Part shown: positions 1 through 64,000 of the stretch, one piece after another
How the letters are laid out: the number at the start of each line of letters is the position of its first letter
How positions within the stretch are numbered: position 1 is the stretch's first letter
IMG/VR virus record: IMGVR_UViG_3300045988_003641
Coordinates: 25,067-89,066 of that record
Reading direction: 5' to 3' (one strand)
DNA from: a virus
Lineage: Duplodnaviria > Heunggongvirae > Uroviricota > Caudoviricetes
DNA: 64,000 bases
Program-made: the position numbers and the translations under genes
Notes under the pieces: generated by a model
What the model saw: the letters and a program-made list of their open reading frames with translations, nothing else
The model's database searches: none
What the model was told of the DNA's origin: nothing

Positions 1-4
1 TAAA

Positions 5-1417
5 TTGATGACTGATAAGAACTATGTAGCCCCTCAGCCGGGTTCTCAAGAGGTCTTTTTAAATACTAATGCTGACTTGGTACTCTATGGTGGTGCTGCT
101 GGTGCTGGTAAGACTGCCGCATTGTTAATGGACTCTTTAAGATTTATTGAAGACCCTAACTATAATGCTGTATATTTCCGTCGAAATACAACACAGTTAC
201 AAGGTGGTTTATGGCCTGCTGCAAAGAAACTATTTGGTAAGTTTGGTGGAATTCCTCACGAGCAGAAGATGACTATCACATTCCCTTCTGGGGCAACTAT
301 CAAGTTTACCTATCTAGAACTTGAAAAGCACGCTGAAGGTCATCAGGGTATTGAATACTCAGCTATTTACTTTGACGAAGGCACACACTTCTCTGCTTCA
401 CAGATTTCATACCTACAAACCCGTCTACGTTCTGGTGCTGAAGGCGATTCATACATGAAGATTTCCATGAACCCAGACAGAGACCACTTTATTTACGATT
501 GGGTAGAGCCATTCTTAGATGAAGAAGGCTACCCAGACCCTGAAAAATGTGGTCGTATTCGTTGGTATGTGATGAACGATGGTGTGATGGTTTCTGATTG
601 GGAGAGAGACAAGATTCTTGAAATGTTCCCCCTTGAGATTCCTCAAACATACACCTTTATTTCTGGTACGATTGATGATAACCCAATCCTTGACTTCTTA
701 GAGCCTAAGTACCGTGGTAAGTTGGAAAACAACACTCCTGTAAACGTTGCAAGACTTCGTTTCGGTAACTGGAAGGCTCGTGCAGAAGGTTCAAACTATT
801 GGCAAAGACAATGGTGTGAAATTGTTGATTCACTCCCAGAAGATGTATTTGATGTTAGAGCATGGGACTTAGCAGCAACTTTACCATCTGAGATTAACCC
901 TAATCCAGACTGGACAGCAGGTGTTAAGATGGGTAAATCTAAAAAAGACGGTTGCTATTATATCATTGATGTAGTAAGATTTAGAGATAGACCCTCTGGA
1001 GTCGAAACACAAATTAATTTGACTGCTGAAAGTGACGGTAAGCGAACTGGTATTTTTATCCCTCAAGACCCAGGCGCTGCTGGTAAATCCTACGCAACAT
1101 CCCTCATCAGGAAACTTGCCGAGAAAGGTTATCGAGCAAGAGCCAAACCAACAAATAAAGATAAAGTTACCCGCTTTGCGGGATTTTCTGCTGCTTCTGA
1201 AGCTGGACTTGTAAAAGTCTTGAGAGGTAGTTGGAATGAAGCTTACTTTCAAGAACTTGAAGGCTTTTGTGGTGACGGTAAAACTAAAGATGACCAAGTG
1301 GATGCTACCAGTGATGCTTTCAACAGTCTTAACGAAGTTAAATTATTCAAGCCACCATCAATGGGTGCTCACACAGATTTAGTGAGAGGAAACCCATATG
1401 AGGGGCTTAGACGTTGA
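5..1417 (+). CDS. terL: terminase large subunit
   Basis: 470 aa; N-terminal Walker A-like motif GGAAGAGKT; first gene of head module, directly upstream of portal-sized ORF. Confidence 0.8.
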   Translation: MMTDKNYVAPQPGSQEVFLNTNADLVLYGGAAGAGKTAALLMDSLRFIEDPNYNAVYFRRNTTQLQGGLWPAAKKLFGKFGGIPHEQKMTITFPSGATIKFTYLELEKHAEGHQGIEYSAIYFDEGTHFSASQISYLQTRLRSGAEGDSYMKISMNPDRDHFIYDWVEPFLDEEGYPDPEKCGRIRWYVMNDGVMVSDWERDKILEMFPLEIPQTYTFISGTIDDNPILDFLEPKYRGKLENNTPVNVARLRFGNWKARAEGSNYWQRQWCEIVDSLPEDVFDVRAWDLAATLPSEINPNPDWTAGVKMGKSKKDGCYYIIDVVRFRDRPSGVETQINLTAESDGKRTGIFIPQDPGAAGKSYATSLIRKLAEKGYRARAKPTNKDKVTRFAGFSAASEAGLVKVLRGSWNEAYFQELEGFCGDGKTKDDQVDATSDAFNSLNEVKLFKPPSMGAHTDLVRGNPYEGLRR

Positions 1418-1424
1418 TAGCTAG

Positions 1425-2900
1425 GTGAGAAGAATGGCAGATATTACAGAAACACAAGAAAGCTTACCACCATTTAGAATGGGTGAAGTAGGTTCTTTGG
1501 GTCTGAAGGTTAAGAATGGAAGAATCTATGAAGAACCTCGTCAGGCACTAAGGTTCCCTGAAAGTATTAAAACTTTCCAATTAATGATGCGTGACCCTGC
1601 TGTAGCAGCATCTGTAAATATTATTAAGATGTTTGTCAGAAAAGTCAACTGGAGATTCGTACCTCCAAAGGGAAAAGAGCAAGACCCTAAAATGCTTGAA
1701 AGAGCAGACTTCTTTAATTCTTTAATGGATGACATGGAGCATGATTGGGCAGATTTTATTAATTCTGTAATGTCATTCTGCACTTATGGGTTCTGTGTTA
1801 ACGAGAAAGTTTATAAGAAGCGACAGGGTAAAAAAGGAAAGTACCAGTCAAAATTTGATGATGGTCTAATTGGATGGGCTAAATTACCAATCAGAAACCA
1901 ATCAACACTTGATAAGTGGTATTTTGACGAAGACTTTAGAAAAGTTACTGGTGTTAGACAGAATCTGAGAAATGTTTCACATATTGCTGGAGCAATTAAT
2001 CTCGGAGAAAGGCCACTAACAAGAAAACTTCCACGAGCTAAATTCATGCTGTTTAAGTATGATGATGAATATGGAAACCCAGAAGGTCGTTCACCATTAC
2101 TTAATGCCTATGTACCGTGGAAGTATAAAGTTCAGATTGAAGAGTACGAAGCCGTTGGTGTTTCAAGAGACTTGGTAGGTATGCCAAAGATTGGTTTACC
2201 ACCAGATTATCTGGATGAAAATGCAGAACCTGAAAAGAAAGCTTTCGTACAATACTGCAAAACTGTTGTTAACGATATGATTGCTAATGATAGAGCAGGT
2301 TTAATCTGGCCTAGATATATCGACCCAGATACTAAAGAGGATATTTTCGAGTTCTCATTAGTTTCTAGACAGGGTGCTAAAGCATACGATACAGGTTCTA
2401 TTATTGACAGATATTCCAAGCAGATTATGATGGCATTTATGTCAGATGTTCTTGCTATGGGTCAGTCAAAATATGGTTCATTCTCTCTTGCAGATTCTAA
2501 GACAAGCTTACTAGCAATGTCAGTGGATATTCTGCTGAAGCAAATTAAGAACGTAATTAACCGTGATTTAGTTGCACAGACTTATGCTCTTAATATGTGG
2601 GACGATGAAGAACATGTACAAATCACTTATGATGATATCGAAACTCCAGACCTTGAAGCAATTGGTTCTTATATCCAGAAGACTGTTGCAGTAGGTGCTT
2701 TGGAAGTTGACAAAGAGCTATCTAACAAGCTTAGAGAGCATATTGGTCTTCCTCCTGCTGATGAGTCTCAACCAGTATCTGAAAAGCTTTCTCCAAATAG
2801 TCAAAGCCGTTCAGGAGATGGTTATAAGACCGCTGGAGAAGGTACTGCAAAGACACCTTCAGCGAAAGACCCAAGCACAGCAAATAAGGCAAATAAATAA
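1425..2900 (+). CDS. portal protein (putative)
   Basis: 491 aa ORF immediately after terL and upstream of protease/scaffold and capsid genes; call by size and synteny. Confidence 0.6.
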   Translation: MRRMADITETQESLPPFRMGEVGSLGLKVKNGRIYEEPRQALRFPESIKTFQLMMRDPAVAASVNIIKMFVRKVNWRFVPPKGKEQDPKMLERADFFNSLMDDMEHDWADFINSVMSFCTYGFCVNEKVYKKRQGKKGKYQSKFDDGLIGWAKLPIRNQSTLDKWYFDEDFRKVTGVRQNLRNVSHIAGAINLGERPLTRKLPRAKFMLFKYDDEYGNPEGRSPLLNAYVPWKYKVQIEEYEAVGVSRDLVGMPKIGLPPDYLDENAEPEKKAFVQYCKTVVNDMIANDRAGLIWPRYIDPDTKEDIFEFSLVSRQGAKAYDTGSIIDRYSKQIMMAFMSDVLAMGQSKYGSFSLADSKTSLLAMSVDILLKQIKNVINRDLVAQTYALNMWDDEEHVQITYDDIETPDLEAIGSYIQKTVAVGALEVDKELSNKLREHIGLPPADESQPVSEKLSPNSQSRSGDGYKTAGEGTAKTPSAKDPSTANKANK

Positions 2901-3400
2901 TGGCTGAAGTTATCTCTATTTCAAATGCTACACGAGTGCATTCGTATAGAGGTGTTCTTATTATCACTGACAAATTATCTGTAGGGGCTGGCTCAAGGGT
3001 CAGCCTTTCAGGTTATGTAAGTGATGGTGGAACCTCTGACGTTTTCACTATTTGTAGGTTACTTGATTCTCCAATGAGTGGAAAACCGTTTATTTCAGGA
3101 AATTGTAGTGAAATTGTTAAAATTCCATTTGACAGTTCATGCCTTTTGGGTGTAAAGTTATATAACTGCGAGAATAAACGTATCAATGTTAATAGCATTG
3201 AAGCCGCTTTCATTACCCTCGACACTGCATTTCAATCTCCAATGACAGTTAATAAAGAAACAAACAGACTTGAATACATTTTTTCACAAAATGATTACAA
3301 AGTACTTGTCAAAGGCAAAGTATATGATATGATTGTAAATGTGGTAGATGAATCTGGTAACCATTCAACAGTCCTTAAACAAAAAGTAAGGTTTAATTAA
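2900..3400 (+). CDS. hypothetical head-module protein
   Basis: 166 aa ORF start-stop coupled to portal; no motif recognised. Confidence 0.3.
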   Translation: MAEVISISNATRVHSYRGVLIITDKLSVGAGSRVSLSGYVSDGGTSDVFTICRLLDSPMSGKPFISGNCSEIVKIPFDSSCLLGVKLYNCENKRINVNSIEAAFITLDTAFQSPMTVNKETNRLEYIFSQNDYKVLVKGKVYDMIVNVVDESGNHSTVLKQKVRFN

Positions 3401-3732
3401 TGGGAACATTAACTATTGATGGTAAGAATAAAATCCTCGCCACGCTAACCCCAACGACTATTATTTTACACAATGTAGACCCAACGGCAGACCCTACAGC
3501 AAATAAGGTTACTCAGCCAGTGGCTATTTATTTTTCTGAACCGGATAATGGCTTAATTGCCTCAGAAGATACAGTTAATATTACTGTTCCAGCTTCTGCA
3601 ACGGTCTCACACTATAGCTTGTGGGATGCTAACGATAAATGCGTGGCAACTGGTGCTCTTAGCAAACCTCAATTCTTTGCTGAAGAAGGTATCTATGTTA
3701 TCTCTTCAGTCTCTGTAGATTTAAACAAATAG
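3400..3732 (+). CDS. hypothetical head-module protein
   Basis: 110 aa ORF, start overlaps upstream stop (ATGA-type coupling). Confidence 0.3.
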   Translation: MGTLTIDGKNKILATLTPTTIILHNVDPTADPTANKVTQPVAIYFSEPDNGLIASEDTVNITVPASATVSHYSLWDANDKCVATGALSKPQFFAEEGIYVISSVSVDLNK

Positions 3733-3743
3733 GGTGAGTAAAA

Positions 3744-5090
3744 ATGAGTTCGAATATCTTCAGACTTGCTGATAGATTATTCAACCAACCTTTACTAGCC
3801 ACTGAATCATTAGCTCACTCAGCAGCAACTTATGTGAATAACAGATTGCTGGGTGATGTCCAAGCAGCAGTAAACTTTGATAAACCCAAAGGTGAAGCAA
3901 GAAGTCTTTTAAAAGTAAAAGATGACATTGCTATTATTCCTATTATGGGTGGTTTAACCCATCGTATGACATTCATTGATGCAATGTGTACAGGTGGATT
4001 AAGCTCTTATGAAGGTTTGCGTAGAGGCTTTGACGAAGCTTTAGCAGATGAGTCAATCAAGACTATTGTTCTGCACATCGATTCTGGTGGTGGTGAAGCT
4101 TCAGGTTGCTTTGAATTAGCACGTCACATTATGGCTTCAAGAGGCCAAAAGAAAATTATTGCTTATGTAGATGAGTTCGCTTGTTCCGCTGCATACGCTC
4201 TTGCATCTTCTGCTGAAGAAATTATTGCATCACCAGATGCAGATGTTGGTTCTATTGGTGTAATTATGGTTCATCAGGAATTAACTAAGGCATTTGAAAA
4301 GAATGGCGTAACAATTAACGTCATCAAAGCTGGTGAGTTTAAAGGTATGGGTTCACCATTCCAAGCACTCTCAGAAGAAAGCAAAGAAAGACTTCAAAAG
4401 AGAATTAATGATACCTACGCAACCTTTACAGGTTTTGTAGCCGAATCTCGTAATCTCTCTGAAGAAGCTGTAAAGAATACTGAGGCGAATGTTTATTCTG
4501 CTCAGGAAGCTCTTGAACTTGGTTTAATTAACTCAATCATGTCTCAAGATGATTTCTTAAATTACTTACAAGGTTCTGAAGAGGCTCCTGTAAGTTTAAA
4601 CGTTAACAATTCAGGTGAAGAAATGACTGAACAAGAAAAGCAAGAACTAGAAGCTTTGCGTCTTCAGGTTGCTCAAATGAAAGCTAAAGAACAGGAAGCT
4701 GCTTTGTCAGATTTGACTAATAAGATTTCTGCTTCTGCTGAAGCTTTTGGATTTGATGCAAAAGAAGCTGCAACGACTATTTTAGGTGCTGGTCTTGACA
4801 ACCCTCTGAGTGTTCTGTTTATGAATGCTATGGAAGGTGCTAACCAGAAACTTAATGAAACTATCGCGTCCCATGCTTCTGCAATGGAAGAAAAAGAATC
4901 AGAAATTACCAAGCTGAAAGAAACTGCTGGTGCTGTTCTTGAACATTCCAATGCTATGGAAGAAATGGGTAATGACGGCGAAGCTGATTTGGTTGAAGAA
5001 GAAAAAGAACCAGCTAAGAATGCTTCCGAAGACACCGCTGAACAACGCAAACTGGCTCTCCAGAATGCTCTAAAATCTCTTATTAAATAA
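3744..5090 (+). CDS. prohead protease fused to scaffold-like domain (putative)
   Basis: 448 aa; N-terminal half resembles S49/ClpP-type serine peptidase; C-terminal third is E/A/K-rich low-complexity coiled coil typical of scaffolds; sits between portal and capsid. Confidence 0.55.
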   Translation: MSSNIFRLADRLFNQPLLATESLAHSAATYVNNRLLGDVQAAVNFDKPKGEARSLLKVKDDIAIIPIMGGLTHRMTFIDAMCTGGLSSYEGLRRGFDEALADESIKTIVLHIDSGGGEASGCFELARHIMASRGQKKIIAYVDEFACSAAYALASSAEEIIASPDADVGSIGVIMVHQELTKAFEKNGVTINVIKAGEFKGMGSPFQALSEESKERLQKRINDTYATFTGFVAESRNLSEEAVKNTEANVYSAQEALELGLINSIMSQDDFLNYLQGSEEAPVSLNVNNSGEEMTEQEKQELEALRLQVAQMKAKEQEAALSDLTNKISASAEAFGFDAKEAATTILGAGLDNPLSVLFMNAMEGANQKLNETIASHASAMEEKESEITKLKETAGAVLEHSNAMEEMGNDGEADLVEEEKEPAKNASEDTAEQRKLALQNALKSLIK

Positions 5091-5101
5091 GGAACACAAT
5101 A

Positions 5102-5479
5102 ATGGCATATCAAGGTTTTACTAAGTTAGGTAACAGAGAACCTCTGAATGATATCATTCTTTGGGAACAGGTTACCCCAACAGGCCACTCTCGTAAAGAG
5201 TATACTCCAAAAGCTTCTACAGAATACCGTGTAGGTGAAGTTCTGAAAGCAGATGGCTCTAAAGTTGCAGCAGGAGAAGAAGCTCAGGCTGATTCTGTAT
5301 GTATCGTTAACTTTTATGCAGACCTGCAACTGTCTTACCACGGTCAGTTGAAAGTGGTTGGTATTTACCGCGACGCAGAACTGAAAGACATGCTTACTCT
5401 TGAGTCAGATGTTGATGCTGATGAAGTCAAGAAAGCACTGGCTGCTAAAGGTATTGATTTCGTACCAACTGGCCTGTAA
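5102..5479 (+). CDS. hypothetical head protein (possible decoration protein)
   Basis: 125 aa ORF between protease/scaffold and major capsid. Confidence 0.3.
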   Translation: MAYQGFTKLGNREPLNDIILWEQVTPTGHSRKEYTPKASTEYRVGEVLKADGSKVAAGEEAQADSVCIVNFYADLQLSYHGQLKVVGIYRDAELKDMLTLESDVDADEVKKALAAKGIDFVPTGL

Positions 5480-5512
5480 TAACAATAATAAGACATTCTG
5501 GAGAATTTTACA

Positions 5513-6619
5513 ATGTTGACTAATTCTGAAAAAAGCAGATTTTTCCTTGCTGACCTGACTGGTGAAGTCCAGTCTATCCCAAATACTTATGGGTATATTT
5601 CCAACTTAGGTCTGTTCCGTTCAGCACCAATCACCCAAACTACTTTCCTTATGGACTTGACTGATTGGGATGTTAGCTTGCTTGATGCGGTAGACCGTGA
5701 TAGCCGTAAAGCAGAGACTAGCGCACCTGAGCGTGTTCGTCAAATCAGCTTCCCAATGATGTACTTCAAAGAAGTTGAAAGCATCACTCCTGATGAAATT
5801 CAGGGTGTACGTCAGCCAGGCACTGCAAACGAACTGACTACTGAAGCTGTAGTACGTGCTAAGAAGCTGATGAAGATTCGTACCAAGTTCGATATTACTC
5901 GTGAGTTCCTGTTTATGCAAGCTCTGAAGGGTAAAGTTGTTGATGCTCGTGGTACGCTGTATGCTGACCTGTACAAGCAGTTCAACGTTGAGAAGAAGAC
6001 TGTTCACTTCGACCTTGACAACCCTAATGCTGACATCGACGCTTCTATTGAAGAACTGCGTATGCACATGGAAGACGAAGCGAAGACTGGCACTGTAATC
6101 AACGGTGAAGAAATTCACGTAGTTGTTGACCGTGTGTTCTTCAGCAAACTGACTAAACACCCTAAGATTCGTGACGCTTATCTTGCACAGCAGACTCCGC
6201 TGGCTTGGCAACAGATTACTGGTTCTCTGAGAACTGGTGGTACTGACGGCGTTCAGGCTCATATGAACACTTTCTACTACGGTGGTGTTAAGTTTGTCCA
6301 GTACAACGGTAAGTTCAAAGACAAGCGTGGCAAGGTTCACACTCTGGTGAGCATTGATAGCGTAGCAGACACTGTTGGTGTTGGTCATGCTTTCCCTAAC
6401 GTTTCTATGCTGGGTGAAGCAAACAACATCTTCGAAGTGGCTTATGGCCCATGTCCTAAGATGGGTTATGCAAATACACTTGGTCAGGAACTGTACGTAT
6501 TCGAATACGAAAAAGACCGTGACGAAGGTATTGACTTTGAAGCTCACTCTTACATGCTGCCATACTGTACTCGTCCTCAGTTGCTGGTAGATGTTCGCGC
6601 TGACGCCAAAGGTGGCTGA
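5513..6619 (+). CDS. major capsid protein (putative)
   Basis: 368 aa ORF directly after protease/scaffold; size and position typical of HK97-fold capsid protein. Confidence 0.6.
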   Translation: MLTNSEKSRFFLADLTGEVQSIPNTYGYISNLGLFRSAPITQTTFLMDLTDWDVSLLDAVDRDSRKAETSAPERVRQISFPMMYFKEVESITPDEIQGVRQPGTANELTTEAVVRAKKLMKIRTKFDITREFLFMQALKGKVVDARGTLYADLYKQFNVEKKTVHFDLDNPNADIDASIEELRMHMEDEAKTGTVINGEEIHVVVDRVFFSKLTKHPKIRDAYLAQQTPLAWQQITGSLRTGGTDGVQAHMNTFYYGGVKFVQYNGKFKDKRGKVHTLVSIDSVADTVGVGHAFPNVSMLGEANNIFEVAYGPCPKMGYANTLGQELYVFEYEKDRDEGIDFEAHSYMLPYCTRPQLLVDVRADAKGG

Positions 6620-6639
6620 TAAATTTAGGAGGGTTATGA

Positions 6640-7089
6640 ATGTGTTATACAGGCGACCCAGCCAATAACCCTCTTGATAGAGTAAGAATCCTCTGCACAG
6701 ACACTAATAATGATGAAATCCTTATTGAGCAGTCTGTGCTAGAGTGGTTCTATCTAGAATCTGGAAAGGATGAAAAGAAAGCAGCCATCAAAGCTCTTAA
6801 ATATTTACTCTTTCAAGTAGCCAAGATGGGAGATGAGAAGGTTGGTGGTGTTTATTTACGTAACTCTTCCAGATTCAAATCTCTGAAAGCTGTTTATGAC
6901 GACCTTGTTAAAAGCTCTGTTTCAGGACTACCCTATGCAGGTGGTATTAATCAGTGTGATATTGACATGCGTCGTCAGAATCCTTGCTCTGTCAAGAAAT
7001 ACACAGAATATGGTGATGCTGCCAGATACGAAGGCAGAGATTACTGCAACCGTGTTAATGGCGTATTTATTATCGAGCGAGATGAATAA
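6640..7089 (+). CDS. head-tail connector/adaptor (putative)
   Basis: 149 aa, first gene after capsid; position only. Confidence 0.3.
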   Translation: MCYTGDPANNPLDRVRILCTDTNNDEILIEQSVLEWFYLESGKDEKKAAIKALKYLLFQVAKMGDEKVGGVYLRNSSRFKSLKAVYDDLVKSSVSGLPYAGGINQCDIDMRRQNPCSVKKYTEYGDAARYEGRDYCNRVNGVFIIERDE

Positions 7090-7571
7090 TGGTTAAAAGG
7101 GTTATTCACCCCGCGAGAGCAAAATTAGTCGGGGCTATGAAGAACTTGCAAACGGCTAATGCTCAAGTTGGGTATTTTCAAGAACAAGGTCAACATAGCT
7201 CTGGTTTTTCTTATCCTGCTTTAATGTATTTACAAGAAGTTATTGGGGTTCCTTCAGCTTCTGGTAAAGTATATCGTAGGTTGTTTGAAATCACTATGAT
7301 GCTAAACAAACAGACCTTGTTAGAGCAGACTAAGAAGAATCTATATAAGCAACTTAGCAGTCTCAACACAGACCCTTCAAATACCTTAGAAGCATTTGCA
7401 AAGAATACTCAAAAGGTAATTAAAAGGGGTTTTGGTAATTCTGCTATCCTCCCTCCTAACGCACCTTCCACAGTCAAGAAAAAAGGCTTTAACGCACCTC
7501 TTGTTGAGACAGGTGACTTAAGAGATAACCTTGCTTATAAAATTTCTACTAAGAAGGGTATTAAAAAATGA
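7089..7571 (+). CDS. hypothetical head-tail joining protein
   Basis: 160 aa, start overlaps upstream stop. Confidence 0.3.
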   Translation: MVKRVIHPARAKLVGAMKNLQTANAQVGYFQEQGQHSSGFSYPALMYLQEVIGVPSASGKVYRRLFEITMMLNKQTLLEQTKKNLYKQLSSLNTDPSNTLEAFAKNTQKVIKRGFGNSAILPPNAPSTVKKKGFNAPLVETGDLRDNLAYKISTKKGIKK

Positions 7572-7969
7572 GACTCTTAAACAGACACAGCTTTGTAGTA
7601 AAGCGTAAAGTCTCTGAAGATGGTTATTATAATGATGATGGTGATTGGGTAGCTTCACAAGATATTGTAGAGGTTAACTGTAAAGGTAATATTCAGCCAT
7701 ATATCAAAGGTTCTGTAAAGAATGGTACACAGATTGCTTTACCGGAAGGTATTAGGCTTACCGATACAAGAATCCTGTATACCACATATAAGCTTAGAAC
7801 TTCAGATGATGTAGAGTGGAATGAGTCTGACATTGTTATGATTGATGGTCATGAGTATGAAGTATTTATGACTATGGATTGGTCACAGCAATTAGCCCAT
7901 ACATCCCATTATGAATATATCATTATTAGAAGGGATAAAATGAATGCAGTTAGAAACAGCAGAACTTGA
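7568..7969 (+). CDS. hypothetical head-tail joining protein
   Basis: 133 aa, translationally coupled. Confidence 0.3.
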   Translation: MRLLNRHSFVVKRKVSEDGYYNDDGDWVASQDIVEVNCKGNIQPYIKGSVKNGTQIALPEGIRLTDTRILYTTYKLRTSDDVEWNESDIVMIDGHEYEVFMTMDWSQQLAHTSHYEYIIIRRDKMNAVRNSRT

Positions 7970-8543
7970 AAAAGGTCTAGTTAGAACCTTAGTGGATGTT
8001 ATTGGTCACAGATTAGCTCGTGATAAAAATAATAGACCAAACGTAATTAGAGCTTACCCTTCTGATAACTCAAATGACAAAGGTTTAAAACCTGACCAGC
8101 CATTTATTACCGTATATTGTCAAGATGCTGCAACACCTTATGGTTGGGTTCTTGATAAGTTTGTTGAAGATGATGTAGCTTGTTACAGAATCGCTTTTCA
8201 GATTCCTGTATTGATTACGGTAAATGGTAAAGGTGCTCACAGTATTATGCTTGAGCTTAAACAAAGATTAGAGATGAGTTCAGTCAGAGATTTAATCCTT
8301 GAAGAAACAGGAGCTACAGTATTAGACACTGGAGCAATCCCTAACGATTACACTTATCTCAATACAGATTTCGAAAATTCTGCGCCTCTTGTTGTAACTC
8401 TTGTAAAAAACTCAGTCCTGAAAGATGAACGTGGAAGTATTATTGAGCGTGTCATTGTTGATGGTGAGTTGGTTTATGAAGAAGGGCAAGAGCCACCAGA
8501 ATATACTATCCATCTAGATGTAGACTCCAAAGGGGTAAAATAA
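7944..8543 (+). CDS. hypothetical tail completion protein
   Basis: 199 aa, immediately upstream of sheath-sized ORF. Confidence 0.3.
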   Translation: MQLETAELEKGLVRTLVDVIGHRLARDKNNRPNVIRAYPSDNSNDKGLKPDQPFITVYCQDAATPYGWVLDKFVEDDVACYRIAFQIPVLITVNGKGAHSIMLELKQRLEMSSVRDLILEETGATVLDTGAIPNDYTYLNTDFENSAPLVVTLVKNSVLKDERGSIIERVIVDGELVYEEGQEPPEYTIHLDVDSKGVK

Positions 8544-9896
8544 ATGTGGAATCCAATTGTTAATGTAGATATTACATTGAACACCGCAGGAACTACAAGA
8601 GAAGGTTTTGGTTTGCCACTATTCTTAGCTTCAACAGATAACTTTGAAGAAAGAGTGCGTGGTTATACTTCCTTAACTGAAGTTGCTGAAGATTTCGATG
8701 AGAATACTGCTGCATATAAGGCTGCTAAACAACTTTGGAGTCAGACTCCTAAAGTAACTCAGCTTTATATTGGTAGACGCGCTATGCAGTACACTGTATC
8801 AATTCCTGATGAGGTTACTGAGAGCACGGACTACTCAATTACTGTAGCTGTCGGTGGGGGAATGTCACAACCATTCCAGTACACCTCACAAGGTGAAGAT
8901 ACTGCCGAGAATGTATTACAACAGTTTAAAACACAGATTGAAGCTGACCAATCAATTAAAGATAAAGTTTCAGTCAATGTTACTGGTAGCAACGGTTCTG
9001 CCACAATGGTCATCTCCAAAGCTGGTGACAATGATTTCGTGAAGGTAACCACTACAGCACAAACTGTGTCTATTGCAAGCACAACTGCTGATACAGCGTC
9101 AACTGCTCTGGCAGCTATTGAAGCTTATTCTACCGACTGGTATTTCATTGCAGCAGAAGACAGAACTCAACAGTTTGTTTTGGCAATGGCTTCTGAGATT
9201 CAGGCTCGTAAGAAAATCTTCTTCACAGCTAACTCTGATGTAGCAGCACTGCAAGGTACAGAATTAAATAGTGCAAATGATGTTCCAGCACAGCTTGCTA
9301 AGAGTATGTATACTCGCACAGTTTGCTTGTGGCATCACACAGCGGCAGAAGATTATCCAGAGATGGCATATATTGCTTATGGCGCTCCATACGATGCAGG
9401 GTCAATTGCTTGGGGTAATGCTCAGTTGACTGGTGTAGCTGCTTCTTTACAGCCAGCTAATAAGAGACCTCTGACAAGCATTCAGAAGTCAGCTTTAGAT
9501 GTACGTCACTGTAACTTTATCGACCTTGATGGTGGTGTTCCAGTGGTTCGTAGAGGGATTACTTCTGGTGGGGAATGGATTGATATCGTCCGTGGTGTTG
9601 ACTGGTTAGAATCAGACCTGAAAACTTCTCTGAGAGACTTGCTAATTAACCAGAAGGGTGGTAAGATTACTTATGATGATACTGGTATTACCCGTATTCG
9701 TCAAGTCATTGAAACCTCTCTACAAAGAGCAGTCAACAGAAACTTCCTGTCATCTTACACAGTTAATGTTCCTAAAGCCTCTCAAGTTGCTTTGGCAGAC
9801 AAGAAAGCTCGTATCCTGAAAGATGTTACCTTCGCAGGTATCTTAGCAGGGGCTATCTTGGATGTTGACTTGAAAGGTACAGTGGCTTACGAATAA
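8544..9896 (+). CDS. tail sheath protein (putative)
   Basis: 450 aa ORF followed by ~150 aa tube-sized ORF and a strong terminator; classic sheath-tube pair. Confidence 0.55.
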   Translation: MWNPIVNVDITLNTAGTTREGFGLPLFLASTDNFEERVRGYTSLTEVAEDFDENTAAYKAAKQLWSQTPKVTQLYIGRRAMQYTVSIPDEVTESTDYSITVAVGGGMSQPFQYTSQGEDTAENVLQQFKTQIEADQSIKDKVSVNVTGSNGSATMVISKAGDNDFVKVTTTAQTVSIASTTADTASTALAAIEAYSTDWYFIAAEDRTQQFVLAMASEIQARKKIFFTANSDVAALQGTELNSANDVPAQLAKSMYTRTVCLWHHTAAEDYPEMAYIAYGAPYDAGSIAWGNAQLTGVAASLQPANKRPLTSIQKSALDVRHCNFIDLDGGVPVVRRGITSGGEWIDIVRGVDWLESDLKTSLRDLLINQKGGKITYDDTGITRIRQVIETSLQRAVNRNFLSSYTVNVPKASQVALADKKARILKDVTFAGILAGAILDVDLKGTVAYE

Positions 9897-9911
9897 TAGA
9901 GGTAAATTGGA

Positions 9912-10358
9912 ATGGCTATGTATCAGCAATATTCCCCTAAAGACGTTGTATGTAGCTGGAATGGTATTGCCATTGAAGGCTTTGCCCCAGACTCATTTTT
10001 ACGTCTACAGAGAACATCACCACTTATCACACCAGTTGTAGGTGCAGGTGGTCAGGTTGCTCTGACAAGAAATGCAGACAAGACAGGTACTATTGAGATT
10101 GAGCTAATGCAGACTTCTCTCTCTAACCAGATGCTTTCTGCAATTCAAGCTAAACAAGACAACATGGAACTTGAAGAAGATATCTCTTCTAACTTCGTAA
10201 TCTACGACCCATCAGGCTCTGTTCTGGCAACTGGTATTAATGCTTGGTTGCAGGAATTACCACAGATTGAACTTGGGCGTGACCAGAACTCTAAAACTTG
10301 GATTTTTGGTTGTGAGAAGCTAGACTACACTTCTACAATTCCAGCGTCAAGTGTTTAA
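9912..10358 (+). CDS. tail tube protein (putative)
   Basis: 148 aa ORF after sheath, followed by terminator. Confidence 0.5.
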   Translation: MAMYQQYSPKDVVCSWNGIAIEGFAPDSFLRLQRTSPLITPVVGAGGQVALTRNADKTGTIEIELMQTSLSNQMLSAIQAKQDNMELEEDISSNFVIYDPSGSVLATGINAWLQELPQIELGRDQNSKTWIFGCEKLDYTSTIPASSV

Positions 10359-10368
10359 TAAATCCTAT

Positions 10369-10402
10369 AAGGGGGAGACTTTAAAAGGTCTTCCCCTTTT
10401 TT
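10369..10402 (+). terminator. rho-independent terminator after sheath-tube genes
   Basis: GGGGGAGAC-loop-GTCTTCCCC stem-loop followed by TTTTTT. Confidence 0.6.
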
Positions 10403-10431
10403 GTTTCTTTTAAAAGTATTAAGGAATCACA

Positions 10432-10830
10432 ATGAAAACAGAATCTAAAGTAATTAATGGTAAGAAAGTAAATATCGTTCTGCTTGGGGCAAGAGATGGG
10501 ATTAAGATGTCTATGAAGCTGGGTAAAATTGTTGTTCCAACATTTGCACAGATGCTATCAAGTCTGACTGATAAAGATAAGAAAGAAGCTCCAATGGTTC
10601 CATTTAAAGACCTTGTTGAAGCTTGTTTTGACAGAATTGAAGAAATTAACCTTGAAGAAATGGCTACCCTGTTATTTCAAGGGGCAACTGTTGATGACTT
10701 CCCACTCAATATTGATACATACTTCCAAGCAAACTACGGTGAGTTTATTGATTACTTAGCATTTGCGCTGGAGGCAAACTTCGGAAGTTTTTTCGAAGCA
10801 AGCATTTTCAAAAGCCTAACTTCTCAGTAA
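10432..10830 (+). CDS. tail assembly chaperone (putative)
   Basis: 132 aa ORF between tube and tape measure. Confidence 0.35.
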   Translation: MKTESKVINGKKVNIVLLGARDGIKMSMKLGKIVVPTFAQMLSSLTDKDKKEAPMVPFKDLVEACFDRIEEINLEEMATLLFQGATVDDFPLNIDTYFQANYGEFIDYLAFALEANFGSFFEASIFKSLTSQ

Positions 10831-10832
10831 AC

Positions 10833-11071
10833 ATGGGTAATACTCTACAGACACCACTAACTGATGCTGCTGTAGAGGCAACCTATGAAGAAGCAGACGA
10901 GATGAAATTTGTGCTTGCTATTTATGGTATGGAAGGGTGTAAAGAAACACTTGACCAACTCTTTGCTATGACATTCTCTGATTTATTATCATTGAGACAA
11001 TTTCTTGAAATTCAGAGGTCGTATAAAGAGGAAATTGCTTACAACGAACTTAGAAGAGCAGGAAAAATGTA

Positions 11072-11072
<1 letters not shown>
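10833..11072 (+). CDS. tail assembly chaperone, second ORF (putative)
   Basis: 79 aa ORF immediately upstream of tape measure. Confidence 0.3.
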
Positions 11073-19142
<8,070 letters not shown>

Positions 19143-19144
19143 TA

Positions 19145-20317
19145 ATGGCAGTAGGTGAAATTCAAATTAGTGCCTTGCCTCAAGCATCCTTACCAATTGA
19201 CCTTAGTGATATCTTCCATCTTAAGCAGGGTATTGAGGATAAGAGGTGTACTCTTGAGCAATTACTTGCTCCACACGCAAGCCTAAGAAATAACCCTCAT
19301 GGTGTTACTAAAACACAAATTGGTTTAGATAATGTTATTAATGCTCTTCAGTTAGTCGCTGCAAATAACTTATCAGATATTGTTAATGTAGCTGAGGCAA
19401 GAGCAAATCTACAGATTATGTCTTCAGAAGAGGTTAATAACCTTGTCCAGCAACATATCAAGGACAAGAGTAACCCACACAATACAACTAAGGCACAGGT
19501 TGGTTTAAGTAATGTTCAGAACTGGACAACATCTAATCTGTATAACGAAGATGCAGATAAGTATGCTACAGCAAGAGCATTAAATAACTTGTACAAGGCT
19601 GTTCAGGCTTCTTATCCAGTAGGTACTATCCATCTTTCTATGAACTCTGCAAACCCTTCCACATACTTAATTTGTGGAGGTACTTGGGAGTTAGTTTCAA
19701 AAGGCAGGGCATTGGTTGGCTATGACTCTGATACAAGACCAGCAGGTTCTATATTTGGCGCTTCAACTGTCACTTTGTCAGTTAATAACATACCTCAGCA
19801 CTCCCACTCTGTGTCTCTTAGCGGTGGTGGTCACACTCATAATGCAACTGTGTCAATTTCAGCTTTTGATTATGGGACTAAGACTACAAACTCTTTTGAC
19901 TATGGGACAAAAGCTACTAACACAACTGGTAACCATACACACAGTGTGTCAGGTAACACTAGCACCAATGGTACTCACAACCATGATGTGTATCCTAGAG
20001 CAAATGATGGCTCTGGTAATGCTGTGGCTGACTCTGATGGTGGTGGTCCAAGAAGGACATCAAGGACTTCTAGTGATGGTGCGCACTCACACAGCTTTAA
20101 CGTCACATCTGGTGCATCAGGTGACCACAGCCACACGGTTGGTATTGGTGCTCACAGTCATACAGTTGGTATTGGTTCACATACGCATAGTGGCACTGTA
20201 ACAGTTTCTTCTTCTGAACATACACATAGTGGCAATACAAATAGTGTTGGTGGAGGTCAGGCAGTTAATATTGAACAGCCATCCTTCGTACTGTATGTAT
20301 GGCAGAGAACAGCTTAA
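19145..20317 (+). CDS. tail fibre protein with His-rich C-terminal tip
   Basis: 390 aa; C-terminal repeats FDYGTK...HTHSVSG...HSHTVGIGAHSHTVGIGSHTHSG (HxH motifs); ends ...VWQRTA like the next fibre. Confidence 0.6.
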   Translation: MAVGEIQISALPQASLPIDLSDIFHLKQGIEDKRCTLEQLLAPHASLRNNPHGVTKTQIGLDNVINALQLVAANNLSDIVNVAEARANLQIMSSEEVNNLVQQHIKDKSNPHNTTKAQVGLSNVQNWTTSNLYNEDADKYATARALNNLYKAVQASYPVGTIHLSMNSANPSTYLICGGTWELVSKGRALVGYDSDTRPAGSIFGASTVTLSVNNIPQHSHSVSLSGGGHTHNATVSISAFDYGTKTTNSFDYGTKATNTTGNHTHSVSGNTSTNGTHNHDVYPRANDGSGNAVADSDGGGPRRTSRTSSDGAHSHSFNVTSGASGDHSHTVGIGAHSHTVGIGSHTHSGTVTVSSSEHTHSGNTNSVGGGQAVNIEQPSFVLYVWQRTA

Positions 20318-20326
20318 TTTCTTTAC

Positions 20327-20348
20327 AGGGGCTTTATAGCCCCTTTTA
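20327..20348 (+). terminator. rho-independent terminator
   Basis: AGGGGCT-TTAT-AGCCCCT then TTTT. Confidence 0.55.
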
Positions 20349-20363
20349 AGAGGAAAATTTATA

Positions 20364-22712
20364 ATGGCAGATTACAAATTGAGTGAGCTAAACTCAATCG
20401 ACACAATCCGTTCAGATGACCTTCTTCATGTCAGAGTTAAAAAGAGACCTAAAATGCTGGGTGATGAAGACCGTCGAATGACCTATCAAGATTTCTTAGC
20501 ATCTTTTAAGCTTGAAAGATTTGTTCAGATTGCTGGTAGCACTATGACGGGTGACTTAGGAATTGTTAAGCTACTTTACGGTGGCAAGGCTGTATTCGAC
20601 CCCACAGGCTCTTCTGAGATTACTGTTGGTGATATTTTAAAGACTTTTAAAATCAACGCAAACGACCTTAAACTAACTATTGCAGACGCTTCAAGGTCGG
20701 CAACTGTTTATCATACTTTGAATAAGCCAAGCCCTAATGAACTTGGGATGAGAACTAATGAAGAGAATGACGCAAGGTATGCAAGACTAGCCGTGAATAA
20801 TACCTTTAGAGGTACTCAAGCTATCCTCTCTGACAATGGAGCGCTCATTATTAAAAATATCACTCAAGGTGCTCCACTCTATCTTCGTGGTCAAGATGCA
20901 GATGGTACTAACAGATGGTATCTAGGTAATGATAATAGGGGTACAAATAATCTTGTATTGAAGAATGTAAAGTCTGACGTTTCAATTGCTATTTTAGAGA
21001 ATTTGGTGAAAGTCAACAGAACTCTTCAAATTGCTGGCCAAGTTCAGCCTTCAAGTTTTGCTAACTTAGATGCTAGGTATTTTACCCAGACAGCAGCTAA
21101 TCAGAGATTTGCGCAGTTAGCTGGTAATAACACTTTTACTGGTACTAACACTTTCTCTAATTTTGTTGCTAAGAAGAATGCTGAAGCCATCACTCTGCGA
21201 AATGTGGACACTGCTCCCTCTTTATATATCCGAGCAAGAAAGTCAGATGGGAATTATAAGTGGTATATTGGTAATGACGGTGATGAGAACATTTTAAAAA
21301 TCTATAACTATCTAACAGAAACACAAGTCTCACTAGGTAACACTATTGCCATGAGCAAAACAGTTCGAATTGATGGTCAAGTACAACCTTCTGATTGGAC
21401 TAACATTGATTCTAGATATATTCCGGCAGCCACTTTGAGTAATCTCCCTAAACTTAATGTTGCTAATACTTTCACAAATGTGCAGACTATTGTATCAGAT
21501 AATGAAGGTTTAGTATTAAGGAGCTTAACACAGGGACAGCCACAATATATCCGTGGTGTTGATACTGCGAATGTATCTAGGTGGTGGCTGGGCGTAGGAA
21601 CTGCTAATTCTAACGTGGTAACCTTGAGCAACAGCTTTTCAGGCACTCAAATTTCCCTAGAGCCAACATTGGTTAGTATGAATAAGAATCTGTATATTAA
21701 TGGGCAGGTTCAACCAAAAAATTGGTCTAACTTAGATGCTAGATACTTTGTTAAGACTCAGTTATTAAATCAATCTTTGATGACTGCATCTGTAGATAAT
21801 CTTGAAAACCCTTCAGCATTTAATCTTGGGTATTCAGGTTTTGTCAGAAACAACAATGTGACTAGTGGTCTGAAAGAGTTGGCAATTCATGTTGCTCACT
21901 CTAGTAAGACTGCTGCACACGCAAGGGGTATCTCTTTTGTATACGGTTCAAACGGTTTGGCAACATTCACCTATGCCTATGACAAAAATGGTGACTATGC
22001 CGGAGAGGCACAGATTTACACAACTGATTTTAAACCAACCCCTTCAGAGATTGGTGCATATACTAAAGCAGAAACTGACCAGAAATTTGCAACAGCAATT
22101 AGTGACTCTACAGACCTTAATAAAATCTATCCAGTAGGTATTGTAACTTGGTTTAACAGTGATGTTGACCCTAATACAGCACTACCTGGGTTAACTTGGA
22201 CGTATCTTAACAATGGTGTTGGTAGGACTATCAGGATTGCAGCAGCAGATGGTTCAGATGTTGCTACAACAGGTGGTTCAGACTCTGTGGTGTTATCTGT
22301 TGGTAACTTACCGTCACACACCCATAGTTTCTCTGCTACCACTTCATCTTTTGATTATGGTACGAAGAACACTAATAGTACTGGTGCTCACACCCACTCA
22401 GTTAGTGGTACTGCTGCATCTGCTGGGCAACACGCACACAGAATTTCACAGGGTGACAACGCTAACGTTCCATCAGGTAGAGTTGCATCTTCGAACTCTG
22501 CTCAGACCCATGTTGGTTGGACTGAAAATGATGGTGCTCACACCCACTCAGTTAGTGGTACTGCTGCATCTGCTGGTGGACATGCTCACTCTGTAGGTAT
22601 TGGTGCTCACAGCCACACAGTTAGTGGTAACACTGGTGGTACAGGCTCTGGTTCAGCATTTAGTGTTACTAACCAGTTCTACAAGTTAATGGCTTGGGTA
22701 AGAACTGCTTAA
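20364..22712 (+). CDS. long tail fibre protein
   Basis: 782 aa; three ~100 aa internal repeats; C-terminal HxH repeat module paralogous to 19145-20317; ends ...AWVRTA. Confidence 0.65.
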   Translation: MADYKLSELNSIDTIRSDDLLHVRVKKRPKMLGDEDRRMTYQDFLASFKLERFVQIAGSTMTGDLGIVKLLYGGKAVFDPTGSSEITVGDILKTFKINANDLKLTIADASRSATVYHTLNKPSPNELGMRTNEENDARYARLAVNNTFRGTQAILSDNGALIIKNITQGAPLYLRGQDADGTNRWYLGNDNRGTNNLVLKNVKSDVSIAILENLVKVNRTLQIAGQVQPSSFANLDARYFTQTAANQRFAQLAGNNTFTGTNTFSNFVAKKNAEAITLRNVDTAPSLYIRARKSDGNYKWYIGNDGDENILKIYNYLTETQVSLGNTIAMSKTVRIDGQVQPSDWTNIDSRYIPAATLSNLPKLNVANTFTNVQTIVSDNEGLVLRSLTQGQPQYIRGVDTANVSRWWLGVGTANSNVVTLSNSFSGTQISLEPTLVSMNKNLYINGQVQPKNWSNLDARYFVKTQLLNQSLMTASVDNLENPSAFNLGYSGFVRNNNVTSGLKELAIHVAHSSKTAAHARGISFVYGSNGLATFTYAYDKNGDYAGEAQIYTTDFKPTPSEIGAYTKAETDQKFATAISDSTDLNKIYPVGIVTWFNSDVDPNTALPGLTWTYLNNGVGRTIRIAAADGSDVATTGGSDSVVLSVGNLPSHTHSFSATTSSFDYGTKNTNSTGAHTHSVSGTAASAGQHAHRISQGDNANVPSGRVASSNSAQTHVGWTENDGAHTHSVSGTAASAGGHAHSVGIGAHSHTVSGNTGGTGSGSAFSVTNQFYKLMAWVRTA

Positions 22713-22791
22713 TCCCTTGTTAACTGATTGTTAAGATGGTGTTAATATTCTTTATGGGTATTCTCACCATCTTGGCTGATGAGGTGATTAA

Positions 22792-22986
22792 ATGCCTACA
22801 ATCCTAGCAATTCTTCTAAAAAATCTAGGTAGCTTCTTCTGGAAACTCATTTTATCCCTTCTAAGTGAATACATGATTGAGAAAGTGTTCTTTAAGCTTG
22901 CAAGATATCTTGCGAGTAAAACAGACACACCTATTGATGATGAGTTCGTAGATAACTTAGAAAAAGCTTTTAAGGGGGAGAAATAA
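22792..22986 (+). CDS. small hydrophobic protein
   Basis: 64 aa, one hydrophobic helix, charged C-terminus; end of late operon. Confidence 0.3.
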   Translation: MPTILAILLKNLGSFFWKLILSLLSEYMIEKVFFKLARYLASKTDTPIDDEFVDNLEKAFKGEK

Positions 22987-23358
22987 ATGAAGTGGCTAGA
23001 GGAAGCTTTTAAAAATAATATTGGTGCAATTGTAGTTGGTATTTTTAGTGTTATTGGGATGTATACCACCATGCAAGTTTCAAGTGGTAAACAAGAAGTG
23101 TCTGTCACAACAAAGTTACAGCAGCTAGATAATTATTCAAAAAGTAACTATTCAGCTATTCATGATTTACAGTCTGACATGAGATTGATTCAGCTAGGGA
23201 TGGAGAACCAGAAAGTTCAGTTAGAGAATGTTAAGGGCGAAAACGCAAAACTTACCAAAACTCTTGATAAATTCTCTGACAGTGTAAATAATCTGGCTCA
23301 ATCAGTATCAGCCCTCCAAGCTATTACTGAGAAGAACACAAAGAATACTGAAAAATAA
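22987..23358 (+). CDS. membrane-anchored coiled-coil protein
   Basis: 123 aa; N-terminal hydrophobic segment IGAIVVGIFSVIGMY then helical region. Confidence 0.3.
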   Translation: MKWLEEAFKNNIGAIVVGIFSVIGMYTTMQVSSGKQEVSVTTKLQQLDNYSKSNYSAIHDLQSDMRLIQLGMENQKVQLENVKGENAKLTKTLDKFSDSVNNLAQSVSALQAITEKNTKNTEK

Positions 23359-23365
23359 AATTTAA

Positions 23366-23391
23366 GGCTCCCGTAAAAAGGAGCCTTTTTT
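23366..23391. terminator. bidirectional terminator between convergent late (+) and early (-) blocks
   Basis: GGCTCC-CGTAAAAA-GGAGCC with T-runs on both strands. Confidence 0.65.
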
Positions 23392-23394
23392 GTT

Positions 23395-24294
23395 TTACTT
23401 ACCTACTGACAGAGGTGCTTCAATCTTCCCTGCATGTTGGTAGTTGTTAATGCCACCAATAAAATCACTTGCAGTGAGATGTTTTAGGTCACTTAAAGTG
23501 TTAAGTGGGATACCAATCTCAAAAGTTGGTGCATGGAACTCTTCATTGTTCATCAGTTCATAAACCTGCTTCATATGGTTCTGATAAATCTGAGTATCTC
23601 CAAAGACACCTATCAAATATCGTGGAGTGTATCCAGTCATCTTACAAAGGACTTCCAGAATAAAACCATAAGATGCAATGTTAAACGGAAGCCCTAAAAA
23701 GGTGTCTACAGAACGCTGATACCATTGTAAGTCAACTTCACCCTCGTTGGTGATATAAATCTGAAACAGAACATGACAAGGTGCTAAAGCCATTGAGTTT
23801 GCTGCAATATCTGCTGCATTCCAAGCGTTAACAAGCATGTAACGGTCTGTGATATCACCCTTCATCTTCGCTACTAAGGTCTCTAACTGGTCTACAACAC
23901 AACCATCATGACCCTCAAAGTTTCTCCACTGAACCCCGTAGATTCTACCACCTGCATCCTCTAACCAGTCTTGTTCAGAGGAATAATTAGAGCTTAACCA
24001 GCGTTTAAAATCATCTGACCAGATAGTCCAGCGTTCCCCATCATTTTCACCCCAAGTACGGTAACGAAGTTCACCAAGTTTATTCTCACCATTCAGGAAC
24101 CATAAAGCTTCCCCAATAACTTGCCGTGTAAACACCTGTTTAGATGTTAAGAGTGGGAAACCAGTTCGCATATCAAAACGAAACTGTGGTGGAGCAAATG
24201 CAGAGATAACCTCTCCAGTTCGTGTAGTACGCAGTTCACCAACGGATAAAACATGGTTCAGGATATTTTTGTAACTCAAATCAGCTTGTGACAT
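23395..24294 (-). CDS. thyA: thymidylate synthase
   Basis: 299 aa; active-site signature ALAPCHVLFQ. Confidence 0.85.
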   Translation of the reverse strand: MSQADLSYKNILNHVLSVGELRTTRTGEVISAFAPPQFRFDMRTGFPLLTSKQVFTRQVIGEALWFLNGENKLGELRYRTWGENDGERWTIWSDDFKRWLSSNYSSEQDWLEDAGGRIYGVQWRNFEGHDGCVVDQLETLVAKMKGDITDRYMLVNAWNAADIAANSMALAPCHVLFQIYITNEGEVDLQWYQRSVDTFLGLPFNIASYGFILEVLCKMTGYTPRYLIGVFGDTQIYQNHMKQVYELMNNEEFHAPTFEIGIPLNTLSDLKHLTASDFIGGINNYQHAGKIEAPLSVGK

Positions 24295-24295
24295 A

Positions 24296-24841
24296 TCAAA
24301 AGTGTCCTTTTACTTGTGGAACATAAATTTCAAAGGTTGCTTTACCATCATCCGATGGCCTTGACTGTACCTTTGCAAATACACGGCTATCATACAGCTT
24401 CTCAAAGAAGTTTTCAAAAGGTAAATGCACAGTGGCCTCTTCAGTAACTTTATGGAAGACTGTATGGAACACCACACCAGCATACGGTAAAGCATTGACA
24501 AGGACACCTGCACCACCAATTACAAAGACATCTTCATCAATAGAGCTATCAAGATACTTCAAAAATGCTCCAAATGACTCTTTACTGGCTTTAGCATACA
24601 TTACATCATCTTTGCCAAAGTCTATGCCTAAGTATGGTACAGAATTTGTTAAGATTAGGTTTGCACGTTCTGGTAGAGGTTTACTACCCAGAGTCTTAAA
24701 AGTCTCATTACCCATCACTACTAAGTTATTTTTAGTGAGTCTCTTAAACTCTTGCATGTCCTGTTTATGTCGAGGCCACGGCATACCAGTTGGAGTACCA
24801 AACTCACCATTTTCACCACTTGCAAAGATTAATTTAATCAT
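24296..24841 (-). CDS. frd: dihydrofolate reductase
   Basis: 181 aa; DHFR-like N-terminus (IFA..ENGEFG..GMPW) and VIGGAGV motif; adjacent to thyA. Confidence 0.75.
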   Translation of the reverse strand: MIKLIFASGENGEFGTPTGMPWPRHKQDMQEFKRLTKNNLVVMGNETFKTLGSKPLPERANLILTNSVPYLGIDFGKDDVMYAKASKESFGAFLKYLDSSIDEDVFVIGGAGVLVNALPYAGVVFHTVFHKVTEEATVHLPFENFFEKLYDSRVFAKVQSRPSDDGKATFEIYVPQVKGHF

Positions 24842-25098
24842 TTTGTAAATCCTTTCTTAATGAACCAGTTGATAACACTCTTCACAACTTTACTACGATG
24901 GTAGATAAAATGTGGAGAGGGTTGGTATGAACCATAAGCCCAGAAAGCGATAATTTCATTACACACTGTGCATCGGGTACTTTCTTCAGCAATATGACCG
25001 TTAACTATTTCACTTACCTCACCTTGTAAGTCTGTACACCCACAATGTGGACAACGGATAGGTGTTCCATCAGACTCATAGCAGTGTTCAATTTTCAT
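24838..25098 (-). CDS. zinc-ribbon protein
   Basis: 86 aa; CPHCGC...CTVC cysteine pairs. Confidence 0.3.
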   Translation of the reverse strand: MKIEHCYESDGTPIRCPHCGCTDLQGEVSEIVNGHIAEESTRCTVCNEIIAFWAYGSYQPSPHFIYHRSKVVKSVINWFIKKGFTK

Positions 25099-25614
25099 CT
25101 ATTTAACCTCAAAAACTGGTTCAAGAACCAATATAAAGTCTACACAGTCATCTTCTTCATCCAGAATACCATCAAAGTTCTTAGGTACAAAGTCGAAGAG
25201 ACTCATAGAATATCGGTCAGAAGTAACCCTGATAGTGTTCCCTAGATTCTCTACAGTTAATATTGTACGGCTTTCTGTTACCTCACTTAGAAGATTACTC
25301 ACAAAGTCATCTAAGAAGTGTTTCATCAGTGACTTGAAGCCTTTAGGGTAATCTGTACCAGAGTATGTTTCAATCTGAGGAACAAGCTTAACATTTATAC
25401 TAGTCTTTGTTAAGAACGTTTTAGAGAACATGCTATCAGGTAGCTTACAAACAGTCTTTCCAGTACCTTCATGTTCAATCTCAACAAAACCAGCTTCGTC
25501 GCCACATGTAACTATTTTAAAAGATGCTTCATTCTCATACTGTGAAGCCATAAACTTTTTAAGCATCTCTTTAAGGAAATCTGCATGAGCATCTTGTAAG
25601 TAGACATCAATCAT
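25099..25614 (-). CDS. hypothetical protein
   Basis: 171 aa ORF in early operon. Confidence 0.3.
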   Translation of the reverse strand: MIDVYLQDAHADFLKEMLKKFMASQYENEASFKIVTCGDEAGFVEIEHEGTGKTVCKLPDSMFSKTFLTKTSINVKLVPQIETYSGTDYPKGFKSLMKHFLDDFVSNLLSEVTESRTILTVENLGNTIRVTSDRYSMSLFDFVPKNFDGILDEEDDCVDFILVLEPVFEVK

Positions 25615-25627
25615 AGTTAATCACCTA

Positions 25628-25987
25628 TTATGGGAACAGACACTTAATGTCATCGTTTTTGAAAACGAAACTTGTGTAGTTGTGACCATCAACATCCAAC
25701 CAAACAGCCTGAACATCTACACCATCAATATTCTGGTAAAGCTCTTTAATGAAGTGGTCTTTCACAAACTGACTGCTAGTGGTTTCCAGCTTGATGTTTG
25801 AGATTGCTGAACCTACAGCCATATAACCCATGACACGTTTCTTCTCAGTATGCTTAATCTTACCATCTTTGTAAGCCATAATGAGATTGGAGAGAATCTT
25901 CACACCATAATACTTTTCAAGGTGAGTAGGTACACCGTAAAAGCCTAATGCGAAGTTTTCAGAGTGGATAATGTTTTCACGTTTCAT
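25628..25987 (-). CDS. hypothetical protein
   Basis: 119 aa ORF. Confidence 0.3.
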   Translation of the reverse strand: MKRENIIHSENFALGFYGVPTHLEKYYGVKILSNLIMAYKDGKIKHTEKKRVMGYMAVGSAISNIKLETTSSQFVKDHFIKELYQNIDGVDVQAVWLDVDGHNYTSFVFKNDDIKCLFP

Positions 25988-25988
25988 A

Positions 25989-26318
25989 TTAATCTGCCAA
26001 CCTTAAATTAAAATTAACACCAAATTTTTCACATACTTCCAACATATACTCAAGGGAGACATTACCAGTGAGATGAATTATGTTGGACACACGAGCCTGA
26101 GAGATACCACAAATTTTAGCAACTTGCTCTTGAGAAAGACCTCTGGATTTAATCTCTCTCTTAAAACGATGTGCAACGAAGTCTCTCATTTCGTCTACAT
26201 CCATTGGACAAATATAACTCTCCATTTCAGCCTCTCTATCAGCCTCCCAATCATCTTGTGGGGCATAAGGGTCAAAAACCTCATTCATCTTTCTTCTTCC
26301 GTTTGCGTGAAGTATCAA
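25989..26318 (-). CDS. HTH DNA-binding protein (putative regulator)
   Basis: 109 aa; C-terminal helix-turn-helix-like segment LSQEQVAKICGISQARVSNIIH. Confidence 0.4.
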   Translation of the reverse strand: MILHANGRRKMNEVFDPYAPQDDWEADREAEMESYICPMDVDEMRDFVAHRFKREIKSRGLSQEQVAKICGISQARVSNIIHLTGNVSLEYMLEVCEKFGVNFNLRLAD

Positions 26319-26493
26319 TTAATGAGTCTATGTTAGTAGCCCTGACCTTTTCACGTTCATCGTTAAGATAATCATCAAGAGCCTTTTCAATCTGTGAATC
26401 ATCTTGACAGATAACTGTAAAGACTGTAAAGCCGTCTGTATCGTCAATTATCTTACCATAACCGCTTCTGGGATGTAACTTTTTAAGAGCCAT
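26281..26493 (-). CDS. hypothetical small protein
   Basis: 70 aa; overlaps next ORF start, real status uncertain. Confidence 0.2.
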   Translation of the reverse strand: MALKKLHPRSGYGKIIDDTDGFTVFTVICQDDSQIEKALDDYLNDEREKVRATNIDSLIDTSRKRKKKDE

Positions 26494-26494
26494 A

Positions 26495-26878
26495 TCAAAT
26501 ACCTGTGCAGCTTCTGTTTTCTAAGAAATACTCAACACCATACATAGCTTTTTGCATCAAATCTTCTTTAAACTGAATACGATGATTAAGCATAGCCTGT
26601 ACATCAATATCATCATGGTGCTTCTCTTTAATATTTGCAGATTGCAGGAAATACTCTGCAAGAACACGATACTGATAGTCAGTTACCTTGTCAGTCATCT
26701 CTGTTAAAGACTCTTCAGAGATTGGTTTAAGTAACTCACCATTAGCCAAAGCAACACCTTTAACAATCTGACAAGTGTCTTCTGGAACACCTGATAAGTC
26801 CACATTTGGAAGTTCTGTTGCATTGACTGGTAAATTCATTGCCATAACCATTGCAGCAGCTAATAAAATCTTTTTCAT
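26495..26878 (-). CDS. secreted/periplasmic protein
   Basis: 127 aa; N-terminal signal peptide MKKILLAAAMVMAMNLPVNA with AxA-like cleavage site. Confidence 0.4.
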   Translation of the reverse strand: MKKILLAAAMVMAMNLPVNATELPNVDLSGVPEDTCQIVKGVALANGELLKPISEESLTEMTDKVTDYQYRVLAEYFLQSANIKEKHHDDIDVQAMLNHRIQFKEDLMQKAMYGVEYFLENRSCTGI

Positions 26879-26922
26879 AATGACCTCAAAGTTATATTGA
26901 ATTTTGTATTACATTGAGTATA

Positions 26923-26951
26923 AAAATAAGCTATAACACCTGACTTGTCAA
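26923..26951 (-). promoter_or_regulatory. sigma70-like promoter for 26878-start gene
   Basis: minus-strand TTGACA-N17-TATTTT. Confidence 0.4.
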
Positions 26952-26994
26952 CAGACTTTATAGCTTATTTGGCAGATTTTTTATAAGGCTACTG

Positions 26995-27368
26995 CCATCC
27001 TTCCATACCACACCTCACCCAACCATACCATGCCTTACCAGACCGCACCTTGCCTCATTAAAAGACCCTCTTAAAAGACCTTTTAAAAAGGTAAGTCTCA
27101 TTTTAATGTAGCTGAGACTAACTACCCGCACCGAACCTCACCTGACCTGACCGCGCCATACCTAACCGCGCCTTACCACACCTCACTTAAAAACCCTATG
27201 AGATACTCTATCGAATATAATTTAAAGACTCTTAAGTGATGTAATCGAATTTTTATGTAGCTCCGATTAACTACCCGCACTTTACCAAACCTCACCCTAC
27301 CCTACCAGACCTTACCTAACCGCGCCGTACCTCATTAAAAGACCCTCTTAAAGACCTTTTAAAAAGGA
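26995..27368. repeat. structured intergenic repeat array A (3 modules)
   Basis: three ~60-bp C/A-rich tracts (26995-27057, 27128-27187, 27277-27334) alternating with a TTAAAAGACC-containing motif (27057-27091, 27187-27241, 27335-27368) and hairpins (27094-27119, 27243-27268) each followed by AACTACCC. Confidence 0.85.
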
Positions 27369-27383
27369 GCCTCCGAAGAGGCT
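27358..27383 (-). terminator. rho-independent terminator of two-gene cassette
   Basis: minus strand AGCCTC-TTCG-GAGGCT then CCTTTTT. Confidence 0.6.
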
Positions 27384-27394
27384 ACCTAGTCAAC

Positions 27395-27835
27395 TTAGAA
27401 AGGTTTTCTACGTTGCTTGTTAATGTTAGCTTTCATAGCAGCTAAATGGTTTTGCTGTTCAATTAGTCGTGAACGTTCTTGATGGCTAAGTACCATAGTG
27501 TTCACATTCTCAATCGCTTGAGTGGCTTGCTTTAAAGCACGACCAATCTTACCAGACATTTTACGTTTTGCAATAGTTGCTTGATGCTTAGGTTCAACCA
27601 CACGATAACCAACACCCATTGAAGCAACCAGATAAATCTTCTCTTCTTTAAGAAGCTTCTCAATAAACTTCTCAAGTCGATTTAAGCGTGTAAGTGCGTA
27701 AGCTTTCATTTCATCTTCGTACTTAACAATGTCACCTTGATAAGTTGGCTTCACAATACCTAAGAAGGTATCCATCTCAGAGTGTGATACAGTGTCACCG
27801 TAACTAAACTTTGCTGCTAATGCTTTTGTATTCAT
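27395..27835 (-). CDS. hypothetical protein (cassette gene 2)
   Basis: 146 aa, basic C-terminus; no motif recognised. Confidence 0.4.
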   Translation of the reverse strand: MNTKALAAKFSYGDTVSHSEMDTFLGIVKPTYQGDIVKYEDEMKAYALTRLNRLEKFIEKLLKEEKIYLVASMGVGYRVVEPKHQATIAKRKMSGKIGRALKQATQAIENVNTMVLSHQERSRLIEQQNHLAAMKANINKQRRKPF

Positions 27836-27837
27836 AA

Positions 27838-28443
<606 letters not shown>

Positions 28444-28520
28444 TTAGTTGATTGTTAAGTTGTTTGTAAAGAACCCTCAACAGAAGACTCTTTAGAAACT
28501 TGGTAGATTTTTAACGTGGA

Positions 28521-28807
28521 TACTACCATCCACCCATACCGTGCCACACCACACCGGACCGTACCATGCCCAACCCTACTACACCAGACCTTATTAAAAG
28601 ACCCTCTCCAAAGACCTTTTAAAAAGGTAAGTCTCATTTTAATGTAGCTGAGACTAACTACCCATACATTACCGCACCATATTATACCCTACCCCACCAT
28701 ACTTCACTGCACCGAGCCACGCATTACATCACTTAAAAAACCTTTTCAAAGACTCTTAAGTGATGCTGGTGAGTACCCGTTGGTTTATGCTGCTCAGTAT
28801 ACTCACC
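28521..28807. repeat. structured intergenic repeat array B (2 modules)
   Basis: C/A-rich tracts 28521-28590 and 28664-28731; TTAAAAGACC motif 28591-28627 and hairpin 28628-28663 near-identical to array A copy 27057-27127; second hairpin 28768-28807. Confidence 0.85.
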
Positions 28808-28823
28808 AAATTTTCTATGTCAA
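28796..28823 (-). promoter_or_regulatory. sigma70-like promoter driving two-gene cassette
   Basis: minus-strand TTGACA-N16-TATACT; inverted repeat GGTGAGTA/TACTCACC overlaps the -10. Confidence 0.5.
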
Positions 28824-28829
28824 CAACTT

Positions 28830-29930
28830 TTATTCGTAGTCTCGAATAACGAGACCAACAGGGAACTGTAAAGAACCCTTACGAGTCATCTTCTGGAACT
28901 GAACCGTTAAAGGTTTCCCGATAAACTCTTCAGGATGCTCAGCAAGATACTGTTTCTTCTCGTGTGTAGTTTTCCATGAAACATCTACAAAGACGTTAGG
29001 AAGAGTCTCTACAACGAACTTACCATGACCACGCTTATCAGTCTTTACACCAGTCACTTTAAACTCTTCAGTGTGCATCTTCTTGTGCTTAATCAAGAAG
29101 TATGAACGGTGACCACACTCATAGAAAGATTCTTCAGAGATTGAACGGTACATTGCACCTTCAAACTTAGCTTCAACCCACTTATCATGAGCTTCATCAA
29201 ACTCTTCCCAAGAATTTACACGGATAGTCTGTACAGGAACAACTCTACAGGTATCCCCAAGCTCAACAATAGGTGAGTTATCAATAACTTCACGACGCTC
29301 AGGCCAAGATTTTGAATTGTCACAGATATCATACCAGTAGAATTTAAGAAGGTGACGGTCTGGATTGTCAGCATTCTTAATCATAGATACAATATCTTCT
29401 AAGTCCCAACCATGAGCATAAATCTCTCCGTCAAAGTCTTCAACTTGCGGATGTAATTTAAGCAACAAAAGCAAATCTGGGATTAGTTCTGTTGGAACGT
29501 TGTAAACAGTATTCTCACGAGAATAAGCTGTGAAACTGACTGAATCAGCATCTCTTGAGATTCTACAACGTACACCATCAAGTTTTGGTTGAGCATCAGC
29601 AGGGAACTTCAGATACTTTGCATGACTAACCTTTGCAGCATCATGAGCAAGCTGTACACCTACCTTCTCAGTATTCTGTGCAGACTCTTTTGTGTAAGCA
29701 TAACCTTTACGGTCAACTTGCTTTTTATACTTAGCAGCAACTTCAAAGAGAGCTTGCTGTTCAGCGTTACGCTCATTCTTTTTACCGATGTTCTTAGGCT
29801 CTGCTGTATACTCTTCAAACATCATCTTGCCATTCTCTTTACCATAGGTTGTAATAACTTTGTCACCTACAGCAACACATGACCAGACGTTGAAGGAACC
29901 ATCTTTATTTTGTTTGTACAGAATTGTCAT
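28830..29930 (-). CDS. ATP-dependent DNA ligase
   Basis: adenylation motif I KLDGVR; start placed at internal ATG with GAGG ribosome-binding site (longest ORF runs to 29966). Confidence 0.65.
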   Translation of the reverse strand: MTILYKQNKDGSFNVWSCVAVGDKVITTYGKENGKMMFEEYTAEPKNIGKKNERNAEQQALFEVAAKYKKQVDRKGYAYTKESAQNTEKVGVQLAHDAAKVSHAKYLKFPADAQPKLDGVRCRISRDADSVSFTAYSRENTVYNVPTELIPDLLLLLKLHPQVEDFDGEIYAHGWDLEDIVSMIKNADNPDRHLLKFYWYDICDNSKSWPERREVIDNSPIVELGDTCRVVPVQTIRVNSWEEFDEAHDKWVEAKFEGAMYRSISEESFYECGHRSYFLIKHKKMHTEEFKVTGVKTDKRGHGKFVVETLPNVFVDVSWKTTHEKKQYLAEHPEEFIGKPLTVQFQKMTRKGSLQFPVGLVIRDYE

Positions 29931-30123
29931 TTTTAACCTCTGAGTGATACCAAGTATTGCAAGCATTACATGCGTAAAGCTCTAAGTCATTTTTATCTGG
30001 TTTGTGGAAACAGTTTGACCCACAACGACACCGGAATAGCTTACCATCAACACGAAGAATGAATGTTTCAAGCTCACCATCTTCTGTAAGAACTGCGTTC
30101 TTAAATTTATCTTCTACAGTCAT
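29905..30123 (-). CDS. zinc-finger protein
   Basis: 72 aa; CRCGSNC...CNAC cysteine cluster. Confidence 0.3.
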   Translation of the reverse strand: MTVEDKFKNAVLTEDGELETFILRVDGKLFRCRCGSNCFHKPDKNDLELYACNACNTWYHSEVKNDNSVQTK

Positions 30124-30326
30124 TTTCTCTTACCACCAATCTCTACGTCGATAACTTGAACATCGCCAGCAACATCAAACTTATGAATGATGCTTTCCAC
30201 AGTGTAAGTCCAACCCTCAATGCGAACCAACTCACCTTCTCGTGGGACGATTGGATTACGTTGAGCTACGGTTGTAGTGGAGTGAACAACATCATAACAA
30301 TAGATGTAGTTTACTAAGACTTCCAT
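30120..30326 (-). CDS. hypothetical protein
   Basis: start moved to internal Met so it does not overlap upstream lipoprotein gene; ORF track gives 30120-30425. Confidence 0.3.
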   Translation of the reverse strand: MEVLVNYIYCYDVVHSTTTVAQRNPIVPREGELVRIEGWTYTVESIIHKFDVAGDVQVIDVEIGGKRK

Positions 30327-30336
30327 CGTGAAAACC

Positions 30337-30606
30337 TCACTCAATAACCGTAGTGTGTGATTGACCATTTTTGCCATAGCTATAAGATGTTGTTGTTTGG
30401 GAGTTTGGACATCTGACAACAACAATATCTCTGCTTATAGCATCACCATGTAACTTGTATACTCTGCAATCTTGCATCTCTGGTGGGAGACTGTAAGAAG
30501 CATTTTTATCTTCATAAGAAGGGTTGCAGCCAGATAGAAAAACAACACCAAGCGCAATTACTGCTTTCCACATAATACTTCCCCAGAGACTGTACATTTT
30601 CTTCAT
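30337..30606 (-). CDS. lipoprotein
   Basis: 89 aa; signal peptide with lipobox-like LSGC. Confidence 0.45.
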   Translation of the reverse strand: MKKMYSLWGSIMWKAVIALGVVFLSGCNPSYEDKNASYSLPPEMQDCRVYKLHGDAISRDIVVVRCPNSQTTTSYSYGKNGQSHTTVIE

Positions 30607-30836
30607 AGCAACTCCAGAATATCAATACGTTCACCTTTGAGTACTCCAGTACGGTCTTTTGCAATCTTACCGTCAACAATAAGAATGTGTGCAGACCTTA
30701 AAGTGTCGCTGTTAAAGGCTTTTACGAACTTGCTAGGCATCACTACAATACACATCTCCTGAATCAACTCTGGAGTATAGCAATTGTCGTGAAGTTGCTG
30801 AATAACGTCTGCAAGTGTCATTTTTGATGTCTCCAA
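30603..30836 (-). CDS. hypothetical protein
   Basis: 77 aa ORF. Confidence 0.3.
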   Translation of the reverse strand: METSKMTLADVIQQLHDNCYTPELIQEMCIVVMPSKFVKAFNSDTLRSAHILIVDGKIAKDRTGVLKGERIDILELL

Positions 30837-31027
30837 TATTCAATATCTACAAGTTCTTGTGCAATGCTTTTAAGGTTACTTTTGAGGAAAACTTTCTCAC
30901 CACCAGACAGGGAAGTGTTATCAATGAGTCTATTCATTCTCTCAAACAACTTCTGCTTACGGTTCTTGATAGTTTCCTTTGAAGCACCTTTCATCATCGC
31001 TGCATGGGTTCTTCCACGGTGACTCAT
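30818..31027 (-). CDS. hypothetical basic protein
   Basis: 69 aa, lysine/arginine-rich. Confidence 0.3.
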   Translation of the reverse strand: MSHRGRTHAAMMKGASKETIKNRKQKLFERMNRLIDNTSLSGGEKVFLKSNLKSIAQELVDIEYWRHQK

Positions 31028-31078
31028 AAGCCCTCCTATATAAGATATAGTATAAGGTACTCTTCCATGAGCACCTTG

Positions 31079-31594
31079 TCAACTTAGTTTTGCAAACTCT
31101 CCGTGGAGTTTTACAGCAGCTTCACAGTAAGCTTTATGGGCTTCTTCTTCCGTTGTGTATGTTCCTATATGTATAGTCTTACCATTATGGTTAATCTGGG
31201 CTACCCACTTACCAGACTTGCTTCTACTTGTGCCTTTTAAGTTTTTTGATGTTCTAGGTTGTCTCCTATTAGACATGTTCTGTTCTTTTGTGGCCTCTCT
31301 TAAATTGTTCCAAGCGTTATTCAAGCCATCTCCATCTTTGTGGTCAATGTGTTTATCAGGCCACTTGCCTGTCATCCAGAACCAAGCAATTCGGTGATTA
31401 CCTGTCCTGTATCCTAAAATCTGTGTGTGCATATACACACCAGACCTTGTGCGCTTAATTGCTCCGGCTTGGCTTCCAATAACCACCCTACTACTATGTG
31501 GAGGTCTACCAATCCATGTTAAGACCCCTGTTTCGGGGTCATAATCTAACCAAGACTTTAACTGTTCATGTGTGAATCCACAATCTCTCATCAA
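31079..31594 (-). CDS. HNH endonuclease with AP2-like DNA-binding domain
   Basis: 171 aa; HNH-like HIDHKDGDGLNNAWNNL; C-terminal KSGKWVAQI...GTYTTEEEAHKAY resembles AP2 domain of HNH homing endonucleases. Confidence 0.55.
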   Translation of the reverse strand: MMRDCGFTHEQLKSWLDYDPETGVLTWIGRPPHSSRVVIGSQAGAIKRTRSGVYMHTQILGYRTGNHRIAWFWMTGKWPDKHIDHKDGDGLNNAWNNLREATKEQNMSNRRQPRTSKNLKGTSRSKSGKWVAQINHNGKTIHIGTYTTEEEAHKAYCEAAVKLHGEFAKLS

Positions 31595-34290
31595 TGTACC
31601 TCATACCAGCTCTTACCAACCTTACCTGTGCCAGTTACAAGCGTCTCACTCTTCAAACCTAAATTCTTAGATGCCTGACCATACATCCAGTCAGTTATGG
31701 CTTTAACTTCTTGAGTCATACTTTCTGGGCATTCCCAACTGTTTTCATCGTGGTATGCCAGCAAAAGCCTAGCACCGATTGCTGGTTTTCGTCCATTTAA
31801 TTTTGTCAATCCTTCTTCACATGCTCTTCTACAAGCAAGATTAATTGCCTCATTTTGAATCTGAGCCTCTGAACCCATGAGCAAATAATTCAATAACTTA
31901 TGTGGAGATTTACACCACAACCAAGCTCCAGCAACCTTTACAAAACCACCTTTAGAGATTGCAGCAGTCTTACCAAATACCTCTTCAAGTGCCTTTTTAG
32001 TTGCTTTGTAGTCAGCTTCCAAGTCATCTAGCAGCTTTTTAATTTTAGGCAAACGAATAAAGTAAGTCTGTTTAGTCAGCGCACCTTCCTGAGTAGTTGC
32101 AGCTTTAATCGTCTTAGCAAACTTCTCATCACCTGCACCGAACAGCAGTGCATAGATACCATTCTTAGCTTTCTTACGACCCTTGCTAATCTCATGAAGA
32201 AGATTCTCATCCTGAGTAGCTCGACAAGTCAAGATGTCCTGCTCATCGTTCAAGTTAAAGTAAATACTGTTCAGTGTATGTGCATCAGTCCCTGAATAGA
32301 CAACGTACAGGTCATTCTCAGAGTCATAGCGAAGGTACTTATCAATCTCTGGGTTGAGGTACTCATCAAAGTGTTTACAGTAATAGCGTCCATCTTCTTG
32401 ACGAATGAACTCAATTTCTTCTTTACCTTGCGTTACCGCTTTGGTGAAGTCTTTATCACCCATAAAGTTACAAAGAAGAACTAGCTGGGCTGAGTTCATG
32501 TCTACAGAGACAACGTTAGTACCTTCCTCACAAATCCACACTGCCCTCATTGGTTCCCCATAGACAGCAGCACCAGACGGTACGTTTACAATACCATACT
32601 GTGTCATACGTCCAGTTGAAGTACCAAACACCATTGCACCAGCACTAAGGCGACCATCAGGACGAATCTGGTTCAACCAACCTTTTTCATCATCCTTTGA
32701 GTTCTCAATAGTTCTGCGTCGGTGCATCAAAGTGTAGTATTTAGCAATCTTCTGTCCAAGCTCACCTTCAATCGTATCGTAAGATGATTCAGTAAGTTTT
32801 GGTGAAGTACGGATTAAGCAAGGCTCAAGCAAATCTGTGTACTTCTTCACAGACCAGTTATGCTCAATGTACTGGACGCCTTCGTGTTCAACATAACTCA
32901 AACCACACCGCTCAACCATTTCCTGCCACTTAGGATGCTTTGTAATCATCTTTTTATTGTCTTTGAAACGACAAACTTTGACAGGGCGACCATCAGAGTC
33001 TTTCTTGTAGTTCCAGTCATCTGGAATCCAACCAACTGATTTCAAGTAGTCTTTAACAACTGCTACCTGAGTCATACGAGAAACTTCAAACTCAATTGGT
33101 GTATATGGTGCATCAATCAAACCTGTGTAGCGACTTGACTCAAGTTCAAAGTGGTTAACAACGTGGCTGTTATAGTACTTCACAGTTTTGACTGTTTTTA
33201 CTGGCTTCCAGTCTTTGCATTTCTTACCAATCTTTGCGTTCAACTCATTGCAAATTGCACGAGCATCCTTCATTGCTACAAAGCCTTCCTTGTACTCTTC
33301 ACCAGTTACAGAGTTGGTTGGTGTATAGCAATTCCTTTTTTCAATGTTAAAAATCTTTGTAGTTGGCTTACCAAATGGTTTGATTTCGTATGTCTGCATC
33401 TCGCCATTACGTACCTGCTGACGATACTTTGTCTTAGGGTACTTGGTAATTCTTTTCAGTCCATCTGCATGACCAAATGTTTCAACATACTCATTCCAAG
33501 CTTTTGCAAACTCTTCTCCAGTGACTTTACCTTTGGTCTTAATAGTTGGAGGTAGATGTGGTTCAACCTCTGAAGCAAGCTCATTAGTCAACTTGTCAAG
33601 TTCCTTTACATGGAACTCCATAAGCTCTTTATCAGCTTTCCAACCATTGATAGCTTGTTGACTCATCCAGAAAGATGTTTCTTTAGCTCGCATGTAGGTT
33701 TCATAAGTGTCTATGCCACACTTCTTAAGCTTGAGATACTCATTATCAAGTGCCCGTTTAGTTTTGGCGTTAATACGGATATCTTCTACAACACGAGTGA
33801 AGATTTCTGCATTCCACACACCCCAATGTTCAATCTCTGGTTTACGAACACCAACACGAGCACCCCATGCAGCCAAGCCATGAGCACCTTTATAACCCTT
33901 TGGAGTTGGTCTATCCATCCACTGAACACGAGACTGGATAAGAGAATCCTGAAAGAAATTACTCCACGGCTTACACTTTGGATTATCAAAGTTCCATAAA
34001 TCCGGTGCAATGTGATTGAAAACCCACCAGTCATAACCTAGACCATTATGAATGCAAAGACGTTTTGCCTTTAACGCAAACTCAATACCTTCACGTAAGC
34101 CACCCTTAATGTACTTGGTATACTTGTGACCGAGGATAGGCTCATCTGTAAAGACCCATACAGGTGGCTCTTCATCGTCAGATTTATAGTCTGCGAAAGC
34201 CATTACGTGCACTTTAGTGAACTCAAGGAGTAAACCATCAGTTTCTGTATCACCAACTAAATGTAAGTTTTTAAAATCTACGTTTTCCAT
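31591..34290 (-). CDS. DNA polymerase, family A, with 3'-5' exonuclease domain
   Basis: ~900 aa; Exo I motif DTETDGL near N-terminus; start set at internal ATG preceded by AGAGGGAG ribosome-binding site (ORF track gives 34320). Confidence 0.85.
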   Translation of the reverse strand: MENVDFKNLHLVGDTETDGLLLEFTKVHVMAFADYKSDDEEPPVWVFTDEPILGHKYTKYIKGGLREGIEFALKAKRLCIHNGLGYDWWVFNHIAPDLWNFDNPKCKPWSNFFQDSLIQSRVQWMDRPTPKGYKGAHGLAAWGARVGVRKPEIEHWGVWNAEIFTRVVEDIRINAKTKRALDNEYLKLKKCGIDTYETYMRAKETSFWMSQQAINGWKADKELMEFHVKELDKLTNELASEVEPHLPPTIKTKGKVTGEEFAKAWNEYVETFGHADGLKRITKYPKTKYRQQVRNGEMQTYEIKPFGKPTTKIFNIEKRNCYTPTNSVTGEEYKEGFVAMKDARAICNELNAKIGKKCKDWKPVKTVKTVKYYNSHVVNHFELESSRYTGLIDAPYTPIEFEVSRMTQVAVVKDYLKSVGWIPDDWNYKKDSDGRPVKVCRFKDNKKMITKHPKWQEMVERCGLSYVEHEGVQYIEHNWSVKKYTDLLEPCLIRTSPKLTESSYDTIEGELGQKIAKYYTLMHRRRTIENSKDDEKGWLNQIRPDGRLSAGAMVFGTSTGRMTQYGIVNVPSGAAVYGEPMRAVWICEEGTNVVSVDMNSAQLVLLCNFMGDKDFTKAVTQGKEEIEFIRQEDGRYYCKHFDEYLNPEIDKYLRYDSENDLYVVYSGTDAHTLNSIYFNLNDEQDILTCRATQDENLLHEISKGRKKAKNGIYALLFGAGDEKFAKTIKAATTQEGALTKQTYFIRLPKIKKLLDDLEADYKATKKALEEVFGKTAAISKGGFVKVAGAWLWCKSPHKLLNYLLMGSEAQIQNEAINLACRRACEEGLTKLNGRKPAIGARLLLAYHDENSWECPESMTQEVKAITDWMYGQASKNLGLKSETLVTGTGKVGKSWYEVH

Positions 34291-34320
34291 TTTTACTCCC
34301 TCTAAAATCATTAACCTCAT

Positions 34321-34547
34321 ACATTACTGCAAAAAATTATAAAAAGCAAGTTGACAATGCACTTGACAAGGTGTTAATCTTTGCGAAGTGGGTTTTTACT
34401 TAAAAGGTTACTTAACAGTTTAACTATACAGATACTTTAAATCTCTTAAAAGATTATTTAATAGCTTTTAAAAAGCTTTAAAGTATAACGTATAGAATAC
34501 GTTAAGATAAAAGATTAAAACTTAATAGTTACTTAAAAGAGGCTTAC
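34321..34547. promoter_or_regulatory. divergent early promoter region
   Basis: AT-rich 227-bp gap between divergent operons; perfect TATAAT on minus strand (34336-34341); TTGACA hexamers on plus strand (34351, 34364). Confidence 0.45.
34486..34504. promoter_or_regulatory. palindromic candidate operator
   Basis: perfect inverted repeat TAACGTAT-AGA-ATACGTTA, ~45 bp upstream of start codon at 34548. Confidence 0.5.
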
Positions 34548-34970
34548 ATGCAGAAAATGTTTGTTCACCCAGACATAGCTGACTTTGTTAGAGCTTTGCA
34601 GAAGTTGGAAGAACTTGACATTGCTGCTCAACGGGAATATGCTCACCATCACAGGAGAATGGTTGATATACAACATGAAATAGAGTTGTCTGAAAACTAT
34701 GAAGATGACTTAAAATGCTCTGTATTTGAGCATATGAAAGATGTTGCTACAGCAAGACGTAAAGCTAAAGACACAGTTGCTTTACTGGATTCTCTTAAAA
34801 AGAGGTTGCAAAGTGGTACAGACCTGTGTAATCTAGCGTCACTGATTAACGATGTTGAAACTTCTTGGGATAGGCACTATTATCCACGTTCTGAAAAGAC
34901 ACTTGACTTTTCTTCATCAGAAAACTTAAAATGTTCTAGAAAGAAACTTAACCAACTGAGAGAGAAATAA
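34548..34970 (+). CDS. hypothetical early protein
   Basis: 140 aa, predicted helical; first gene of rightward operon. Confidence 0.35.
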   Translation: MQKMFVHPDIADFVRALQKLEELDIAAQREYAHHHRRMVDIQHEIELSENYEDDLKCSVFEHMKDVATARRKAKDTVALLDSLKKRLQSGTDLCNLASLINDVETSWDRHYYPRSEKTLDFSSSENLKCSRKKLNQLREK

Positions 34971-34971
34971 T

Positions 34972-35784
34972 ATGAATATCAATGTGGAACAGATGCTTGA
35001 AGAGAAAGGTGTTGATGAAGCATTCTTAATCAATGCCGTAGAAAGCATGGCTATGATTCTTCGTGGAAATAACTACACAGAACAGTTTATGCCTGCAAGC
35101 TACAACTTACCTGAAGACAAGTCTGATAGTAGTGCTTTTGCAGAGCAGGTTAATATGATGCTGTGTGACAAAACGCTTGCTTTAGCATCTATCGTTGTAG
35201 GTGTCGATGCTCTTGCAGAGTTCATTTTTTATGAGATGCAGAAAAATGACTATATTGCCATGACATCTGAAGAAAAAGACTCGCTGCTGCTCTTAGATAA
35301 TGATGAGCTAGTTGGCCTGTTAATTTCTTCAACGAGTGCTGTTATGGCTGCTCTTGAGAAGCGTATGAATGAGAAGTTGTCACGGTATGAAAAACTTGAT
35401 TGGGGCGTAGAAGAATTAAACCCACGAATCAAAGAGATTATCCAGCAAACCAAAGCTTCTTTGGAAGAAGCTGTGAAAGATGATTATGTAGCTGGCATAG
35501 AACCACTACAGGTGAAAGTTGCATTGATGATGCCAGCTATCTCTACGATGATGAATATCGTTGCATTAATCCAGCTTTCACAGATGATGGGTACAACCAT
35601 CGAGTTCATTGAGAGTATGACTGGTGGTGTCAGTATGCAAGCAATCAATGATGTTTTGGTGAGCATTGGAGCTTCAATCATTGAAGAGAAACTGCGCATT
35701 AACTTTGGTGACGATTTTGTGAAGCAAATCGCAGCTATGGCTGAAAAAGAACACTCACAGATTACCACTGAACAACTGCACTGA
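34972..35784 (+). CDS. hypothetical early protein
   Basis: 270 aa ORF. Confidence 0.35.
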   Translation: MNINVEQMLEEKGVDEAFLINAVESMAMILRGNNYTEQFMPASYNLPEDKSDSSAFAEQVNMMLCDKTLALASIVVGVDALAEFIFYEMQKNDYIAMTSEEKDSLLLLDNDELVGLLISSTSAVMAALEKRMNEKLSRYEKLDWGVEELNPRIKEIIQQTKASLEEAVKDDYVAGIEPLQVKVALMMPAISTMMNIVALIQLSQMMGTTIEFIESMTGGVSMQAINDVLVSIGASIIEEKLRINFGDDFVKQIAAMAEKEHSQITTEQLH

Positions 35785-35801
35785 GTTTTTATAAATATTA
35801 C

Positions 35802-35827
35802 AAGCCTCCTTAGTTGGGGGCTTTTTA
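35802..35827 (+). terminator. putative terminator
   Basis: imperfect stem AGCCTCC/GGGGGCT followed by TTTTT. Confidence 0.4.
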
Positions 35828-35845
35828 GTAATTAAGGGAGATAGA

Positions 35846-36589
35846 ATGAGTAATATTATCGCATTTACTGGAAAGGCACGCTCTGGAAAAGACACCTCAT
35901 GTTCTATTGTGAAGAACATCTTAGAGGATGAGTACGGCTACAATGTTGCTGTAATGGCCTTTGCAGACAACCTTAAAATGTCTGCATCAAAGATATTTGA
36001 CCTGACTTGGAATGACCTGTATGGTGAAACTAAAGAGACTCCACAGGTATTTGACTTATCATATCCTGAACTGATGTTTAAAGTTACGGAAGCTATGGAG
36101 TTCACCTTCAGAGATGAACGTTACCATATGGACTTCAAGCTTATGTCAGAGTTAACCGGACGATTAATCATGGAGCTTAAGAAGGTTGCTAAACCTACCC
36201 TATTAACACGTCTGGGATTTAGTAAAAAGTATAAATTCTCATCAAGACAAATTCAACAGATTTGGGGTACTGAAGTTGTCCGTAAAGTAATGGGCGACAA
36301 GTTCTGGTCTAAAGACCTTGAAAAAAGAATGGTTAGATTCCATGAAATGTGCTCACTTAGAAATCAATATGGTTTTGTCTTAATCAGTGATTTAAGATTT
36401 GACTCTGAAGCTGAATGGCTGAGTAGATTTGCACACCAAACTATTGAAGTAAAAAGAGACAATGTGGACAAAGTTTCATCACATGTTTCAGAAAATGGGA
36501 TTTCTACAAAATATGAGCGTGACATTATTCATAATAATGGTACTCTTGCAGACCTTGAGAACAAGCTAAGAGCCATCATTAAAGTTTAA
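35846..36589 (+). CDS. deoxynucleoside monophosphate kinase (putative)
   Basis: 247 aa; N-terminal P-loop FTGKARSGKDT as in T4 gp1-type dNMP kinases. Confidence 0.5.
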   Translation: MSNIIAFTGKARSGKDTSCSIVKNILEDEYGYNVAVMAFADNLKMSASKIFDLTWNDLYGETKETPQVFDLSYPELMFKVTEAMEFTFRDERYHMDFKLMSELTGRLIMELKKVAKPTLLTRLGFSKKYKFSSRQIQQIWGTEVVRKVMGDKFWSKDLEKRMVRFHEMCSLRNQYGFVLISDLRFDSEAEWLSRFAHQTIEVKRDNVDKVSSHVSENGISTKYERDIIHNNGTLADLENKLRAIIKV

Positions 36590-36597
36590 AAGAGAGA

Positions 36598-36798
36598 ATG
36601 AAGATGAGAGTAAAAGACAATTTTAAAGTTATTGACCACCGTTTAGTGGAACTCTCATCTCTTTCCAATGAGGTAATGATTGAACGTCTTAAGAGAGTTG
36701 AATCACGAAGGAAAGAGATTGCAGATGAAATTCATGAACTGGACAAGATTGAAAATGGATTGAAGGCAGAACTACAACGAAGAGGTGCTAATGTCTAA
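36598..36798 (+). CDS. hypothetical protein
   Basis: 66 aa helical ORF. Confidence 0.3.
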   Translation: MKMRVKDNFKVIDHRLVELSSLSNEVMIERLKRVESRRKEIADEIHELDKIENGLKAELQRRGANV

Positions 36799-38776
36799 AG
36801 GTCGTAAATTGAAAGAGGCTGGTCAGTTTGTTGGTCATTGCGCATGTCCACGTTGTGGTTCATCAGATGCTGGTTCAATCTATCATCATGACGATGATTC
36901 TTATTCAATGACTTGCTTTAGTTGTAACAAAGGTTTCCCAGAGTGGGATTTTGATAAAGGACAAATTGTGAGCACTTATTCTACTGGTTCAGACAATAAA
37001 AACCGTACTTTCCGTGGAATGGATTTAGACGATGTAAAAGAAAACCTAGAAGCAATGGACTTGAAAGATAGGAAGATTCCTGCAAAAGTCCTTGAACGCT
37101 TAGGTATCAAGGTTGACATTGACAGTGATGGTGAAATTGACGCGCATTTCTATCCAACTTACAAACGTAATGAAGATGGTAAGCTAGAGCACGTTGGCTA
37201 CCGTGTTCGTCACCGTTACCCAGAAGACCATCCAAAAGAACACCTACGAGGTAAGTTAAAAGACTTTTCTGGTGGTGTTGGAGACATTAAAGGTGAACTG
37301 GCAATGTTCGGTTCATGGATTGCTCCAGAAGGTGGTAACCGTCTATTCATCTGGGAAGGTGAGATGGAATGTGCGACAGCAATCTATATGACTTCTCTTG
37401 CGATTAAGGATAAATCTCGTCGTAAGAATTACTGTCACGTATCTGTTCCATCAGGTGCAAACATCAAGTCTATCAAAGATAACTATCAGTACATTACATC
37501 ATTTGATGAGATTTACTTGTGCTTTGATAACGATGAAGCAGGTGCTAAAGCCACTAAAGATGCTGCTGGTATCCTACCTATTGAGAAGGTTCGTTTATTC
37601 CAGTATCCAGAAGGCGTAAAAGACCTTAACGAGTGGTGGACAAAGTTCTATAAAGAGAAAGACACAGTTCTGGAAGGATTTAAGCAGCGTATCTACAATG
37701 CACCTCGTTACTGTCCTGCTGGTATCAAGAACTTTGCAGATGGTTTTGAGGCAATGAAGAATCGTGGTCAGATTCCATTGATTCCTTTCCCAGAATCTTT
37801 CGGAGATTTGAACAGGCTGACTTATGGTGGTTACGGTTTAGGTGAGATTACAACTATTGCAGCACCATCTTCAGTAGGTAAGTCAGCTTACACTCGTGAG
37901 ATGATTTATTCAGCTTGGAAAGAAACTGATTATAATATCGGTGTAATTCCTGTAGAAGATACTTACGAAGAACTTATGGAAATGCTCTGTGCAATCCACC
38001 TGAGCAAGCAGATTTCTGAGATTCCTTATGATGAACGGGATTGGGATGAATTAAAAGGAGCACACGCAGAACTATCTAAAGGCCGTCGTATCCATATCGT
38101 TGACCATCAAGGGGCAATTGACCAAGATAACCTGCTAGAGTTTGTTGACTATCTTGTTAACAGTTTAGACTGTAAGATTATCATTCTTGACCCTATCACG
38201 TTAGCCCTGTCACGTTCTGATACGGATGAAGAAGAAGTTTTGTCTGAGCTATTGCGTCGTTGCAAACGCTACCAGTATGCGCAGGTAAACGTATGTCACG
38301 TTCGTAAGAGTGCAGGTGGTCAGAAAGCTAACTCTGAAGGTGGAGATATCTCTGAAGAGGATATTAAAGGTTCTGGTGCGTATTTCCAGATTTCTATGAA
38401 CAACATTCTGTTAATGCGTAACAAGGTTGACCCAGACCCTGTTAAGAAAAACTTGACAAAAATCAAGTTAACTAAGTGTCGTCGTCATGGTAAGTCAACA
38501 GGTATTGCTGGTCATACTTGGTACAATCCAGATACAGGACGTCTTATCAAAGCTTCTGGATGTGGTGTTGATATTGATGGTGCAGCAGAAAATATTCGCC
38601 AGCAGTTTGGTATTGGTGAAGCTGAAGACCATTACGATGACTCTTTGCCACATTATGAGGACGAAGTGTTTGACCGTGAGACTGGTGAAGTCTATACTGA
38701 AGAGCAGCGTCAAAGCTCAACGATTCCACCTGTATTAAGTGAGGATGCAGATGACTGCCCGTTCGAAACTGAGTGA
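36785..38776 (+). CDS. bifunctional primase-helicase (T7 gp4-like)
   Basis: 663 aa; N-terminal Cys4 zinc ribbon CPRCGS...CFSCN; acidic primase-type motif FDNDEAG; helicase Walker A SVGKSAYT. Confidence 0.85.
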   Translation: MLMSKGRKLKEAGQFVGHCACPRCGSSDAGSIYHHDDDSYSMTCFSCNKGFPEWDFDKGQIVSTYSTGSDNKNRTFRGMDLDDVKENLEAMDLKDRKIPAKVLERLGIKVDIDSDGEIDAHFYPTYKRNEDGKLEHVGYRVRHRYPEDHPKEHLRGKLKDFSGGVGDIKGELAMFGSWIAPEGGNRLFIWEGEMECATAIYMTSLAIKDKSRRKNYCHVSVPSGANIKSIKDNYQYITSFDEIYLCFDNDEAGAKATKDAAGILPIEKVRLFQYPEGVKDLNEWWTKFYKEKDTVLEGFKQRIYNAPRYCPAGIKNFADGFEAMKNRGQIPLIPFPESFGDLNRLTYGGYGLGEITTIAAPSSVGKSAYTREMIYSAWKETDYNIGVIPVEDTYEELMEMLCAIHLSKQISEIPYDERDWDELKGAHAELSKGRRIHIVDHQGAIDQDNLLEFVDYLVNSLDCKIIILDPITLALSRSDTDEEEVLSELLRRCKRYQYAQVNVCHVRKSAGGQKANSEGGDISEEDIKGSGAYFQISMNNILLMRNKVDPDPVKKNLTKIKLTKCRRHGKSTGIAGHTWYNPDTGRLIKASGCGVDIDGAAENIRQQFGIGEAEDHYDDSLPHYEDEVFDRETGEVYTEEQRQSSTIPPVLSEDADDCPFETE

Positions 38777-39032
38777 TAGTTATAAAAGAGAGGGGTTCAC
38801 ACCATTCTTTGAAGAAAAAAGTTTAAATAAATTTCAGGAAGAGTGTTTGACAAAGATTGATAGGTTCTATAGAATGCTCCACATGAAATGCGATGGAGAA
38901 GTTGAAATAGAACAACAGTTCCATCAAAGTATGATTACAGTCATCATTACACTGCCTCAGCATAATATTGGTTGGCTGTTTATAATGAAAGAAAATGTGT
39001 TTGAATATCAAGTATATCGGAGAATATCATGA
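38739..39032 (+). CDS. hypothetical protein
   Basis: 97 aa ORF overlapping primase-helicase 3' end; coding status uncertain. Confidence 0.2.
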   Translation: MRMQMTARSKLSDSYKREGFTPFFEEKSLNKFQEECLTKIDRFYRMLHMKCDGEVEIEQQFHQSMITVIITLPQHNIGWLFIMKENVFEYQVYRRIS

Positions 39033-39178
39033 AACACTCTAAAGCATTTGAAAAAGTTTTTGGGGATTCCTTAAAAGCCACTGCTGGAAAACCAGCAAAA
39101 TACTATGAAGAAAAACGTGTAAGAACTGGAAAAACTGCACGTAAAGCAGCTTCTAAAGATAAGCACAACTTCCAGTAA
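39029..39178 (+). CDS. small basic protein (49 aa), not in ORF track
   Basis: ATG preceded by GGAGA; encodes MKHSKAFEKVFGDSLKATAGKPAKYYEEKRVRTGKTARKAASKDKHNFQ. Confidence 0.25.
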   Translation: MKHSKAFEKVFGDSLKATAGKPAKYYEEKRVRTGKTARKAASKDKHNFQ

Positions 39179-39185
39179 TTAGTAT

Positions 39186-39214
39186 TTGACAATAGAGTAT
39201 CAACAAATTAGAAT
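39186..39214 (+). promoter_or_regulatory. sigma70-like promoter upstream of SSB gene
   Basis: TTGACA-N17-TAGAAT. Confidence 0.55.
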
Positions 39215-39250
39215 TGGTACTCTTCATAAATTGAGATAGAGGTTTAAATA

Positions 39251-40108
39251 ATGTCTAAAGTTGTTAAAATGAAAGCTCCGGTAGAGAAGTACAACGGTAC
39301 TGAACGTCAAACTCTGCGTTACCTGCTGAAAGATGTCTGGTTTTATTACCTGAACACTTCACCACGTCCGGGAAAAGGTAAATCTATTGACAAGAAATTC
39401 CCAGGAAAAGATTGTAACTACAGCGTATCAATTCTGGCAGAAGACGGTAACAAACTCTTTAAAGAGTTTACTAAGTCTAAGAAGAACCCAGAAGGTTGGG
39501 ATAAAGTTACTACTGAAGCAGTTGATGCAGATGACTTCGAAGAGAAGTTTGGCTGCAAACCACCATTTGAAGCAGACACTTACTACATCTTGAAAGTAAG
39601 TCGTGCAGCAGCTTATAAAGATGGTGCTGTATGGACAGCTAAACAGTCATTCCCTGTAATGCTGATTGAAGAAGTGAATGGTAAGCGTGTAGCTGTTAAG
39701 CAGCCGATGAAGAAAATTAAAGCTCAAGCATCTGATAAACACGAAGATGACAAGAACTATGATGTAATTCATCCAGATATTGCAGTTGGTAACGGTTCTT
39801 TTGGTAGTGTGATTCTCTCTACTCACTTCTACACTTTTGAGAACAATGTTCTGACAAAACCTATTCAGGAACAGTTTATCATTGATACCCTTGTACCTTA
39901 CACTGGTGGTAACGGTGCTAATGGTGAACCTGAACTGGATGAAGATGAACTGGCTATGCTTGGTCTTGATGGTGTCGAAGATAACGGTGAAATCACTGAA
40001 GAAGACGCAACAGACCATAAATCTTCGAATGATTCTGATGATGGTGATGATGAAGATTTGCCAGACCCAGATGACGAAGAAGATGAAGACTTCGATACAG
40101 AAGATTAA
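39251..40108 (+). CDS. single-stranded DNA-binding protein (putative, gp2.5-like)
   Basis: 285 aa; strongly acidic C-terminal tail (DDEEDEDFDTED) typical of phage SSBs; between primase-helicase and exonuclease. Confidence 0.5.
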   Translation: MSKVVKMKAPVEKYNGTERQTLRYLLKDVWFYYLNTSPRPGKGKSIDKKFPGKDCNYSVSILAEDGNKLFKEFTKSKKNPEGWDKVTTEAVDADDFEEKFGCKPPFEADTYYILKVSRAAAYKDGAVWTAKQSFPVMLIEEVNGKRVAVKQPMKKIKAQASDKHEDDKNYDVIHPDIAVGNGSFGSVILSTHFYTFENNVLTKPIQEQFIIDTLVPYTGGNGANGEPELDEDELAMLGLDGVEDNGEITEEDATDHKSSNDSDDGDDEDLPDPDDEEDEDFDTED

Positions 40109-40125
40109 TCTCTAAAGTTACTTTA

Positions 40126-40155
40126 AAGCCCTGTACTCCGTATGGGGCTTTTTCA
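40126..40155 (+). terminator. putative terminator
   Basis: stem AAGCCC/GGGGCTT followed by TTTTT. Confidence 0.4.
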
Positions 40156-40169
40156 TATGGAGAGCCATA

Positions 40170-41210
40170 ATGGAGAAGTACACATTAACAAAACTTCCCG
40201 ATTCAGTTACACATGTCTTTATTGACTCTGACAGTATTGCCTATAAAGGTGCTTGTGTAGTTGAGAAAGCAAAATATAAATACGTCAATAAACTCACAGC
40301 AGAAGAATCTGAACCATTTGACAATGCGAAAGATGCTGCAAGATGGTTAGCAGACCAGAGAATCCTTGTGGAAGAACTTGGCCTGACATTTGATGAAGAT
40401 GAATGGGAAAGACAGACTTGGAAAGAAGCTAAGAGTGAAAAAGAAGCTATCATGGCTACTCAACAGGTGCTTCAGGAATGGCTTAAGGTTGTTGGTAAAG
40501 AAAGAACTTGGGTAGGTTATTTAACAGAGAAAGGTGTGCATAAACATAAAGACATTAAAGGTCTTGAGCACCAATATCAAGGTAACCGTAAAGATGCTGT
40601 CACACCAACACACTTAGTTGCTTGTCGTGAATACCTTTTATCCAGACCAGAGTTCAAGCTCTTAAAGGGGGGCTTCGAAGCCGATTCAATCGTAATTGCT
40701 AAAGCTGAAAAGATGGGTAAGAAGGCTGCTCTTATGAGTATTGATAAAGACCTTCGACAAGCTGAAGGAACTTATTGTATTGATATGACTTATGAAAAAT
40801 CACCACTAATCTTTATTGCTGATAATAATGTTGGTGATATCTGGGATTGTCCTATCAAATCAAAACCAAAAGCTGCAAAAACAGTTGGTGTAGGTTTTAA
40901 GTTCTTGTGCTATCAGGCTGTTGCTGGAGATAATGCAGACAACTACTTCGGACTTAAAGGTGCTGGTAAAGTAGCTGTGATGAATGCTTTAGATGGTAAA
41001 GAGACCTACAAAGAGTGTCTTGATGCTATCTATGAACTCTATGCTAAAAAAGACTCTTATACCTATGTGTCATGGGATGGACAGACTGTTACAAAGACAC
41101 CGTTAGAGTTAATGGAACAGCATTTCTGGATAGCATATCAAGAGAGAAATCCAAAAGACAATTTCTCTTTCAAGAAATATAATTGGGAGCCGTGTATGAA
41201 TGAAGATTAA
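40170..41210 (+). CDS. 5'-3' exonuclease (T7 gp6-like, FEN family)
   Basis: 346 aa; acidic clusters IDSDSIAY, SIDKDLRQ, AGDNADNYFG arranged as in T7 gene 6 exonuclease. Confidence 0.55.
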   Translation: MEKYTLTKLPDSVTHVFIDSDSIAYKGACVVEKAKYKYVNKLTAEESEPFDNAKDAARWLADQRILVEELGLTFDEDEWERQTWKEAKSEKEAIMATQQVLQEWLKVVGKERTWVGYLTEKGVHKHKDIKGLEHQYQGNRKDAVTPTHLVACREYLLSRPEFKLLKGGFEADSIVIAKAEKMGKKAALMSIDKDLRQAEGTYCIDMTYEKSPLIFIADNNVGDIWDCPIKSKPKAAKTVGVGFKFLCYQAVAGDNADNYFGLKGAGKVAVMNALDGKETYKECLDAIYELYAKKDSYTYVSWDGQTVTKTPLELMEQHFWIAYQERNPKDNFSFKKYNWEPCMNED

Positions 41211-41697
41211 AGGATTTGGCAATTGCCCTACCTACGGTCATTGGGTATCTTTATGTGGGGAAGTTGACCCCACTAAACATTTTGGCTTTGTCTATTTAGT
41301 ACACTGTAAGAAGACTGGACAATATTATATAGGAAAGAAACAGCTTAACAGTGTGACCAAAAGAAAAGTTGCTGGGAAGACTCGGAAGAAGGTAGTCACT
41401 AAGGAAAGTGATTGGATGACTTACGAAACCTCTTCTGAGTATATTAAAAAAGATATTGAGAGCTTTGGAAAAGAATTTTTTGACTTTTACATTATTCAGA
41501 CCTACTACACAAAAGGTGGCCTAGTCTATGGTGAAGCAAACCTTCAACATAAATTCGATGTAATGACAAAAAGGATTGACTCGAAGCTCAGACTCTTCTA
41601 CAATGCCAATATTGCAGCAATTAAGTTTATTACTAAAGAAACTTATGAAGATGCTGAAAAAAGAATCCATAAGGTAATGAAAGCAAATTGTGCTTGA
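41200..41697 (+). CDS. GIY-YIG domain nuclease (putative)
   Basis: 165 aa; FVYLVHCKKTGQYYIGKK matches GIY-(10)-YIG spacing. Confidence 0.4.
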   Translation: MKIKGFGNCPTYGHWVSLCGEVDPTKHFGFVYLVHCKKTGQYYIGKKQLNSVTKRKVAGKTRKKVVTKESDWMTYETSSEYIKKDIESFGKEFFDFYIIQTYYTKGGLVYGEANLQHKFDVMTKRIDSKLRLFYNANIAAIKFITKETYEDAEKRIHKVMKANCA

Positions 41698-41703
41698 TAA
41701 CTA

Positions 41704-41967
41704 TTGAGAGAGAATAAAATGTTTAACAAAAGCAAAGCTGTGAGTCATGTAGCAAAAGTTGACAGCAAGATTGAAGAACTTGAGCGCATCCTTGCAAATG
41801 CCAGAGAGTCAATAATCAAAGAAGTTGAAGCTGTTGAATCTCAAATGCAGCACCTAATGCTTAAACGTCAAGAGCTACGTGAGCATCTAGAATATATTGA
41901 AACACGAGAGCTAAAAGTTAACAGATATTTTAAGGAGTCCGAATGTTTAACTCAAGAGAATCAGTAA
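41704..41967 (+). CDS. hypothetical coiled-coil protein
   Basis: 87 aa. Confidence 0.3.
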   Translation: MRENKMFNKSKAVSHVAKVDSKIEELERILANARESIIKEVEAVESQMQHLMLKRQELREHLEYIETRELKVNRYFKESECLTQENQ

Positions 41968-42698
41968 AAAACTGGAACCTTCGTTGTGGAAACACTCAAA
42001 AGCAACCTTACAGTGATGAGTATTGGGAATCTTTAAAATCTCAATCTCTGTGTATGCTTGAAGAAGCAAAAGAGCTTGTAAAAGCAATTGAAGAGAAAGA
42101 CCCCATTGAGACACTGGATGCTCAGGCAGATTTGCAATATGTTCTTGACGGTTTGATTTACCTGTCACAACATGACCATAACGGTGCTATGAAAGCTGTT
42201 TGCCGTAATAATGACCTGAAGTACACAGATGACTATGAAGAAGCTTTAAAACGTCTTGCAGACATTGAAAAGCGTACTGGTCAAGAGTGTATTATCAGAA
42301 TGTCAGTAGTTGATGGTAAAGAGTGGTATGCGATTGTTCGTACAGCCGATGGGAAGATTATGAAGCAATCAAATCTCCCTAAAGTACAGCTTGGTGAATA
42401 CATTGTAGAGCTTGAAAGCCAAGAACTTTTTGTGGTAGTATCTGAGACATGCGTTATCTGCAAAGGTATTGTAGGTAGCTTAAAGGATTTGGGTGTAGAT
42501 GGTTTTGTAGAAGTTAATCCAATTACCTCTAAAGCAGATAAAGACTTCTGTAAAGAGAACGGACTATGGATTGCAGATATTGTCTACTATGATGGTGAGC
42601 AGTTCCATGTAACCTCATACCCGAAACTGAATTATGATGCTAATAACCTGAAGTGCTGGTTAAAAGGGGTTGGTTATAATGGATTCACAGAACATTAA
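41943..42698 (+). CDS. hypothetical protein (possible MazG-like NTP pyrophosphohydrolase N-domain)
   Basis: 251 aa; N-terminal E-x-x-E...D helical pattern; weak. Confidence 0.3.
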   Translation: MFNSRESVKNWNLRCGNTQKQPYSDEYWESLKSQSLCMLEEAKELVKAIEEKDPIETLDAQADLQYVLDGLIYLSQHDHNGAMKAVCRNNDLKYTDDYEEALKRLADIEKRTGQECIIRMSVVDGKEWYAIVRTADGKIMKQSNLPKVQLGEYIVELESQELFVVVSETCVICKGIVGSLKDLGVDGFVEVNPITSKADKDFCKENGLWIADIVYYDGEQFHVTSYPKLNYDANNLKCWLKGVGYNGFTEH

Positions 42699-43002
42699 TA
42701 AAGAGGGTGTGGCTCAAAAGAGCCACTTCTCAAACTACAATATTTCTATGACGGTGTTTATGAATGACCCGTTACTAGAAAAATATGGTGAGACTCCAGA
42801 TACACTTCTGGACAATGAACAAGTTTTAAAAGCAGTCCTATACAAATACGGGATTGATATTGAGAAAGAATATTCCTTTGAAATCTGCCAACACAGGAAT
42901 ACTTTCGGTAAAGTTGTGATGGCTCCACTCTTTATGGGTGTAGAAAGGACTGACTATGGTTGGTTGTATCTAAAAAGAAACTTGGAGAAATACCGTGTCT
43001 AA
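42670..43002 (+). CDS. hypothetical protein
   Basis: 110 aa. Confidence 0.25.
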   Translation: MVIMDSQNINKEGVAQKSHFSNYNISMTVFMNDPLLEKYGETPDTLLDNEQVLKAVLYKYGIDIEKEYSFEICQHRNTFGKVVMAPLFMGVERTDYGWLYLKRNLEKYRV

Positions 43003-43333
43003 AGCAAAAAAGCTATCTTATGATGATATTGTCTCAGGTGCTAAGTTAGGCGTTGACAGCCTCGGACAAGATGTTAAGCACGGGGACACAGTTATGTACT
43101 GTGATGACCGAAGAGGTAGAAGTGCAATCTTGTTTGGAAGAATTGTTTGCAAGATGCGAGGCAATTACGTTGTTGCAGACATGGATGTGAACGTTACACA
43201 AAAACTTGAAACACTTATGGATGATAATACATCATCATGGTTCTCCCTGAATTGTATGCACACTTCTTCAGTCACAAAAGTAAGTGATAAGTTTTACGAT
43301 ATGTGGCAGAATGAGCAAATTTTCAAGATTTAA
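42995..43333 (+). CDS. hypothetical protein
   Basis: 112 aa. Confidence 0.3.
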   Translation: MSKAKKLSYDDIVSGAKLGVDSLGQDVKHGDTVMYCDDRRGRSAILFGRIVCKMRGNYVVADMDVNVTQKLETLMDDNTSSWFSLNCMHTSSVTKVSDKFYDMWQNEQIFKI

Positions 43334-43339
43334 ACTAGG

Positions 43340-43361
43340 GAGCCTCTTCGGAGGCTCTTTT
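43340..43361 (+). terminator. rho-independent terminator (TTCG tetraloop)
   Basis: GAGCCTC-TTCG-GAGGCTC then TTTT. Confidence 0.6.
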
Positions 43362-43379
43362 CATCTGTAGGATTCGAAA

Positions 43380-45614
43380 ATGATTAAGACAATTAAAAAA
43401 TCAAATGGTACAGTAGTAAGCTTTGACCCAGAAAGACTGAATAAGTGGGCATCATGGGCAGATAAACGTGGAATTATCTGGTCAGAAGTCACTATGGAAG
43501 CTATGAAACGTGTCTATGAGGGTTGCACTACAAAAGAGATGCACCAAGCCATGATTGATGTTTGTGTTGATAAACAAACTCAAGAGTACTCAGATATGGC
43601 TGGACGACTGCTTTTGGGTATTATCTACAAAGAAGCATTTGGAGGATTTACTAAGGTTCCTACGCTGGTTACCTTCGTTAAAAATATGGAGAGAGCAGGA
43701 CTTTGGGAGAAGATGGACTACTCACAGGAAGAGCTTGAATACCTGCAAGGTTACATTGTGCACTCAAAAGATATCTCTTACGGTTATGCAGTCTTGAAAC
43801 AGTTCAGAGACAAGTATGGTATCCGTGATATTAAAACGGGAAGACTTTTTGAGTCACCACAATTTATGTTCATGGGTATGGCTATGAAAGCCTTTGAGAA
43901 GCAACCAAAGCACCGTAGACTGCAAGATGTTATCAAGCTGTACACTTACCTATCTGACCTGAAGATTAACGCTCCTACGCCCTATTTAAACGGGTTAAGA
44001 GCAACTAAATCAGGTTATGCGTCATGCTGTTTGATTAAGGCAAATGATACTGCTGAGTCTCTCGGTATTGCTGCAAAGGTTGCTTATGATATGACTACAA
44101 AGCAAGCTGGCATTGGGATGCTGATGGAGACTCGTACTATTGGTGATGGTATCCGTCAAAATACTATTGAGCACATGGGTAAACTACCTTATTACAAGCT
44201 TGTACGCTCATCTGTAGAGGCAAACAAACAGAAGAGTCGTGGTGGTTCAGCTAATAACTTCTACACTGCTCTAGACCCGCAGATTGAAGATTTACTGCGT
44301 TTGAAGCACCCTACAACGGTTCCTTCTAAACGTATTAATGAGATGGACTACTCATTTGGTACAAATGATTATTTCTGGCAGTGTGTTCAATATGATACAG
44401 ACTGGTTGCTATTCTCTTACAAAGATGCACCAAAACTCTATGACATGTTCTACACAGCATCTGCTGATGAGTTTGCTATGGCAGTTGGTCACGCAGTGCA
44501 TTCAGGTGTTAAGCACAGACGAGTAAAGGCTCGTGAAATTGCTAAACTGTTTATCCAGCAGCGTTATGCAACAGGTCGTGTGTACCCATTCTTCACGAAT
44601 AATGCAAACACACATACACCATTTAAAGAGCCTTTGAAGATGTCAAATCTTTGTATGGAAATTGTATTGCCAGTGTATGGTTTTGAGAAAGAGACAGACC
44701 TTTACAGAGATGATGCTGTGAAAGAGGATGGTGAGGTGGCTCTTTGCTTCCTAGCTAGTTTGGTTGCAGGGAGAATTTCAGAAGATGAATACGCTGACGT
44801 TGCTTATTATGCTCTTGCAATGGTTGACTCCGTTATTGACCTTATGGATTATCCGTATCCGTCGATGCGTAACCACGTTCAGAAGCGTCGTTCTGTTGGG
44901 ATTGGCCTTACAAATGTGGCTCATTACCTTGCGAAGAACTACGTGAACTACTCTTCACGAGCAGGTAAAACGAAACTTCATGAACTGGCAGAGATGCACT
45001 CTTACTATCTGCATGAAGCCTCTCTGAGACTTGCTAAAGAACGTGGCGTGCCAGAGTACATGAAGTTCACTAAGTATCCTGAAGGCTGGGTTCCTCCAAA
45101 GACAGCTAACAAGAAGATTGATGAAAAGCATGATGCAAAACTACGATATGATTGGGATGACTTAGCACAACGTATCAAAGAAAATGGTGGAATCCGAAAC
45201 TCTGTATTAGAAGCTTACATGCCTAATGAGAGTTCTTCACTGGCAACCAATACGACAAATGGTTTGTACCCAATTCGTGACTTTATTTTAACTAAAAAGT
45301 CTGCAACTGGTAACGTACTGTTTATTGTTCCAGATTATGAAGAATTGAAGTATGTCTATGAAATTGCTTGGGATATCGACACCTTTGATATGATTGACTG
45401 TTATGCAATTGTTCAAAAGTTCACTGGTCAAGCTATCTCTTCAGACTTCTATGTTGACTATGCAAAGTCTAAGAAGGTATCATTGGCTCAAGCTTTGAAG
45501 TACATGATTTATGCCAACTCGGTAGGTATGAAAACCATGTACTACCTTAACAGTCGCATTGGTGTAGGTAAATCTGCACTGCAAGATGCTTATTGCGAGG
45601 GTTGTGGTGTTTAG
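43380..45614 (+). CDS. nrdA: ribonucleotide reductase class I large subunit
   Basis: 744 aa; followed by small-subunit gene; size and conserved core consistent with NrdA. Confidence 0.8.
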   Translation: MIKTIKKSNGTVVSFDPERLNKWASWADKRGIIWSEVTMEAMKRVYEGCTTKEMHQAMIDVCVDKQTQEYSDMAGRLLLGIIYKEAFGGFTKVPTLVTFVKNMERAGLWEKMDYSQEELEYLQGYIVHSKDISYGYAVLKQFRDKYGIRDIKTGRLFESPQFMFMGMAMKAFEKQPKHRRLQDVIKLYTYLSDLKINAPTPYLNGLRATKSGYASCCLIKANDTAESLGIAAKVAYDMTTKQAGIGMLMETRTIGDGIRQNTIEHMGKLPYYKLVRSSVEANKQKSRGGSANNFYTALDPQIEDLLRLKHPTTVPSKRINEMDYSFGTNDYFWQCVQYDTDWLLFSYKDAPKLYDMFYTASADEFAMAVGHAVHSGVKHRRVKAREIAKLFIQQRYATGRVYPFFTNNANTHTPFKEPLKMSNLCMEIVLPVYGFEKETDLYRDDAVKEDGEVALCFLASLVAGRISEDEYADVAYYALAMVDSVIDLMDYPYPSMRNHVQKRRSVGIGLTNVAHYLAKNYVNYSSRAGKTKLHELAEMHSYYLHEASLRLAKERGVPEYMKFTKYPEGWVPPKTANKKIDEKHDAKLRYDWDDLAQRIKENGGIRNSVLEAYMPNESSSLATNTTNGLYPIRDFILTKKSATGNVLFIVPDYEELKYVYEIAWDIDTFDMIDCYAIVQKFTGQAISSDFYVDYAKSKKVSLAQALKYMIYANSVGMKTMYYLNSRIGVGKSALQDAYCEGCGV

Positions 45615-45669
45615 TTTTAACAACTATGAGGGTCGTAAAAGACCCTCTAAAAATAACTTTGGAGAGACC

Positions 45670-45927
45670 ATGAAAGATTTAATAGAAAAACATGAGCGAC
45701 CTATATACTTGCTCCACAAGCCTCGGAAAACGATGTACTATGTGAGTAGCACAGATATGATGATAAAACAAAAGGATGACTCATGGGTTGCTGGTATCTC
45801 TTACATCTCTACAGCAGATGGTAAAATCTACGCAAGACCTTATGAGATGTTCAACAAAGAAAATTGGGAAGTTTTAGACAGAAAACAAGCCTTAGAAATG
45901 ATAAAGAAAGGAGAAATCACGCTATGA
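45670..45927 (+). CDS. hypothetical protein between nrdA and nrdB
   Basis: 85 aa from internal ATG with GGAGAG site; ORF track start 45586 overlaps nrdA. Confidence 0.3.
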   Translation: MKDLIEKHERPIYLLHKPRKTMYYVSSTDMMIKQKDDSWVAGISYISTADGKIYARPYEMFNKENWEVLDRKQALEMIKKGEITL

Positions 45928-46997
45928 TTAACCAGCACCCAATCTTTTTAGGTGGTGAGAGAAAAACTTTTGACTCACTTAATAAACACTACCCAAAAAT
46001 CTTTGAACTTTATAAACAACAAAAAGCACAAGACTGGTCAGAAGATGAGTTCACTTTTGAACAATCACGTCTTGATTTTGAGAGTGTCCCAGCATCAATG
46101 TCAGGTGTAATGCTTGAGATTCTTAAGTGGCAGTGGGAAGCAGATACTCAAGTTGCTAAGAGCTTGGCATTTGCCTTTGCACCATTTATCTCTGATGACA
46201 TCTATGCAACTGCAATTATGAAGCAGTCTGAGATTGAAAACCTACATGCCCTTACTTACTCAGAGATTGTAAGGCAATGTATTAAAAACCCTGAAACAAT
46301 CTTAGATGAGATTAACCAGAATGTTGCTGTGCAAGACCGATTAAAAACTGTGAATCGTGTTCTTGAAGAATTACTGGATGAAGGTATAAACTATCGTCTG
46401 AGTTATGTGCGTGATTCACTTCTGGACAAAGACCCTTTACACTTCCATAAAGTGATTCTGAAAGGGCTGTTTGCAGTGACTGCACTTGAAGGTATATCTT
46501 TTATGGCATCCTTTGCATGTACTTTTGCACTTGATGCTCAAGATAAATTTCAGGGTATTGCTCAAGCTGTGCAGAAGATTATGCTTGATGAAATCCTTCA
46601 CACTAAAATTGATATTGAAGTTTTAAAAGAAACTTTAAGAGATGATGAGTGGCAGAAAGCTTTTCAACAAATTCTTCCAGAGATTAAAGTAATCTTAGAT
46701 GAAGTAGTTGAAAGTGAAGAGAAATGGTCGTATTATATCTTCTCCGAAGGACGTGCTGTAGTTGGCTTAAATACAAAGCTTCTTCATGAGTGGGTTTACT
46801 ATAATGCTGCCCCACTGTATGATATGTTTGGCATTCCCAGAGATTTTGTAGCTCCTAAAGAACCACCTTTGAAGTACATGATTAAGAAGATGGAAATTGA
46901 TAAAGAGCAGAATGCTAATCAGGAGCAACAGAACGGTGCGTACCTATTGAATACTGTTGTAGATGATTTGAATAGTGGATTTTTAGAGGTTCCTTAA
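45924..46997 (+). CDS. nrdB: ribonucleotide reductase class I small subunit
   Basis: ~357 aa from ATG preceded by AAGGAGA; ferritin-like helical protein adjacent to nrdA. Confidence 0.8.
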   Translation: MINQHPIFLGGERKTFDSLNKHYPKIFELYKQQKAQDWSEDEFTFEQSRLDFESVPASMSGVMLEILKWQWEADTQVAKSLAFAFAPFISDDIYATAIMKQSEIENLHALTYSEIVRQCIKNPETILDEINQNVAVQDRLKTVNRVLEELLDEGINYRLSYVRDSLLDKDPLHFHKVILKGLFAVTALEGISFMASFACTFALDAQDKFQGIAQAVQKIMLDEILHTKIDIEVLKETLRDDEWQKAFQQILPEIKVILDEVVESEEKWSYYIFSEGRAVVGLNTKLLHEWVYYNAAPLYDMFGIPRDFVAPKEPPLKYMIKKMEIDKEQNANQEQQNGAYLLNTVVDDLNSGFLEVP

Positions 46998-47239
46998 TGA
47001 CTTATGTAATTTACTCCAAAACTGGATGCCCTCAGTGCGAGACTGCAAAGAATTTTGCAAAAGCTCGTGGTATTGACCATGTTGTGAGAATGTTAGGGCA
47101 GGACTATGAACTATCAGACCTGATTGATATTGCACAGATGCCAGTTCGTCAGATGCCATTCATCATGAAAACTGATGGGCAAAACCTAAAACCTGTTGGT
47201 ACGCTACAGAATTTTATGGCAGAGGTGAATAATGCTTAA
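46997..47239 (+). CDS. glutaredoxin/NrdH-like redoxin
   Basis: 80 aa; CPQC active-site motif; coupled to nrdB. Confidence 0.55.
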   Translation: MTYVIYSKTGCPQCETAKNFAKARGIDHVVRMLGQDYELSDLIDIAQMPVRQMPFIMKTDGQNLKPVGTLQNFMAEVNNA

Positions 47240-47438
47240 ACGCATTTGGGAAGGTTTGTTTGTTGATGCACCAGCTATTGTGATTGGTATGCTTATCGTT
47301 AACCTATTTACTGACTTTGAACAAGGTTCATTGTTTGGAGCCATGTTACTATGGGTTATCTTCGAAATATTAGAGATACAGTTAGGTATCACTGAAAAAC
47401 TAAGAGAACTCTTTGCGAAGTTTTCTAAAAAGATTTAA
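47232..47438 (+). CDS. small membrane protein
   Basis: 68 aa, hydrophobic. Confidence 0.25.
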   Translation: MLKRIWEGLFVDAPAIVIGMLIVNLFTDFEQGSLFGAMLLWVIFEILEIQLGITEKLRELFAKFSKKI

Positions 47439-47445
47439 AATGAAA

Positions 47446-47467
47446 GGGTCTCTTCGGAGACCTTTTT
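47446..47467 (+). terminator. rho-independent terminator (TTCG tetraloop)
   Basis: GGGTCTC-TTCG-GAGACC then TTTTT. Confidence 0.6.
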
Positions 47468-47486
47468 AGCATGTAAAGGGGCAATA

Positions 47487-49631
47487 ATGAACAAAGTACA
47501 GATTATTAAAAAGAATGGCTCACTTGAAGAACCTGATATCAAAAAAGTTTTAGCAGCAGTCACAAAGTCAGCTAACAGAGTTGGTTATAAAGAGCTTCCA
47601 CCAGATGTTACTCAAGCTCTTGAGTCAGCATTTATGAGGATTCTGGTAAAGTCCACTAAGCAGAATAATTTGCTAATTTCGGTAAATGATATTCACAGTA
47701 TTGTTGAGGGTGCTTTGGCAGAAGTCAATCACGAGATTTATGAGTCTTACTCAACATATAGAAATTACCGTAAAGAGGTTGCTCAAAATTGGGATGAACT
47801 CTACCAGAAGACCAAAGATACACTCTTCTTAGGCGACCGAGAAAACGCTAATTTTGACAGCAGTTTAATTTCTACAAAAGGCTCAATTATTCGTGGTTAC
47901 CTGACTAAAGAAATCTTTAAACAGTACCATTTAACACCAGAGGAACTTGAAGCCATTGAAAAAGGATTTATCTATATCCATGATTTAAGAGACCTAATTT
48001 TTGGTGGTATCAACTGTTGCCTGTTTGACATTGGTAAAGTCCTGAAAGGTGGCTTTGAAATGTCTGGCATCGAATATTGTGAACCGAAGTCTGTGCTGTC
48101 AGCCTTACAGGTTATTGGTGATGTAGTTCTTTCAGCAACTGCACAGCAATTTGGTGGCTTTACTTTAGCAGAGATTGATAAGGTACTTGTACCGTATGCT
48201 AAGAAGTCTCTACGCTATCATGCTGAGAAAGCAGCATCTTATGGTATTCCTAAAGAACATTACCATAATTATGTCATGGAGCAGCTACAGATTGAATTAA
48301 CTCAAGGTTTTCAGTCACTTGAAATGAAACTGAACACTGTACCTTGCAGCCGTGGTGATTTCGCATTCACAACTTTAACATTCGGGTTACTTGACTCAGA
48401 TATGTCTAATGAAGACAACCGACTACAATACATGATTGCAAGTACTCTCCTAGATGTTCGTATGAATGGACAAGGTAAGAGCAAGAAGCCTGTTGTATTT
48501 CCTAAACTGGTTTATATTTATGACCAGAAGAGACATGATGAAAATATCTGTCAAGGTCACCTGTACAGTAAAGCTATTGAGTGTTGCTCTAAAGCAATGT
48601 ATCCAGATTTCTTAAGTGTATCTGGTCATGGTGCTGTAGCAGAGGCTTTTGAGCGTTCTGGCAAGGTTATTTCGCCGATGGGTTGCCGAGCGTTCTTATC
48701 TCCGTATCTTAACGAGAATGAGGAAGAGTTCTACGTTGGTCGTGCTAACATTGGTGCTGTATCTTTGAACTTACCAATGATTTACCAGTATTCTAAAGAG
48801 AATGGTTTAGATTTCTGGAAAGAGCTTGATAAGTACCTAGAGATGATTCGCAGCTTCCACAAGAAACGTTACGAAATGATTGCTAATATGCCAGCAAGTT
48901 CTAACCCTCTTGCATTCACACAAGGTGGTCTGTACAAAGGGACTAAGAAACCTACTGACAGGGTTGGTTGGGATATTGTGAAATCCTTCACAGCTTCTTT
49001 TGGGGTTACTGCTCTTGATGAGCTGTCTGTTCTTGCTGAAGGTAAACGACTTCATGAAGTTGGAAGCTATAGTTTTGCATACGATGTTCTGGCATACATT
49101 AACATGAAAACTGAAGAGTTTAAGAACGAAGATGGCTTCCTGTATGCGGTATATGGCACTCCAGCAGAATCACTTTGTGGAACTCAGTTAAAACAGTTCA
49201 GGGATATGTTTGGTGTTATTAAAGGTGTCTCTGACAAGGAATACTTTACAAACAGTTTCCATATGAATGTTGCAGCAGACATCTCACCATTTGATAAGCA
49301 GGACTTAGAAGAACCATTCTTCCATATCTGTAGAGGTGGCAGAATCCAGTATGTAAGGGTAGCTAACCCAGAAAACTTACCAGCACTTAAAAGTTGTATT
49401 ACCAGAGGGATGTTGAAAGGTTTTTATCAGGGACTTAACTTTGACTTAGCAATCTGTGAGCATTGTGGTAACAGACCAAAATCAGATGTTGAAGAGTGTG
49501 AAGTTTGTCACTCACATGATATCTCTGTGATTAACAGAGTGTGTGGGTATCTTGGATGGACTAAGATTAAAGGTGAATCCCGAATGAACGATGCAAAAAT
49601 CGCTGAGATTCGTGATAGAGTCTCTATGTAA
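47487..49631 (+). CDS. nrdD: anaerobic ribonucleotide reductase (class III)
   Basis: 714 aa; C-terminal Cys4 cluster CEHCG...CEVC and glycyl-radical motif RVCGYLG. Confidence 0.85.
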   Translation: MNKVQIIKKNGSLEEPDIKKVLAAVTKSANRVGYKELPPDVTQALESAFMRILVKSTKQNNLLISVNDIHSIVEGALAEVNHEIYESYSTYRNYRKEVAQNWDELYQKTKDTLFLGDRENANFDSSLISTKGSIIRGYLTKEIFKQYHLTPEELEAIEKGFIYIHDLRDLIFGGINCCLFDIGKVLKGGFEMSGIEYCEPKSVLSALQVIGDVVLSATAQQFGGFTLAEIDKVLVPYAKKSLRYHAEKAASYGIPKEHYHNYVMEQLQIELTQGFQSLEMKLNTVPCSRGDFAFTTLTFGLLDSDMSNEDNRLQYMIASTLLDVRMNGQGKSKKPVVFPKLVYIYDQKRHDENICQGHLYSKAIECCSKAMYPDFLSVSGHGAVAEAFERSGKVISPMGCRAFLSPYLNENEEEFYVGRANIGAVSLNLPMIYQYSKENGLDFWKELDKYLEMIRSFHKKRYEMIANMPASSNPLAFTQGGLYKGTKKPTDRVGWDIVKSFTASFGVTALDELSVLAEGKRLHEVGSYSFAYDVLAYINMKTEEFKNEDGFLYAVYGTPAESLCGTQLKQFRDMFGVIKGVSDKEYFTNSFHMNVAADISPFDKQDLEEPFFHICRGGRIQYVRVANPENLPALKSCITRGMLKGFYQGLNFDLAICEHCGNRPKSDVEECEVCHSHDISVINRVCGYLGWTKIKGESRMNDAKIAEIRDRVSM

Positions 49632-49640
49632 AACTTGACA

Positions 49641-49680
49641 AGGTGATGTGGGTCTTGATAGGCTTACATCACCTTTTTTA
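49641..49680 (+). terminator. putative terminator after nrdD
   Basis: AGGTGATGT...ACATCACCT stem followed by TTTTT. Confidence 0.5.
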
Positions 49681-49785
49681 TTGGATGTTAGATATGGCAG
49701 AAAGTATTATTGGGTTGTTCATAGGTTCTGTCTCACTAGGGTTCTTTTTAGGACTCTCTTATTGTGAATTGAAAGGTAAGTTAAA

Positions 49786-49986
49786 ATGTTTAAGATATCA
49801 AAAGCGTTGATATACATACTCCATATTCTAGTCTTCTTCTTTGGGGTTAGTGTTATGGTATGGGGTTTTTCAGACCCACAATGGAGTTTCTCATATCATG
49901 GTCAGATGGATTTATGGTCATGCTTCAAACCATTTTTAGGGTTAGTCATAGCATTCAGTGCATTACCAACTAAGGTGAAATTATGA
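49786..49986 (+). CDS. small membrane protein
   Basis: 66 aa, two hydrophobic segments. Confidence 0.25.
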   Translation: MFKISKALIYILHILVFFFGVSVMVWGFSDPQWSFSYHGQMDLWSCFKPFLGLVIAFSALPTKVKL

Positions 49987-50378
49987 TTAAGTTGAGCCAA
50001 AAACAGCTAGAGTGGATTAAAGATTATGCCTCAGAGTGTGGCTCTTGTGAAAAGAATCACGTAAGATACTCAACATTCCACACGGTCTTCACATTGTATA
50101 TCGGTGACAATGTTCTAAGTGATTCTGTAGAAGATGGTGTAGCATTGCCTAATGAATTGCTTGACAAATTAGCTGTAGTCACTGGAACTTGGTCTGAAGA
50201 AGATGGTCACGAACTATCTGATGATGTTGTCTTCTACAGTCTTGAAAACATCATGAATCCAGAGTACATTATGCTAATGACTTGCGCACAAGATTGTGTA
50301 CCATTACAAAACTTCATTAAAGAGCATTGTGAAGAGTTTATTACTAAACAGGTTCCTTGTCAGGTGGTGTTTGAATGA
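49983..50378 (+). CDS. hypothetical protein
   Basis: 131 aa. Confidence 0.3.
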   Translation: MIKLSQKQLEWIKDYASECGSCEKNHVRYSTFHTVFTLYIGDNVLSDSVEDGVALPNELLDKLAVVTGTWSEEDGHELSDDVVFYSLENIMNPEYIMLMTCAQDCVPLQNFIKEHCEEFITKQVPCQVVFE

Positions 50379-50674
50379 GTAAAACAATTCGAAGAAAAGG
50401 TTTGAAGAACGTTCATGGACTCTATGAGTGGAGAAATGAGGTACGTAACAGAGAAAATGCTTCAGATGTCTACTTCCATTCTGATATGATGTCCAGAAAA
50501 GGAGGCTCTTATGACTTTACAAGCCAGCCTTGTAGAGAGATTAAGAAGGCCACTAAACGTCTTACAAGAACACAAATAAGGCAGCTTTCTAAGACATCCT
50601 TCTTAGATGAAGACTTTGACATTGATAGCAAGTCTCCAAAGAAAGCTGCTAAGAACACTTATATGTATTGGTGA
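50375..50674 (+). CDS. hypothetical protein
   Basis: 99 aa. Confidence 0.3.
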   Translation: MSKTIRRKGLKNVHGLYEWRNEVRNRENASDVYFHSDMMSRKGGSYDFTSQPCREIKKATKRLTRTQIRQLSKTSFLDEDFDIDSKSPKKAAKNTYMYW

Positions 50675-50683
50675 GGTAACTAG

Positions 50684-51169
50684 ATGAATTACATGGAGAT
50701 TCGACCATTTGATACAGCTAATGGTGAAGGGGTTCGTGTAAGCCTCTTCGTAGCTGGTTGTAAGCATCACTGCGAAGGCTGCTTTAACAGGGAGTCTTGG
50801 AAGTTTAATGCTGGTAAAGAGTTTACTTATGCAAACCTTTATGGCATTCTAAGACTTTTGGAAGATGACTCTTTAAGTGGGCTGTCTATCCTCGGTGGAG
50901 AACCATTGGATGACCGTAACATTGGAGAAGTCACTAAGATTTGTCAGAAGGTTAAATCAATCTATCCAGAGAAATCTATCTGGCTCTGGACAGGTTTTCA
51001 GTTACATGAAAAAATTCACCTTGATGTGATGAAATATGTTGACGTGGTGATTGATGGTAAGTATGATTCATCTAAACCAACAGTTAAACCATATCGTGGT
51101 TCTAATAACCAAAACCTCTGGAGAAAAGAGTATGGGTGGCAAGGTGATTGTCAGTGGAGAGCAGAGTGA
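50684..51169 (+). CDS. nrdG: anaerobic RNR activating enzyme (radical SAM)
   Basis: 161 aa; CKHHCEGC = CxxxCxxC radical-SAM cluster motif; downstream of nrdD. Confidence 0.7.
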   Translation: MNYMEIRPFDTANGEGVRVSLFVAGCKHHCEGCFNRESWKFNAGKEFTYANLYGILRLLEDDSLSGLSILGGEPLDDRNIGEVTKICQKVKSIYPEKSIWLWTGFQLHEKIHLDVMKYVDVVIDGKYDSSKPTVKPYRGSNNQNLWRKEYGWQGDCQWRAE

Positions 51170-51249
51170 TTATTCTGGCAAATGGACTAAGGTATAACTC
51201 CAATTGGTATCACTGAAGAAGAACTTCATAAGTTCTGTATTAAACTTTA

Positions 51250-51534
51250 ATGAGAGAGAGACTAAAAATGGGAATTTTAGGTAATATGAAAGCTGGATTC
51301 TTGAAGGCACTGGAAAAAGCAGCAGCAATTGTTTCTATGACTGGAAAGCAGGTCGGTGTAGATGCTTCAGTGGTTGCACAGGTTCTTGCAAGCCAAATTG
51401 AACAGCAGCCTTACATCTACGTAGGCCGTGGTAAAGGTGGTAAGAAACAAGCCCACCGTCCGTCTGGTGCAGCAGCTATTAAACGAGCAGCTAAGAAAGC
51501 TCGTAACCGTAAACGTAATAAGAAGGCTAAATAA
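51250..51534 (+). CDS. hypothetical basic protein
   Basis: 94 aa; very basic C-terminus KRAAKKARNRKRNKKAK. Confidence 0.3.
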   Translation: MRERLKMGILGNMKAGFLKALEKAAAIVSMTGKQVGVDASVVAQVLASQIEQQPYIYVGRGKGGKKQAHRPSGAAAIKRAAKKARNRKRNKKAK

Positions 51535-51536
51535 TC

Positions 51537-51857
51537 ATGAGCAAAGTTTATAACACTCGCAAATTACAGATTTTCGTACTGTGCCAGTTTATGGCTAAAG
51601 AATACAACTTCTACTATTGTGGTACAGGTTTTATTAGTGATGATGATGGCTCATACCTCCCATTTAAAGAAGCTGTAAAGCTCTTTAATGAAGAGAAAAG
51701 CTCTAAGAAAGATATTGAAAAGGTTAAGCTAACCTACAGCAAGAAAGATAAGAAGATTATCTGCCTAGATAACTTTGTGAAAGTTACTGGAGAAGCAAAA
51801 GAGTTTATGGATGAGAGTGAGATTTCATTCACAAGCATCTTGAAAGTAGCTCAGTAA
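51537..51857 (+). CDS. hypothetical protein
   Basis: 106 aa. Confidence 0.3.
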   Translation: MSKVYNTRKLQIFVLCQFMAKEYNFYYCGTGFISDDDGSYLPFKEAVKLFNEEKSSKKDIEKVKLTYSKKDKKIICLDNFVKVTGEAKEFMDESEISFTSILKVAQ

Positions 51858-51908
51858 ACAGATACTATAAGGGGACTGTAAAGGTTCCCTTTTTATTTTG
51901 GAGATGAT

Positions 51909-52424
51909 ATGTATCTGTCAAACCTAAAACGTTCTGCTGCAATGTCAGTGCTAAGACTCAGCTTTGAGGAACGTCAAGAGTTCATTGACTCCCACCAATA
52001 CGACCCCTCAAACTCCAATCACATGATTCTCTGGAATCGTGAAAGTACTCGTGAAAGAGCACTATTCCGTTATTACCCACACTACACTATAGATAACCTG
52101 TATGAATTGTTTGTTGTGAAGAACACCATTACAGTGCTCAATAAACTTTGCAGATACACAGGTAGCCAATCCTTCACATTAGGTCACCACAAGCCTGTTA
52201 CAAAGGGTGGTGAGCATCACTGTGCAAACTGGTTTATCCAGACTAAGCTTGATAACCAGAAGCAAGGCGACAGTCTTCTAAGCATCCCTAAGATGACCTA
52301 CGAAGAGCAAGAGAAATATATCAAAAATAATATGCCAGATGTGCTTGACAACAACTATACAGATTTGGCAATATCTCTCCTGTTGAAGTTCGAGACAGTT
52401 TATAGGGCAACTTACAATGGCTAA
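51909..52424 (+). CDS. HNH endonuclease-like protein
   Basis: 171 aa; GHHKPVTKGGEHHCANW...N...K resembles HNH motif. Confidence 0.4.
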   Translation: MYLSNLKRSAAMSVLRLSFEERQEFIDSHQYDPSNSNHMILWNRESTRERALFRYYPHYTIDNLYELFVVKNTITVLNKLCRYTGSQSFTLGHHKPVTKGGEHHCANWFIQTKLDNQKQGDSLLSIPKMTYEEQEKYIKNNMPDVLDNNYTDLAISLLLKFETVYRATYNG

Positions 52425-52695
52425 AGAGAAGTGGGAAATTTTACCATTAGTCAGTGAAGGTGGTAATGGTTGTGAAATGTACATGATACGTGGTCATGTT
52501 CCAGAACCAATTGCACTTGAGATGGTAAACAACTTTACAGATGGTTCTTACAAAGACTTAGGAGAGCCAACTATAAAGCATCAATGGGTAAAACCTGTAC
52601 CAGACAGCACAGGTAACTGTAGTGTACTTTACCACGTTGTAGACCCTGTAAAATGCAAATCTGCAATGGCAGTAACAAACGTAACCTTTGATTGA
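52417..52695 (+). CDS. hypothetical protein
   Basis: 92 aa. Confidence 0.3.
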   Translation: MAKEKWEILPLVSEGGNGCEMYMIRGHVPEPIALEMVNNFTDGSYKDLGEPTIKHQWVKPVPDSTGNCSVLYHVVDPVKCKSAMAVTNVTFD

Positions 52696-53588
52696 GAGAC
52701 AAAACTATGAAAACATCTATCCGTGTTACAGTTCATTCACCAACTAAAGGGACTCACGAAGAAGAGTTTAACATCGTCCAATTTCCTTCTGGTGAGATTG
52801 GTGGACATTTTTCACCAGAGTTTGTTGATTTTACTGCTTATGCTGCATCATCCATCAACAACGTGATTATGATTATAAAGGGTTATGACAAAGACACATT
52901 ATTTGCTGTGGCACTTGCTAAAGAGGTAATTGATGATTTAGTACCTCATAAGTTTGCTATGAAGACTGCTATCTTTTACTATTTGCCAAATGCACGTTAC
53001 GACCGTCACATGTTTAAAGGTGATGCAGCAGCTTTGAAAGTGTTTGCACAACAGGTTAATGCAATGGGTTTTGATGCAGTCTGTGCAGTTGACCCTCATA
53101 GTTACGTTCCAGATAACCTTTTCAATTGCTTCCAGAGTATTCCTCAAAAGGAGATTGCAGTCCATTACGCAAATGACCCTCTGATTGATTACTTAGTAGC
53201 CCCAGATGCAGGTGCTTCTAAGAAGATTGCAGAGACTGCTAAAGAGGTGGATAAACCATATATCACAATGTCTAAGGTGCGAAATCTTAAGACTGGAGAA
53301 ATCACTGGTATGCGAATCCTTGACGATGTTGATTTGACCGATAAAACCGTCATGATTCTTGATGATATCTGTGATGGTGGTCGAACCTTCGTAGAGGCAG
53401 CTAAACACCTACGTGAAGCAGGTGCAAAACGTGTAGAGCTTTATGTAACACATGGTATCTTCTCTAAAGATGTTGAAAACCTTCTTGACAATGGTATCGA
53501 CCATATTTACACTACAAACTCTTTAGGCGAAGCTAAAGACCGTGGCTTAACACATTACAGTCAAGTTACTGTAGCAAACCTTGATTGA
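52692..53588 (+). CDS. ribose-phosphate pyrophosphokinase family protein (Prs-like; possibly ADP-ribose pyrophosphokinase)
   Basis: 298 aa; type I PRTase PRPP-binding loop VMILDDICDGGRT; directly upstream of NAMPT-like gene. Confidence 0.6.
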   Translation: MRDKTMKTSIRVTVHSPTKGTHEEEFNIVQFPSGEIGGHFSPEFVDFTAYAASSINNVIMIIKGYDKDTLFAVALAKEVIDDLVPHKFAMKTAIFYYLPNARYDRHMFKGDAAALKVFAQQVNAMGFDAVCAVDPHSYVPDNLFNCFQSIPQKEIAVHYANDPLIDYLVAPDAGASKKIAETAKEVDKPYITMSKVRNLKTGEITGMRILDDVDLTDKTVMILDDICDGGRTFVEAAKHLREAGAKRVELYVTHGIFSKDVENLLDNGIDHIYTTNSLGEAKDRGLTHYSQVTVANLD

Positions 53589-53635
53589 AACTTTATATGG
53601 GCTTGAAAGACCCATTTTGAGAGAGAGATTAAAAG

Positions 53636-55417
53636 ATGACTAAATCACTTTATGCAGTACCAGCAGGTTTAAACGCGGATGCTTACAAGTCTGGCCATGT
53701 TTACCAGTACCCTAGTGCAACAGAATACTTGATGTTCAACCTGACACCACGTAGTGACAAATGGTTTAACAGCCCTTTAGCAATTGACGGTGTAGTGGCT
53801 TTTGGTATTCAACGTTTTGTTAAAGATTACTTGATAGACCACTGGAACGCCACTTTCTTTGAACGTGATAAAAAAGAAGCAATTGACGAAATCTTAGAAG
53901 TCATGAATGGTGTTCTGGGTAAAGATGCTATCGGTCGAGAGCATTGGGAAGCACTTCACGACTTAGGTTATCTACCAGTTGAAGTATACGCGGTAGAAGA
54001 AGGTACAGTTGTCCCTATGCGTGTCCCAATGATTGTCTTCCAGAACACTGTTTCAGGTTTCCATTGGGTAGCAGGTTATCTGGAAGATGCTTTCTCTGCT
54101 GAGATTTGGAAGGCTTGCACTATTGCAACTATTGCATTGCATTACAAACGCATCTGTAAGAAGTGGGCTGACCTTACTTGTGACAACGACTTACATCTGC
54201 CCTATCAGTGCCATGACTTTGCTATGCGTGGTATGTCCGGCTTTACTGATGACGCATTTAACGCTGTAGGTCACTTAACCAGCTTTAAAGGAACCGATAG
54301 CTTCCCTGCTGTATACACGGCTAAACGCATCTATGGACAGTCTTACCCAATCTCTGATATTGGTAGTTCTGTACCAGCCACTGAACACTCTGTAATGTGT
54401 GCAAACATTGCTTGGGAAGGTGGTAATGAATTGATTGAAGAAGAAAGACGCTTTAAAGGTGAGTTACAAACCTTCCGTCGTTTCTTAACAGAAACTTACC
54501 CAACTGGTATTGCAAGTATTGTTTCAGATACTTATAACTTCTGGAGAACTGTGTCAGAAATCTTACCAGCACTCCGTAAAGAAATTATGGAACGTGATGG
54601 TAAACTGGTAATTCGCCCTGACTCTGGAGACCCTGTACATATTGTCACAGGTTATAAAGCAATCCACTTAGAGTGTGCTAAAAAGGCTTATTACGAGCAC
54701 CTAAGCAAGCTTGAAGCCAGCGACACAATGTTGAATGCTGTTCTGAACATGAAGCTTGAAAACATCAACTATGGTATTGCTGGATGGCTACTGTCAGAAG
54801 GCTACGAAATGGTTGTTGACAGAGAAGACTTTGAAGTAGCCGATACAGTGTTGCTGAAAGATGCTTACATCAACGGCTCTGCAAACGTTGTAACACGTCC
54901 TGTAGCGGAGATTGATGGAGCTATTAAGACACTGTACAACATCTTTGGGGGAACTATTAACTCTAAAGGGTTTAAGGTACTGGATGAGCACATTGGCCTT
55001 ATCTATGGCGACTCTATCACGCTGGAACGTGCAAACGAAATCCTGAAGCGTCTGTATGAAATGGGTTTTGCAAGCTCTAACGTAGTGTTTGGTGTAGGCT
55101 CTTACACTTACCAGTACATGACTCGTGACACCTTTGCATTTGCTGTTAAAGCAACTCTTGCAAGCATTGGTGGTAAAGAGATTATGCTTGCAAAAGACCC
55201 TAAAACAGATAGTGGTGTTAAGAAGTCTGCTTTTGGTGGTGTAGTACCTATGTGGAATGGTGATAAGTTGAAAGCTGTAGATGGCTATGGATTCCAGAGC
55301 TTTGCAGATGTACTTGAACATCCAGCTTGTGCTCTACGTTTAGTCTTTAGTGACTCTGAGCAGTATGGTTACACATCTCTTGGTGATATTCGAAATAATA
55401 TTGACAAGCAGCTTTAA
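53636..55417 (+). CDS. nicotinamide phosphoribosyltransferase family protein (NAMPT-like)
   Basis: 593 aa; GTDSFPA and PATEHS motifs resemble NAMPT signatures. Confidence 0.65.
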   Translation: MTKSLYAVPAGLNADAYKSGHVYQYPSATEYLMFNLTPRSDKWFNSPLAIDGVVAFGIQRFVKDYLIDHWNATFFERDKKEAIDEILEVMNGVLGKDAIGREHWEALHDLGYLPVEVYAVEEGTVVPMRVPMIVFQNTVSGFHWVAGYLEDAFSAEIWKACTIATIALHYKRICKKWADLTCDNDLHLPYQCHDFAMRGMSGFTDDAFNAVGHLTSFKGTDSFPAVYTAKRIYGQSYPISDIGSSVPATEHSVMCANIAWEGGNELIEEERRFKGELQTFRRFLTETYPTGIASIVSDTYNFWRTVSEILPALRKEIMERDGKLVIRPDSGDPVHIVTGYKAIHLECAKKAYYEHLSKLEASDTMLNAVLNMKLENINYGIAGWLLSEGYEMVVDREDFEVADTVLLKDAYINGSANVVTRPVAEIDGAIKTLYNIFGGTINSKGFKVLDEHIGLIYGDSITLERANEILKRLYEMGFASSNVVFGVGSYTYQYMTRDTFAFAVKATLASIGGKEIMLAKDPKTDSGVKKSAFGGVVPMWNGDKLKAVDGYGFQSFADVLEHPACALRLVFSDSEQYGYTSLGDIRNNIDKQL

Positions 55418-55432
55418 AAGTATATGATAAAA

Positions 55433-55453
55433 GGCTCCCGTAGGAGCCTTTTT
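55433..55453 (+). terminator. rho-independent terminator
   Basis: GGCTCC-CGTA-GGAGCC then TTTTT. Confidence 0.6.
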
Positions 55454-55470
55454 AATTTCTGGAGAAGACT

Positions 55471-55806
55471 ATGAAAATCAAAGAAATGAACATCAACATT
55501 GTCTTAGAAGAACGTTGGGAGAACATCAAGAAGCATGAAGATGGTCATAAGTTCCTTAACAAAATTTTAGTAGCAGCTAAAGAAGAACTGGCTGGCAAGG
55601 TTGCAGCAGCAATCACAATAAAGGTTTGTGTAAAAGGTCTTCCACAACATCACCAATTTGCACTTGACGAGTTTAAAGAAAGCTTCTACAATCCAAACAA
55701 ACAGATGCTTGAAAGTAACTTTGCAGTATCTACAAGTATCGTTCATGACAGAAGCTTTATCCTTTACAAGAATATGAGAGGTGAGTCATGCAAGCATATT
55801 GGATAG
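55471..55806 (+). CDS. hypothetical protein
   Basis: 111 aa. Confidence 0.3.
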   Translation: MKIKEMNINIVLEERWENIKKHEDGHKFLNKILVAAKEELAGKVAAAITIKVCVKGLPQHHQFALDEFKESFYNPNKQMLESNFAVSTSIVHDRSFILYKNMRGESCKHIG

Positions 55807-55964
55807 AAATTTTACTGTCACTTGGTAGTGTAGCAGTATTTGTTTACCTCCTTTGTAAGTACTTTGCAGAGCACAAAAAATGTGACTACTGTAATGGAGA
55901 GGGGTACATAAGGGCAGGATGTTGTCCTATGTGTGGTGGTTCTGGTAAAATGTTTAATAAGTAA
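55788..55964 (+). CDS. small membrane-anchored zinc-finger protein (58 aa), not in ORF track
   Basis: ATG preceded by GAGAGGTGA; N-terminal hydrophobic helix then two CxxCxGxG motifs (CDYCNGEG, CPMCGGSG). Confidence 0.35.
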   Translation: MQAYWIEILLSLGSVAVFVYLLCKYFAEHKKCDYCNGEGYIRAGCCPMCGGSGKMFNK

Positions 55965-55992
55965 TTTAACAGTAAACTGAGAGGAAAGTATT

Positions 55993-58359
55993 ATGCGCAT
56001 GGTAAATGACCACGCAGAAGTGATTAAGAGTTCAACTTCTTTAGAGACGTCTCAAGCACAGATTACAATGACACCTGAGATGTTCAGCCTTTTGAGTTCT
56101 GGTGTATATACCTTTAAAGAAAGGGCAGTGATTCGTGAACTGTCATGTAACGCAGTAGATGCTCAGAAAGAAGCTGGAAAAGAGAACATCCCATTCCATG
56201 TGCATTTACCTACTCGTTTTGAGCCTTACTTCGAAGTTCGTGATTTTGGAACTGGATTGACTCATGATAAAGTTATGAGTTTGTACCTAAACTATGGAGC
56301 TTCTACGAAGAATGACTCTAATGACTACATTGGTGCAATGGGTATCGGCTCAAAGTCACCATTTGCAATTGCTCAGTCATTCACAGTATCTAGTTATGTT
56401 GACGGTGTTGTTAATAAGTACTCTGTTTATCTTGAGAATGGTATCCCTCAAGTAACTAAGCTGACAACTAACCAAACAAAAGAACCTAATGGTTTAGCTG
56501 TACGTGTGGCAGTTGCTGACCACCGTATCTCAAAGTTCTTTGAAGAAGCTGGGAATGTGTACTCATACTTCACTGTAAAACCAGAAAGTAATATTGAGTA
56601 CGACGATGTATTAGCAGATATGAACGTAATTGCCCGTGAAGAAGGTGTTTATGATGCCATGATTCATAAGCACAGCTGGCGTTCTAGTGATAACAGGACA
56701 GAGTTTAATGTGGTGATGGGTAACATTGCCTATCCAGTGAACATGGAAGCGTTACTTGGTGATGATTTCTTCAAAGTCTTGCCAGAGTTTTTCCGTAGGA
56801 GCGTAGACCTTGTAAACATCTACATGCCTATTGGTTCAGTTGCTATTGCAGCTTCTCGTGAAGCATTGCAGATGAATGACACGACAAAAAATGTTATCAT
56901 TGAGGCTACTAAAAAGATAACTGAAGCAATTACAAAGGATGTTATCAAGAAAGTTAATAGCCAACCTACACTCATGGATGCTGCACAGGCTTATGCTGAG
57001 TTACGTTTGAACTCACGAGAGATGTTTAATGCTGTGTGTCCAAAGCTAGAGTGGGGTGGCGTTAAGCTTGATTCTCTGGAAGAAGAATTGCTAAACATTC
57101 GTCGTGGAATTATCTACGCAGAAGACGGCTCAGTCATTTATGAACGTGATGGTAAAGGCAATATTAAGGTTGATAGGAACGGGAACAATATACCTAAAGT
57201 AGATTATCTTTATGACCCAGTTGCTTATGTCAAGTTCAACTCTTTAGAGAGTAAGATTCGTGCAACATCGCTTTCCTACACTCAAGAGGCAAGTATGTTC
57301 AATATCTTTGGTGCAATGCGTAAAAGCCAAATTGAACAGTTTTTGTTCGTGATTAATGACCGTCGCAATAAAAATGGTACTGAGAAGACTGTAGGCCGCA
57401 ATCAGATTCTGCGTGGTGCATGTCGAGACTACGCCAGTGAGTCAAGTCTGTTTCACAGATACAATGGTATTGTGTTTGTATTCTCGACTGAAAAAGAGTT
57501 AGACGACCTAATCAATCTACACAAACTTGATAAAAGCTTGTTAAAGATTGTGAAAATGTCTGATAAGGAGCACCATTACCAGCGCAAAGAAGCTGTAAGG
57601 GGTGTTGTAAAACTCTGGAAAGCTGTTCCAGCAGAAGGTGTAGCTTCCTATAAAGAGGTTTCAGAGGACTTAGACACAATTGAAGAACCTCAGCTTTACA
57701 TTAAGGCAATTGGTGACACAGTTGATGGTGAATGTTTTTGCTCATCCCCAGAAGATGTAGCTAAGTCAGTTGCTAATGTTATTGGAAAGACAGTCTATGT
57801 TTTCCGAAAAGCAAATTGGAAAAAGATACCAGAAGACTGGATTGAAGTAGATGAGAAGCTCTTGAACGACAGCTTAACTGATGTTCATTGGATTAATCAT
57901 AACAGGTATACGACACGCATCTACATGAATGGTGTTCTTGACCTTACAAGTAGCTGGATTATTGCCAGAAACTTTACGTTCAATAACAGGAAGATTTCTC
58001 GTGGCTATTGCTATTCACGGGATACAAACAAAACTATCTTCCTAGAAGGTAATGAAGAGGCTGTAGAGGCAATGTTTGGTAAAATCCAGTATGTTGCTGC
58101 ACCATTTGCATACACTTACACTATTAGTGTGTTGAAAACTTTGAAAGATTGTCTTGACAACGATACAAAGCTTTACAAGAAAATTAAGAAAGCTGGTGAC
58201 CGTATGGTTATTAAGGTGACAAACTACCTTTCAAAAAGAAAACAAGAAAACTTCTTGCTTTCTCATTTAGATTGGAATAAAGTGTCACCCATCGAAGTGA
58301 GTAAGTTCTTAGGTTTTGATGTGAAGTGTGTTCCAGAAGGAACTACAGTTTACGATTAA
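55993..58359 (+). CDS. rIIA: rIIA-like protein
   Basis: 788 aa; N-terminal GHKL ATPase-like motifs (RELSCNAVDA, RDFGTGL, GAMGIGSKSPF) closely resemble T4 RIIA N-terminus. Confidence 0.8.
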   Translation: MRMVNDHAEVIKSSTSLETSQAQITMTPEMFSLLSSGVYTFKERAVIRELSCNAVDAQKEAGKENIPFHVHLPTRFEPYFEVRDFGTGLTHDKVMSLYLNYGASTKNDSNDYIGAMGIGSKSPFAIAQSFTVSSYVDGVVNKYSVYLENGIPQVTKLTTNQTKEPNGLAVRVAVADHRISKFFEEAGNVYSYFTVKPESNIEYDDVLADMNVIAREEGVYDAMIHKHSWRSSDNRTEFNVVMGNIAYPVNMEALLGDDFFKVLPEFFRRSVDLVNIYMPIGSVAIAASREALQMNDTTKNVIIEATKKITEAITKDVIKKVNSQPTLMDAAQAYAELRLNSREMFNAVCPKLEWGGVKLDSLEEELLNIRRGIIYAEDGSVIYERDGKGNIKVDRNGNNIPKVDYLYDPVAYVKFNSLESKIRATSLSYTQEASMFNIFGAMRKSQIEQFLFVINDRRNKNGTEKTVGRNQILRGACRDYASESSLFHRYNGIVFVFSTEKELDDLINLHKLDKSLLKIVKMSDKEHHYQRKEAVRGVVKLWKAVPAEGVASYKEVSEDLDTIEEPQLYIKAIGDTVDGECFCSSPEDVAKSVANVIGKTVYVFRKANWKKIPEDWIEVDEKLLNDSLTDVHWINHNRYTTRIYMNGVLDLTSSWIIARNFTFNNRKISRGYCYSRDTNKTIFLEGNEEAVEAMFGKIQYVAAPFAYTYTISVLKTLKDCLDNDTKLYKKIKKAGDRMVIKVTNYLSKRKQENFLLSHLDWNKVSPIEVSKFLGFDVKCVPEGTTVYD

Positions 58360-58364
58360 AGTGT

Positions 58365-58394
58365 TTGACAAGGGGCTTCAAAGCCCCTTAGAAT
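58365..58394 (+). promoter_or_regulatory. sigma70-like promoter with hairpin in spacer
   Basis: TTGACA-N18-TAGAAT; spacer holds palindrome AGGGGCTT-CAA-AGCCCCT. Confidence 0.5.
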
Positions 58395-58438
58395 ATCCTC
58401 ACAAAATGATTTATTAACTAACAAGAGAGAGTAATAAG

Positions 58439-59548
58439 ATGACTACTAAAACTAAAGCACAGATTGACGCAGAAATTTACAAACTGGTTAAAGAAGGTAA
58501 GCTGACTAAAACAGCTATTGCACAGAAATTTAATACTTCAACCCGTTCAGTCGGTCGTGCTGTAGAGCGTCATGAAGCAACATTAAAAGGGAATAAGAAG
58601 GTAACTTCTACACCAGCTACGAAGACTTTGAAGCAAGTTGCTAAGACCTTTAAAAAGAAAGCTGACAAACCAGTTGAAAAGGTTGTTAAAGATTCTGTAC
58701 AGAAAGCTCCAGTAAATAAACTGCACGAAGCTATGCAGAAAGATGACAAGATTGAGTACATGATTACTGGCGACTCTGTAATTATGACTTACGGTTCAGA
58801 ATCTGAAATTGTTGAGTCTACTCATCCGAACTATCAAGAGATTGTAGTTCATGTTGTGAAAGGTGAGTTCAAGAAAGCCTTTGAACTGATGAACATTCGT
58901 AAGTCTATCGAAAACTTCACGCAGGGAGCTATCACAATCAAAGGTGATAAGCTATTCTACGGTGCTGTTGAGATGCGTTCTACTCTGGTTGACCGTATCC
59001 TTCACATGATGAAGACTGGTGATAAAGGTTTTGAACGACTTGTAATGTTCTTCGAAAAACTGATGGAAAACCCATCTAAAGATTCTGTAGAACAACTTTG
59101 GGGATTCATATCTCACCTTGATGTTGAAATTGATGAAGAAGGCTACATCATTGGTTGGAAGAAAGTCTCTACTCGTGAAGGCAAGCTGGTTGACTCCCGC
59201 ACCTGCAAAGTACCTAATGATTTGGGTAACATTGTAGAAATGCCACGTTGGATGGTTGATAATAACCGTAACGTGACTTGCTCTCAAGGTCTTCACGTTG
59301 GTGCTTGGGATTATGTTCGTTACTTCTCAGGTGATACAATTCTGAAGGTTCGTGTCCATCCACGAGACGTTGTATCCGTACCAACTGATTACAACGATAT
59401 GAAGATGCGCTCGTCTCGTTATGAAGTTGCAGCAATCGTTGATAATCAACGTAAAGTACTGAAAGCATGGGATGGCAAGACTGAAGCTTTGCATGTCATC
59501 GTTGGCACTGCTGGTGAACTTATCTCTGAGCGTAAACGTGAAATCTAA
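58439..59548 (+). CDS. rIIB: rIIB-like protein
   Basis: 369 aa; C-terminal KVRVHPRDVVSVPTDYNDMKMRSSRYEV strongly resembles T4 RIIB; adjacent to rIIA. Confidence 0.8.
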   Translation: MTTKTKAQIDAEIYKLVKEGKLTKTAIAQKFNTSTRSVGRAVERHEATLKGNKKVTSTPATKTLKQVAKTFKKKADKPVEKVVKDSVQKAPVNKLHEAMQKDDKIEYMITGDSVIMTYGSESEIVESTHPNYQEIVVHVVKGEFKKAFELMNIRKSIENFTQGAITIKGDKLFYGAVEMRSTLVDRILHMMKTGDKGFERLVMFFEKLMENPSKDSVEQLWGFISHLDVEIDEEGYIIGWKKVSTREGKLVDSRTCKVPNDLGNIVEMPRWMVDNNRNVTCSQGLHVGAWDYVRYFSGDTILKVRVHPRDVVSVPTDYNDMKMRSSRYEVAAIVDNQRKVLKAWDGKTEALHVIVGTAGELISERKREI

Positions 59549-59564
59549 TAAGTAATTTCTTAAA

Positions 59565-59587
59565 AGGCTGCTTCGGCGGCCTTTTTT
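59565..59587 (+). terminator. rho-independent terminator (TTCG tetraloop)
   Basis: AGGCTGC-TTCG-GCGGCCT then TTTTTT. Confidence 0.6.
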
Positions 59588-59589
59588 AT

Positions 59590-59617
59590 TTGTATTTTGT
59601 GCAGAGTGCTGTATAAT
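59590..59617 (+). promoter_or_regulatory. putative promoter upstream of lysis genes
   Basis: perfect -10 TATAAT (59612-59617), weak -35 TTGTAT 16 bp upstream. Confidence 0.4.
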
Positions 59618-59648
59618 TGTTGTCACGATAAACTAAACAGGAGAACCA

Positions 59649-60197
59649 ATGAAGAAATTGATTCTAGGTTTGTGCTTAATGTTTACAGCACACTTATCTT
59701 ATGCAGTTGACTGCCCAGAGCTATCAATTAGCCAAAAAGTAAACATGTTAAAAGCTTACCAGTATGGTGAGAACAACATGGGTAAAGGTTGGGGTATCAC
59801 TCTAGCTGCTATAGCCTTACAAGAGTCAGAGTTAGGTCTGAAGGTAGAGAATAAAAAGACACATGATTATGGTATTTTCCAGAATCACTTGAAGACTGTT
59901 GTAAAGCGTAACAAAATTAGTCCTAATATGGCTAAAAAGAAACTCTTAAAAGACTTTAACTATGCTGCGAAGGAAACTCACAAAGAGCTTGAGTTTTGGA
60001 CAAAGGTGCATGGTCAGCCAAAGTCAAAGAAGACTTTACAAAAAGTTTTAGCATCATATAATGCTGGGTATTCGTACAAAATCCCTAAAGCTAAGAAATA
60101 TTCTCAAGATGTCTATAACAACATGAAAGTCATTGCTCAATGTGAATTTGCAACAAACATTTCTAAGGTAAACCATGAAAAAATTAAAAAAGTCTGA
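59649..60197 (+). CDS. lytic transglycosylase with signal peptide (candidate endolysin)
   Basis: 182 aa; N-terminal signal sequence; SLT-like catalytic ES in ALQESELG plus GIFQ and SYNAGYSY motifs. Confidence 0.55.
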   Translation: MKKLILGLCLMFTAHLSYAVDCPELSISQKVNMLKAYQYGENNMGKGWGITLAAIALQESELGLKVENKKTHDYGIFQNHLKTVVKRNKISPNMAKKKLLKDFNYAAKETHKELEFWTKVHGQPKSKKTLQKVLASYNAGYSYKIPKAKKYSQDVYNNMKVIAQCEFATNISKVNHEKIKKV

Positions 60198-60870
60198 TGA
60201 AGTACTGTGTCATGCTTACGACTTACATCCTCATGAGTTAGGTCTTGATTCCTGTGTATGGACTCCAGAACAGTGTAGGGATTTTGAAGACACTGCAAGA
60301 GAAGTTGTATGCTCACTCGAAGAGTTCCACACATCAGAGCCAATTGTGAATGTTGTAGATAAAGAGACTGGACAAACTATAGGTGTAAGTCGTGATAGCT
60401 TAGTCATAGTCAATAAAGACCTTGTAGAAAAAGGTAACCTCATCTTAGCAGATATTGATGGTGTTCTTACAAATTTTAATCACGAAGATTGCTCAACGGA
60501 ATTGACTGATGGGTCATTCTCACAGTACACTAATCTTCTTGACTCTGTAAGAGCAAAACCAACGTATGTCTTTAGTATTATTGATGCAATTGCTAATCAT
60601 GCTGCCATTGGACTCTTGACAGCGAGAGGTGAATCTCAGAGAATACCTACTGAGATGTTTTTAAGGCACAATATAGAGCATGATTACTTGCTTTTTATGC
60701 GTGGTTTTGGAACTAACTCTATAAGTGCAGAAAGTTTGAAAGTGAGGATGATTCAGTCTTGCATTCTTCCTTACTTTAATATAGTATGTTTTATAGAAGA
60801 TACAGAGAAGAATGTTCAGAAGGTAAACAGAATCCTTCCACACATTAAAACCATGTTAGTTAAACACTGA
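60175..60870 (+). CDS. HAD-superfamily hydrolase (putative nucleotidase/phosphatase)
   Basis: 231 aa; motif I-like LILADIDGVLTNF. Confidence 0.4.
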   Translation: MKKLKKSDEVLCHAYDLHPHELGLDSCVWTPEQCRDFEDTAREVVCSLEEFHTSEPIVNVVDKETGQTIGVSRDSLVIVNKDLVEKGNLILADIDGVLTNFNHEDCSTELTDGSFSQYTNLLDSVRAKPTYVFSIIDAIANHAAIGLLTARGESQRIPTEMFLRHNIEHDYLLFMRGFGTNSISAESLKVRMIQSCILPYFNIVCFIEDTEKNVQKVNRILPHIKTMLVKH

Positions 60871-60879
60871 GAGAAACTT

Positions 60880-61344
60880 ATGAACAATATCATTACGGTA
60901 GCACTGGACGTTACAGCAAACAAATCTGAAGTAGTTCGTAACATTATCAAGAGCAACTTTGAAGGTAAAATCTTCCGTGCTGTCAATGTAAAAGCAGACG
61001 GTAACATCCGGGAGTATCGTGCTCTTCTGAATGTTAAGAAACACGTAAAAGGTGCTGGTTCAACGACTGCACACAAAGAAAACCTGATGACTATCTATGA
61101 TATGGGTATGGCTTCAGAGTTAGGTACTGAAGGTATCGTTAAAGAAGGTGCTCCGTATCGCTCTTTCAATCTGGAAACTGCTCTTATGCTTTCCTTTACA
61201 AGTGGTTCTAAAACAACTACTTATCTCTTTACTGATGCTGCAACGGTATCTGCTATCAAGGATAGCACCGTCAAAGCTGGGGTAGCTGCTGCTGCAAAAG
61301 CTTCTTCGATGGCTGCAAATGTCCTTGCTAAAGTCCTCGGTTAA
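60880..61344 (+). CDS. hypothetical protein
   Basis: 154 aa, Ala-rich C-terminus; followed by strong terminator. Confidence 0.3.
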   Translation: MNNIITVALDVTANKSEVVRNIIKSNFEGKIFRAVNVKADGNIREYRALLNVKKHVKGAGSTTAHKENLMTIYDMGMASELGTEGIVKEGAPYRSFNLETALMLSFTSGSKTTTYLFTDAATVSAIKDSTVKAGVAAAAKASSMAANVLAKVLG

Positions 61345-61356
61345 GGTTAAGATACA

Positions 61357-61377
61357 GGCTCCTTCGGGAGCCTTTTT
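61357..61377 (+). terminator. rho-independent terminator (TTCG tetraloop)
   Basis: GGCTCC-TTCG-GGAGCC then TTTTT. Confidence 0.6.
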
Positions 61378-61396
61378 CATTTCAGGAGATTGTTAA

Positions 61397-61744
61397 ATGA
61401 CATTTAAAGAGTTCTGTCAAGCTACTTTCATAATTGTTTTCTTAGTTGGGGCAGGTGTCTGGGGAGGATACTCTTACAGAGACTATCAAGTTGCTGAAGT
61501 TGAGCTAAATAATGAGAAACTAATAAGTGTTGCCAAAGATGCTTATCAGGAAGGTTTAGCCACACTGAGCACCAATTACAAAAATGATTTGAAAGATGTG
61601 CTTGCTAAGAATAAGCATACAAAAGAGGTACTAACGTATGAAAAGACTAAGCCAGAGTTTTATAATGTTTGTGTTACTGATAATTATGTCAGGGTGTTCA
61701 ACGAACAAAGTGAGCAGTACATTCAAAAACTCCCAAGTAAGTGA
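61397..61744 (+). CDS. i-spanin (Rz-like), putative
   Basis: 115 aa; N-terminal transmembrane helix then helical periplasmic domain; overlapped by lipoprotein ORF in +1 frame. Confidence 0.45.
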   Translation: MTFKEFCQATFIIVFLVGAGVWGGYSYRDYQVAEVELNNEKLISVAKDAYQEGLATLSTNYKNDLKDVLAKNKHTKEVLTYEKTKPEFYNVCVTDNYVRVFNEQSEQYIQKLPSK

Positions 61745-61907
61745 GAGTGATAAGTACACTCAAGAAGAATCACGGTATATCATCAAAGGCAACACAGGCA
61801 GCGATGTAGCAGCAGCCCTTGAGTTCTATCGTGACGGCTTTTACCAGTGCACAATCAAAGCTAACAACCTTATTGACATGATTTTATTAGGGAATAAGCA
61901 GCAATGA
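61638..61907 (+). CDS. o-spanin (Rz1-like) lipoprotein, putative
   Basis: 89 aa; start embedded in i-spanin gene in +1 frame; signal peptide with lipobox-like IMSGC. Confidence 0.4.
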   Translation: MKRLSQSFIMFVLLIIMSGCSTNKVSSTFKNSQVSESDKYTQEESRYIIKGNTGSDVAAALEFYRDGFYQCTIKANNLIDMILLGNKQQ

Positions 61908-62173
61908 CAGAGAATCAAGATACTTTTTACGTAGAAGGGTACTTACTGTTACCACGACCAAAAGAGACTTATATGCGAATTGATTTCTCACCAACCATTA
62001 TGGATAATGTGATGTGCCATATCTTTATGCAAGGTGTCACAGCACAGCTTAAACATGTTGGTAAAGAGTGCAAAATAAAGGTTGACACTCATCCAGAAAT
62101 CAAAGAGAATCACTACACATGGTTCTTACCAGATTCTAAAGAAATCTTAGCAGTTCTTAAAACGAGGAAGTAA
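61904..62173 (+). CDS. hypothetical protein
   Basis: 89 aa. Confidence 0.3.
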   Translation: MTENQDTFYVEGYLLLPRPKETYMRIDFSPTIMDNVMCHIFMQGVTAQLKHVGKECKIKVDTHPEIKENHYTWFLPDSKEILAVLKTRK

Positions 62174-62175
62174 CT

Positions 62176-62499
62176 ATGCAGATTAATGGAAGAGACTTTG
62201 TAGCCATTTACTATGAGAAAGGTAAAGAAGTTGGCGTAGCACAAGTATCTTATGGCAATGGTAAGTGGCTATATGGAACAATCGCAGTAGTAGGAACAAG
62301 AAGTGATACAAAAACCTTTAAAGATTGTGTTGACCTTCTTGAAGAATCCATCCAGAATCATTGGTGTCTGATATGGATGACTGATAACGAAGTGATGGAG
62401 CGTTTCAAAAAGATTGATATCAACATTGACAGTATTGAGCATGTTGATTTATATGAACTAACCGAAAAGGTAAGCTATGAAAGCTCTAGAGGTAATTGA
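62176..62499 (+). CDS. hypothetical protein
   Basis: 107 aa. Confidence 0.3.
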   Translation: MQINGRDFVAIYYEKGKEVGVAQVSYGNGKWLYGTIAVVGTRSDTKTFKDCVDLLEESIQNHWCLIWMTDNEVMERFKKIDINIDSIEHVDLYELTEKVSYESSRGN

Positions 62500-62704
62500 T
62501 AAAGACACTGGAGAAGTTACATCAGCATGTGTTTTCGTTAGTAACGACACAGTGATACCATTTTACAATCTCGATAGTTTTAGTTTTACAGGGATAACTC
62601 CAGAAGAATACTTTGAAGACCTCACCTTTGCCAGAATCTCTATAGACACATTCTATAAATGCTTCTATGATGAAGGTAAAGAATTACGAGAAACTGAACT
62701 ATAA
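62477..62704 (+). CDS. hypothetical protein
   Basis: 75 aa. Confidence 0.25.
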   Translation: MKALEVIDKDTGEVTSACVFVSNDTVIPFYNLDSFSFTGITPEEYFEDLTFARISIDTFYKCFYDEGKELRETEL

Positions 62705-62716
62705 GGTATATATTAT

Positions 62717-62917
62717 ATGGCTGACTTCTGTAAAGACTGTTCTATCGAAATGTTCGGACGTGATACAGGTGACTTAAAAGGTCTTATCACTGAAGATGAC
62801 TTTAAAGCTGGTTATGCAATGCCAGTAATCTGTGAAGGTTGTGGGTGTATCTGGGTAGACCATGAAGGGCAACGTGTAAAACCTTCAGAAGATAAAGAAT
62901 CTTGGGAGAGATGCTAA
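62717..62917 (+). CDS. small cysteine-rich protein
   Basis: 66 aa; CKDC...CEGCGC. Confidence 0.3.
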   Translation: MADFCKDCSIEMFGRDTGDLKGLITEDDFKAGYAMPVICEGCGCIWVDHEGQRVKPSEDKESWERC

Positions 62918-63703
62918 ATGGGTATTGTAAAAATCATCAATGGTGATATCTTTGCTGCATTTGATAAAGGTAAGTTTGACATCATTGGTCATGGTTGTAA
63001 CTGCATGAACCTAATGGGCGCAGGTATCGCTGACAAGATTTCTAAACTTTACCCAAAAGCATATGAGACCGATACAGAAGTTTATCTCTATGCAGGTGGT
63101 ATAGGTCACAAACCCTGTGAGAATTTACTAGGTAATTTCTCTGTAGCACGCTTAAAACAAGGTCGTATAGCTAACCTTTACACTCAGCTTAAGACTGGTA
63201 AAGATGCCCGATACAGTGCTTTAGAGTCATCTTTGAAGCAACTTAACAGATACTGTGAAGTTAATCAGTTGAAGAAAGTTGGTTTACCTATGATTGGTGC
63301 AGGTATCGGTGGACTTGACCCTCAAGCCGTCACAGTTATCATCAATCAGGTGATGAAGAGTGTAGATGTTTATCTATATGTCTATGAAGGAGAGATGTAC
63401 CACAAGTTACTCTCAGGTTGGAAGAACTACTGTGAACCAGAATACTTTGCAGGTGTAGCAGTGTTCACAGATAACGCAGTTACCCTCTTCAGACGAAGAA
63501 AAGGTAAGATACATCAAAGTAACCCTCCGGTTGAAAAGATGTCTCTAAGTAACGCTCTAGTTACCCACCTGTCAAAGAGCAATCACAGAATTGCTGTAAC
63601 ATTTGGTAGTGATGCAGAAGCTTATATCTATGCAAGAACTGATGAGGATATTGAGGCAATCTTCTCTTCACCAGAAGTTACCTTCTTAGACGCAAAGAAC
63701 TAA
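62918..63703 (+). CDS. macro-domain protein (ADP-ribose binding/processing), putative
   Basis: 261 aa; N-terminal INGDIFAA...DIIGHGCNCMNLMGAGIA resembles macro-domain ADP-ribose pocket; C-terminal ~110 aa of unknown function. Confidence 0.5.
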   Translation: MGIVKIINGDIFAAFDKGKFDIIGHGCNCMNLMGAGIADKISKLYPKAYETDTEVYLYAGGIGHKPCENLLGNFSVARLKQGRIANLYTQLKTGKDARYSALESSLKQLNRYCEVNQLKKVGLPMIGAGIGGLDPQAVTVIINQVMKSVDVYLYVYEGEMYHKLLSGWKNYCEPEYFAGVAVFTDNAVTLFRRRKGKIHQSNPPVEKMSLSNALVTHLSKSNHRIAVTFGSDAEAYIYARTDEDIEAIFSSPEVTFLDAKN

Positions 63704-63775
63704 GAAACTCTGTAGGATATTCACAATAGCCTAAGCCTTTCTTATCTGGTAAATTTTTCAGGTAAGGAGGGCTTT

Positions 63776-63955
63776 TTCATTTCAGATTTGTGCAGGTAGA
63801 GTTCTGTAGAGAAATCTATAGAGAAAATTTTGAACTCCAAAGAGAAAATTCATTTTCAAACTGTGCAGGTAATCTCCAAAGAGCTTTTTCATTTTCAAAA
63901 CGTGCAGACCCCGCTCAGGTCGGGCAAGAAAAATCATTTTAGAATTGTGCAGGTA
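63776..63955. repeat. tandem direct repeats TTCATTTTCAAANNGTGCAGGTA (four copies)
   Basis: copies at 63776-63798, 63850-63872, 63888-63907, 63933-63955; CTCCAAAGAG sub-motif also repeated; followed by C-rich tract to window end. Confidence 0.8.
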
Positions 63956-64000
63956 GGTTTTTATAGACAGCCAGCCCAACCCCTCTCCCCCTCTTACTCC

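Follow-up and report, generated by a model that had tools for sequence, protein, structure and literature searches.

In DnaJ, four CxxCxGxG motifs make up two interleaved zinc centres. Smaller proteins employing two motifs of this kind have also been described. Indeed, anti-TRAP (RtpA) from Bacillus has 53 aa, two such motifs and one zinc per subunit, and it needs the metal both for assembly and for its function as a protein inhibitor, acting purely by protein binding (PMC2896485). The plant protein FIP combines a transmembrane helix with a C4 finger comprising two CXXCXGXG motifs, the finger being stromal and the N-terminus lumenal, and it binds the membrane protein FtsH5; its homologues are reported in mosses and higher plants only (PMC5915565). 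FIP forms part of a plant group of membrane-anchored, DnaJ-like zinc-finger proteins that are devoid of a J domain, which also includes CYO1, HCF222 and OR. We have analysed a Felixounavirus sequence of 64 kb (the window), in which a preliminary description had singled out a short ORF upstream of rIIA as coding for a membrane-anchored zinc-finger protein. The features of this region are as follows.

55401 to 55452, + strand: sigma70-like promoter (TTGACA-16-TATGAT, 11 of 12 promoter positions matching) with an adjoining terminator-like hairpin at the nadV 3' end
55471 to 55806, + strand: gene for a 111-aa protein (PHROG 4262, function unknown), overlapping the 58-aa gene by 19 nt
55776 to 55784, + strand: Shine-Dalgarno sequence GAGAGGTGA, within the 3' end of the preceding 111-aa gene
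55788 to 55964, + strand: gene for the 58-aa protein (predicted transmembrane helix plus two-motif Cys4 zinc knuckle), orthologue of Felix01p243, PHROG 3931
55800 to 55856, + strand: predicted transmembrane helix WIEILLSLGSVAVFVYLLC (codons 5–23), with E7 and S11 nearly invariant and one helical turn apart
55881 to 55946, + strand: CDYCNGEG-x6-CPMCGGSG (codons 32–53), putative single Zn(Cys)4 site (C32, C35, C46, C49)
55993 to 58359, + strand: rIIA (788 aa; PHROG 612, E=1.4e-188), starting 28 nt past the stop codon of the 58-aa gene
58439 to 59548, + strand: rIIB (369 aa; PHROG 609, E=7e-89)

The product of the 58-aa ORF is MQAYWIEILLSLGSVAVFVYLLCKYFAEHKKCDYCNGEGYIRAGCCPMCGGSGKMFNK. An in-frame TGA is found 3 nt 5' of the ATG at 55788, which leaves this codon as the sole possible start, and the GAGG core of the ribosome-binding site stops 6 nt before it. 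A GGAG or GAGG positioned 6–9 nt 5' of the start is also present in Moogle, mistaenkt, GEC-3S and P778, and the Meda record marks a ribosome-binding site at this position too. The good ribosome-binding site that had been proposed is indeed present, and the start codon is unambiguous. Using 17 unique Felixounavirus alleles, we have determined a pN/pS of 0.097 in the frame of the gene and of 1.0–3.2 in all but one of the five other frames, the variable sites per codon position being 8/5/27. A second low value (0.12) corresponds to the antisense frame that shares the same third codon positions, in which no ORF is listed. Since pN/pS is this low in the gene frame, variation is biased towards third positions and four of the other frames are near or above neutrality, the 58-aa ORF is a genuine phage gene.

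Conservation in relatives, which the preliminary description had proposed as a check, points in the same direction. The eight residues C32, C35, G37, G39, C46, C49, G51 and G53 are unchanged across 13 homologues, at identities down to 26%, and two extra cysteines, C23 and C45, vary among homologues. Furthermore, the two motifs of the initial proposal are indeed present, and CxxCxGxG matches nowhere else in the six frames of the window; shuffling the window (30 shuffles) yields a mean of 0.2 matches. These data bear directly on the alternative that 55788–55964 is a chance or non-coding ORF, or that an antisense ORF of 60 aa (55818 to 56000) is the true gene, a reading that is barely credible. 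It draws on the fact that 58 aa is below the usual gene-calling cut-offs and that several deposited genomes are without annotation at this place, with humlepung and heid showing one hypothetical protein under the match. However, pN/pS reaches 2.2 in the antisense 60-aa frame, which rules this ORF out as a gene, and the motif residues are constant at 26–60% identity, two motifs falling within one ORF as against the 0.2 expected per 64 kb. The ribosome-binding site is moreover kept in relatives, the protein matches PHROG 3931 over its full length (E=1.5e-33, residues 1–58 on profile positions 1–59 of 59), and there is no Rfam match, the scan of 55300–56100 returning nothing close to any gathering score. 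The chance-ORF and antisense readings are refuted.

A hydrophobic ORF of 46 aa in the +1 frame within the gene was likewise rejected, as it has a TTG start and neither shifted frame has a pN/pS below 1.0; this ORF accounts for the 63-aa 'proteins' of frameshifted genomes. Such frameshifted copies occur in a few deposited genomes (phiWec174/177 and NJ12), the shifts falling at an A6 run (55875–55880) and a G4 run (55901–55904). Unless they reflect sequencing errors, the 58-aa gene is dispensable in culture.

The gene had been taken to be unannotated, which does not hold, as relatives annotate it as Meda_002, as JH2 gp023 ('membrane protein') and, in Felix O1, as Felix01p243 ('hypothetical membrane protein'); VOG3798 is named for the family in the note of one record. 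The 58-aa protein is 93–100% identical to annotated proteins of many Felixounavirus genomes, and the record of phiEa21-4 gp117 remarks a similarity to RB49p046. By sequence, the protein is a member of the PHROG 3931/Felix01p243/RB49p046 group of phage 'hypothetical membrane proteins'. The PHROG 3931 family has no recorded domain and no function in its annotation, and scans of the 58-aa and 111-aa proteins against Pfam, NCBIfam and PADLOC gave nothing above curated cut-offs. For the 58-aa protein, PADLOC gave PDC-M01B only (E=0.018, 12 bits), over the Cys motif and with no defence-model membership. The literature searched (Felixounavirus transcriptomes, CXXCXGXG in phages, rIIA/rIIB) contained no functional study of the family and no experiment on PHROG 3931/Felix01p243, its single mention being a table row.

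Concerning the cysteine motifs, CDYCNGEG corresponds to residues 32–39 and CPMCGGSG to residues 46–53, and among 11 family members the gap from motif to motif is 14 in nine and 15 in two. The family profile matches the DnaJ Cys-rich domain of E. coli (1EXK) at E=1.2e-10, DNAJA3 (2CTT) at E=1e-7 and anti-TRAP (2BX9) at E=7e-3, and it also retrieves DnaJ proteins of ∼340–350 aa, at E values of about 1e-9 to 1e-8. As a single sequence, the protein scores 18.3 bits with PF00684 against a cut-off of 32.7 (E=0.0029, profile positions 34–65 of 65). This half-profile match, together with that to 1EXK, indicates that the similarity to DnaJ is real but extends to half a domain only. The anti-TRAP cut-offs are also missed (11.7 versus 32 bits in Pfam; 14.4 versus 65 bits for RtpA, NF058604, in NCBIfam). 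No HPD tripeptide is found in the 58 aa, and neither Pfam nor NCBIfam gives a J-domain match. The initial designation as a DnaJ-type zinc finger is hence appropriate for the two-motif module, as evidenced by the DnaJ and anti-TRAP profile matches, but the protein is no DnaJ, having two motifs instead of four, no J domain and scores below the cut-offs. A weak match of the family profile to lambda Q-type antiterminators was additionally noted, a Q-like antiterminator (E=0.01) being the only PHROG match with a named function. From the motif pattern, we infer that the 58-aa protein would bind zinc through a single Cys4 module.

The N-terminal hydrophobic helix of the preliminary description was also borne out. 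Residues 5–23 have a Kyte-Doolittle 19-residue mean (KD19) of 2.11, and the maximum across rIIA, rIIB and the 111-aa neighbour is 1.29 at most. In all 11 family members the KD19 of the helix lies between 1.87 and 3.05 and no lysine or arginine precedes it, and E7 and S11 are kept in at least 90% of sequences. An AF2 model (mean pLDDT 75) places a helix at residues 3–27 followed by short hairpins, and structure searches with the 58-aa protein matched nothing beyond the lone helix. The topology predicted from the lack of basic residues N-terminal of the helix is N-out/C-in. Some orthologues (e.g. Moogle, mistaenkt) are net acidic directly after the helix, which makes the positive-inside argument weaker. 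A lipoprotein or cleavable signal peptide was considered and rejected, as there is no basic n-region and 'LLC' is no lipobox, having Leu at −1; C23 is moreover unconserved, being Ala in Suspvirus.

The genomic setting provides a further set of constraints. The promoter itself falls at 55401–55428, and at the nadV 3' end the hairpin has a 10-bp stem followed by a T-run, and the Meda record marks a terminator there; the layout of promoter plus hairpin is kept in seven other phage loci, with differing stem sequences. This segment is likely the start of a unit containing the 58-aa gene, rIIA and rIIB, as judged from its sequence, and expression of the 58-aa gene would probably be early. The 19-nt overlap with the 111-aa gene, which is equal in Moogle, mistaenkt and one further locus (L060), suggests translational coupling of the two genes. 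The 111-aa gene itself has a pN/pS of 0.097, and a fold search with its product was uninformative.

The position directly 5' of rIIA/rIIB, as initially described, is kept in four Ounavirinae genera (Felixounavirus, Mooglevirus, Suspvirus and Kolesnikvirus) and in Yersinia phage P778, in all of which the gene is found in the promoter-proximal slot that separates nadV from rIIA. This arrangement is seen in Meda, JH2, Moogle, mistaenkt, P778 and phiEa21-4, as well as in 20 or more IMG/VR loci; in the Kolesnikvirus phiEa21-4 the homologue is gp117 and rIIA is gp1. Other small genes in this slot come and go, whereas the 58-aa gene is constant: it is the one constant small gene before rIIA/rIIB in the four named genera and related phages.

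Such constancy makes it tempting to consider the 58-aa protein an accessory subunit of RIIA/RIIB, in which the helix would anchor the soluble-looking RII proteins via the zinc knuckle. In fact, the gene stops only 28 nt before rIIA within a common promoter-proximal unit, it persists where rIIA has diverged to 37–40% identity, and neither RIIA nor RIIB has a hydrophobic segment (maximum KD19 of 1.29 and 0.69, respectively). Were this so, its role would be that of rII, in protection against Rex-type abortive infection and in membrane integrity. However, the homologues in T4-like phages (GEC-3S and the loci of P0081 and P0090) overlap not rIIA but the 3' end of nrdH, by 11 nt, tens of kb from the place of rIIA in such genomes. 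The T4 RII proteins are known to be membrane-associated, and yet no T4 homologue appears among the matches listed (tblastn, E≤10). Four distant rIIA loci (34–43% identity) have no such ORF upstream, in one locus (L027) an ORF of 164 aa intervenes between the 58-aa homologue and rIIA, and the kept gene order inside one subfamily may be plain inheritance. The nrdH-side homologues and the rIIA loci that are devoid of the gene weaken the idea of an RII partner, which we regard as rather doubtful.

The nrdH overlap, which suggests coupled expression in the three T4-like lineages, raises a distinct scenario, in which the protein would be redox-active, its CxxC pairs cycling between dithiol and disulfide on membrane-proximal substrates, perhaps together with the phage glutaredoxin/NrdH. 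Reports of such CxxC cycling concern plant CYO1-type proteins as well as the zinc finger of DnaJ. An oxidoreductase activity is ascribed to the DnaJ zinc-finger domain (PMC8262869). NrdH is glutaredoxin-like, and the glutaredoxin and nrd genes of the window belong to the same long gene block as the 58-aa gene. The Ounavirinae gene is nevertheless 8.5 kb away from the glutaredoxin gene, and the small ORF that does overlap the latter (47232–47438) has no Cys motifs. Also, the invariant glycines and the 14-residue register fit a structural zinc knuckle and not a free CxxC active site. A redox function appears very unlikely.

A third possibility derives from the preliminary description, which had suggested a link to exclusion or lysis timing from adjacency to rIIA/rIIB alone. 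It would then act at the membrane in lysis timing or in superinfection exclusion, in the manner of a holin, an antiholin or an Imm/Sp-like protein. It is in fact a small, putatively single-pass membrane protein of a lytic phage, encoded beside genes historically called 'lysis inhibitors'. The rII genes are, however, not mechanistic lysis genes. The gene follows a sigma70-like promoter in a long gene block for nucleotide metabolism, not in a lysis cassette, and in the loci examined the T4-like homologues are linked neither to rII nor to t, rI or rIII. Furthermore, most of the protein is taken up by a Cys4 module expected in the reducing cytoplasm, with only ∼4 residues in the periplasm, and no lysis PHROG or Pfam match was obtained, the weak Q-like antiterminator match being the sole named function. 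That no holin has been identified beside the endolysin gene of Felix O1-type phages (PMC4837284) counts in favour of this possibility, which overall we consider highly improbable. The suggested link is not upheld, given also the nrdH location of the T4-like homologues and the rIIA loci that are without the gene.

The best explanation, to which we assign a probability of roughly 0.55, is that the protein is a bitopic inner-membrane zinc knuckle, expressed early, whose cytoplasmic part binds a protein partner. The N-terminus, of ∼4 residues, would lie in the periplasm, followed by a single transmembrane helix with the conserved Glu/Ser pair. The ∼30 C-terminal residues would be cytoplasmic and fold around one Zn(Cys)4 centre built from both CxxCxGxG knuckles, in a fold as in anti-TRAP and with the module equivalent to one half of the DnaJ Cys-rich domain. 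As the protein is devoid of a J domain and of any other catalytic element, a protein-binding role is the most likely, and we infer that a partner is bound: tethered to the inner membrane, the module would recruit, hold or block this partner on the cytoplasmic side. Through its conserved polar side, the helix may contact a membrane protein or mediate self-association.

Felix O1-like phages for therapy and biocontrol carry the gene in their hundreds, so far under the label 'hypothetical (membrane) protein', and the gain in annotation is that it can now be described as a putative membrane-anchored protein with a single zinc knuckle of DnaJ/anti-TRAP type. For now, it remains one among many conserved small phage membrane proteins. 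Its constancy before rIIA/rIIB suggests that it may be a cheap entry (58 aa, four mutable cysteines) to the membrane role of RII or to a new host target. The tethered knuckle, akin to those of anti-TRAP and FIP, might dock onto or regulate one defined partner at the membrane. This might be RIIA/RIIB, for which it would supply the membrane anchor still lacking for rII in Ounavirinae, or, by analogy with plant FIP, a host membrane machine such as FtsH. This more specific proposal is unlikely as it stands, but if true it would establish such tiny proteins as a new class of phage effectors and offer a biochemical handle on rII.

Comparison with the known systems places the protein closest to DnaJ in profile terms, the Cys-rich domain of DnaJ/Hsp40 (PF00684, 1EXK) being the best match and each DnaJ half aligning to the phage module. 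DnaJ, however, has a J domain, a G/F region and C-terminal substrate-binding domains, whereas the phage protein consists of two motifs and a putative transmembrane helix only. In architecture, anti-TRAP (2BX9/3LCZ, PF15777) is likewise a stand-alone protein of ∼55 aa, in which the CXXCXGXG motif occurs exactly twice. It aligns to the phage protein without gaps, query residues 31–53 falling on chain residues 11–33, so that C32, C35, C46 and C49 correspond to anti-TRAP 12, 15, 26 and 29 with the same gap of 14, and the phage module aligns gap-free with DnaJ motifs 3–4 as well. The two proteins differ in that anti-TRAP is soluble and builds trimers and dodecamers through a C-terminal helix; the phage protein has an N-terminal transmembrane helix and a short basic tail, ending 5 residues past the second motif without the oligomerisation helix, and it has no TRAP or trp context.

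FIP, after removal of its transit peptide, shares with the phage protein the order of one hydrophobic anchor followed by a two-motif C4 finger, and its orientation is equivalent to the N-out/C-in topology predicted for the latter. It is, however, eukaryotic, plastid-located and larger, and the likeness is an analogy of design, not membership. Among phage proteins, HMO-2011-type DNA polymerases, Q-like antiterminators and portal-like proteins contain the same CxxCxGxG-x(6-10)-CxxCxGxG module. There, the module is inserted within a large chain, that of a soluble enzyme or a structural protein, whereas in the 58-aa protein it would constitute the whole of the soluble part.

The 1-kb stretch around the 58-aa gene is matched at 80-99% identity by 224 phage records, nearly all of them from Felixounavirus, the Felix O1-like myoviruses whose hosts are Escherichia and Salmonella. 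The local genes all lie on the + strand, in the order nrdA, nrdB, glutaredoxin, nrdD, nrdG, prsA, nadV, 111-aa ORF, 58-aa ORF, rIIA and rIIB, and the coordinates of the 58-aa ORF in the preliminary description are exact:

52692-53588, + strand: prsA
53636-55417, + strand: nadV
55401-55428: near-consensus sigma70 promoter, TTGACA-16-TATGAT, overlapping the nadV stop codon
55429-55452: terminator-like hairpin, 10-bp GC-rich stem and T-run, directly abutting the promoter
55471-55806, + strand: 111-aa ORF
55788-55964, + strand: 58-aa ORF
55993-58359, + strand: rIIA
58439-59548, + strand: rIIB

The 58-aa ORF is a gene. An in-frame TGA 3 nt upstream of the ATG makes its start unambiguous, and the ribosome-binding site described earlier is indeed present (GAGAGGTGA at 55776-55784), orthologues also carrying GGAG/GAGG 6-9 nt 5' of their starts. 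Among 17 distinct Felixounavirus alleles the pN/pS is 0.097, compared with 0.097 for the 111-aa neighbour and 0.039 for the first 900 nt of rIIA, and the variable sites distribute over the three codon positions as 8/5/27. Four of the other five frames yield values of 1.0-3.2, the low exception (0.12) being the antisense frame that shares third codon positions, in which no ORF is listed. An antisense 60-aa ORF (55818-56000, - strand) was rejected as a gene, as the pN/pS of 2.2 in its frame identifies it as an artefact of the codon usage of the sense gene. Conservation in relatives is evident from 13 homologues, down to 26% identity, in which M1 and the motif residues C32, C35, G37, G39, C46, C49, G51 and G53 are invariant and E7, S11 and K54 nearly so; the extra cysteines C23 and C45 are not conserved. 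The sole break seen at an otherwise invariant motif position is a Gly39 to Asp change in the first motif (CDECEGSD) of a Mooglevirus-like contig (L051, 2259-2438). No Rfam family matches the region of the gene.

The gene had been called unannotated, which is incorrect and results from the 60-aa ORF cut-off then used. Salmonella phage Meda has it as Meda_002, 'possible membrane protein', together with its ribosome-binding site, JH2 has it as gp023, 'membrane protein', and a published table equates the UAB_Phi87 copy with Felix O1 'Hypothetical membrane protein Felix01p243 (NP_945023.1)' (PMC4837284). PHROG 3931 (function unknown) matches the protein over its full length (E=1.5e-33). Gene and family are thus already in databases, without function; their zinc-finger character is missing from public annotations, and none of the homologues carries a precomputed Pfam domain.

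Next after the hairpin and its T-run come a Shine-Dalgarno sequence and the ATG of the 111-aa ORF. The promoter-hairpin layout is kept in seven other Ounavirinae-type loci (Meda, JH2, Moogle, mistaenkt, Yersinia phage P778 and two metagenomic lineages), with stems that vary in sequence while maintaining complementarity, and a 19-nt overlap between the 58-aa gene and the 111-aa ORF is found in the window, Moogle, mistaenkt and locus L060. Together, these features indicate that promoter, variable small genes, 58-aa gene, rIIA and rIIB probably form one unit in this order. RNA initiated at this promoter would begin within the 5' arm of the stem and might escape termination, and read-through from nadV would be stopped by the hairpin.

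Comparison with six loci (L003, L006, L027, L028, L060 and L062) evidences that the nadV-rIIA slot (55418-55992) is a variable cassette, of which the 58-aa gene is the only constant element. Most phages have the 111-aa ORF, to which some Felixounaviruses add a 114-aa ORF and Mooglevirus-like phages a 71-75-aa ORF (which in L060 encodes a DUF7279 protein); in phiEa21-4 the place is taken by gp115 and gp116, L027 carries a 164-aa ORF between the small gene and rIIA, and in P778 the variable part is absent, with nothing extra. In phiEa21-4 the small gene, gp117 (MDVHTGLNILLVLVIVGGLLAAKYRVDSCCKHCDGTGVKDGCVCPFCQGTGEDD), is the last of the record and rIIA is gp1 of the same record. This constancy in front of rIIA across Ounavirinae is new. 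As side observations, in a 116-aa protein from a 95.7-kb contig (P0169) the N-terminus of prsA is fused to the C-terminal half of the 111-aa protein, implying a deletion that removed nadV in that phage, and in an otherwise 98%-identical Felixounavirus genome (IMGVR_UViG_2706796256_000001; L054, 2501-3412) the rIIA frame ends after 303 aa, through either a frameshift or a sequencing error.

The N-terminal hydrophobic helix noted previously spans residues 5-23, with a Kyte-Doolittle mean over 19 residues of 2.11, and is the only strongly hydrophobic stretch in four neighbouring genes (at most 1.29 elsewhere). All 11 family members examined have such a window (1.87-3.05), and in none does a Lys or Arg precede it, the basic residues all being C-terminal. 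By the positive-inside rule this predicts an N-out/C-in topology, which would put the Cys4 module on the cytoplasmic side, a reducing environment that keeps zinc-thiolate sites stable; the assignment is tempered by the net acidic stretch found just after the helix in some orthologues. Towards its outer end the helix carries the conserved pair Glu7 and Ser11, separated by one turn, which suggests that it is not just a passive anchor.

No CxxCxGxG motif other than the two of the 58-aa ORF occurs in the six frames of the window; shuffled windows contain 0.2 on average, so that chance does not account for two of them spaced 14 codons apart in a single short ORF. Scans with the single sequence gave only sub-threshold matches (DUF5351, DnaJ_CXXCXGXG, Anti-TRAP, NCBIfam DnaJ and NCBIfam RtpA), Pfam DnaJ_CXXCXGXG scoring 18.3 bits vs a 32.7 cut-off. 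The profile of the 13 homologues matches the Cys-rich domain of E. coli DnaJ (1EXK, E=1.2e-10), the phage module aligning to each half, as well as DNAJA3 (E=1e-7) and anti-TRAP (E=7e-3). Searched against 1.8 billion representatives, it returns 2092 proteins at E<=1e-3, the majority being multi-repeat CxxCxGxG proteins and bona fide DnaJs. An AlphaFold2 model from the same alignment (mean pLDDT 75) shows a helix at 3-27 and then short beta hairpins, and Foldseek against viral models recovered the homologues of Sf18, RB49 and phiEa21-4 and assorted 'DnaJ-like' phage zinc-finger proteins. The label 'DnaJ-type' holds for the motifs, but the protein is not a DnaJ, as both the J domain and the G/F region are missing and the motifs number only two. 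We propose that it is a membrane-tethered, cytoplasm-facing putative Zn(Cys)4 knuckle, which would act through a protein partner that it binds at the inner membrane.

Its wider significance, if this is true, hinges on the partner being RII or a host membrane machine. The window's RIIA and RIIB have no hydrophobic segment, in keeping with their being the partner, and among 17 rIIA loci scanned for upstream ORFs (32 were collected from IMG/VR) the small gene is present in 13/13 with rIIA of at least 63% identity. However, no such ORF was found upstream of rIIA in the four most distant scanned loci (34-43% identity), and T4-like homologues (Krischvirus GEC-3S and the loci encoding P0081 and P0090) lie elsewhere, with an 11-nt overlap between their start and the 3' end of nrdH, a glutaredoxin-like gene. 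Downstream of the homologue, GEC-3S and the P0081 locus have a DEAD-helicase-like gene and another that is annotated in GEC-3S as the late sigma factor (gene 55). Thus the proximity to rIIA/rIIB noted earlier is a subfamily-level feature and not a property of the protein family, and this T4-like context makes RIIA/RIIB, though plausible, a rather unlikely partner. The nrdH overlap could instead suggest a redox role, which we regard as improbable given the invariant glycines and fixed motif spacing (14 residues in 9/11 family members, 15 in 2/11), typical of a structural zinc site. Within the nrd block of the window there are three further small hydrophobic ORFs (47232-47438, 68 aa; 49643-49810, 55 aa; 49786-49986, 66 aa). 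The first shares 8 nt with the 3' end of the glutaredoxin gene (46997-47239), the placement that the zinc-knuckle gene has relative to nrdH in T4-like phages; it lacks the Cys motifs. As to the exclusion or lysis-timing link formerly suggested, nothing stands behind it except neighbours that share those names, and a holin, antiholin or exclusion role is highly improbable.

Frameshifted copies of the gene occur in a few deposited genomes (phiWec174, phiWec177 and NJ12) and in three read-assembled (Logan) contigs. In four of them (among P0003-P0007) the transmembrane helix runs on into a +1-frame tail, which yields 63-aa 'proteins', and the NJ12 copy is truncated to 41 aa. Two homopolymer runs, A6 (55875-55880) and G4 (55901-55904), are likely slip sites, and these copies may represent homopolymer sequencing errors, or real gene loss or laboratory dispensability.

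The two-motif 'partial DnaJ' module is already known from other phage proteins (PMC9038755, PMC5313236). We also observed the same module, CxxCxGxG-x(6-10)-CxxCxGxG, inserted in large unrelated proteins of IMG/VR contigs (L017, L018, L019-L021, L023 and L024). Judged by eye, these include portal-like proteins (~530-610 aa), an acidic protein (~380 aa) and one resembling a prohead protease, which suggests a mobile zinc-knuckle module in phage proteomes. What is new here is the recognition, from sequence comparison, of a putative single zinc knuckle in anti-TRAP register on a membrane anchor. In anti-TRAP, of roughly 55 aa, a single zinc is held by two motifs of this kind and is required both for assembly and for inhibition of another protein (PMC2896485), and in an ungapped alignment the phage C32/C35/C46/C49 correspond to its residues 12/15/26/29; however, the phage protein misses the anti-TRAP cut-offs and lacks the C-terminal helix, so it is not an anti-TRAP. 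Precedents for a binding role are found both in anti-TRAP, a pure protein-binding inhibitor, and in plant J-less DnaJ-like zinc-finger proteins, among which FIP is the closest in design: it combines a transmembrane anchor with two CXXCXGXG motifs that face the stroma, and its binding partner is FtsH5 (PMC5915565).

What the first reader, a model, noticed from the sequence alone, without database searches (positions are those of the whole stretch)
61397..61907. Overlapping spanin pair next to a signal-peptide lytic transglycosylase
A transmembrane coiled-coil protein (61397-61744) is overlapped in the +1 frame by a lipoprotein ORF (61638-61907, lipobox-like IMSGC), the classic Rz/Rz1 arrangement. 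The upstream SLT-type lytic transglycosylase (59649-60197) has a signal sequence, suggesting a secreted or signal-anchor-release endolysin. No holin was identified with confidence.
Basis: partly seen in the sequence, partly recalled or inferred. Interest (0 to 1): 0.4.

Follow-up and report, generated by a model that had tools for sequence, protein, structure and literature searches.

The report
Known overlapped spanin pair, Felix O1-like phage
This is the ordinary, already catalogued pair of overlapping phage genes (inner-membrane and outer-membrane spanin) that Felix O1-like phages are thought to use to break the outer membrane at lysis; the nearby secreted lysozyme-like gene is probably not the phage's endolysin.

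Summary
The window is about 64 kb of a Felixounavirus (Felix O1-like myophage), about 96% identical to many deposited genomes. Both ORFs exist exactly as described. ORF 61397-61744 encodes 115 aa with one N-terminal transmembrane segment. ORF 61638-61907 encodes 89 aa in the +1 frame, overlaps the first by 107 nt, and has a signal peptide with lipobox IMSG|C and Ser at +2.

The pair is real. It is conserved across Ounavirinae and in podophage phiEco32 down to about 26-35% identity, with the lipobox Cys and one periplasmic Cys per protein invariant. The shared segment diverges about half as fast as its flanks.

It is already known. The same ORFs are annotated i-spanin/o-spanin in many GenBank records, and Kongari et al. 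2018 list this family (Felix01, FSL_SP-107, Moogle, phiEco32) in the "overlapped" class. The layout is therefore not the embedded lambda Rz/Rz1 arrangement.

The "SLT endolysin" reading is not supported. That ORF has a GH23/SLT-like fold and a cleavable-looking signal peptide. However, it is a homologue of T4/T2 Vs.1, lies 1.2 kb upstream in a separate terminator-bounded unit, and the genus's annotated soluble lysozyme endolysin lies outside the window. Ordinary; low interest.

The parts
61397..61744 (+). i-spanin gene (115 aa): N-terminal transmembrane segment at residues about 6-27 and a periplasmic domain of about 88 aa, with an invariant Cys92 in a conserved F-x-N-x-C motif
   Evidence: ORF and sequence. 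PHROG 1152 'Rz-like spanin' at E=1.5e-41. Annotated i-spanin in Meda, VSe11, GEC_vB_B1 and Moogle. Alignment A2 gives the invariant residues.
61638..61907 (+). o-spanin gene (89 aa; about 70 aa once matured). It is in the +1 frame relative to the i-spanin and overlaps it by 107 nt. It has a signal peptide with lipobox IMSG|C20, Ser at +2, an invariant Cys71 and no proline in the mature part.
   Evidence: Sequence features. PHROG 4180 at 1.2e-50, and a weak match to PHROG 456 'Rz-like spanin' at 1.9e-4. 100% identical to the FSL SP-107 ORF. Annotated o-spanin in relatives. Alignment A3.
61638..61744 (+). Segment read in two frames: the 3' end of the i-spanin and the 5' end of the o-spanin (signal peptide, lipobox and first mature residues)
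   Evidence: Nucleotide divergence is about half that of the flanks: versus Moogle 11.2% against 25.7% and 29.6%; versus Meda 1.9% against 5.0% and 9.9%.
61384..61388 (+). Shine-Dalgarno AGGAG, 8 nt before the i-spanin ATG
   Evidence: Read from the sequence. An RBS is annotated at the same place in Meda.
61624..61628 (+). Shine-Dalgarno AGAGG, 9 nt before the o-spanin ATG, inside the i-spanin coding sequence
   Evidence: Read from the sequence. An RBS is annotated at the same place in Meda.
61356..61373 (+). Intrinsic-terminator-like hairpin plus T-run, 23 nt upstream of the i-spanin start. It separates the spanin unit from the vs.1-like/pseT/hypothetical unit.
   Evidence: Pattern scan. Annotated as a terminator in Meda.
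59649..60197 (+). Vs.1-like secreted GH23/SLT-like protein (182 aa). It has a signal peptide ending SYA|VD and a catalytic-type E59-S60. It is context only, and probably not the lysis endolysin.
   Evidence: Pfam SLT at 18.8 bits, below the 21.3 cut-off. PHROG 600, the same family as T2 Vs.1. Alignments A1 and A4. AF2 model pLDDT 85. Foldseek best hits are g-type lysozyme and soluble lytic transglycosylases.
60175..60870 (+). pseT-type polynucleotide kinase/phosphatase gene, lying between the Vs.1-like gene and the spanins (context)
   Evidence: PHROG 3970 at E=2.7e-134. Annotated in relatives.
22987..23358 (+). Candidate holin of the same lysis system, about 38 kb away (123 aa, one N-terminal transmembrane segment plus a long helical C-terminal part). 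Prediction only.
   Evidence: Annotated 'holin/putative holin' in many relatives. PHROG 4038 has unknown function. Only coiled-coil noise in Pfam and NCBIfam.

Best explanation
The two ORFs encode the two-component spanin of a Felix O1-like myophage.

Proposed mechanism, by analogy with lambda Rz/Rz1 and T4 PseT.3/PseT.2:
1. The 115-aa protein is anchored in the inner membrane by its N-terminal transmembrane segment, with about 88 residues in the periplasm.
2. The 89-aa protein is exported and lipidated at Cys20 after signal peptidase II cleavage. Because residue +2 is Ser rather than Asp, the Lol system sorts it to the inner leaflet of the outer membrane.
3. The two periplasmic C-terminal regions bind each other and form a bridge threaded through the peptidoglycan meshwork.
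4. Once the endolysin has destroyed the murein, the complexes are free to move and collapse. This fuses the inner and outer membranes and removes the last barrier to phage release.
5. The invariant Cys92 (i-spanin) and Cys71 (o-spanin) probably form Dsb-dependent intermolecular disulfides that stabilise the complex.

Shown here: the anatomy, the conservation, the dual-frame constraint and the family membership. Inferred: topology, lipidation, complex formation, disulfides and the lysis role. No member of this family was found to have been tested experimentally.
For: - ORFs, frame, transmembrane segment, lipobox, +2 Ser and ribosome-binding sites.
- PHROG 1152 'Rz-like spanin' at E=1.5e-41.
- Identical gene pair annotated i-/o-spanin by several groups, including the CPT spanin tools.
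- Kongari et al. 2018 list the family (Felix01, FO1a, FSL_SP-107, Moogle, Mushroom, PhiEco32, WV8) and the overlapped architecture.
- The +1 ORF with signal peptide and lipobox is preserved in Hafnia phage Zyzzx, Erwinia Kolesnikvirus and phiEco32 at 26-47% identity, even where GenBank truncates it.
- Lipobox Cys20, Cys71 and i-spanin Cys92 are invariant.
- The overlap segment evolves about 2-fold slower than the flanks.
- T4 gives a precedent: short spanins (117 and 99 aa) that lie away from holin and endolysin, next to pseT, and that complement lambda Rz/Rz1.
Against: - No experimental test of this family was found.
- The genes are far from the endolysin (outside the window) and from the putative holin (about 38 kb away). 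They sit among early-type accessory genes (rIIB, vs.1-like, pseT, macro-domain protein) directly after a terminator, with no clear promoter.
- Neither Pfam nor NCBIfam has a model that matches either protein.
- The o-spanin's own PHROG (4180) is labelled 'unknown function'.
- The mature o-spanin has no proline, unlike the lambda Rz1 type.
- A coiled-coil character of the i-spanin could not be demonstrated.
- The lipobox pattern alone is within chance expectation.
Confidence: 0.85

Rival explanations
1. The pair is an inner-membrane protein plus an outer-membrane lipoprotein with a non-lysis role. It could, for example, be an early-expressed superinfection-exclusion or envelope-modifying module, in the manner of lipoproteins such as T5 Llp or Cor, and merely resemble spanins in topology.
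For: - It lies in an early-type accessory gene cluster far from the endolysin and the putative holin.
- PHROG 4180 is labelled 'unknown function'.
- No experimental data were found for this family.
- The mature o-spanin has no proline.
Against: - The overlapped +1-frame pairing of a transmembrane protein with an outer-membrane lipoprotein is the signature used to define spanins, and this family is catalogued as such.
- T4's functional spanins sit in the same kind of pseT-linked early region.
- No other spanin candidate was seen in the window. The other lipobox ORF, at 30337-30606, has no overlapping or adjacent transmembrane partner in the hydrophobic-ORF scan.
- The paired, conserved periplasmic cysteines fit the spanin rule.
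Confidence: 0.07
2. One reading: the signal-peptide SLT-like protein (59649-60197) is the phage's endolysin, either secreted or signal-anchor-release. Together with the spanin pair it forms a compact lysis cluster.
For: - GH23/SLT-like fold, with an invariant catalytic-type Glu59 and YNxG motif.
- N-terminal export signal.
- Some GenBank records call it 'lysin'.
- Nolan et al. 2006 speculated that vs.1 has a lysis role.
Against: - It is in PHROG 600 with T4/T2 Vs.1. T4 lysis depends on gpE, and Vs.1 is not a known lysis gene (textbook knowledge).
- Felix O1-like phages have a separate annotated soluble lysozyme endolysin (PMC4319497, PMC6486253).
- The gene is separated from the spanins by pseT, another gene and a terminator.
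- The h-region is only about 13 residues and is followed by an SYA|VD cleavage-type site. This looks like a cleaved Sec signal, not a SAR anchor (inspection only).
- The Pfam SLT score is below the gathering threshold.
Confidence: 0.08
3. The +1-frame lipoprotein ORF is a chance open frame, and only the 115-aa gene is real.
For: - Lipobox-pattern ORFs occur at about 1.2 per shuffled window.
- Several GenBank records do not annotate it, or truncate it.
Against: - The frame is open, with signal peptide, lipobox and a conserved C-terminal Cys motif, in 314 records and in relatives down to 26% identity.
- It has its own Shine-Dalgarno sequence.
- Nucleotide divergence is reduced in the shared segment.
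- In the o-spanin-only segment, the closest relatives show only synonymous changes: 6 synonymous and 0 non-synonymous versus GEC_vB_B1 and VSe11.
Confidence: 0.01

Closest known systems
Felix O1 / phiEco32 spanin family ('JH2' family of SpaninDB, Kongari et al. 2018; i-spanin = PHROG 1152)
   Same: It is the same family and the same overlapped architecture. The o-spanin is 100% identical to that of Salmonella phage FSL SP-107, and the i-spanin is 99% identical to those of several Felixounavirus isolates.
   Different: Nothing of substance; this is another isolate's copy. The only point worth noting is that several public records truncate the o-spanin 5' end and so lose the lipobox.
Phage lambda Rz/Rz1
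   Same: Both are two-component spanins: a type II inner-membrane protein plus an outer-membrane lipoprotein encoded in the +1 frame, with periplasmic cysteines.
   Different: - Lambda Rz1 is wholly embedded in Rz. Here the o-spanin only overlaps the 3' end by 107 nt and extends 163 nt beyond it.
- The mature o-spanin here is 70 aa with no proline; lambda Rz1 is about 40 aa and proline-rich (from general knowledge).
- These genes are not in a lysis cassette.
- No sequence similarity was detected (Pfam: no hit).
Phage T4 PseT.3/PseT.2
   Same: - Similar sizes: 117 and 99 aa in T4, 115 and 89 aa here.
- Both pairs lie away from holin and endolysin, are linked to the polynucleotide kinase gene pseT and sit in an accessory-gene region.
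- The T4 pair has been shown to replace lambda Rz/Rz1.
   Different: - No detectable sequence similarity: BLASTP E>8 and different PHROGs, 739/812 against 1152/4180.
- The T4 genes are 'separated' (4-nt overlap) and lie upstream of pseT, whereas here they overlap by 107 nt and lie downstream.
- T4 has no periplasmic Cys in the i-spanin and 2 in the o-spanin; here there is 1 in each.
T4/T2 Vs.1 (PHROG 600), for the upstream SLT-like ORF
   Same: - Same PHROG, with E=2.7e-57 here and 2.8e-68 for T2 Vs.1.
- About 32-35% identity.
- Both have an N-terminal signal peptide and the motifs ES, YG(I/M)FQN and SYN(A/S)G.
   Different: The neighbours differ: rIIB and pseT here, regB and vs in T2. The function is unknown in both.

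Membership tests
Two-component spanin (functional class) | i-spanin: a small protein with a single N-terminal transmembrane segment and a periplasmic C-terminal domain | tested here: met
   There is one hydrophobic 19-mer (Kyte-Doolittle 1.75) at residues 6-24 and none elsewhere. The N-in/C-out orientation is inferred, not tested.
Two-component spanin (functional class) | o-spanin: a signal peptidase II signal with a lipobox Cys and no Asp at +2 (outer-membrane sorting) | tested here: met
   MKRLSQSFIMFVLLIIMSG|C-S passes a PS51257-type pattern, and +2 is Ser. The feature is conserved in Moogle, Zyzzx, Kolesnikvirus and phiEco32. LipoP and SignalP are not available here.
Two-component spanin (functional class) | The o-spanin gene is embedded in, overlaps or immediately follows the i-spanin gene | tested here: met
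   +1 frame with a 107-nt overlap.
Two-component spanin (functional class) | At least one periplasmic cysteine available for intermolecular disulfides (true of about 96% of known pairs) | tested here: met
   i-spanin Cys92 and o-spanin Cys71 are both invariant in alignments A2 and A3. The rule is taken from Kongari et al..
Two-component spanin (functional class) | Required for outer-membrane disruption at lysis; the two proteins form a complex through their C-termini | not testable with these tools
   This needs genetics or biochemistry. No experiment on this family was found.
Felix O1/phiEco32 spanin family (SpaninDB 'JH2'; PHROG 1152) | Significant sequence match to family members | tested here: met
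   PHROG 1152 at E=1.5e-41 over the full length. tblastn gives 95-99% identity to Felixounavirus, 77% to Moogle and 33% to phiEco32. The members are listed in PMC6139136.
Lambda-type embedded Rz/Rz1 architecture | o-spanin ORF entirely contained within the i-spanin ORF | tested here: not met
   The o-spanin ends at 61907, 163 nt beyond the i-spanin stop at 61744. This is the overlapped class.
T4 PseT.3/PseT.2 spanin families (PHROG 739/812) | Sequence homology | tested here: not met
   BLASTP gives E=16 and E=8.7. The T4 proteins fall in different PHROGs.
GH23 / SLT lytic transglycosylase domain (upstream ORF 59649-60197) | Pfam PF01464 match above the gathering score | tested here: inconclusive
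   18.8 bits against a cut-off of 21.3, E=1.2e-3. Five more distant homologues carry a precomputed PF01464 hit.
GH23 / SLT lytic transglycosylase domain (upstream ORF 59649-60197) | Catalytic Glu-Ser motif, GxxQ and YNxG motifs, and a lysozyme-like fold | tested here: met
   E59, Q78, Y137, N138 and G140 are invariant, and S60 is nearly so. The AF2 model has pLDDT 85. The best Foldseek PDB hits are g-type lysozyme 3gxk, GH23 chitinase 3w6f and Slt Cj0843, with TM 0.45-0.53 and best E=7.7e-3. Enzymatic activity was not tested.
SAR (signal-anchor-release) or secreted endolysin (upstream ORF) | It is the phage's lysis muralytic enzyme, with an uncleaved, weakly hydrophobic N-terminal anchor | tested here: not met
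   The h-region is about 13 residues and is followed by SYA|VD, a cleavable type (inspection only). The ORF is a homologue of T4 Vs.1. A separate soluble lysozyme endolysin is annotated in the genus. The role in lysis is not testable here.

The most novel reading that the evidence does not exclude
In this family each subunit keeps exactly one invariant periplasmic cysteine, and each lies in its conserved C-terminal region: i-spanin Cys92 and o-spanin Cys71. These C-terminal regions are presumed to be where the two subunits interact. The two cysteines could therefore form a heterotypic i-spanin/o-spanin disulfide, which would be a covalent link from inner membrane to outer membrane. Kongari et al. 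mention that possibility, but only homotypic linkages were found in lambda and T4. A second, independent open point is that the secreted Vs.1-like GH23 enzyme could be an accessory lysis factor or a peptidoglycan-remodelling factor shared by T4-like, Vi1-like and Felix O1-like phages.
Probability: 0.12. Interest if true: 0.35.

Novelty: already known. Interest (0 to 1): 0.08.

Why it matters
It matters little beyond correct annotation. The pair completes the predicted lysis gene set of a Felix O1-like phage, a group used in Salmonella and E. coli diagnostics and biocontrol.

Two practical points follow:
- Several public records truncate the o-spanin and so lose its lipobox.
- The Vs.1-like GH23 protein should not be labelled 'lysin/endolysin' without evidence.

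The spanin family itself has never been tested experimentally, so a simple lambda complementation assay would turn a prediction into a fact.

Tried and rejected
- Sequence searches of both spanins and the SLT-like ORF against PDB chains found nothing significant.
- Pfam and NCBIfam have no model for either spanin. The only hits are noise far below the cut-offs.
- A single-sequence AlphaFold run on the i-spanin gave pLDDT 42 and is not usable.
- A crude 3.5-residue periodicity and heptad-register test gave no significant coiled-coil signal. I therefore neither confirm nor reject 'coiled-coil'.
- Homology of these spanins to T4 PseT.3/PseT.2 was tested and rejected.
- I looked for the Felix O1-type endolysin inside the window. 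tblastn gave only a chance hit at E=0.66.
- A literature search for 'LysO1' found nothing in the held library.
They were not pursued.
- A sigma-70 promoter for the spanin unit could not be identified convincingly. The scan found 19 sites against 14.4 expected by chance.

Full report
**Where the window comes from.** The 4 kb around the finding and the last 24 kb of the window match more than 270 phage records by megablast. The best matches are about 96-98% identical, and almost all are Felixounavirus (Felix O1-like myophages of Escherichia, Salmonella and Shigella). Mapping against Salmonella phage Meda shows the window is collinear with about 64 kb of such a genome. It runs from the terminase and structural genes through the replication genes to rIIA, rIIB and the region of the finding.

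**The observation.**
- The second ORF starts 241 nt after the first. It is therefore in the +1 frame, and the two share 107 nt.
- The first protein has a single hydrophobic stretch at residues about 6-27.
- The second protein begins MKRLSQSFIMFVLLIIMSG|CST. This gives a basic n-region, a hydrophobic core, a lipobox that passes a PROSITE PS51257-type pattern, and Ser rather than Asp after the lipidated Cys.
- Each ORF has its own Shine-Dalgarno sequence.
- A lipobox pattern alone is weak evidence. The window has two such ORFs, and shuffled sequence gives 1.2 +/- 1.3.

**Why the pair is real.**
- The comparative picture is what makes it real. tblastn finds the first protein in 405 phage records and the second in 314, all at >=80% coverage.
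- In distant relatives I extended the +1 frame upstream wherever GenBank had truncated the gene. These were Hafnia phage Zyzzx, Erwinia/Salmonella Kolesnikvirus and the podophage phiEco32. In every case I recovered a signal peptide plus lipobox (TSG|C, TAS|C, SA|C) and an overlap of 116-137 nt.
- Alignments show the lipobox Cys20, a second Cys71 in the o-spanin and Cys92 in the i-spanin to be invariant at 26-47% overall identity.
- Against Moogle, the shared segment differs at 11.2% of positions. The i-spanin-only and o-spanin-only segments differ at 25.7% and 29.6%. The same trend holds against Meda. This is what selection on both frames would produce.

**What it is, and that it is known.**
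- The i-spanin matches PHROG 1152 'Rz-like spanin' over its full length (E=1.5e-41).
- The o-spanin matches PHROG 4180, which is unannotated (E=1.2e-50), and weakly matches PHROG 456 'Rz-like spanin'.
- The very same ORFs are annotated i-spanin/o-spanin in Meda (found with the CPT ISP/OSP tools), VSe11, GEC_vB_B1, Moogle and many others.
- The genome announcements for Moogle and Meda state that Felix O1-like phages have spanins, an endolysin and sometimes a putative holin scattered around the genome rather than in a cassette.
- The spanin census of Kongari et al. 2018 lists one family containing JH2, EC6, FO1a, FSL_SP-010/-012/-107, Felix01, Moogle, Mushroom, PhiEco32, UAB_phi87 and WV8. It places Felix01, FO1a and UAB_phi87 in the 'overlapped' class.
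- The o-spanin here is 100% identical to that of FSL SP-107. So this is another copy of a catalogued gene pair.

**Mechanism.** The mechanism is inferred by analogy with lambda Rz/Rz1 and T4 PseT.3/PseT.2.
- The i-spanin is held in the inner membrane.
- The o-spanin is lipidated at Cys20 and sorted to the outer membrane.
- Their C-terminal regions bind across the periplasm.
- Once the endolysin has removed the murein, the complexes fuse the two membranes.
- The conserved cysteines fit the rule that nearly all two-component spanins carry periplasmic Cys for intermolecular disulfides.

Only the anatomy and the conservation are shown here. Topology, lipidation, complex formation and lysis function are inferred, and I found no experiment on this family.

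**Differences from the textbook cases.**
- Architecture: lambda Rz1 is wholly embedded in Rz. Here the o-spanin runs 163 nt beyond the i-spanin stop, so 'classic Rz/Rz1 arrangement' is inexact.
- Composition: the mature o-spanin is about 70 residues with no proline.
- Coiled coil: I could not substantiate this label. A crude heptad and periodicity test is not significant, and the single-sequence AlphaFold model is helical but unreliable.
- T4: the T4 spanins are of similar size and also sit next to the polynucleotide kinase gene pseT, upstream of it. Here the spanins are downstream of pseT. The proteins show no detectable similarity and fall in different PHROGs.

**The 'signal-peptide lytic transglycosylase'.** ORF 59649-60197 is real.
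- Fold and motifs: its Pfam SLT score is just below threshold, at 18.8 bits against 21.3. A 15-sequence alignment keeps the catalytic-type Glu59(-Ser60), Q78 and the Y137-N138-x-G140 motif invariant. The AlphaFold model is confident (pLDDT 85, core above 95). Its best PDB fold matches are all GH23 lysozyme-like proteins: g-type lysozyme, GH23 chitinase, and the soluble lytic transglycosylases Cj0843, Slt70, EtgA, MltD and MltF. The scores are modest (best E=7.7e-3, TM about 0.5). A GH23/SLT-like fold with an N-terminal export signal is therefore supported.
- Why the endolysin inference is not supported:
  1. The protein is in PHROG 600 together with T2/T4 Vs.1. It aligns with Vs.1 at about 32-35% identity, including the signal peptide and motifs. 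The marginal SLT similarity of vs.1 was already noted in 2006. T4 lysis uses gpE, not Vs.1 (textbook knowledge).
  2. Felix O1-like phages carry an annotated soluble lysozyme endolysin, for example Meda_090 and Moogle91. That gene has no counterpart in this window.
  3. The gene is not adjacent to the spanins. pseT, a 154-aa ORF and a terminator-like hairpin (61356-61373) lie between them. Terminators at 59562-59585 and 63733-63774 bound the two units.
  4. The hydrophobic core is only about 13 residues and is followed by SYA|VD. This looks like a cleaved Sec signal rather than a SAR anchor (inspection only).

**Holin.**
- The second, 22987-23358, encodes 123 aa with one N-terminal transmembrane segment and a long helical tail, and lies just after the tail-fibre gene. 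It is the gene annotated 'holin' or 'putative holin' in many relatives.
- The other two candidates are small membrane proteins with no functional label.

**Verdict.**
- The spanin interpretation is supported, but it is already known and catalogued.
- The 'classic embedded' description and the endolysin partnership are not supported.
- The only mildly open questions are whether the single conserved Cys in each subunit forms homotypic or heterotypic disulfides, and what the widely conserved secreted Vs.1-like GH23 protein does.

Noticed in passing
window 30337-30606 (-): An 89-aa ORF with a strong lipoprotein signal (MKKMYSLWGSIMWKAVIALGVVFLSG|C). It is the only other PS51257-type lipobox ORF in the window. 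It falls in PHROG 902 (unknown function) and has no Pfam hit. It might be a superinfection-exclusion-type lipoprotein.
   Followed up: partly
window 55788-55964 (+): A 58-aa protein directly upstream of rIIA, with an N-terminal transmembrane segment followed by a CxxCxGxG zinc-finger-like motif. The Pfam DnaJ_CXXCXGXG hit is weak (2.9e-3), and it falls in PHROG 3931 (unknown function).
   Followed up: partly
window 22792-23358 (+): There are two ORFs just after the tail-fibre gene. One encodes a 64-aa hydrophobic protein (PHROG 402). The other encodes a 123-aa protein with one transmembrane segment and a helical tail (PHROG 4038). Many records call the second one 'holin' without family or experimental support.
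   Followed up: partly
window 59649-60197 (+); L007:1501-2046 (T2 vs.1): The secreted GH23/SLT-like protein is a homologue of T4/T2 Vs.1. tblastn finds it in more than 2100 phage records, including T4-like, Vi1-like, Felix O1-like and Aeromonas/Vibrio phages. Its function is unknown, and neighbouring-gene names such as 'RegB' are sometimes wrongly attached to it.
   Followed up: yes
window 60175-61907; L008:3503-5282 (T4): The spanin genes are linked to the polynucleotide kinase gene pseT in both T4 (spanins upstream) and Felix O1-like phages (spanins downstream), although the spanin families are unrelated in sequence. A macro-domain ('phosphatase', Tk.4-like) gene follows the spanin unit here (62918-63703), in Kolesnikvirus and in phiEco32.
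   Followed up: partly
L002:5644-5841; L009:2805-2984; L010:2766-2939; L012:2859-2987: The public o-spanin CDSs of GEC_vB_B1, Hafnia phage Zyzzx, phiEco32 (phi32_38) and SeKF_13 are annotated with downstream starts that remove the signal peptide and lipobox. The full +1-frame ORFs restore them, for example L009:2688-2984 and L010:2679-2939.
   Followed up: yes
window 60175-60870 (+) vs L001:1783-2478: The pseT-type polynucleotide kinase is intact here (231 aa). In phage Meda it is split into two ORFs by an in-frame stop that its authors confirmed by resequencing.
   Followed up: no
window 61356-61373, 59562-59585, 63733-63774 (+): Three strong terminator-like hairpins delimit two units: vs.1-like/pseT/154-aa ORF, and spanins/four small ORFs/macro-domain gene. 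The i-spanin ATG lies only 23 nt after a terminator and has no convincing sigma-70 promoter, so how and when the spanins are transcribed is unclear.
   Followed up: no

Follow-up and report, generated by a model that had tools for sequence, protein, structure and literature searches.

A macro domain protein with an orphan C-terminal domain in Felixounavirus phages, possibly a distal and fused relative of the NARP1-associated phosphatase Adpp

The analysed window, a stretch of 64,000 nucleotides, belongs to a Felixounavirus (Felix-O1-type) and contains a gene whose product joins a macro domain, from a phage family that is known and has been annotated before, to a C-terminal domain (CTD) that appears to be an orphan. 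We judge the chances to be about even that this macro-CTD protein is an Adpp-like enzyme, distal and fused, supplying ADP-ribose (ADPR) to the NAD+ pathway NARP1. What is new is that an Adpp-like gene, fused and distant from NARP1, is recognised in the very group of phages that served to define NARP1, that the CTD is an orphan, and that the macro-CTD locus shows a cassette-like polymorphism.

The discovery of NARP1 was made in Bas63, a Felixounavirus, where it comprises genes 79-80 and where deletion of both results in sensitivity to SIR2-HerA; infected cells contain ADPR-PP. The RES-domain defence aRES converts NAD+ into nicotinamide and ADP-ribose-1''-phosphate (ADPR-1P), a compound unusable by NARP1, and some phages add to the NARP1 operon a macro-domain phosphatase, Adpp, which converts ADPR-1P into ADPR and lets NARP1 overcome aRES (Osterman et al., bioRxiv 10.64898/2026.01.28.702374). 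The validated Adpp is KNV71_gp137 of Vibrio phage Gary, and Adpp mutants carrying H24A or N27A lose the anti-aRES activity (10.64898/2026.01.28.702374).

The macro-CTD gene and its phage family

The ORF listing places an ATG-started ORF of 261 aa on the + strand exactly where the original prediction had put it, and the two motifs quoted there are both present, GDIF at aa 9-12 and GHGCNCMNLMGAGIA at aa 24-38. The proposed two-part layout also stands, with limits that need shifting, as the boundary lies nearer to aa 156/157 than to aa 150 and the CTD has ~105 aa and not ~110. The features of the gene and its immediate surroundings are as follows.

62918..63703, + strand: macro-CTD gene, 261 aa plus stop (PHROG 335, E 4.7e-113)
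62918..63385, + strand: macro domain, aa 1-156, of the Poa1p/TARG1-like clade with an Adpp-like signature (Pfam, Foldseek, homology to Gary Adpp)
63386..63700, + strand: orphan CTD, aa 157-261, with a predicted linker helix, six-strand beta-meander and terminal helix
63733..63774, + strand: terminator-like hairpin plus T-run, closing the co-directional gene block

The gene is translationally coupled to a conserved upstream ORF of 66 aa, the stop codon of which abuts the macro-CTD start (TAA/ATG). Given the hairpin that follows it, the macro-CTD gene concludes a long block of co-directional genes. Its conservation extends to more than 250 phage genomes, and a megablast search with positions 62000-64000 retrieved 247 phage records, mainly from Felix-O1-like phages of Escherichia and Salmonella. 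At the amino acid level, the protein is 100% identical to those of the Felixounavirus LF82P3 and of an IMG/VR locus (L013). With regard to existing annotation, the PHROG 335 match, described as 'phosphatase', spans aa 1-260 of the protein, and GenBank records label the gene as 'putative phosphatase', 'macro domain protein' or 'O-acetyl-ADP-ribose deacetylase'.

The macro domain and its predicted ADP-ribose pocket

The assignment of the N-terminal part to the macro domains, as originally proposed, is borne out by both profile and structure searches. The Pfam Macro model PF01661 matches aa 25-141 with 32.4 bits against a gathering threshold of 22 (E 1e-7), and the match takes in profile positions 2-117 of 118. 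An AlphaFold2 model of the macro-CTD protein, built on 19 homologues, reached a pLDDT of 86 and a pTM of 0.86. Its three-layer alpha/beta/alpha fold is matched by Foldseek to more than 200 solved macrodomains with a probability of 1.00 and target TM-scores of 0.69-0.84. In the PDB the model aligns with TARG1 (TM 0.83), the DarG macro domain (0.80) and Poa1p (0.74), and it also superposes on the coronavirus Mac1. Structure prediction followed by Foldseek had been proposed as a check on the fold, which thus falls inside the macro domains, next to TARG1, DarG and Poa1p.

In an alignment of 19 family members, the residues H25, N28, N31, G34-G36, N86-L-Y-T-Q90, P124 and G127-A-G-I-x-G-L-D134 are invariant, and together they form the predicted ADP-ribose pocket, whose elements map to four short stretches of the gene.

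62990..63001, + strand: codons of H25-G26-C27-N28; the counterparts of Adpp H24 and N27 are H25 and N28, both invariant in the 19 family members
63014..63031, + strand: predicted ADP-ribose-binding loop 1, M33-G-A-G-I-A38, aligned with the MGxGIA of Adpp, TARG1 and AdfM
63173..63187, + strand: N86-L-Y-T-Q90, with Q90 where TARG1 has its catalytic Lys, K84 (HMMER, MAFFT)
63287..63319, + strand: predicted diphosphate-binding loop 2, P124-M-I-G-A-G-I-G-G-L-D134, with G131 at the position of TARG1 D125

The two glycine-rich loops, M33-GAGIA-38 and G127-AGIGG-132, vary little or not at all among the 19 homologues and align with the corresponding loops of Adpp, TARG1 and AdfM; in loop 1, G34, A35, G36 and A38 are strictly invariant. 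The NLYTQ motif is invariant in the family, and its Gln is also present in every aligned Adpp.

Comparison with Adpp

The macro domain shares with Adpp both sequence similarity and the pattern of its motifs. Residues 1-156 of Gary Adpp align with aa 3-154 of the macro-CTD protein at 27% identity (BLASTP, E 2e-13), and other NARP1-adjacent Adpp proteins are 29-34% identical to the macro domain, with scores of 52-76 bits for Adpp proteins. The motifs H-x-x-N-C, MGxGIA, N-x-[YH]-x-Q and P-x-IG-x-G-x-x-G are common to both, the two mutationally validated residues are kept as H25 and N28, and Adps and Namat, the two NARP1 enzymes, are co-encoded on the same strand. The differences lie in architecture and position: Adpp is a single-domain protein of 148-170 aa encoded within two genes of Adps/Namat, whereas the macro-CTD protein has 261 aa, carries the extra orphan domain and is encoded 13 genes downstream of Namat.

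The closest single-domain relatives are found in T4-like phages, at 35% identity and 85 bits, with no NARP1 within 10 kb. These PHROG 335 macro proteins, such as slur04 gp086 next to vs, have the HGCNC...NLYTQ signature in common with the macro-CTD protein; however, they comprise only ~150-160 aa, lack the CTD and adjoin vs/regB. Since these relatives have no NARP1 nearby, the HGCNC...NLYTQ clade is broader than the NARP1-linked Adpp proteins, and the substrate of this PHROG 335 clade may be wider or different. Furthermore, the orthologue of a Kolesnikvirus has a Gln at the position of H25. It is because of these T4-like relatives and of the Kolesnikvirus Gln that an Adpp-type mechanism is held at no better than an even balance.

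The T4-like homologues without NARP1 would be accounted for if the protein hydrolysed or sequestered ADPR-derived immune signals or by-products, such as the cADPR isomers of Thoeris, His-ADPR or O-acetyl-ADPR, and thereby switched off signalling, perhaps with release of ADPR for NARP1 as RyDEP does. Many 1''- or 2''-substituted ADPR derivatives are macro-domain substrates, and RyDEP is itself an accessory enzyme of NARP1 loci that converts immune signals to ADPR. Against this, no homology to the known Thoeris sponges and hydrolases was found in any search, cleavage of gcADPR by a macro domain was not found in the literature surveyed, and the catalytic signature agrees with that validated for a phosphatase. 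A role in immune-signal removal therefore seems rather improbable to us.

Relation to DarG, TARG1 and AdfM

TARG1/OARD1 and the DarG2/AdfM group provide the closest solved folds (TM 0.80-0.83), and a second reading of the protein is that of a macromolecular ADP-ribosyl hydrolase, an antidote similar to AdfM or DarG2 that would remove the ADP-ribose with which host toxins such as DarT2 modify the DNA, RNA or protein of the phage. The CTD would then be a toxin-binding domain as in DarG, or serve in nucleic-acid targeting. Such a role is in line with the top structural matches, TARG1 and the DarG macro domain, and with the architecture of the protein, as a macro domain plus an extra CTD mirrors DarG2, whose partner-binding second domain is also C-terminal to the macro domain and binds DarT2. 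There is a precedent for a phage macro antidote in AdfM of PhiKZ, and the fast evolution and allelic replacement described below for the CTD would fit a protein-protein arms race. The macro part is also matched by the DarG models of NCBIfam (NF048014, 47.5 bits, profile positions 4-150 of 338) and PADLOC (47.6 bits, profile positions 18-145 of 329), but both reach the macro part only, and the scores are far below the cut-off of 250 that applies to NF048014.

The catalytic residues speak against this second reading. TARG1 differs from the macro-CTD protein in having a catalytic Lys and Asp that are missing in the latter: in the HMMER alignment TARG1 K84 stands opposite Q90, the Gln invariant in the family, and TARG1 D125 opposite G131. 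MAFFT places the Lys of TARG1 and AdfM opposite either Q90 or a neighbouring, non-conserved residue, with no conserved Lys in the family, and AdfM K78, the equivalent of DarG K80 and TARG1 K84, has no conserved Lys counterpart among the macro-CTD proteins. Membership of the DarG/TARG1/AdfM class was rejected on these residues (Q90, G131). AdfM itself is only 23% identical to the macro-CTD protein, at 26 bits, well below the scores of the Adpp proteins, and no DarT partner gene accompanies the macro-CTD gene.

A control with Gary Adpp bears on the resemblance that remains. Passed through the same searches, this validated phosphatase had TARG1 as its first PDB match (1.7e-7; Poa1p, E 0.79), and it gave a partial match to NCBIfam DarG of 35 bits, with 42-49 bits for two other Adpp proteins. 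As Gary Adpp resembles TARG1 and DarG equally strongly, the similarity of the macro-CTD protein to them is a property of the Adpp clade; it is neither evidence for DNA de-ADP-ribosylation nor an argument against Adpp-type chemistry. The original suggestion of an enzyme that reverses ADP-ribosylation, in particular of the DarT type, is disfavoured by the invariant Gln in place of the TARG1 catalytic Lys, and we consider an antidote of this kind unlikely.

NARP1 and the conserved gene order

The Prs/NAMPT pair of the window, located upstream of the macro-CTD gene, can be identified by homology as NARP1 (Adps/Namat).

52707..53588, + strand: Adps, ADP-ribose pyrophosphokinase, Prs-like, the first NARP1 enzyme (Pfam Pribosyltran, Pribosyl_synth)
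53636..55417, + strand: Namat, nicotinamide ADP-ribose transferase, NAMPT-like, the second NARP1 enzyme (Pfam NAPRTase, NAMPT_N)

Identities to the Bas63 proteins (MZ501086) amount to 79% for Adps and 98% for Namat, and Bas63 has the same macro gene of 786 nt, bas63_0095, 15 genes downstream of Namat. In the window, 7.5 kb separate the end of Namat (55417) from the start of the macro-CTD gene (62918), with 13 ORFs in between, all on the same strand, encoding a small hypothetical protein, rIIA, rIIB, an SLT-like lysin, a PNKP-type HAD phosphatase, spanins and small genes. Strictly speaking, the stretch from NARP1 to the macro-CTD gene is no operon but a conserved co-directional block. The order Adps, Namat, rIIA, rIIB, SLT, PNKP and macro-CTD, with further genes interspersed, is conserved on one strand, and it holds where the macro-CTD protein is only 33-44% identical, as in two metagenomic loci (L007, L008) and an Erwinia Kolesnikvirus (L012). 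Most IMG/VR two-domain loci with the full 10 kb upstream show the same gene order; at L015 and L034 neither Adps nor Namat was detected within the flank, and at L037 and L042 only Namat was. The co-occurrence of NARP1 and the macro-CTD gene lies inside one phage subfamily and does not constitute independent evidence.

The position of the gene bears on its absence from the published census of Adpp, which covered only two genes on either side of NARP1 (10.64898/2026.01.28.702374). The macro-CTD gene, 13 genes away from Namat, was therefore missed. By comparison, the macro protein of the related Pakpunavirus JG004 is a single-domain protein of 159 aa encoded two genes after Namat, and was counted as Adpp in the same preprint (10.64898/2026.01.28.702374). 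Moreover, Table S1 of the preprint contains no Escherichia, Salmonella or Citrobacter phages, and its aRES phage panel includes no Felixounavirus; aRES homologues are present in the genera that these phages infect, Escherichia, Salmonella and Citrobacter (Table S2 counts, 10.64898/2026.01.28.702374).

The gene block had been thought to point to a phage ADP-ribose/NAD+ toolkit made up of the macro protein, the Prs/NAMPT pair and a HAD hydrolase. The pair does share a genome block with the macro-CTD gene and corresponds to NARP1, but the inclusion of the HAD hydrolase is not supported: the gene at 60175..60870 is matched only by PNKP-type phosphatase families (PHROG 3970, and weakly Pfam HAD_PNKP in relatives), and family searches gave no sign of a role for it in NAD+ metabolism.

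In all relatives the macro-CTD gene is preceded, at a distance of 2 kb, by the gene for a PNKP-type HAD phosphatase, which together with the Poa1p-like fold and chemistry raises the prospect of a housekeeping role. Instead of countering a defence system, the protein would then cooperate with this PNKP-like phosphatase and clear by-products of RNA repair, dephosphorylating the ADPR-1''-phosphate left after a 2'-phosphotransferase (KptA/Tpt1). An RNA ligase adjoins Adps in JG004, as might be expected of such a function. Poa1p, the yeast ADP-ribose-1''-phosphate phosphatase (PDB 6LFQ), resembles the macro domain in its fold, in an N-terminal motif of the H-x-C-N-C type and in the proposed chemistry, with a marginal sequence match confined to aa 17-56 (E 0.011). 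It differs in acting in the metabolism of tRNA-splicing by-products and in having no extra domain. Against a clean-up role, no 2'-phosphotransferase or 2H phosphoesterase was found in the block, the match of the window's PNKP-like protein to the PNK families is confined to their phosphatase part, and allelic replacement and a fast-evolving CTD are unusual for housekeeping enzymes, all of which makes a clean-up function highly improbable.

The C-terminal domain

The CTD is a real second folded domain under purifying selection, because no Ounavirinae-type homologue of 246-264 aa lacks it, because the CTD profiles of two lineages with 14-19% identity match each other (hhalign probability 97%, E 1e-10), and because dN/dS, calculated over 21 Felixounavirus alleles, is 0.19 for the CTD, compared with 0.03-0.06 for the macro domain. 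Its evolution is thus ~3-6 times faster than that of the macro domain, and it diverges faster in every comparison, with macro and CTD identities of, for example, 81% versus 55% and 53% versus 19%. P174, G179 and Y236 are its only conserved residues. Pervasive positive selection on the CTD was considered and not seen, with an omega of 0.19 for the 21 alleles.

The CTD had been left unassigned in the original prediction, and it is still an orphan after searches of the PDB, BFVD, Pfam, PADLOC and 1.84 billion proteins. No match was obtained in Pfam, NCBIfam or PADLOC, nor against solved structures. In BFVD the only significant match (E 1.1e-6) was to a member of its own family, from SUSP2, all others having an E-value of at least 0.06. 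The search of the CTD profile against PDB sequences found no relative either, the best hit, the BamB propeller, having an E-value of 0.027 and being judged a chance match. When 1.84 billion representative proteins were searched exhaustively with hmmsearch, the CTD family alone was recovered, besides two fragments and four long repeat proteins (propeller, Sortilin, retroelement), the latter four being judged spurious multi-stretch matches. The two fragments, P0032 and P0036, belong to the family and are not stand-alone CTDs. On these searches, the CTD is an orphan domain with no detectable relative outside the macro-CTD family.

The locus is polymorphic within Felixounavirus. In three contigs of this genus (L009, L039 and L040), the neighbouring genes are 90-100% identical to those of the window, whereas the macro-CTD allele is only 42% identical overall, with 53% in the macro domain and 28% in the CTD. 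Nucleotide similarity to this divergent allele breaks at about codon 48 and resumes ~150 nt after the stop codon, and the divergent allele represents a discrete cassette exchange.

The variable surface of the CTD and the exchange of alleles suggest contact with a variable partner. Our best guess is that the CTD is a partner-binding or regulatory module, which could, for instance, dock on a host defence protein or keep the enzyme within an assembly. In a more specific version, the CTD would be an anti-defence binder that docks on or inhibits a host immune protein that consumes NAD+ or ADP-ribosylates its targets, giving an 'enzyme plus inhibitor' fusion that would parallel DarG, although with a fold unrelated to it; we regard this version as quite unlikely. 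One candidate of this type was examined and rejected: aRad1 is a small phage inhibitor that binds aRES, and the comparison of the CTD with it gave an hhalign probability of 0.13%, with only chance matches in a tblastn search of aRad1a-g against the window.

Proposed function

In the Adpp-like reading, the macro domain would bind a derivative of ADP-ribose that carries a substituent on the terminal ribose, and would release free ADP-ribose from it by hydrolysis. Its substrate would most likely be ADP-ribose-1''-phosphate, as produced by RES-domain NAD+ phosphorylases such as aRES, or else a related 1''-substituted ADPR. The freed ADPR would then be pyrophosphorylated by Adps and joined to nicotinamide by Namat, both encoded 7.5-10 kb upstream, so that NAD+ would be rebuilt; the activity of NARP1 in these last steps is known from Bas63, and its coupling to the macro-CTD protein is the proposed element. 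The protection conferred by NARP1 would thereby extend to the RES-type NAD+ phosphorylases of enterobacterial hosts, and the macro-CTD protein would be a distal, fused version of Adpp, the 'NARP1-AP' phosphatase, and a two-domain anti-defence accessory enzyme of the Ounavirinae. Besides the location of the gene outside the NARP1 operon, it counts against the Adpp-like reading that nothing in it explains the need of this lineage for an extra domain, the validated Adpp proteins being single-domain.

Implications for Felix-O1-like phages

Therapy candidates are among the Felix-O1-like phages with a macro-CTD gene, and so is Bas63, the model phage of the NARP1 discovery. Should the macro domain prove to be an Adpp-type phosphatase, these phages would already carry the extended NARP1-AP pathway, in a split form, and Bas63 would be predicted to resist aRES in a manner dependent on bas63_0095. 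It has been estimated that 15% of NARP1 phages have a phosphatase, counted within two positions of NARP1 (10.64898/2026.01.28.702374); under the same assumption this figure would be too low, because genes beyond two positions were left uncounted. Should the CTD be an anti-defence binder, Bas63 would already possess an unrecognised third component of NARP1. The CTD is a lineage-restricted domain, constrained yet fast-evolving, on a conserved, putatively anti-defence enzyme, and the combination of a fast-evolving attached domain with cassette-like replacement of alleles often marks direct contact with host immunity.

Variation in and around the macro-domain gene

In three Felixounavirus contigs (L009, L039 and L040), most of the gene encoding the macro domain and its C-terminal orphan domain has been swapped for an allele that is only 42% identical. 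The exchange is cassette-like and equivalent to about 63060-63850 of the window, with nucleotide similarity being lost at codon ~48 and regained ~150 nt beyond the stop codon, while the rest of these contigs is 90-100% identical to the window at the protein level. An orthologue is found in Kolesnikvirus:

L012 11998-12780: orthologue of the macro-domain gene, 260 aa, Erwinia phage vEam_W_25

This protein carries a glutamine (IGQGCNC) at the position of the histidine that is essential in Adpp, the macro-domain ADPR-1''-phosphate phosphatase, and its C-terminal part can scarcely be aligned to the Felixounavirus C-terminal domain.

Three further features of the window lie in this region:

60175-60870: gene termed a HAD hydrolase in the original prediction and annotated in GenBank as 'polynucleotide kinase'
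62477-62704: 75-aa ORF, the second gene upstream of the macro-domain gene
63777-63967: four copies of a ~22-nt motif, TCATTT(T)CA(G/A)A-N2-TGTGCAGGTA

The 75-aa ORF marks a second small variable slot within the gene block. In Bas63 and CL1 it is exchanged for unrelated or very divergent sequence (31-32% identity over partial length), and the genes that flank it are >95% identical to those of the window. The product of 60175-60870 matches PHROG 3970 and, within the polynucleotide kinase families, the phosphatase part only; a Pfam search with the window copy returned no match. This gene shares a 23-nt overlap with an ORF for an SLT-like lysin, and their adjacency is kept in all relatives. Beyond the macro-domain gene, the motif copies, which start near 63777, 63850, 63889 and 63934, are immediately preceded by a terminator-like hairpin (63733-63774). 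Relatives have a run of small genes here, and the motif copies ahead of it are probably promoters or regulator sites of the phage.

Arrangement of NARP1 in relatives

In some relatives (radambza and the contig of P0013), an HNH homing endonuclease is inserted between or just after the NARP1 genes Adps and Namat. Comparison of window 52692-55417 with positions 3106-3597 of L001 showed that the window lacks such an endonuclease. A textbook NARP1-AP arrangement, in which Adpp is added to NARP1, is found in Vibrio phage K460:

L003 3169-6122: three-gene operon, Adps - macro 'phosphatase' (148 aa) - Namat

This operon lies directly downstream of rIIA/rIIB; the rII-NARP1 neighbourhood has thus turned up again, here in an unrelated Vibrio phage. 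Additionally, the macro homologues of three IMG/VR jumbo-phage contigs (L071, L073 and L078) are single-domain proteins. A Namat-like gene precedes the macro gene by 1.5-2 kb and an Adps-like gene follows 4.6-6.3 kb downstream, and these loci may represent additional, split NARP1-AP arrangements.

Follow-up and report, generated by a model that had tools for sequence, protein, structure and literature searches.

The window, that is, the whole 64,000-nucleotide stretch of viral DNA that was analyzed, ends inside a non-coding gap. Window positions 62900–64000 are 100% identical to Escherichia phage vB_EcoM_ASO1A (MZ726791) and matched 224 phage records, nearly all of them Felix-O1-like. On the basis of these matches, the source phage is assigned to Felixounavirus. 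Position 7915 of ASO1A corresponds to window position 64000; the sequence past the window end was read from the identical ASO1A genome, and the annotations of ASO1A and Felix O1 were used. The region of interest forms the first 297 nucleotides of a gap of about 520 bp, which is the sole long non-coding spacer of the early region. Following the stop codon of a macro-domain gene, the gap contains, in this order, an intrinsic terminator, four copies of a repeated module, a C-rich tract, a conserved block of about 50 bp, an AT-rich stretch, a σ70 promoter, and a stem-loop and ribosome-binding-site cassette that leads into a cluster of small early genes.

The macro-domain gene (62918–63703, plus strand, from the list of open reading frames) encodes a protein of 261 amino acids annotated as a 'phosphatase', which contains a Pfam Macro domain (residues 25–141, E=1e-7) and belongs to PHROG 335. 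It is the last gene of an early block extending from rIIA and rIIB to the macro gene, and it is syntenic with the array of modules in all four genera in which the array was found. The terminator (63733–63779, plus strand), which was detected by a terminator scan and is annotated in ASO1A, consists of a 17-pair hairpin (63733–63774) and a T-run that doubles as the start of the first module. The σ70 promoter (TTGACT-17-TAATAT; L001 5233–5261) is located approximately 260 bp 3' of the last module. The distance between the array and this strong promoter, which opens the small-early-gene cluster, is about 190–400 bp. The stem-loop and ribosome-binding-site cassette recurs, whole or in part, nine further times downstream, separately from the array, and this recurrence accounts for the numerous additional BLAST places per genome.

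The original prediction had described four irregularly spaced copies of a short motif at the window end. Four copies in the same orientation are indeed present, with start-to-start spacings of 73, 39, and 45 bp. They define a 27-bp module with the consensus G-[CTTTT/AAAAT]-TCATTT-N7-GTGCAGG. All four are on the plus strand, and they were scored in bits with a position-weight matrix: module 1 (GCTTTTTCATTTCAGATTTGTGCAGGT, T-run type, 63771–63797, 44.7 bits), module 2 (GAAAATTCATTTTCAAACTGTGCAGGT, A-run type, 63844–63870, 40.0 bits), module 3 (GCTTTTTCATTTTCAAAACGTGCAGAC, T-run type, 63883–63909, 40.3 bits), and module 4 (GAAAAATCATTTTAGAATTGTGCAGGT, A-run type, 63928–63954, 34.6 bits). The core TCATTT(N7)GTGCA occurs on the plus strand at 63777–63794, 63850–63867, 63889–63906, and 63934–63951. 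With at most one mismatch allowed, these four sites, all on the plus strand and within 175 bp, are the only matches to the core in the 64-kb window, for a chance expectation of 1.3. The exact sequence TGTGCAGGTA is found three times in the window, always within the array; the third of the four copies reads CGTGCAGACC. The sub-motif that had also been reported as repeated was recovered by direct-repeat analysis as a 5' box, CTCCAAAGAG, of modules 2 (63835–63844, plus strand) and 3 (63874–63883, plus strand); the Kolesnikvirus counterpart of the box of module 2 is CTGGCAAG / CTGGAGAG. Modules 1 and 2 are separated by a long spacer (63798–63834, plus strand) containing the sub-repeats AGAGAAAT / AGAGAAAATT, as defined by the direct-repeat family and by comparison of spacings. 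Kolesnikvirus lacks this long spacer, and its spacings are all 37–39 bp.

To obtain the position-weight matrix, 63 distinct modules of relatives were combined, and an 88-kb genome proxy was then scanned with it. The modules of the array scored 34.6–44.7 bits, the next two matches 16.4 and 12.0 bits, and all remaining positions 2 bits or less. The information content of the module is concentrated in three patches, G, TCATTT, and GTGCAG, spaced by about one helical turn. Since TCATTT and GTGCAG are approximately 12 bp apart, both should lie on roughly one face of the helix. Matches to the left half of the matrix, at 61368, 77285, and 72355, corresponded to ordinary terminator tails of the phage. 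A CRISPR array was considered and rejected, as the modules are merely 71–82% alike in the window and are separated by gaps of 12–46 bp that are conserved between phages.

The same layout, 3' of the macro gene, was found in Felixounavirus, Suspvirus (SUSP1, SUSP2), Mooglevirus (Michonne, Sf14), and Kolesnikvirus (Erwinia phage Hena2, Salmonella phage SB18). In each genus, a terminator is followed by four modules, a C-rich stretch, and a promoter. The array is retained in more than 280 records across the four genera and was present in all 30 distinct relatives that were aligned, with a copy number of four, or three in the Si3-like lineage (L057); one of the 30 aligned sequences carries a point-mutated unit. 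The spacing defines three groups: 73/39/45 bp in Felixounavirus and SUSP2, 75/41/45 bp in Mooglevirus and SUSP1, and 37/37/39 bp in Kolesnikvirus.

Between genera, the module cores are 70–95% identical, versus 47–73% for the adjoining macro gene. Comparison of ASO1A with Michonne (Mooglevirus) gave fractional identities of 0.86 for the cores, 0.33–0.76 for the spacers, 0.70 for the macro gene, and 0.65 for the macro protein. For Hena2 (Kolesnikvirus), the corresponding values were 0.70, 0.06–0.40, 0.47, and 0.29. The full range of core identity across genera was 62–100%, with copy number and order unchanged, and the columns invariant in the 30 sequences cluster in TTTTTCATTT and GTGCA. In the whole 84-kb genome of Hena2, the four sites scored 32–39 bits and all other positions 13 bits or less. 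In Kolesnikvirus, each of the four modules reads GTGCA-TAG/TAA. In the remaining genera, GTGCA-GGT is found in three modules of the array, the exception being module 3, which has GTGCA-GA or GTGCA-GT. The homopolymer preceding TCATTT is either T5 or A4-5; Felixounavirus shows the order T, A, T, A, and Kolesnikvirus the order T, T, A, T.

BLAST searches with the array against 5,426 E. coli genomes gave no match, and a two-module pattern scan of bacterial genomes returned 43 matches, none of which was in Enterobacterales. Among viral contigs outside Ounavirinae, the scan for the exact motif returned single chance matches and one giant-virus contig with several widely spaced copies. A comparable array was not found in contigs carrying a more distant macro-domain gene. 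Because the cores outlast their neighbors, and because the array was found neither in the E. coli genomes, nor among Enterobacterales matches, nor in the contigs with distant macro genes, these comparisons identify it as an Ounavirinae-specific element under purifying selection. It is the most conserved non-coding element that we found in the early region.

A position of the repeats inside a coding region had been named by the original prediction as adverse to its proposals. The extended sequence does not show such a position: the sequence past the window end is non-coding. Two mechanical open reading frames cover the array (63782–63979, minus strand; 63790–63942, plus strand). A protein-coding gene was rejected since the frames differ between genera, 2-nucleotide indels occur inside, and both strands have several open frames; the shifts in spacing from 39 to 41 bp and from 73 to 75 bp break all reading frames. 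The early Felix O1 open-reading-frame calls in the gap were dropped by RefSeq. A structured RNA was also rejected. The folding z-scores were −1.0 and +1.4 for the two strands, no better than shuffled sequence, and the terminator was the sole strong element in the RNA fold. An Rfam scan to E=10 returned noise alone, with no match below E=1. The alternation between T5 and A5 inside the module suggests recognition at the DNA level, since an A-tract on either strand gives a similar DNA shape and a very different RNA. The sequence evidence thus points to a signal that would act at the level of DNA, rather than of RNA or protein.

Whole-genome profiles of duplex stability and AA/TT periodicity did not reveal the array as an outlier. 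An AT-rich 40-bp window around position 64092 was among the least stable 0.3% of the genome, or the top 2.8% when 100-bp windows were used; less stable and more curved DNA was found in the terminal-repeat gap and in a divergent region at 34.2–34.5 kb of the window. In an informal comparison by eye, the sites of σ54, σ32, σE, CRP, Fur, Fis, IHF, OmpR, and DnaA, and type I restriction sites such as that of EcoKI, did not fit all four modules. The best fit by eye was a relaxed DnaA box, with 8 of 9 positions in Kolesnikvirus and 6 of 9 in Felixounavirus.

The C-rich tract noted at the window end proved to be real. This homopyrimidine tract (63971–64000, plus strand, cut by the window end) extends to about 64014 in ASO1A, where its full form is CCCAACCCCTCTCCCCCTCTTACTCCCCCTCTCCC; the G-free run starts at 63975 and continues 14 nucleotides past the window end. 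It is both a mirror and a direct repeat (2 × CTCCCCCTCT), contains 40% C and 13% G, and has a core, CCCTCT(T)AC, common to the four genera. A G-quadruplex pattern is present on the minus strand in 14 of 18 distinct relatives with a C tract, including the sequence of the window. In 12 of the 30 distinct relatives, all Felixounavirus, the tract is replaced by an unrelated G-rich allele (GGTGGGTGCAGGTGGGGATGTCGCC..., 19–21% C), indicating that the C tract is not required wherever the array occurs. The tract may be a Rho-loading or boxA-like RNA site, or a DNA structure; its conserved core, CCCTCTTAC, resembles the boxA/rutA sequence of lambda nutR, CGCTCTTAC. A candidate promoter on the minus strand, TTGACT-N17-TA(A/G)nn(G/T), is below threshold and was not called by the promoter scan. 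It is kept in all 26 non-Kolesnikvirus sequences and gains an extended −10 TG in the G-rich allele. Several public assemblies end at or near the C tract. One of them continues into a Nextera adapter and another is chimeric, which indicates a technical cause for these two breaks.

The original prediction had also mentioned a related TTTGTGCAG in a promoter upstream in the window. This site was confirmed: GTGCAG at 59599–59604 is part of the 16.4-bit match to the matrix, a weaker fifth module (CCTTTTTTATTTGTATTTTGTGCAGAG, 59577–59617, plus strand). The fifth module overlaps the −35 box and the 16-nucleotide spacer of a σ70 promoter, TTGTAT-N16-TATAAT (59590–59617), which directly follows the rIIB terminator. 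The orthologous site of Mooglevirus Michonne (CCTTTTTTATTTGAAAAATGTGCAGGT, 22.5 bits) lies inside TTGAAA-N16-TATAAT and was the sole extra match above 14 bits in 5.9 kb. In Kolesnikvirus, the scan of the whole Hena2 genome did not reveal a fifth module. Alignment of module 1 with the rIIB terminator-promoter cassette showed agreement at 15 of the 21 positions that precede GTGCAG, a sequence that the two have in common. The modules resemble the upstream half of this cassette. One protein may bind both loci, or the array may have arisen by duplication from a terminator-promoter cassette. The evidence for a shared binder is modest, because terminator tails at other places in the genome also match the left half of the module, and the fifth module could reflect a common cassette ancestry rather than a shared function.

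Genome-end repeats or terminase (pac) sites had been proposed for the repeats. Published data place the ends elsewhere. The 581-bp terminal repeat of Pr103Blw, derived with PhageTerm (PMC8303462), maps to ASO1A 15120–15710, which is 7.2–8 kb downstream of the array. The ends of UAB_Phi87, determined by Bal31 digestion and run-off sequencing, comprise a 608-bp repeat, with terminal SpeI fragments of 4322 and 2819 bp (PMC4837284). From the SpeI sites on either side of the homologous gap, a sum of 7176 bp is predicted, versus 7141 bp reported, indicating that UAB_Phi87 ends in the same gap as the Pr103Blw repeat. Overall, the 581–608-bp terminal repeats of relatives map 6.4–8 kb from the array. 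Likewise, the Hena2 record starts in a repeat-rich region of the TGTTAA type, about 7.3 kb beyond the array. The assembly stops at or near the C tract, and the resemblance of three or four sites about 40 bp apart to lambda cosB, would favor recognition of the modules by terminase. In view of the mapped ends and of the technical appearance of the breaks, this reading is largely refuted already and retains hardly any credibility.

Searches of the flanking proteins against Pfam, PHROGs, and the PDB did not reveal a DNA-binding domain, and a single-sequence AlphaFold model of the macro protein had a pLDDT of 34, too low for use. The sole annotated regulator, an XRE-type helix-turn-helix protein, is encoded far from the array; proteins of this type usually bind palindromes. 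The replisome is T7-like, comprising a family A polymerase, a gp4-like primase/helicase, an exonuclease, and a ligase. No replication initiator is annotated in the phage, in which many open reading frames remain without assigned function.

Expression of the locus has been analyzed in Felix O1 by RT-PCR, which was semi-quantitative and not strand-specific: 'ORF14' RNA was maximal at 25 min, as was that of ORF3, and ORF13 (the macro gene) and ORF16 peaked at 5 min (PMC3185647, Table 3). RefSeq places ORF13 at 7130–7915 and ORF15 at 8423–8629 of Felix O1, so that ORF14, between them, falls in the array gap. The 25-min RNA thus indicates that the gap is transcribed with kinetics unlike those of the upstream gene. 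ORF3 follows the fifth module. No data on the gap are given in the Bas63 knockout-library paper. Among the direct repeats of at least 24 bp that are listed in the Felix O1 genome paper, the imperfect array does not appear; that paper states that it is not known how transcription is timed or passes the many terminators. Our search of the literature on the motif, on Felix O1 origins, and on transcription start sites did not retrieve a description of the array or of an origin.

We infer that a protein binds the array and acts from it. Judging from the form and conservation of the repeats, they probably constitute an array, similar to iterons or operators, to which protein binds at the DNA level. 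The four asymmetric, same-orientation sites of about 27 bp would bind one sequence-specific DNA-binding protein, probably encoded by the phage: the concerted change to GTGCA-TAG/TAA in Kolesnikvirus fits co-evolution with a phage-encoded binder, and a host factor, the alternative, would be almost the same in Escherichia, Salmonella, and Erwinia. As to the function of such an array, a transcriptional boundary or operator is a tentative proposal, towards which we lean in preference to a replication origin. The bound protein would form a boundary, roadblock, or operator complex controlling transcription across the junction between the rIIA-to-macro block and the small early genes; in Felixounavirus and Mooglevirus, its action would extend to the promoter behind rIIB through the weaker single module. 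The position between a terminator and a conserved promoter, the overlap of the fifth module with a real σ70 promoter in two genera, the promoter-front-half anatomy of the modules, and the distinct kinetics of the gap RNA are all consistent with control of transcription. Several observations argue in the other direction. At least 190 bp separate the array from the promoter that follows it, the neighboring genes give no DNA-binding match, and the promoter link is not universal, since Kolesnikvirus has no fifth module. In addition, cassette ancestry could explain the fifth site, given the resemblance of the left half of the module to terminator tails, the kinetics come from an RT-PCR that was neither strand-specific nor fully quantitative, and four head-to-tail asymmetric repeats have the classic look of origin iterons. 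Initiator-binding sites were another option of the original prediction: an iteron-type origin, at which a phage initiator would melt or remodel the DNA and the T7-like primase-helicase would be loaded, is also possible, albeit in our opinion with a smaller chance of being correct. It would account for four asymmetric head-to-tail repeats that form one cluster in each genome and are kept in more than 280 records of four genera, and for the concerted change of the repeat flank in Kolesnikvirus. The neighboring promoter and the AT-rich stretch 130 bp downstream, with its 40-bp window among the least stable 0.3% of the genome, could help melting. In iteron plasmids, the initiator often recognizes a partial site within a promoter as well, and binding of this kind could explain the fifth module. 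Against an origin, the annotation contains no initiator gene, and the replisome resembles that of T7, a phage whose replication starts from transcripts and not from iterons. Furthermore, the genome reaches its lowest stability and highest curvature away from the array, in the terminal-repeat gap and at 34.2–34.5 kb of the window, the modules are spaced out of helical phase and differently between genera, and in 12 of 30 relatives an unrelated allele takes the place of the adjoining C tract.

The probability that remains is shared among several other readings. The detection of RNA in the gap raises the possibility that a read-through or antisense RNA presents four linear motifs to an RNA-binding protein or nuclease, in which case the C tract would be a Rho-loading (rut) or boxA-like site. 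The C-rich, G-poor composition of the tract, the likeness of its core to the nutR boxA/rutA sequence, and the minus-strand promoter retained in 26 of 26 non-Kolesnikvirus sequences fit this idea, but we regard it as unlikely: the T5/A5 flips would change the RNA drastically, neither a conserved or unusually stable fold nor an Rfam match was found, the array sits after a strong terminator, the C tract is absent from 12 of 30 relatives, and the minus-strand candidate was not called by the promoter scan. The original prediction had listed clustered promoters among its options, and the modules might be four tandem promoters of the host RNA polymerase, possibly with a phage activator replacing −35 recognition, as MotA does in T4. 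The modules resemble the front half of the promoter downstream of rIIB, with a T-run, TT(G/T)(T/A)A(T/A), and then TGTGCAG in the spacer; some copies continue into TAnnnT (TAGAGT, TAATCT, TAGGTT), and 'ORF14' RNA peaks at the middle time point. This option was not supported by closer analysis and appears quite improbable. No σ70 promoter was called in the array on either strand, and the place of a −10 box varies in sequence from module to module and from genus to genus: at 7 nucleotides from TGTGCAG, where the real promoter has TATAAT, the modules have TCTGTA, CCAAAG, TCAGGT, and TTTATA, and neither module 3 nor the majority of the copies in Suspvirus, Mooglevirus, and Kolesnikvirus have TAnnnT. 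The motif is found upstream of no other gene, and a spacing of 37–45 bp would force the promoters to overlap. The array could finally be a non-functional relic of tandem duplications that joined a terminator tail to a promoter front, as the terminator-like left half of the module, the overlap of module 1 with a real terminator T-run, and its alignment with the rIIB cassette (15 of 21 positions upstream of an identical GTGCAG) might suggest. Absence of function is very improbable, as the cores are 62–100% identical across genera, versus 29% for the macro protein and 6–40% for the spacers, and as the invariant columns are concentrated in TTTTTCATTT and GTGCA.

Well-known iteron origins include lambda ori, with four iterons, those of P1, F, and pSC101, and T4 oriE with RepEA/RepEB. 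The array shares with them several asymmetric direct repeats of the same orientation at one non-coding locus per genome, A-tracts in or beside the units, concerted change between lineages, and a possible additional site in a promoter; as in lambda ori, the conserved copy number is four. It differs from them by units of 27 bp at a spacing of 37–75 bp, instead of about 18–22 bp in helical phase, by the lack of an adjacent initiator gene and of an outstanding AT-rich unwinding element, and by its occurrence in a phage that has a T7-like replisome and no known origin-binding protein. Phage operator systems include the OR and OL triplets of lambda, the asymmetric 17-bp operators of phage P1 C1, and the MotA boxes of T4. 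Here the likeness lies in several sites near terminator/promoter junctions, in one site that overlaps the −35 box and spacer of a σ70 promoter, and, as for P1 C1 operators and MotA boxes, in the asymmetry of the site. Unlike phage operators, the four sites have no promoter within 190 bp, and there is at most one extra site per genome. Promoter-stem-loop cassettes (PeSL) were reportedly described by Arbiol and co-workers in 2010 in the early regions of T4-type phages. The early cluster downstream of the array is similarly built of repeated cassettes of promoter, stem-loop, and ribosome-binding site, and the module resembles a terminator tail joined to a promoter front. PeSLs are dispersed complete promoters, one per gene, whereas the array consists of four tandem truncated units with neither a −10 box nor a gene.

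Felix O1 is not known to have a two-step DNA entry. The injection-stop region (iss) of T5 offers a parallel: it is a conserved untranslated repeat region that borders about 8 kb of small early genes by the genome end and is more conserved than the surrounding open reading frames (Davison, bioRxiv 10.1101/866236). The array likewise consists of conserved untranslated repeats bordering an approximately 8-kb block of small early genes next to the genome end, and is more conserved than the surrounding open reading frames. In two genera, its distance from the right end is about 7.3–8 kb, or approximately 9% of the genome. On the other strand, the Kolesnikvirus modules (CTATGCACA) match 8 of 9 positions of the DnaA-box consensus TTWTNCACA (bioRxiv 10.1101/866236), and the Felixounavirus modules 6 of 9. 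Unlike the array, whose repeats are direct, the T5 region is inside a 10-kb terminal repeat and consists mainly of inverted repeats and paired DnaA boxes, an architecture that is absent from the array. By analogy with T5, the array might be the inner border of a first-entering host-takeover gene block of about 8 kb and serve, in a myovirus whose terminal repeats are short, as a DNA-entry checkpoint functionally analogous to the T5 injection-stop signal, at which a bound host or phage protein would halt translocation of the genome until early proteins are made; the odds of this are remote.

The array is a new, well-conserved direct-repeat array, presumably for protein binding, in the control region of a phage, rather than a system of a new kind. 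Felix O1 is a classic phage for the typing of Salmonella, and phages related to it are in wide use for biocontrol and phage therapy. For genome engineers working with these phages, the 'empty' gap should not be taken as a neutral insertion site. The array offers a concrete 200-bp target, which could lead to the identification of the missing regulator or origin.

The segment of about 50 bp located 3' of module 4, the last of the four 27-bp modules of the array (window 63771-63954, plus strand), occurred as two alleles. One is the C-rich tract, and the other, unrelated to it, is a G-rich segment with an additional GTGCAGGT half-module. This observation was based on sequences L019, L021, L023-L026, L028-L030, L032, and L039. 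The spacer between modules 3 and 4 was also variable, some relatives (L019, L028, and L033) having GAGAAAAATCAGGTCGGG or GATAAAAATCAGGTCGGG in place of the CCCCGCTCAGGTCGGG of the window. A sub-threshold candidate leftward promoter, TTGACT-N17-TA(A/G)nn(G/T), was detected on the minus strand, shortly after the end of the window (region 5095-5125 of L001, the sequence extending past that end). Each of the 26 sequences from outside Kolesnikvirus retained this candidate at a fixed spacing, despite the unrelated sequences of the two alleles. The version present in the G-rich allele, TTGACT-N17(...TGG)-TAGCCT, displayed an extended -10 TG. As judged from the sequence, transcription from this candidate promoter would proceed back through the array.

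Several independent public assemblies were broken at the C-rich tract (window 63990-64000 and beyond) or nearby, as deduced from L004 (1-30), L014 (2560-2622), the end of L035, and L017 (2500-2698). The first base of EC106 (ON210138) is located 2 nucleotides beyond the window end, and the following ca. 220 bp are absent. A Nextera adapter was fused to ...CTCTTACTCC at the end of one IMG/VR contig, and a second contig ended 40 nucleotides further on. Another assembly turned chimeric with unrelated DNA within the module 3-4 spacer. The last base of the window itself coincides with such a break. These breaks suggest that the tract, being prone to G-quadruplex or triplex formation, is difficult to sequence or assemble, although a fragile site or a nick may also account for them.

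The terminal-repeat gap (positions 15120-16300 of L003, phage ASO1A; L006 1-581) is located between convergent gene blocks, is dense in short CTTGTTAA/TGTTAAGA-type repeats, and contains the least stable DNA of the genome. The strongest AA/TT periodicity was found approximately 1 kb upstream (ASO1A, ~13.9-14.9 kb). Analogous GTTAACA and TTCTAAG repeats were present at the ends of the record of Erwinia phage Hena2. The distance between the array and the right physical end amounts to ~7.3-8 kb (about 9% of the genome) both in Felixounavirus, for which it was obtained by mapping the terminal repeat of Pr103Blw, and in the Kolesnikvirus Hena2. An alternative candidate for the replication origin is the intergenic region at window ~34200-34500, which separates the DNA polymerase block (minus strand) from the divergently oriented primase/helicase block (plus strand). 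This region coincides with a cumulative GC-skew minimum, and few parts of the window are as unstable or show such a marked periodic A/T phasing.

Upstream from the array, the C-terminal ca. 120 residues of the macro-domain protein (window 63344-63700) had no sequence match in Pfam or the PDB and were restricted to the Ounavirinae subfamily. The single-sequence structure model of the protein was unusable (pLDDT of 34). Phage database matches with at least 88% identity to this Felixounavirus region included 'Campylobacter phage A132' and a 'Staphylococcus' phage record, the latter probably being SA1, which is cited in the ASO1A annotation notes. Both are probably mislabelled or contaminated entries.

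The interval between the array and the right physical end is full of small early ORFs, many of which are preceded by a cassette of ~57 nucleotides comprising a stem-loop and a ribosome-binding site (ACATCAACGGGGAGGGAATGACCTTCCCCAC...CCTAAACTGGAGA). The first copy (L001 5264-5324) is the site at which ASO1A harbors one more small gene than Felix O1. Repeats were detected at L003 positions 10255, 11306, 12866, 13432, 14028, and 14358, and partial copies at 8976, 11633, and 11969. These elements resemble the promoter-stem-loop cassettes of T4-type phages, which are thought to drive gene shuffling.
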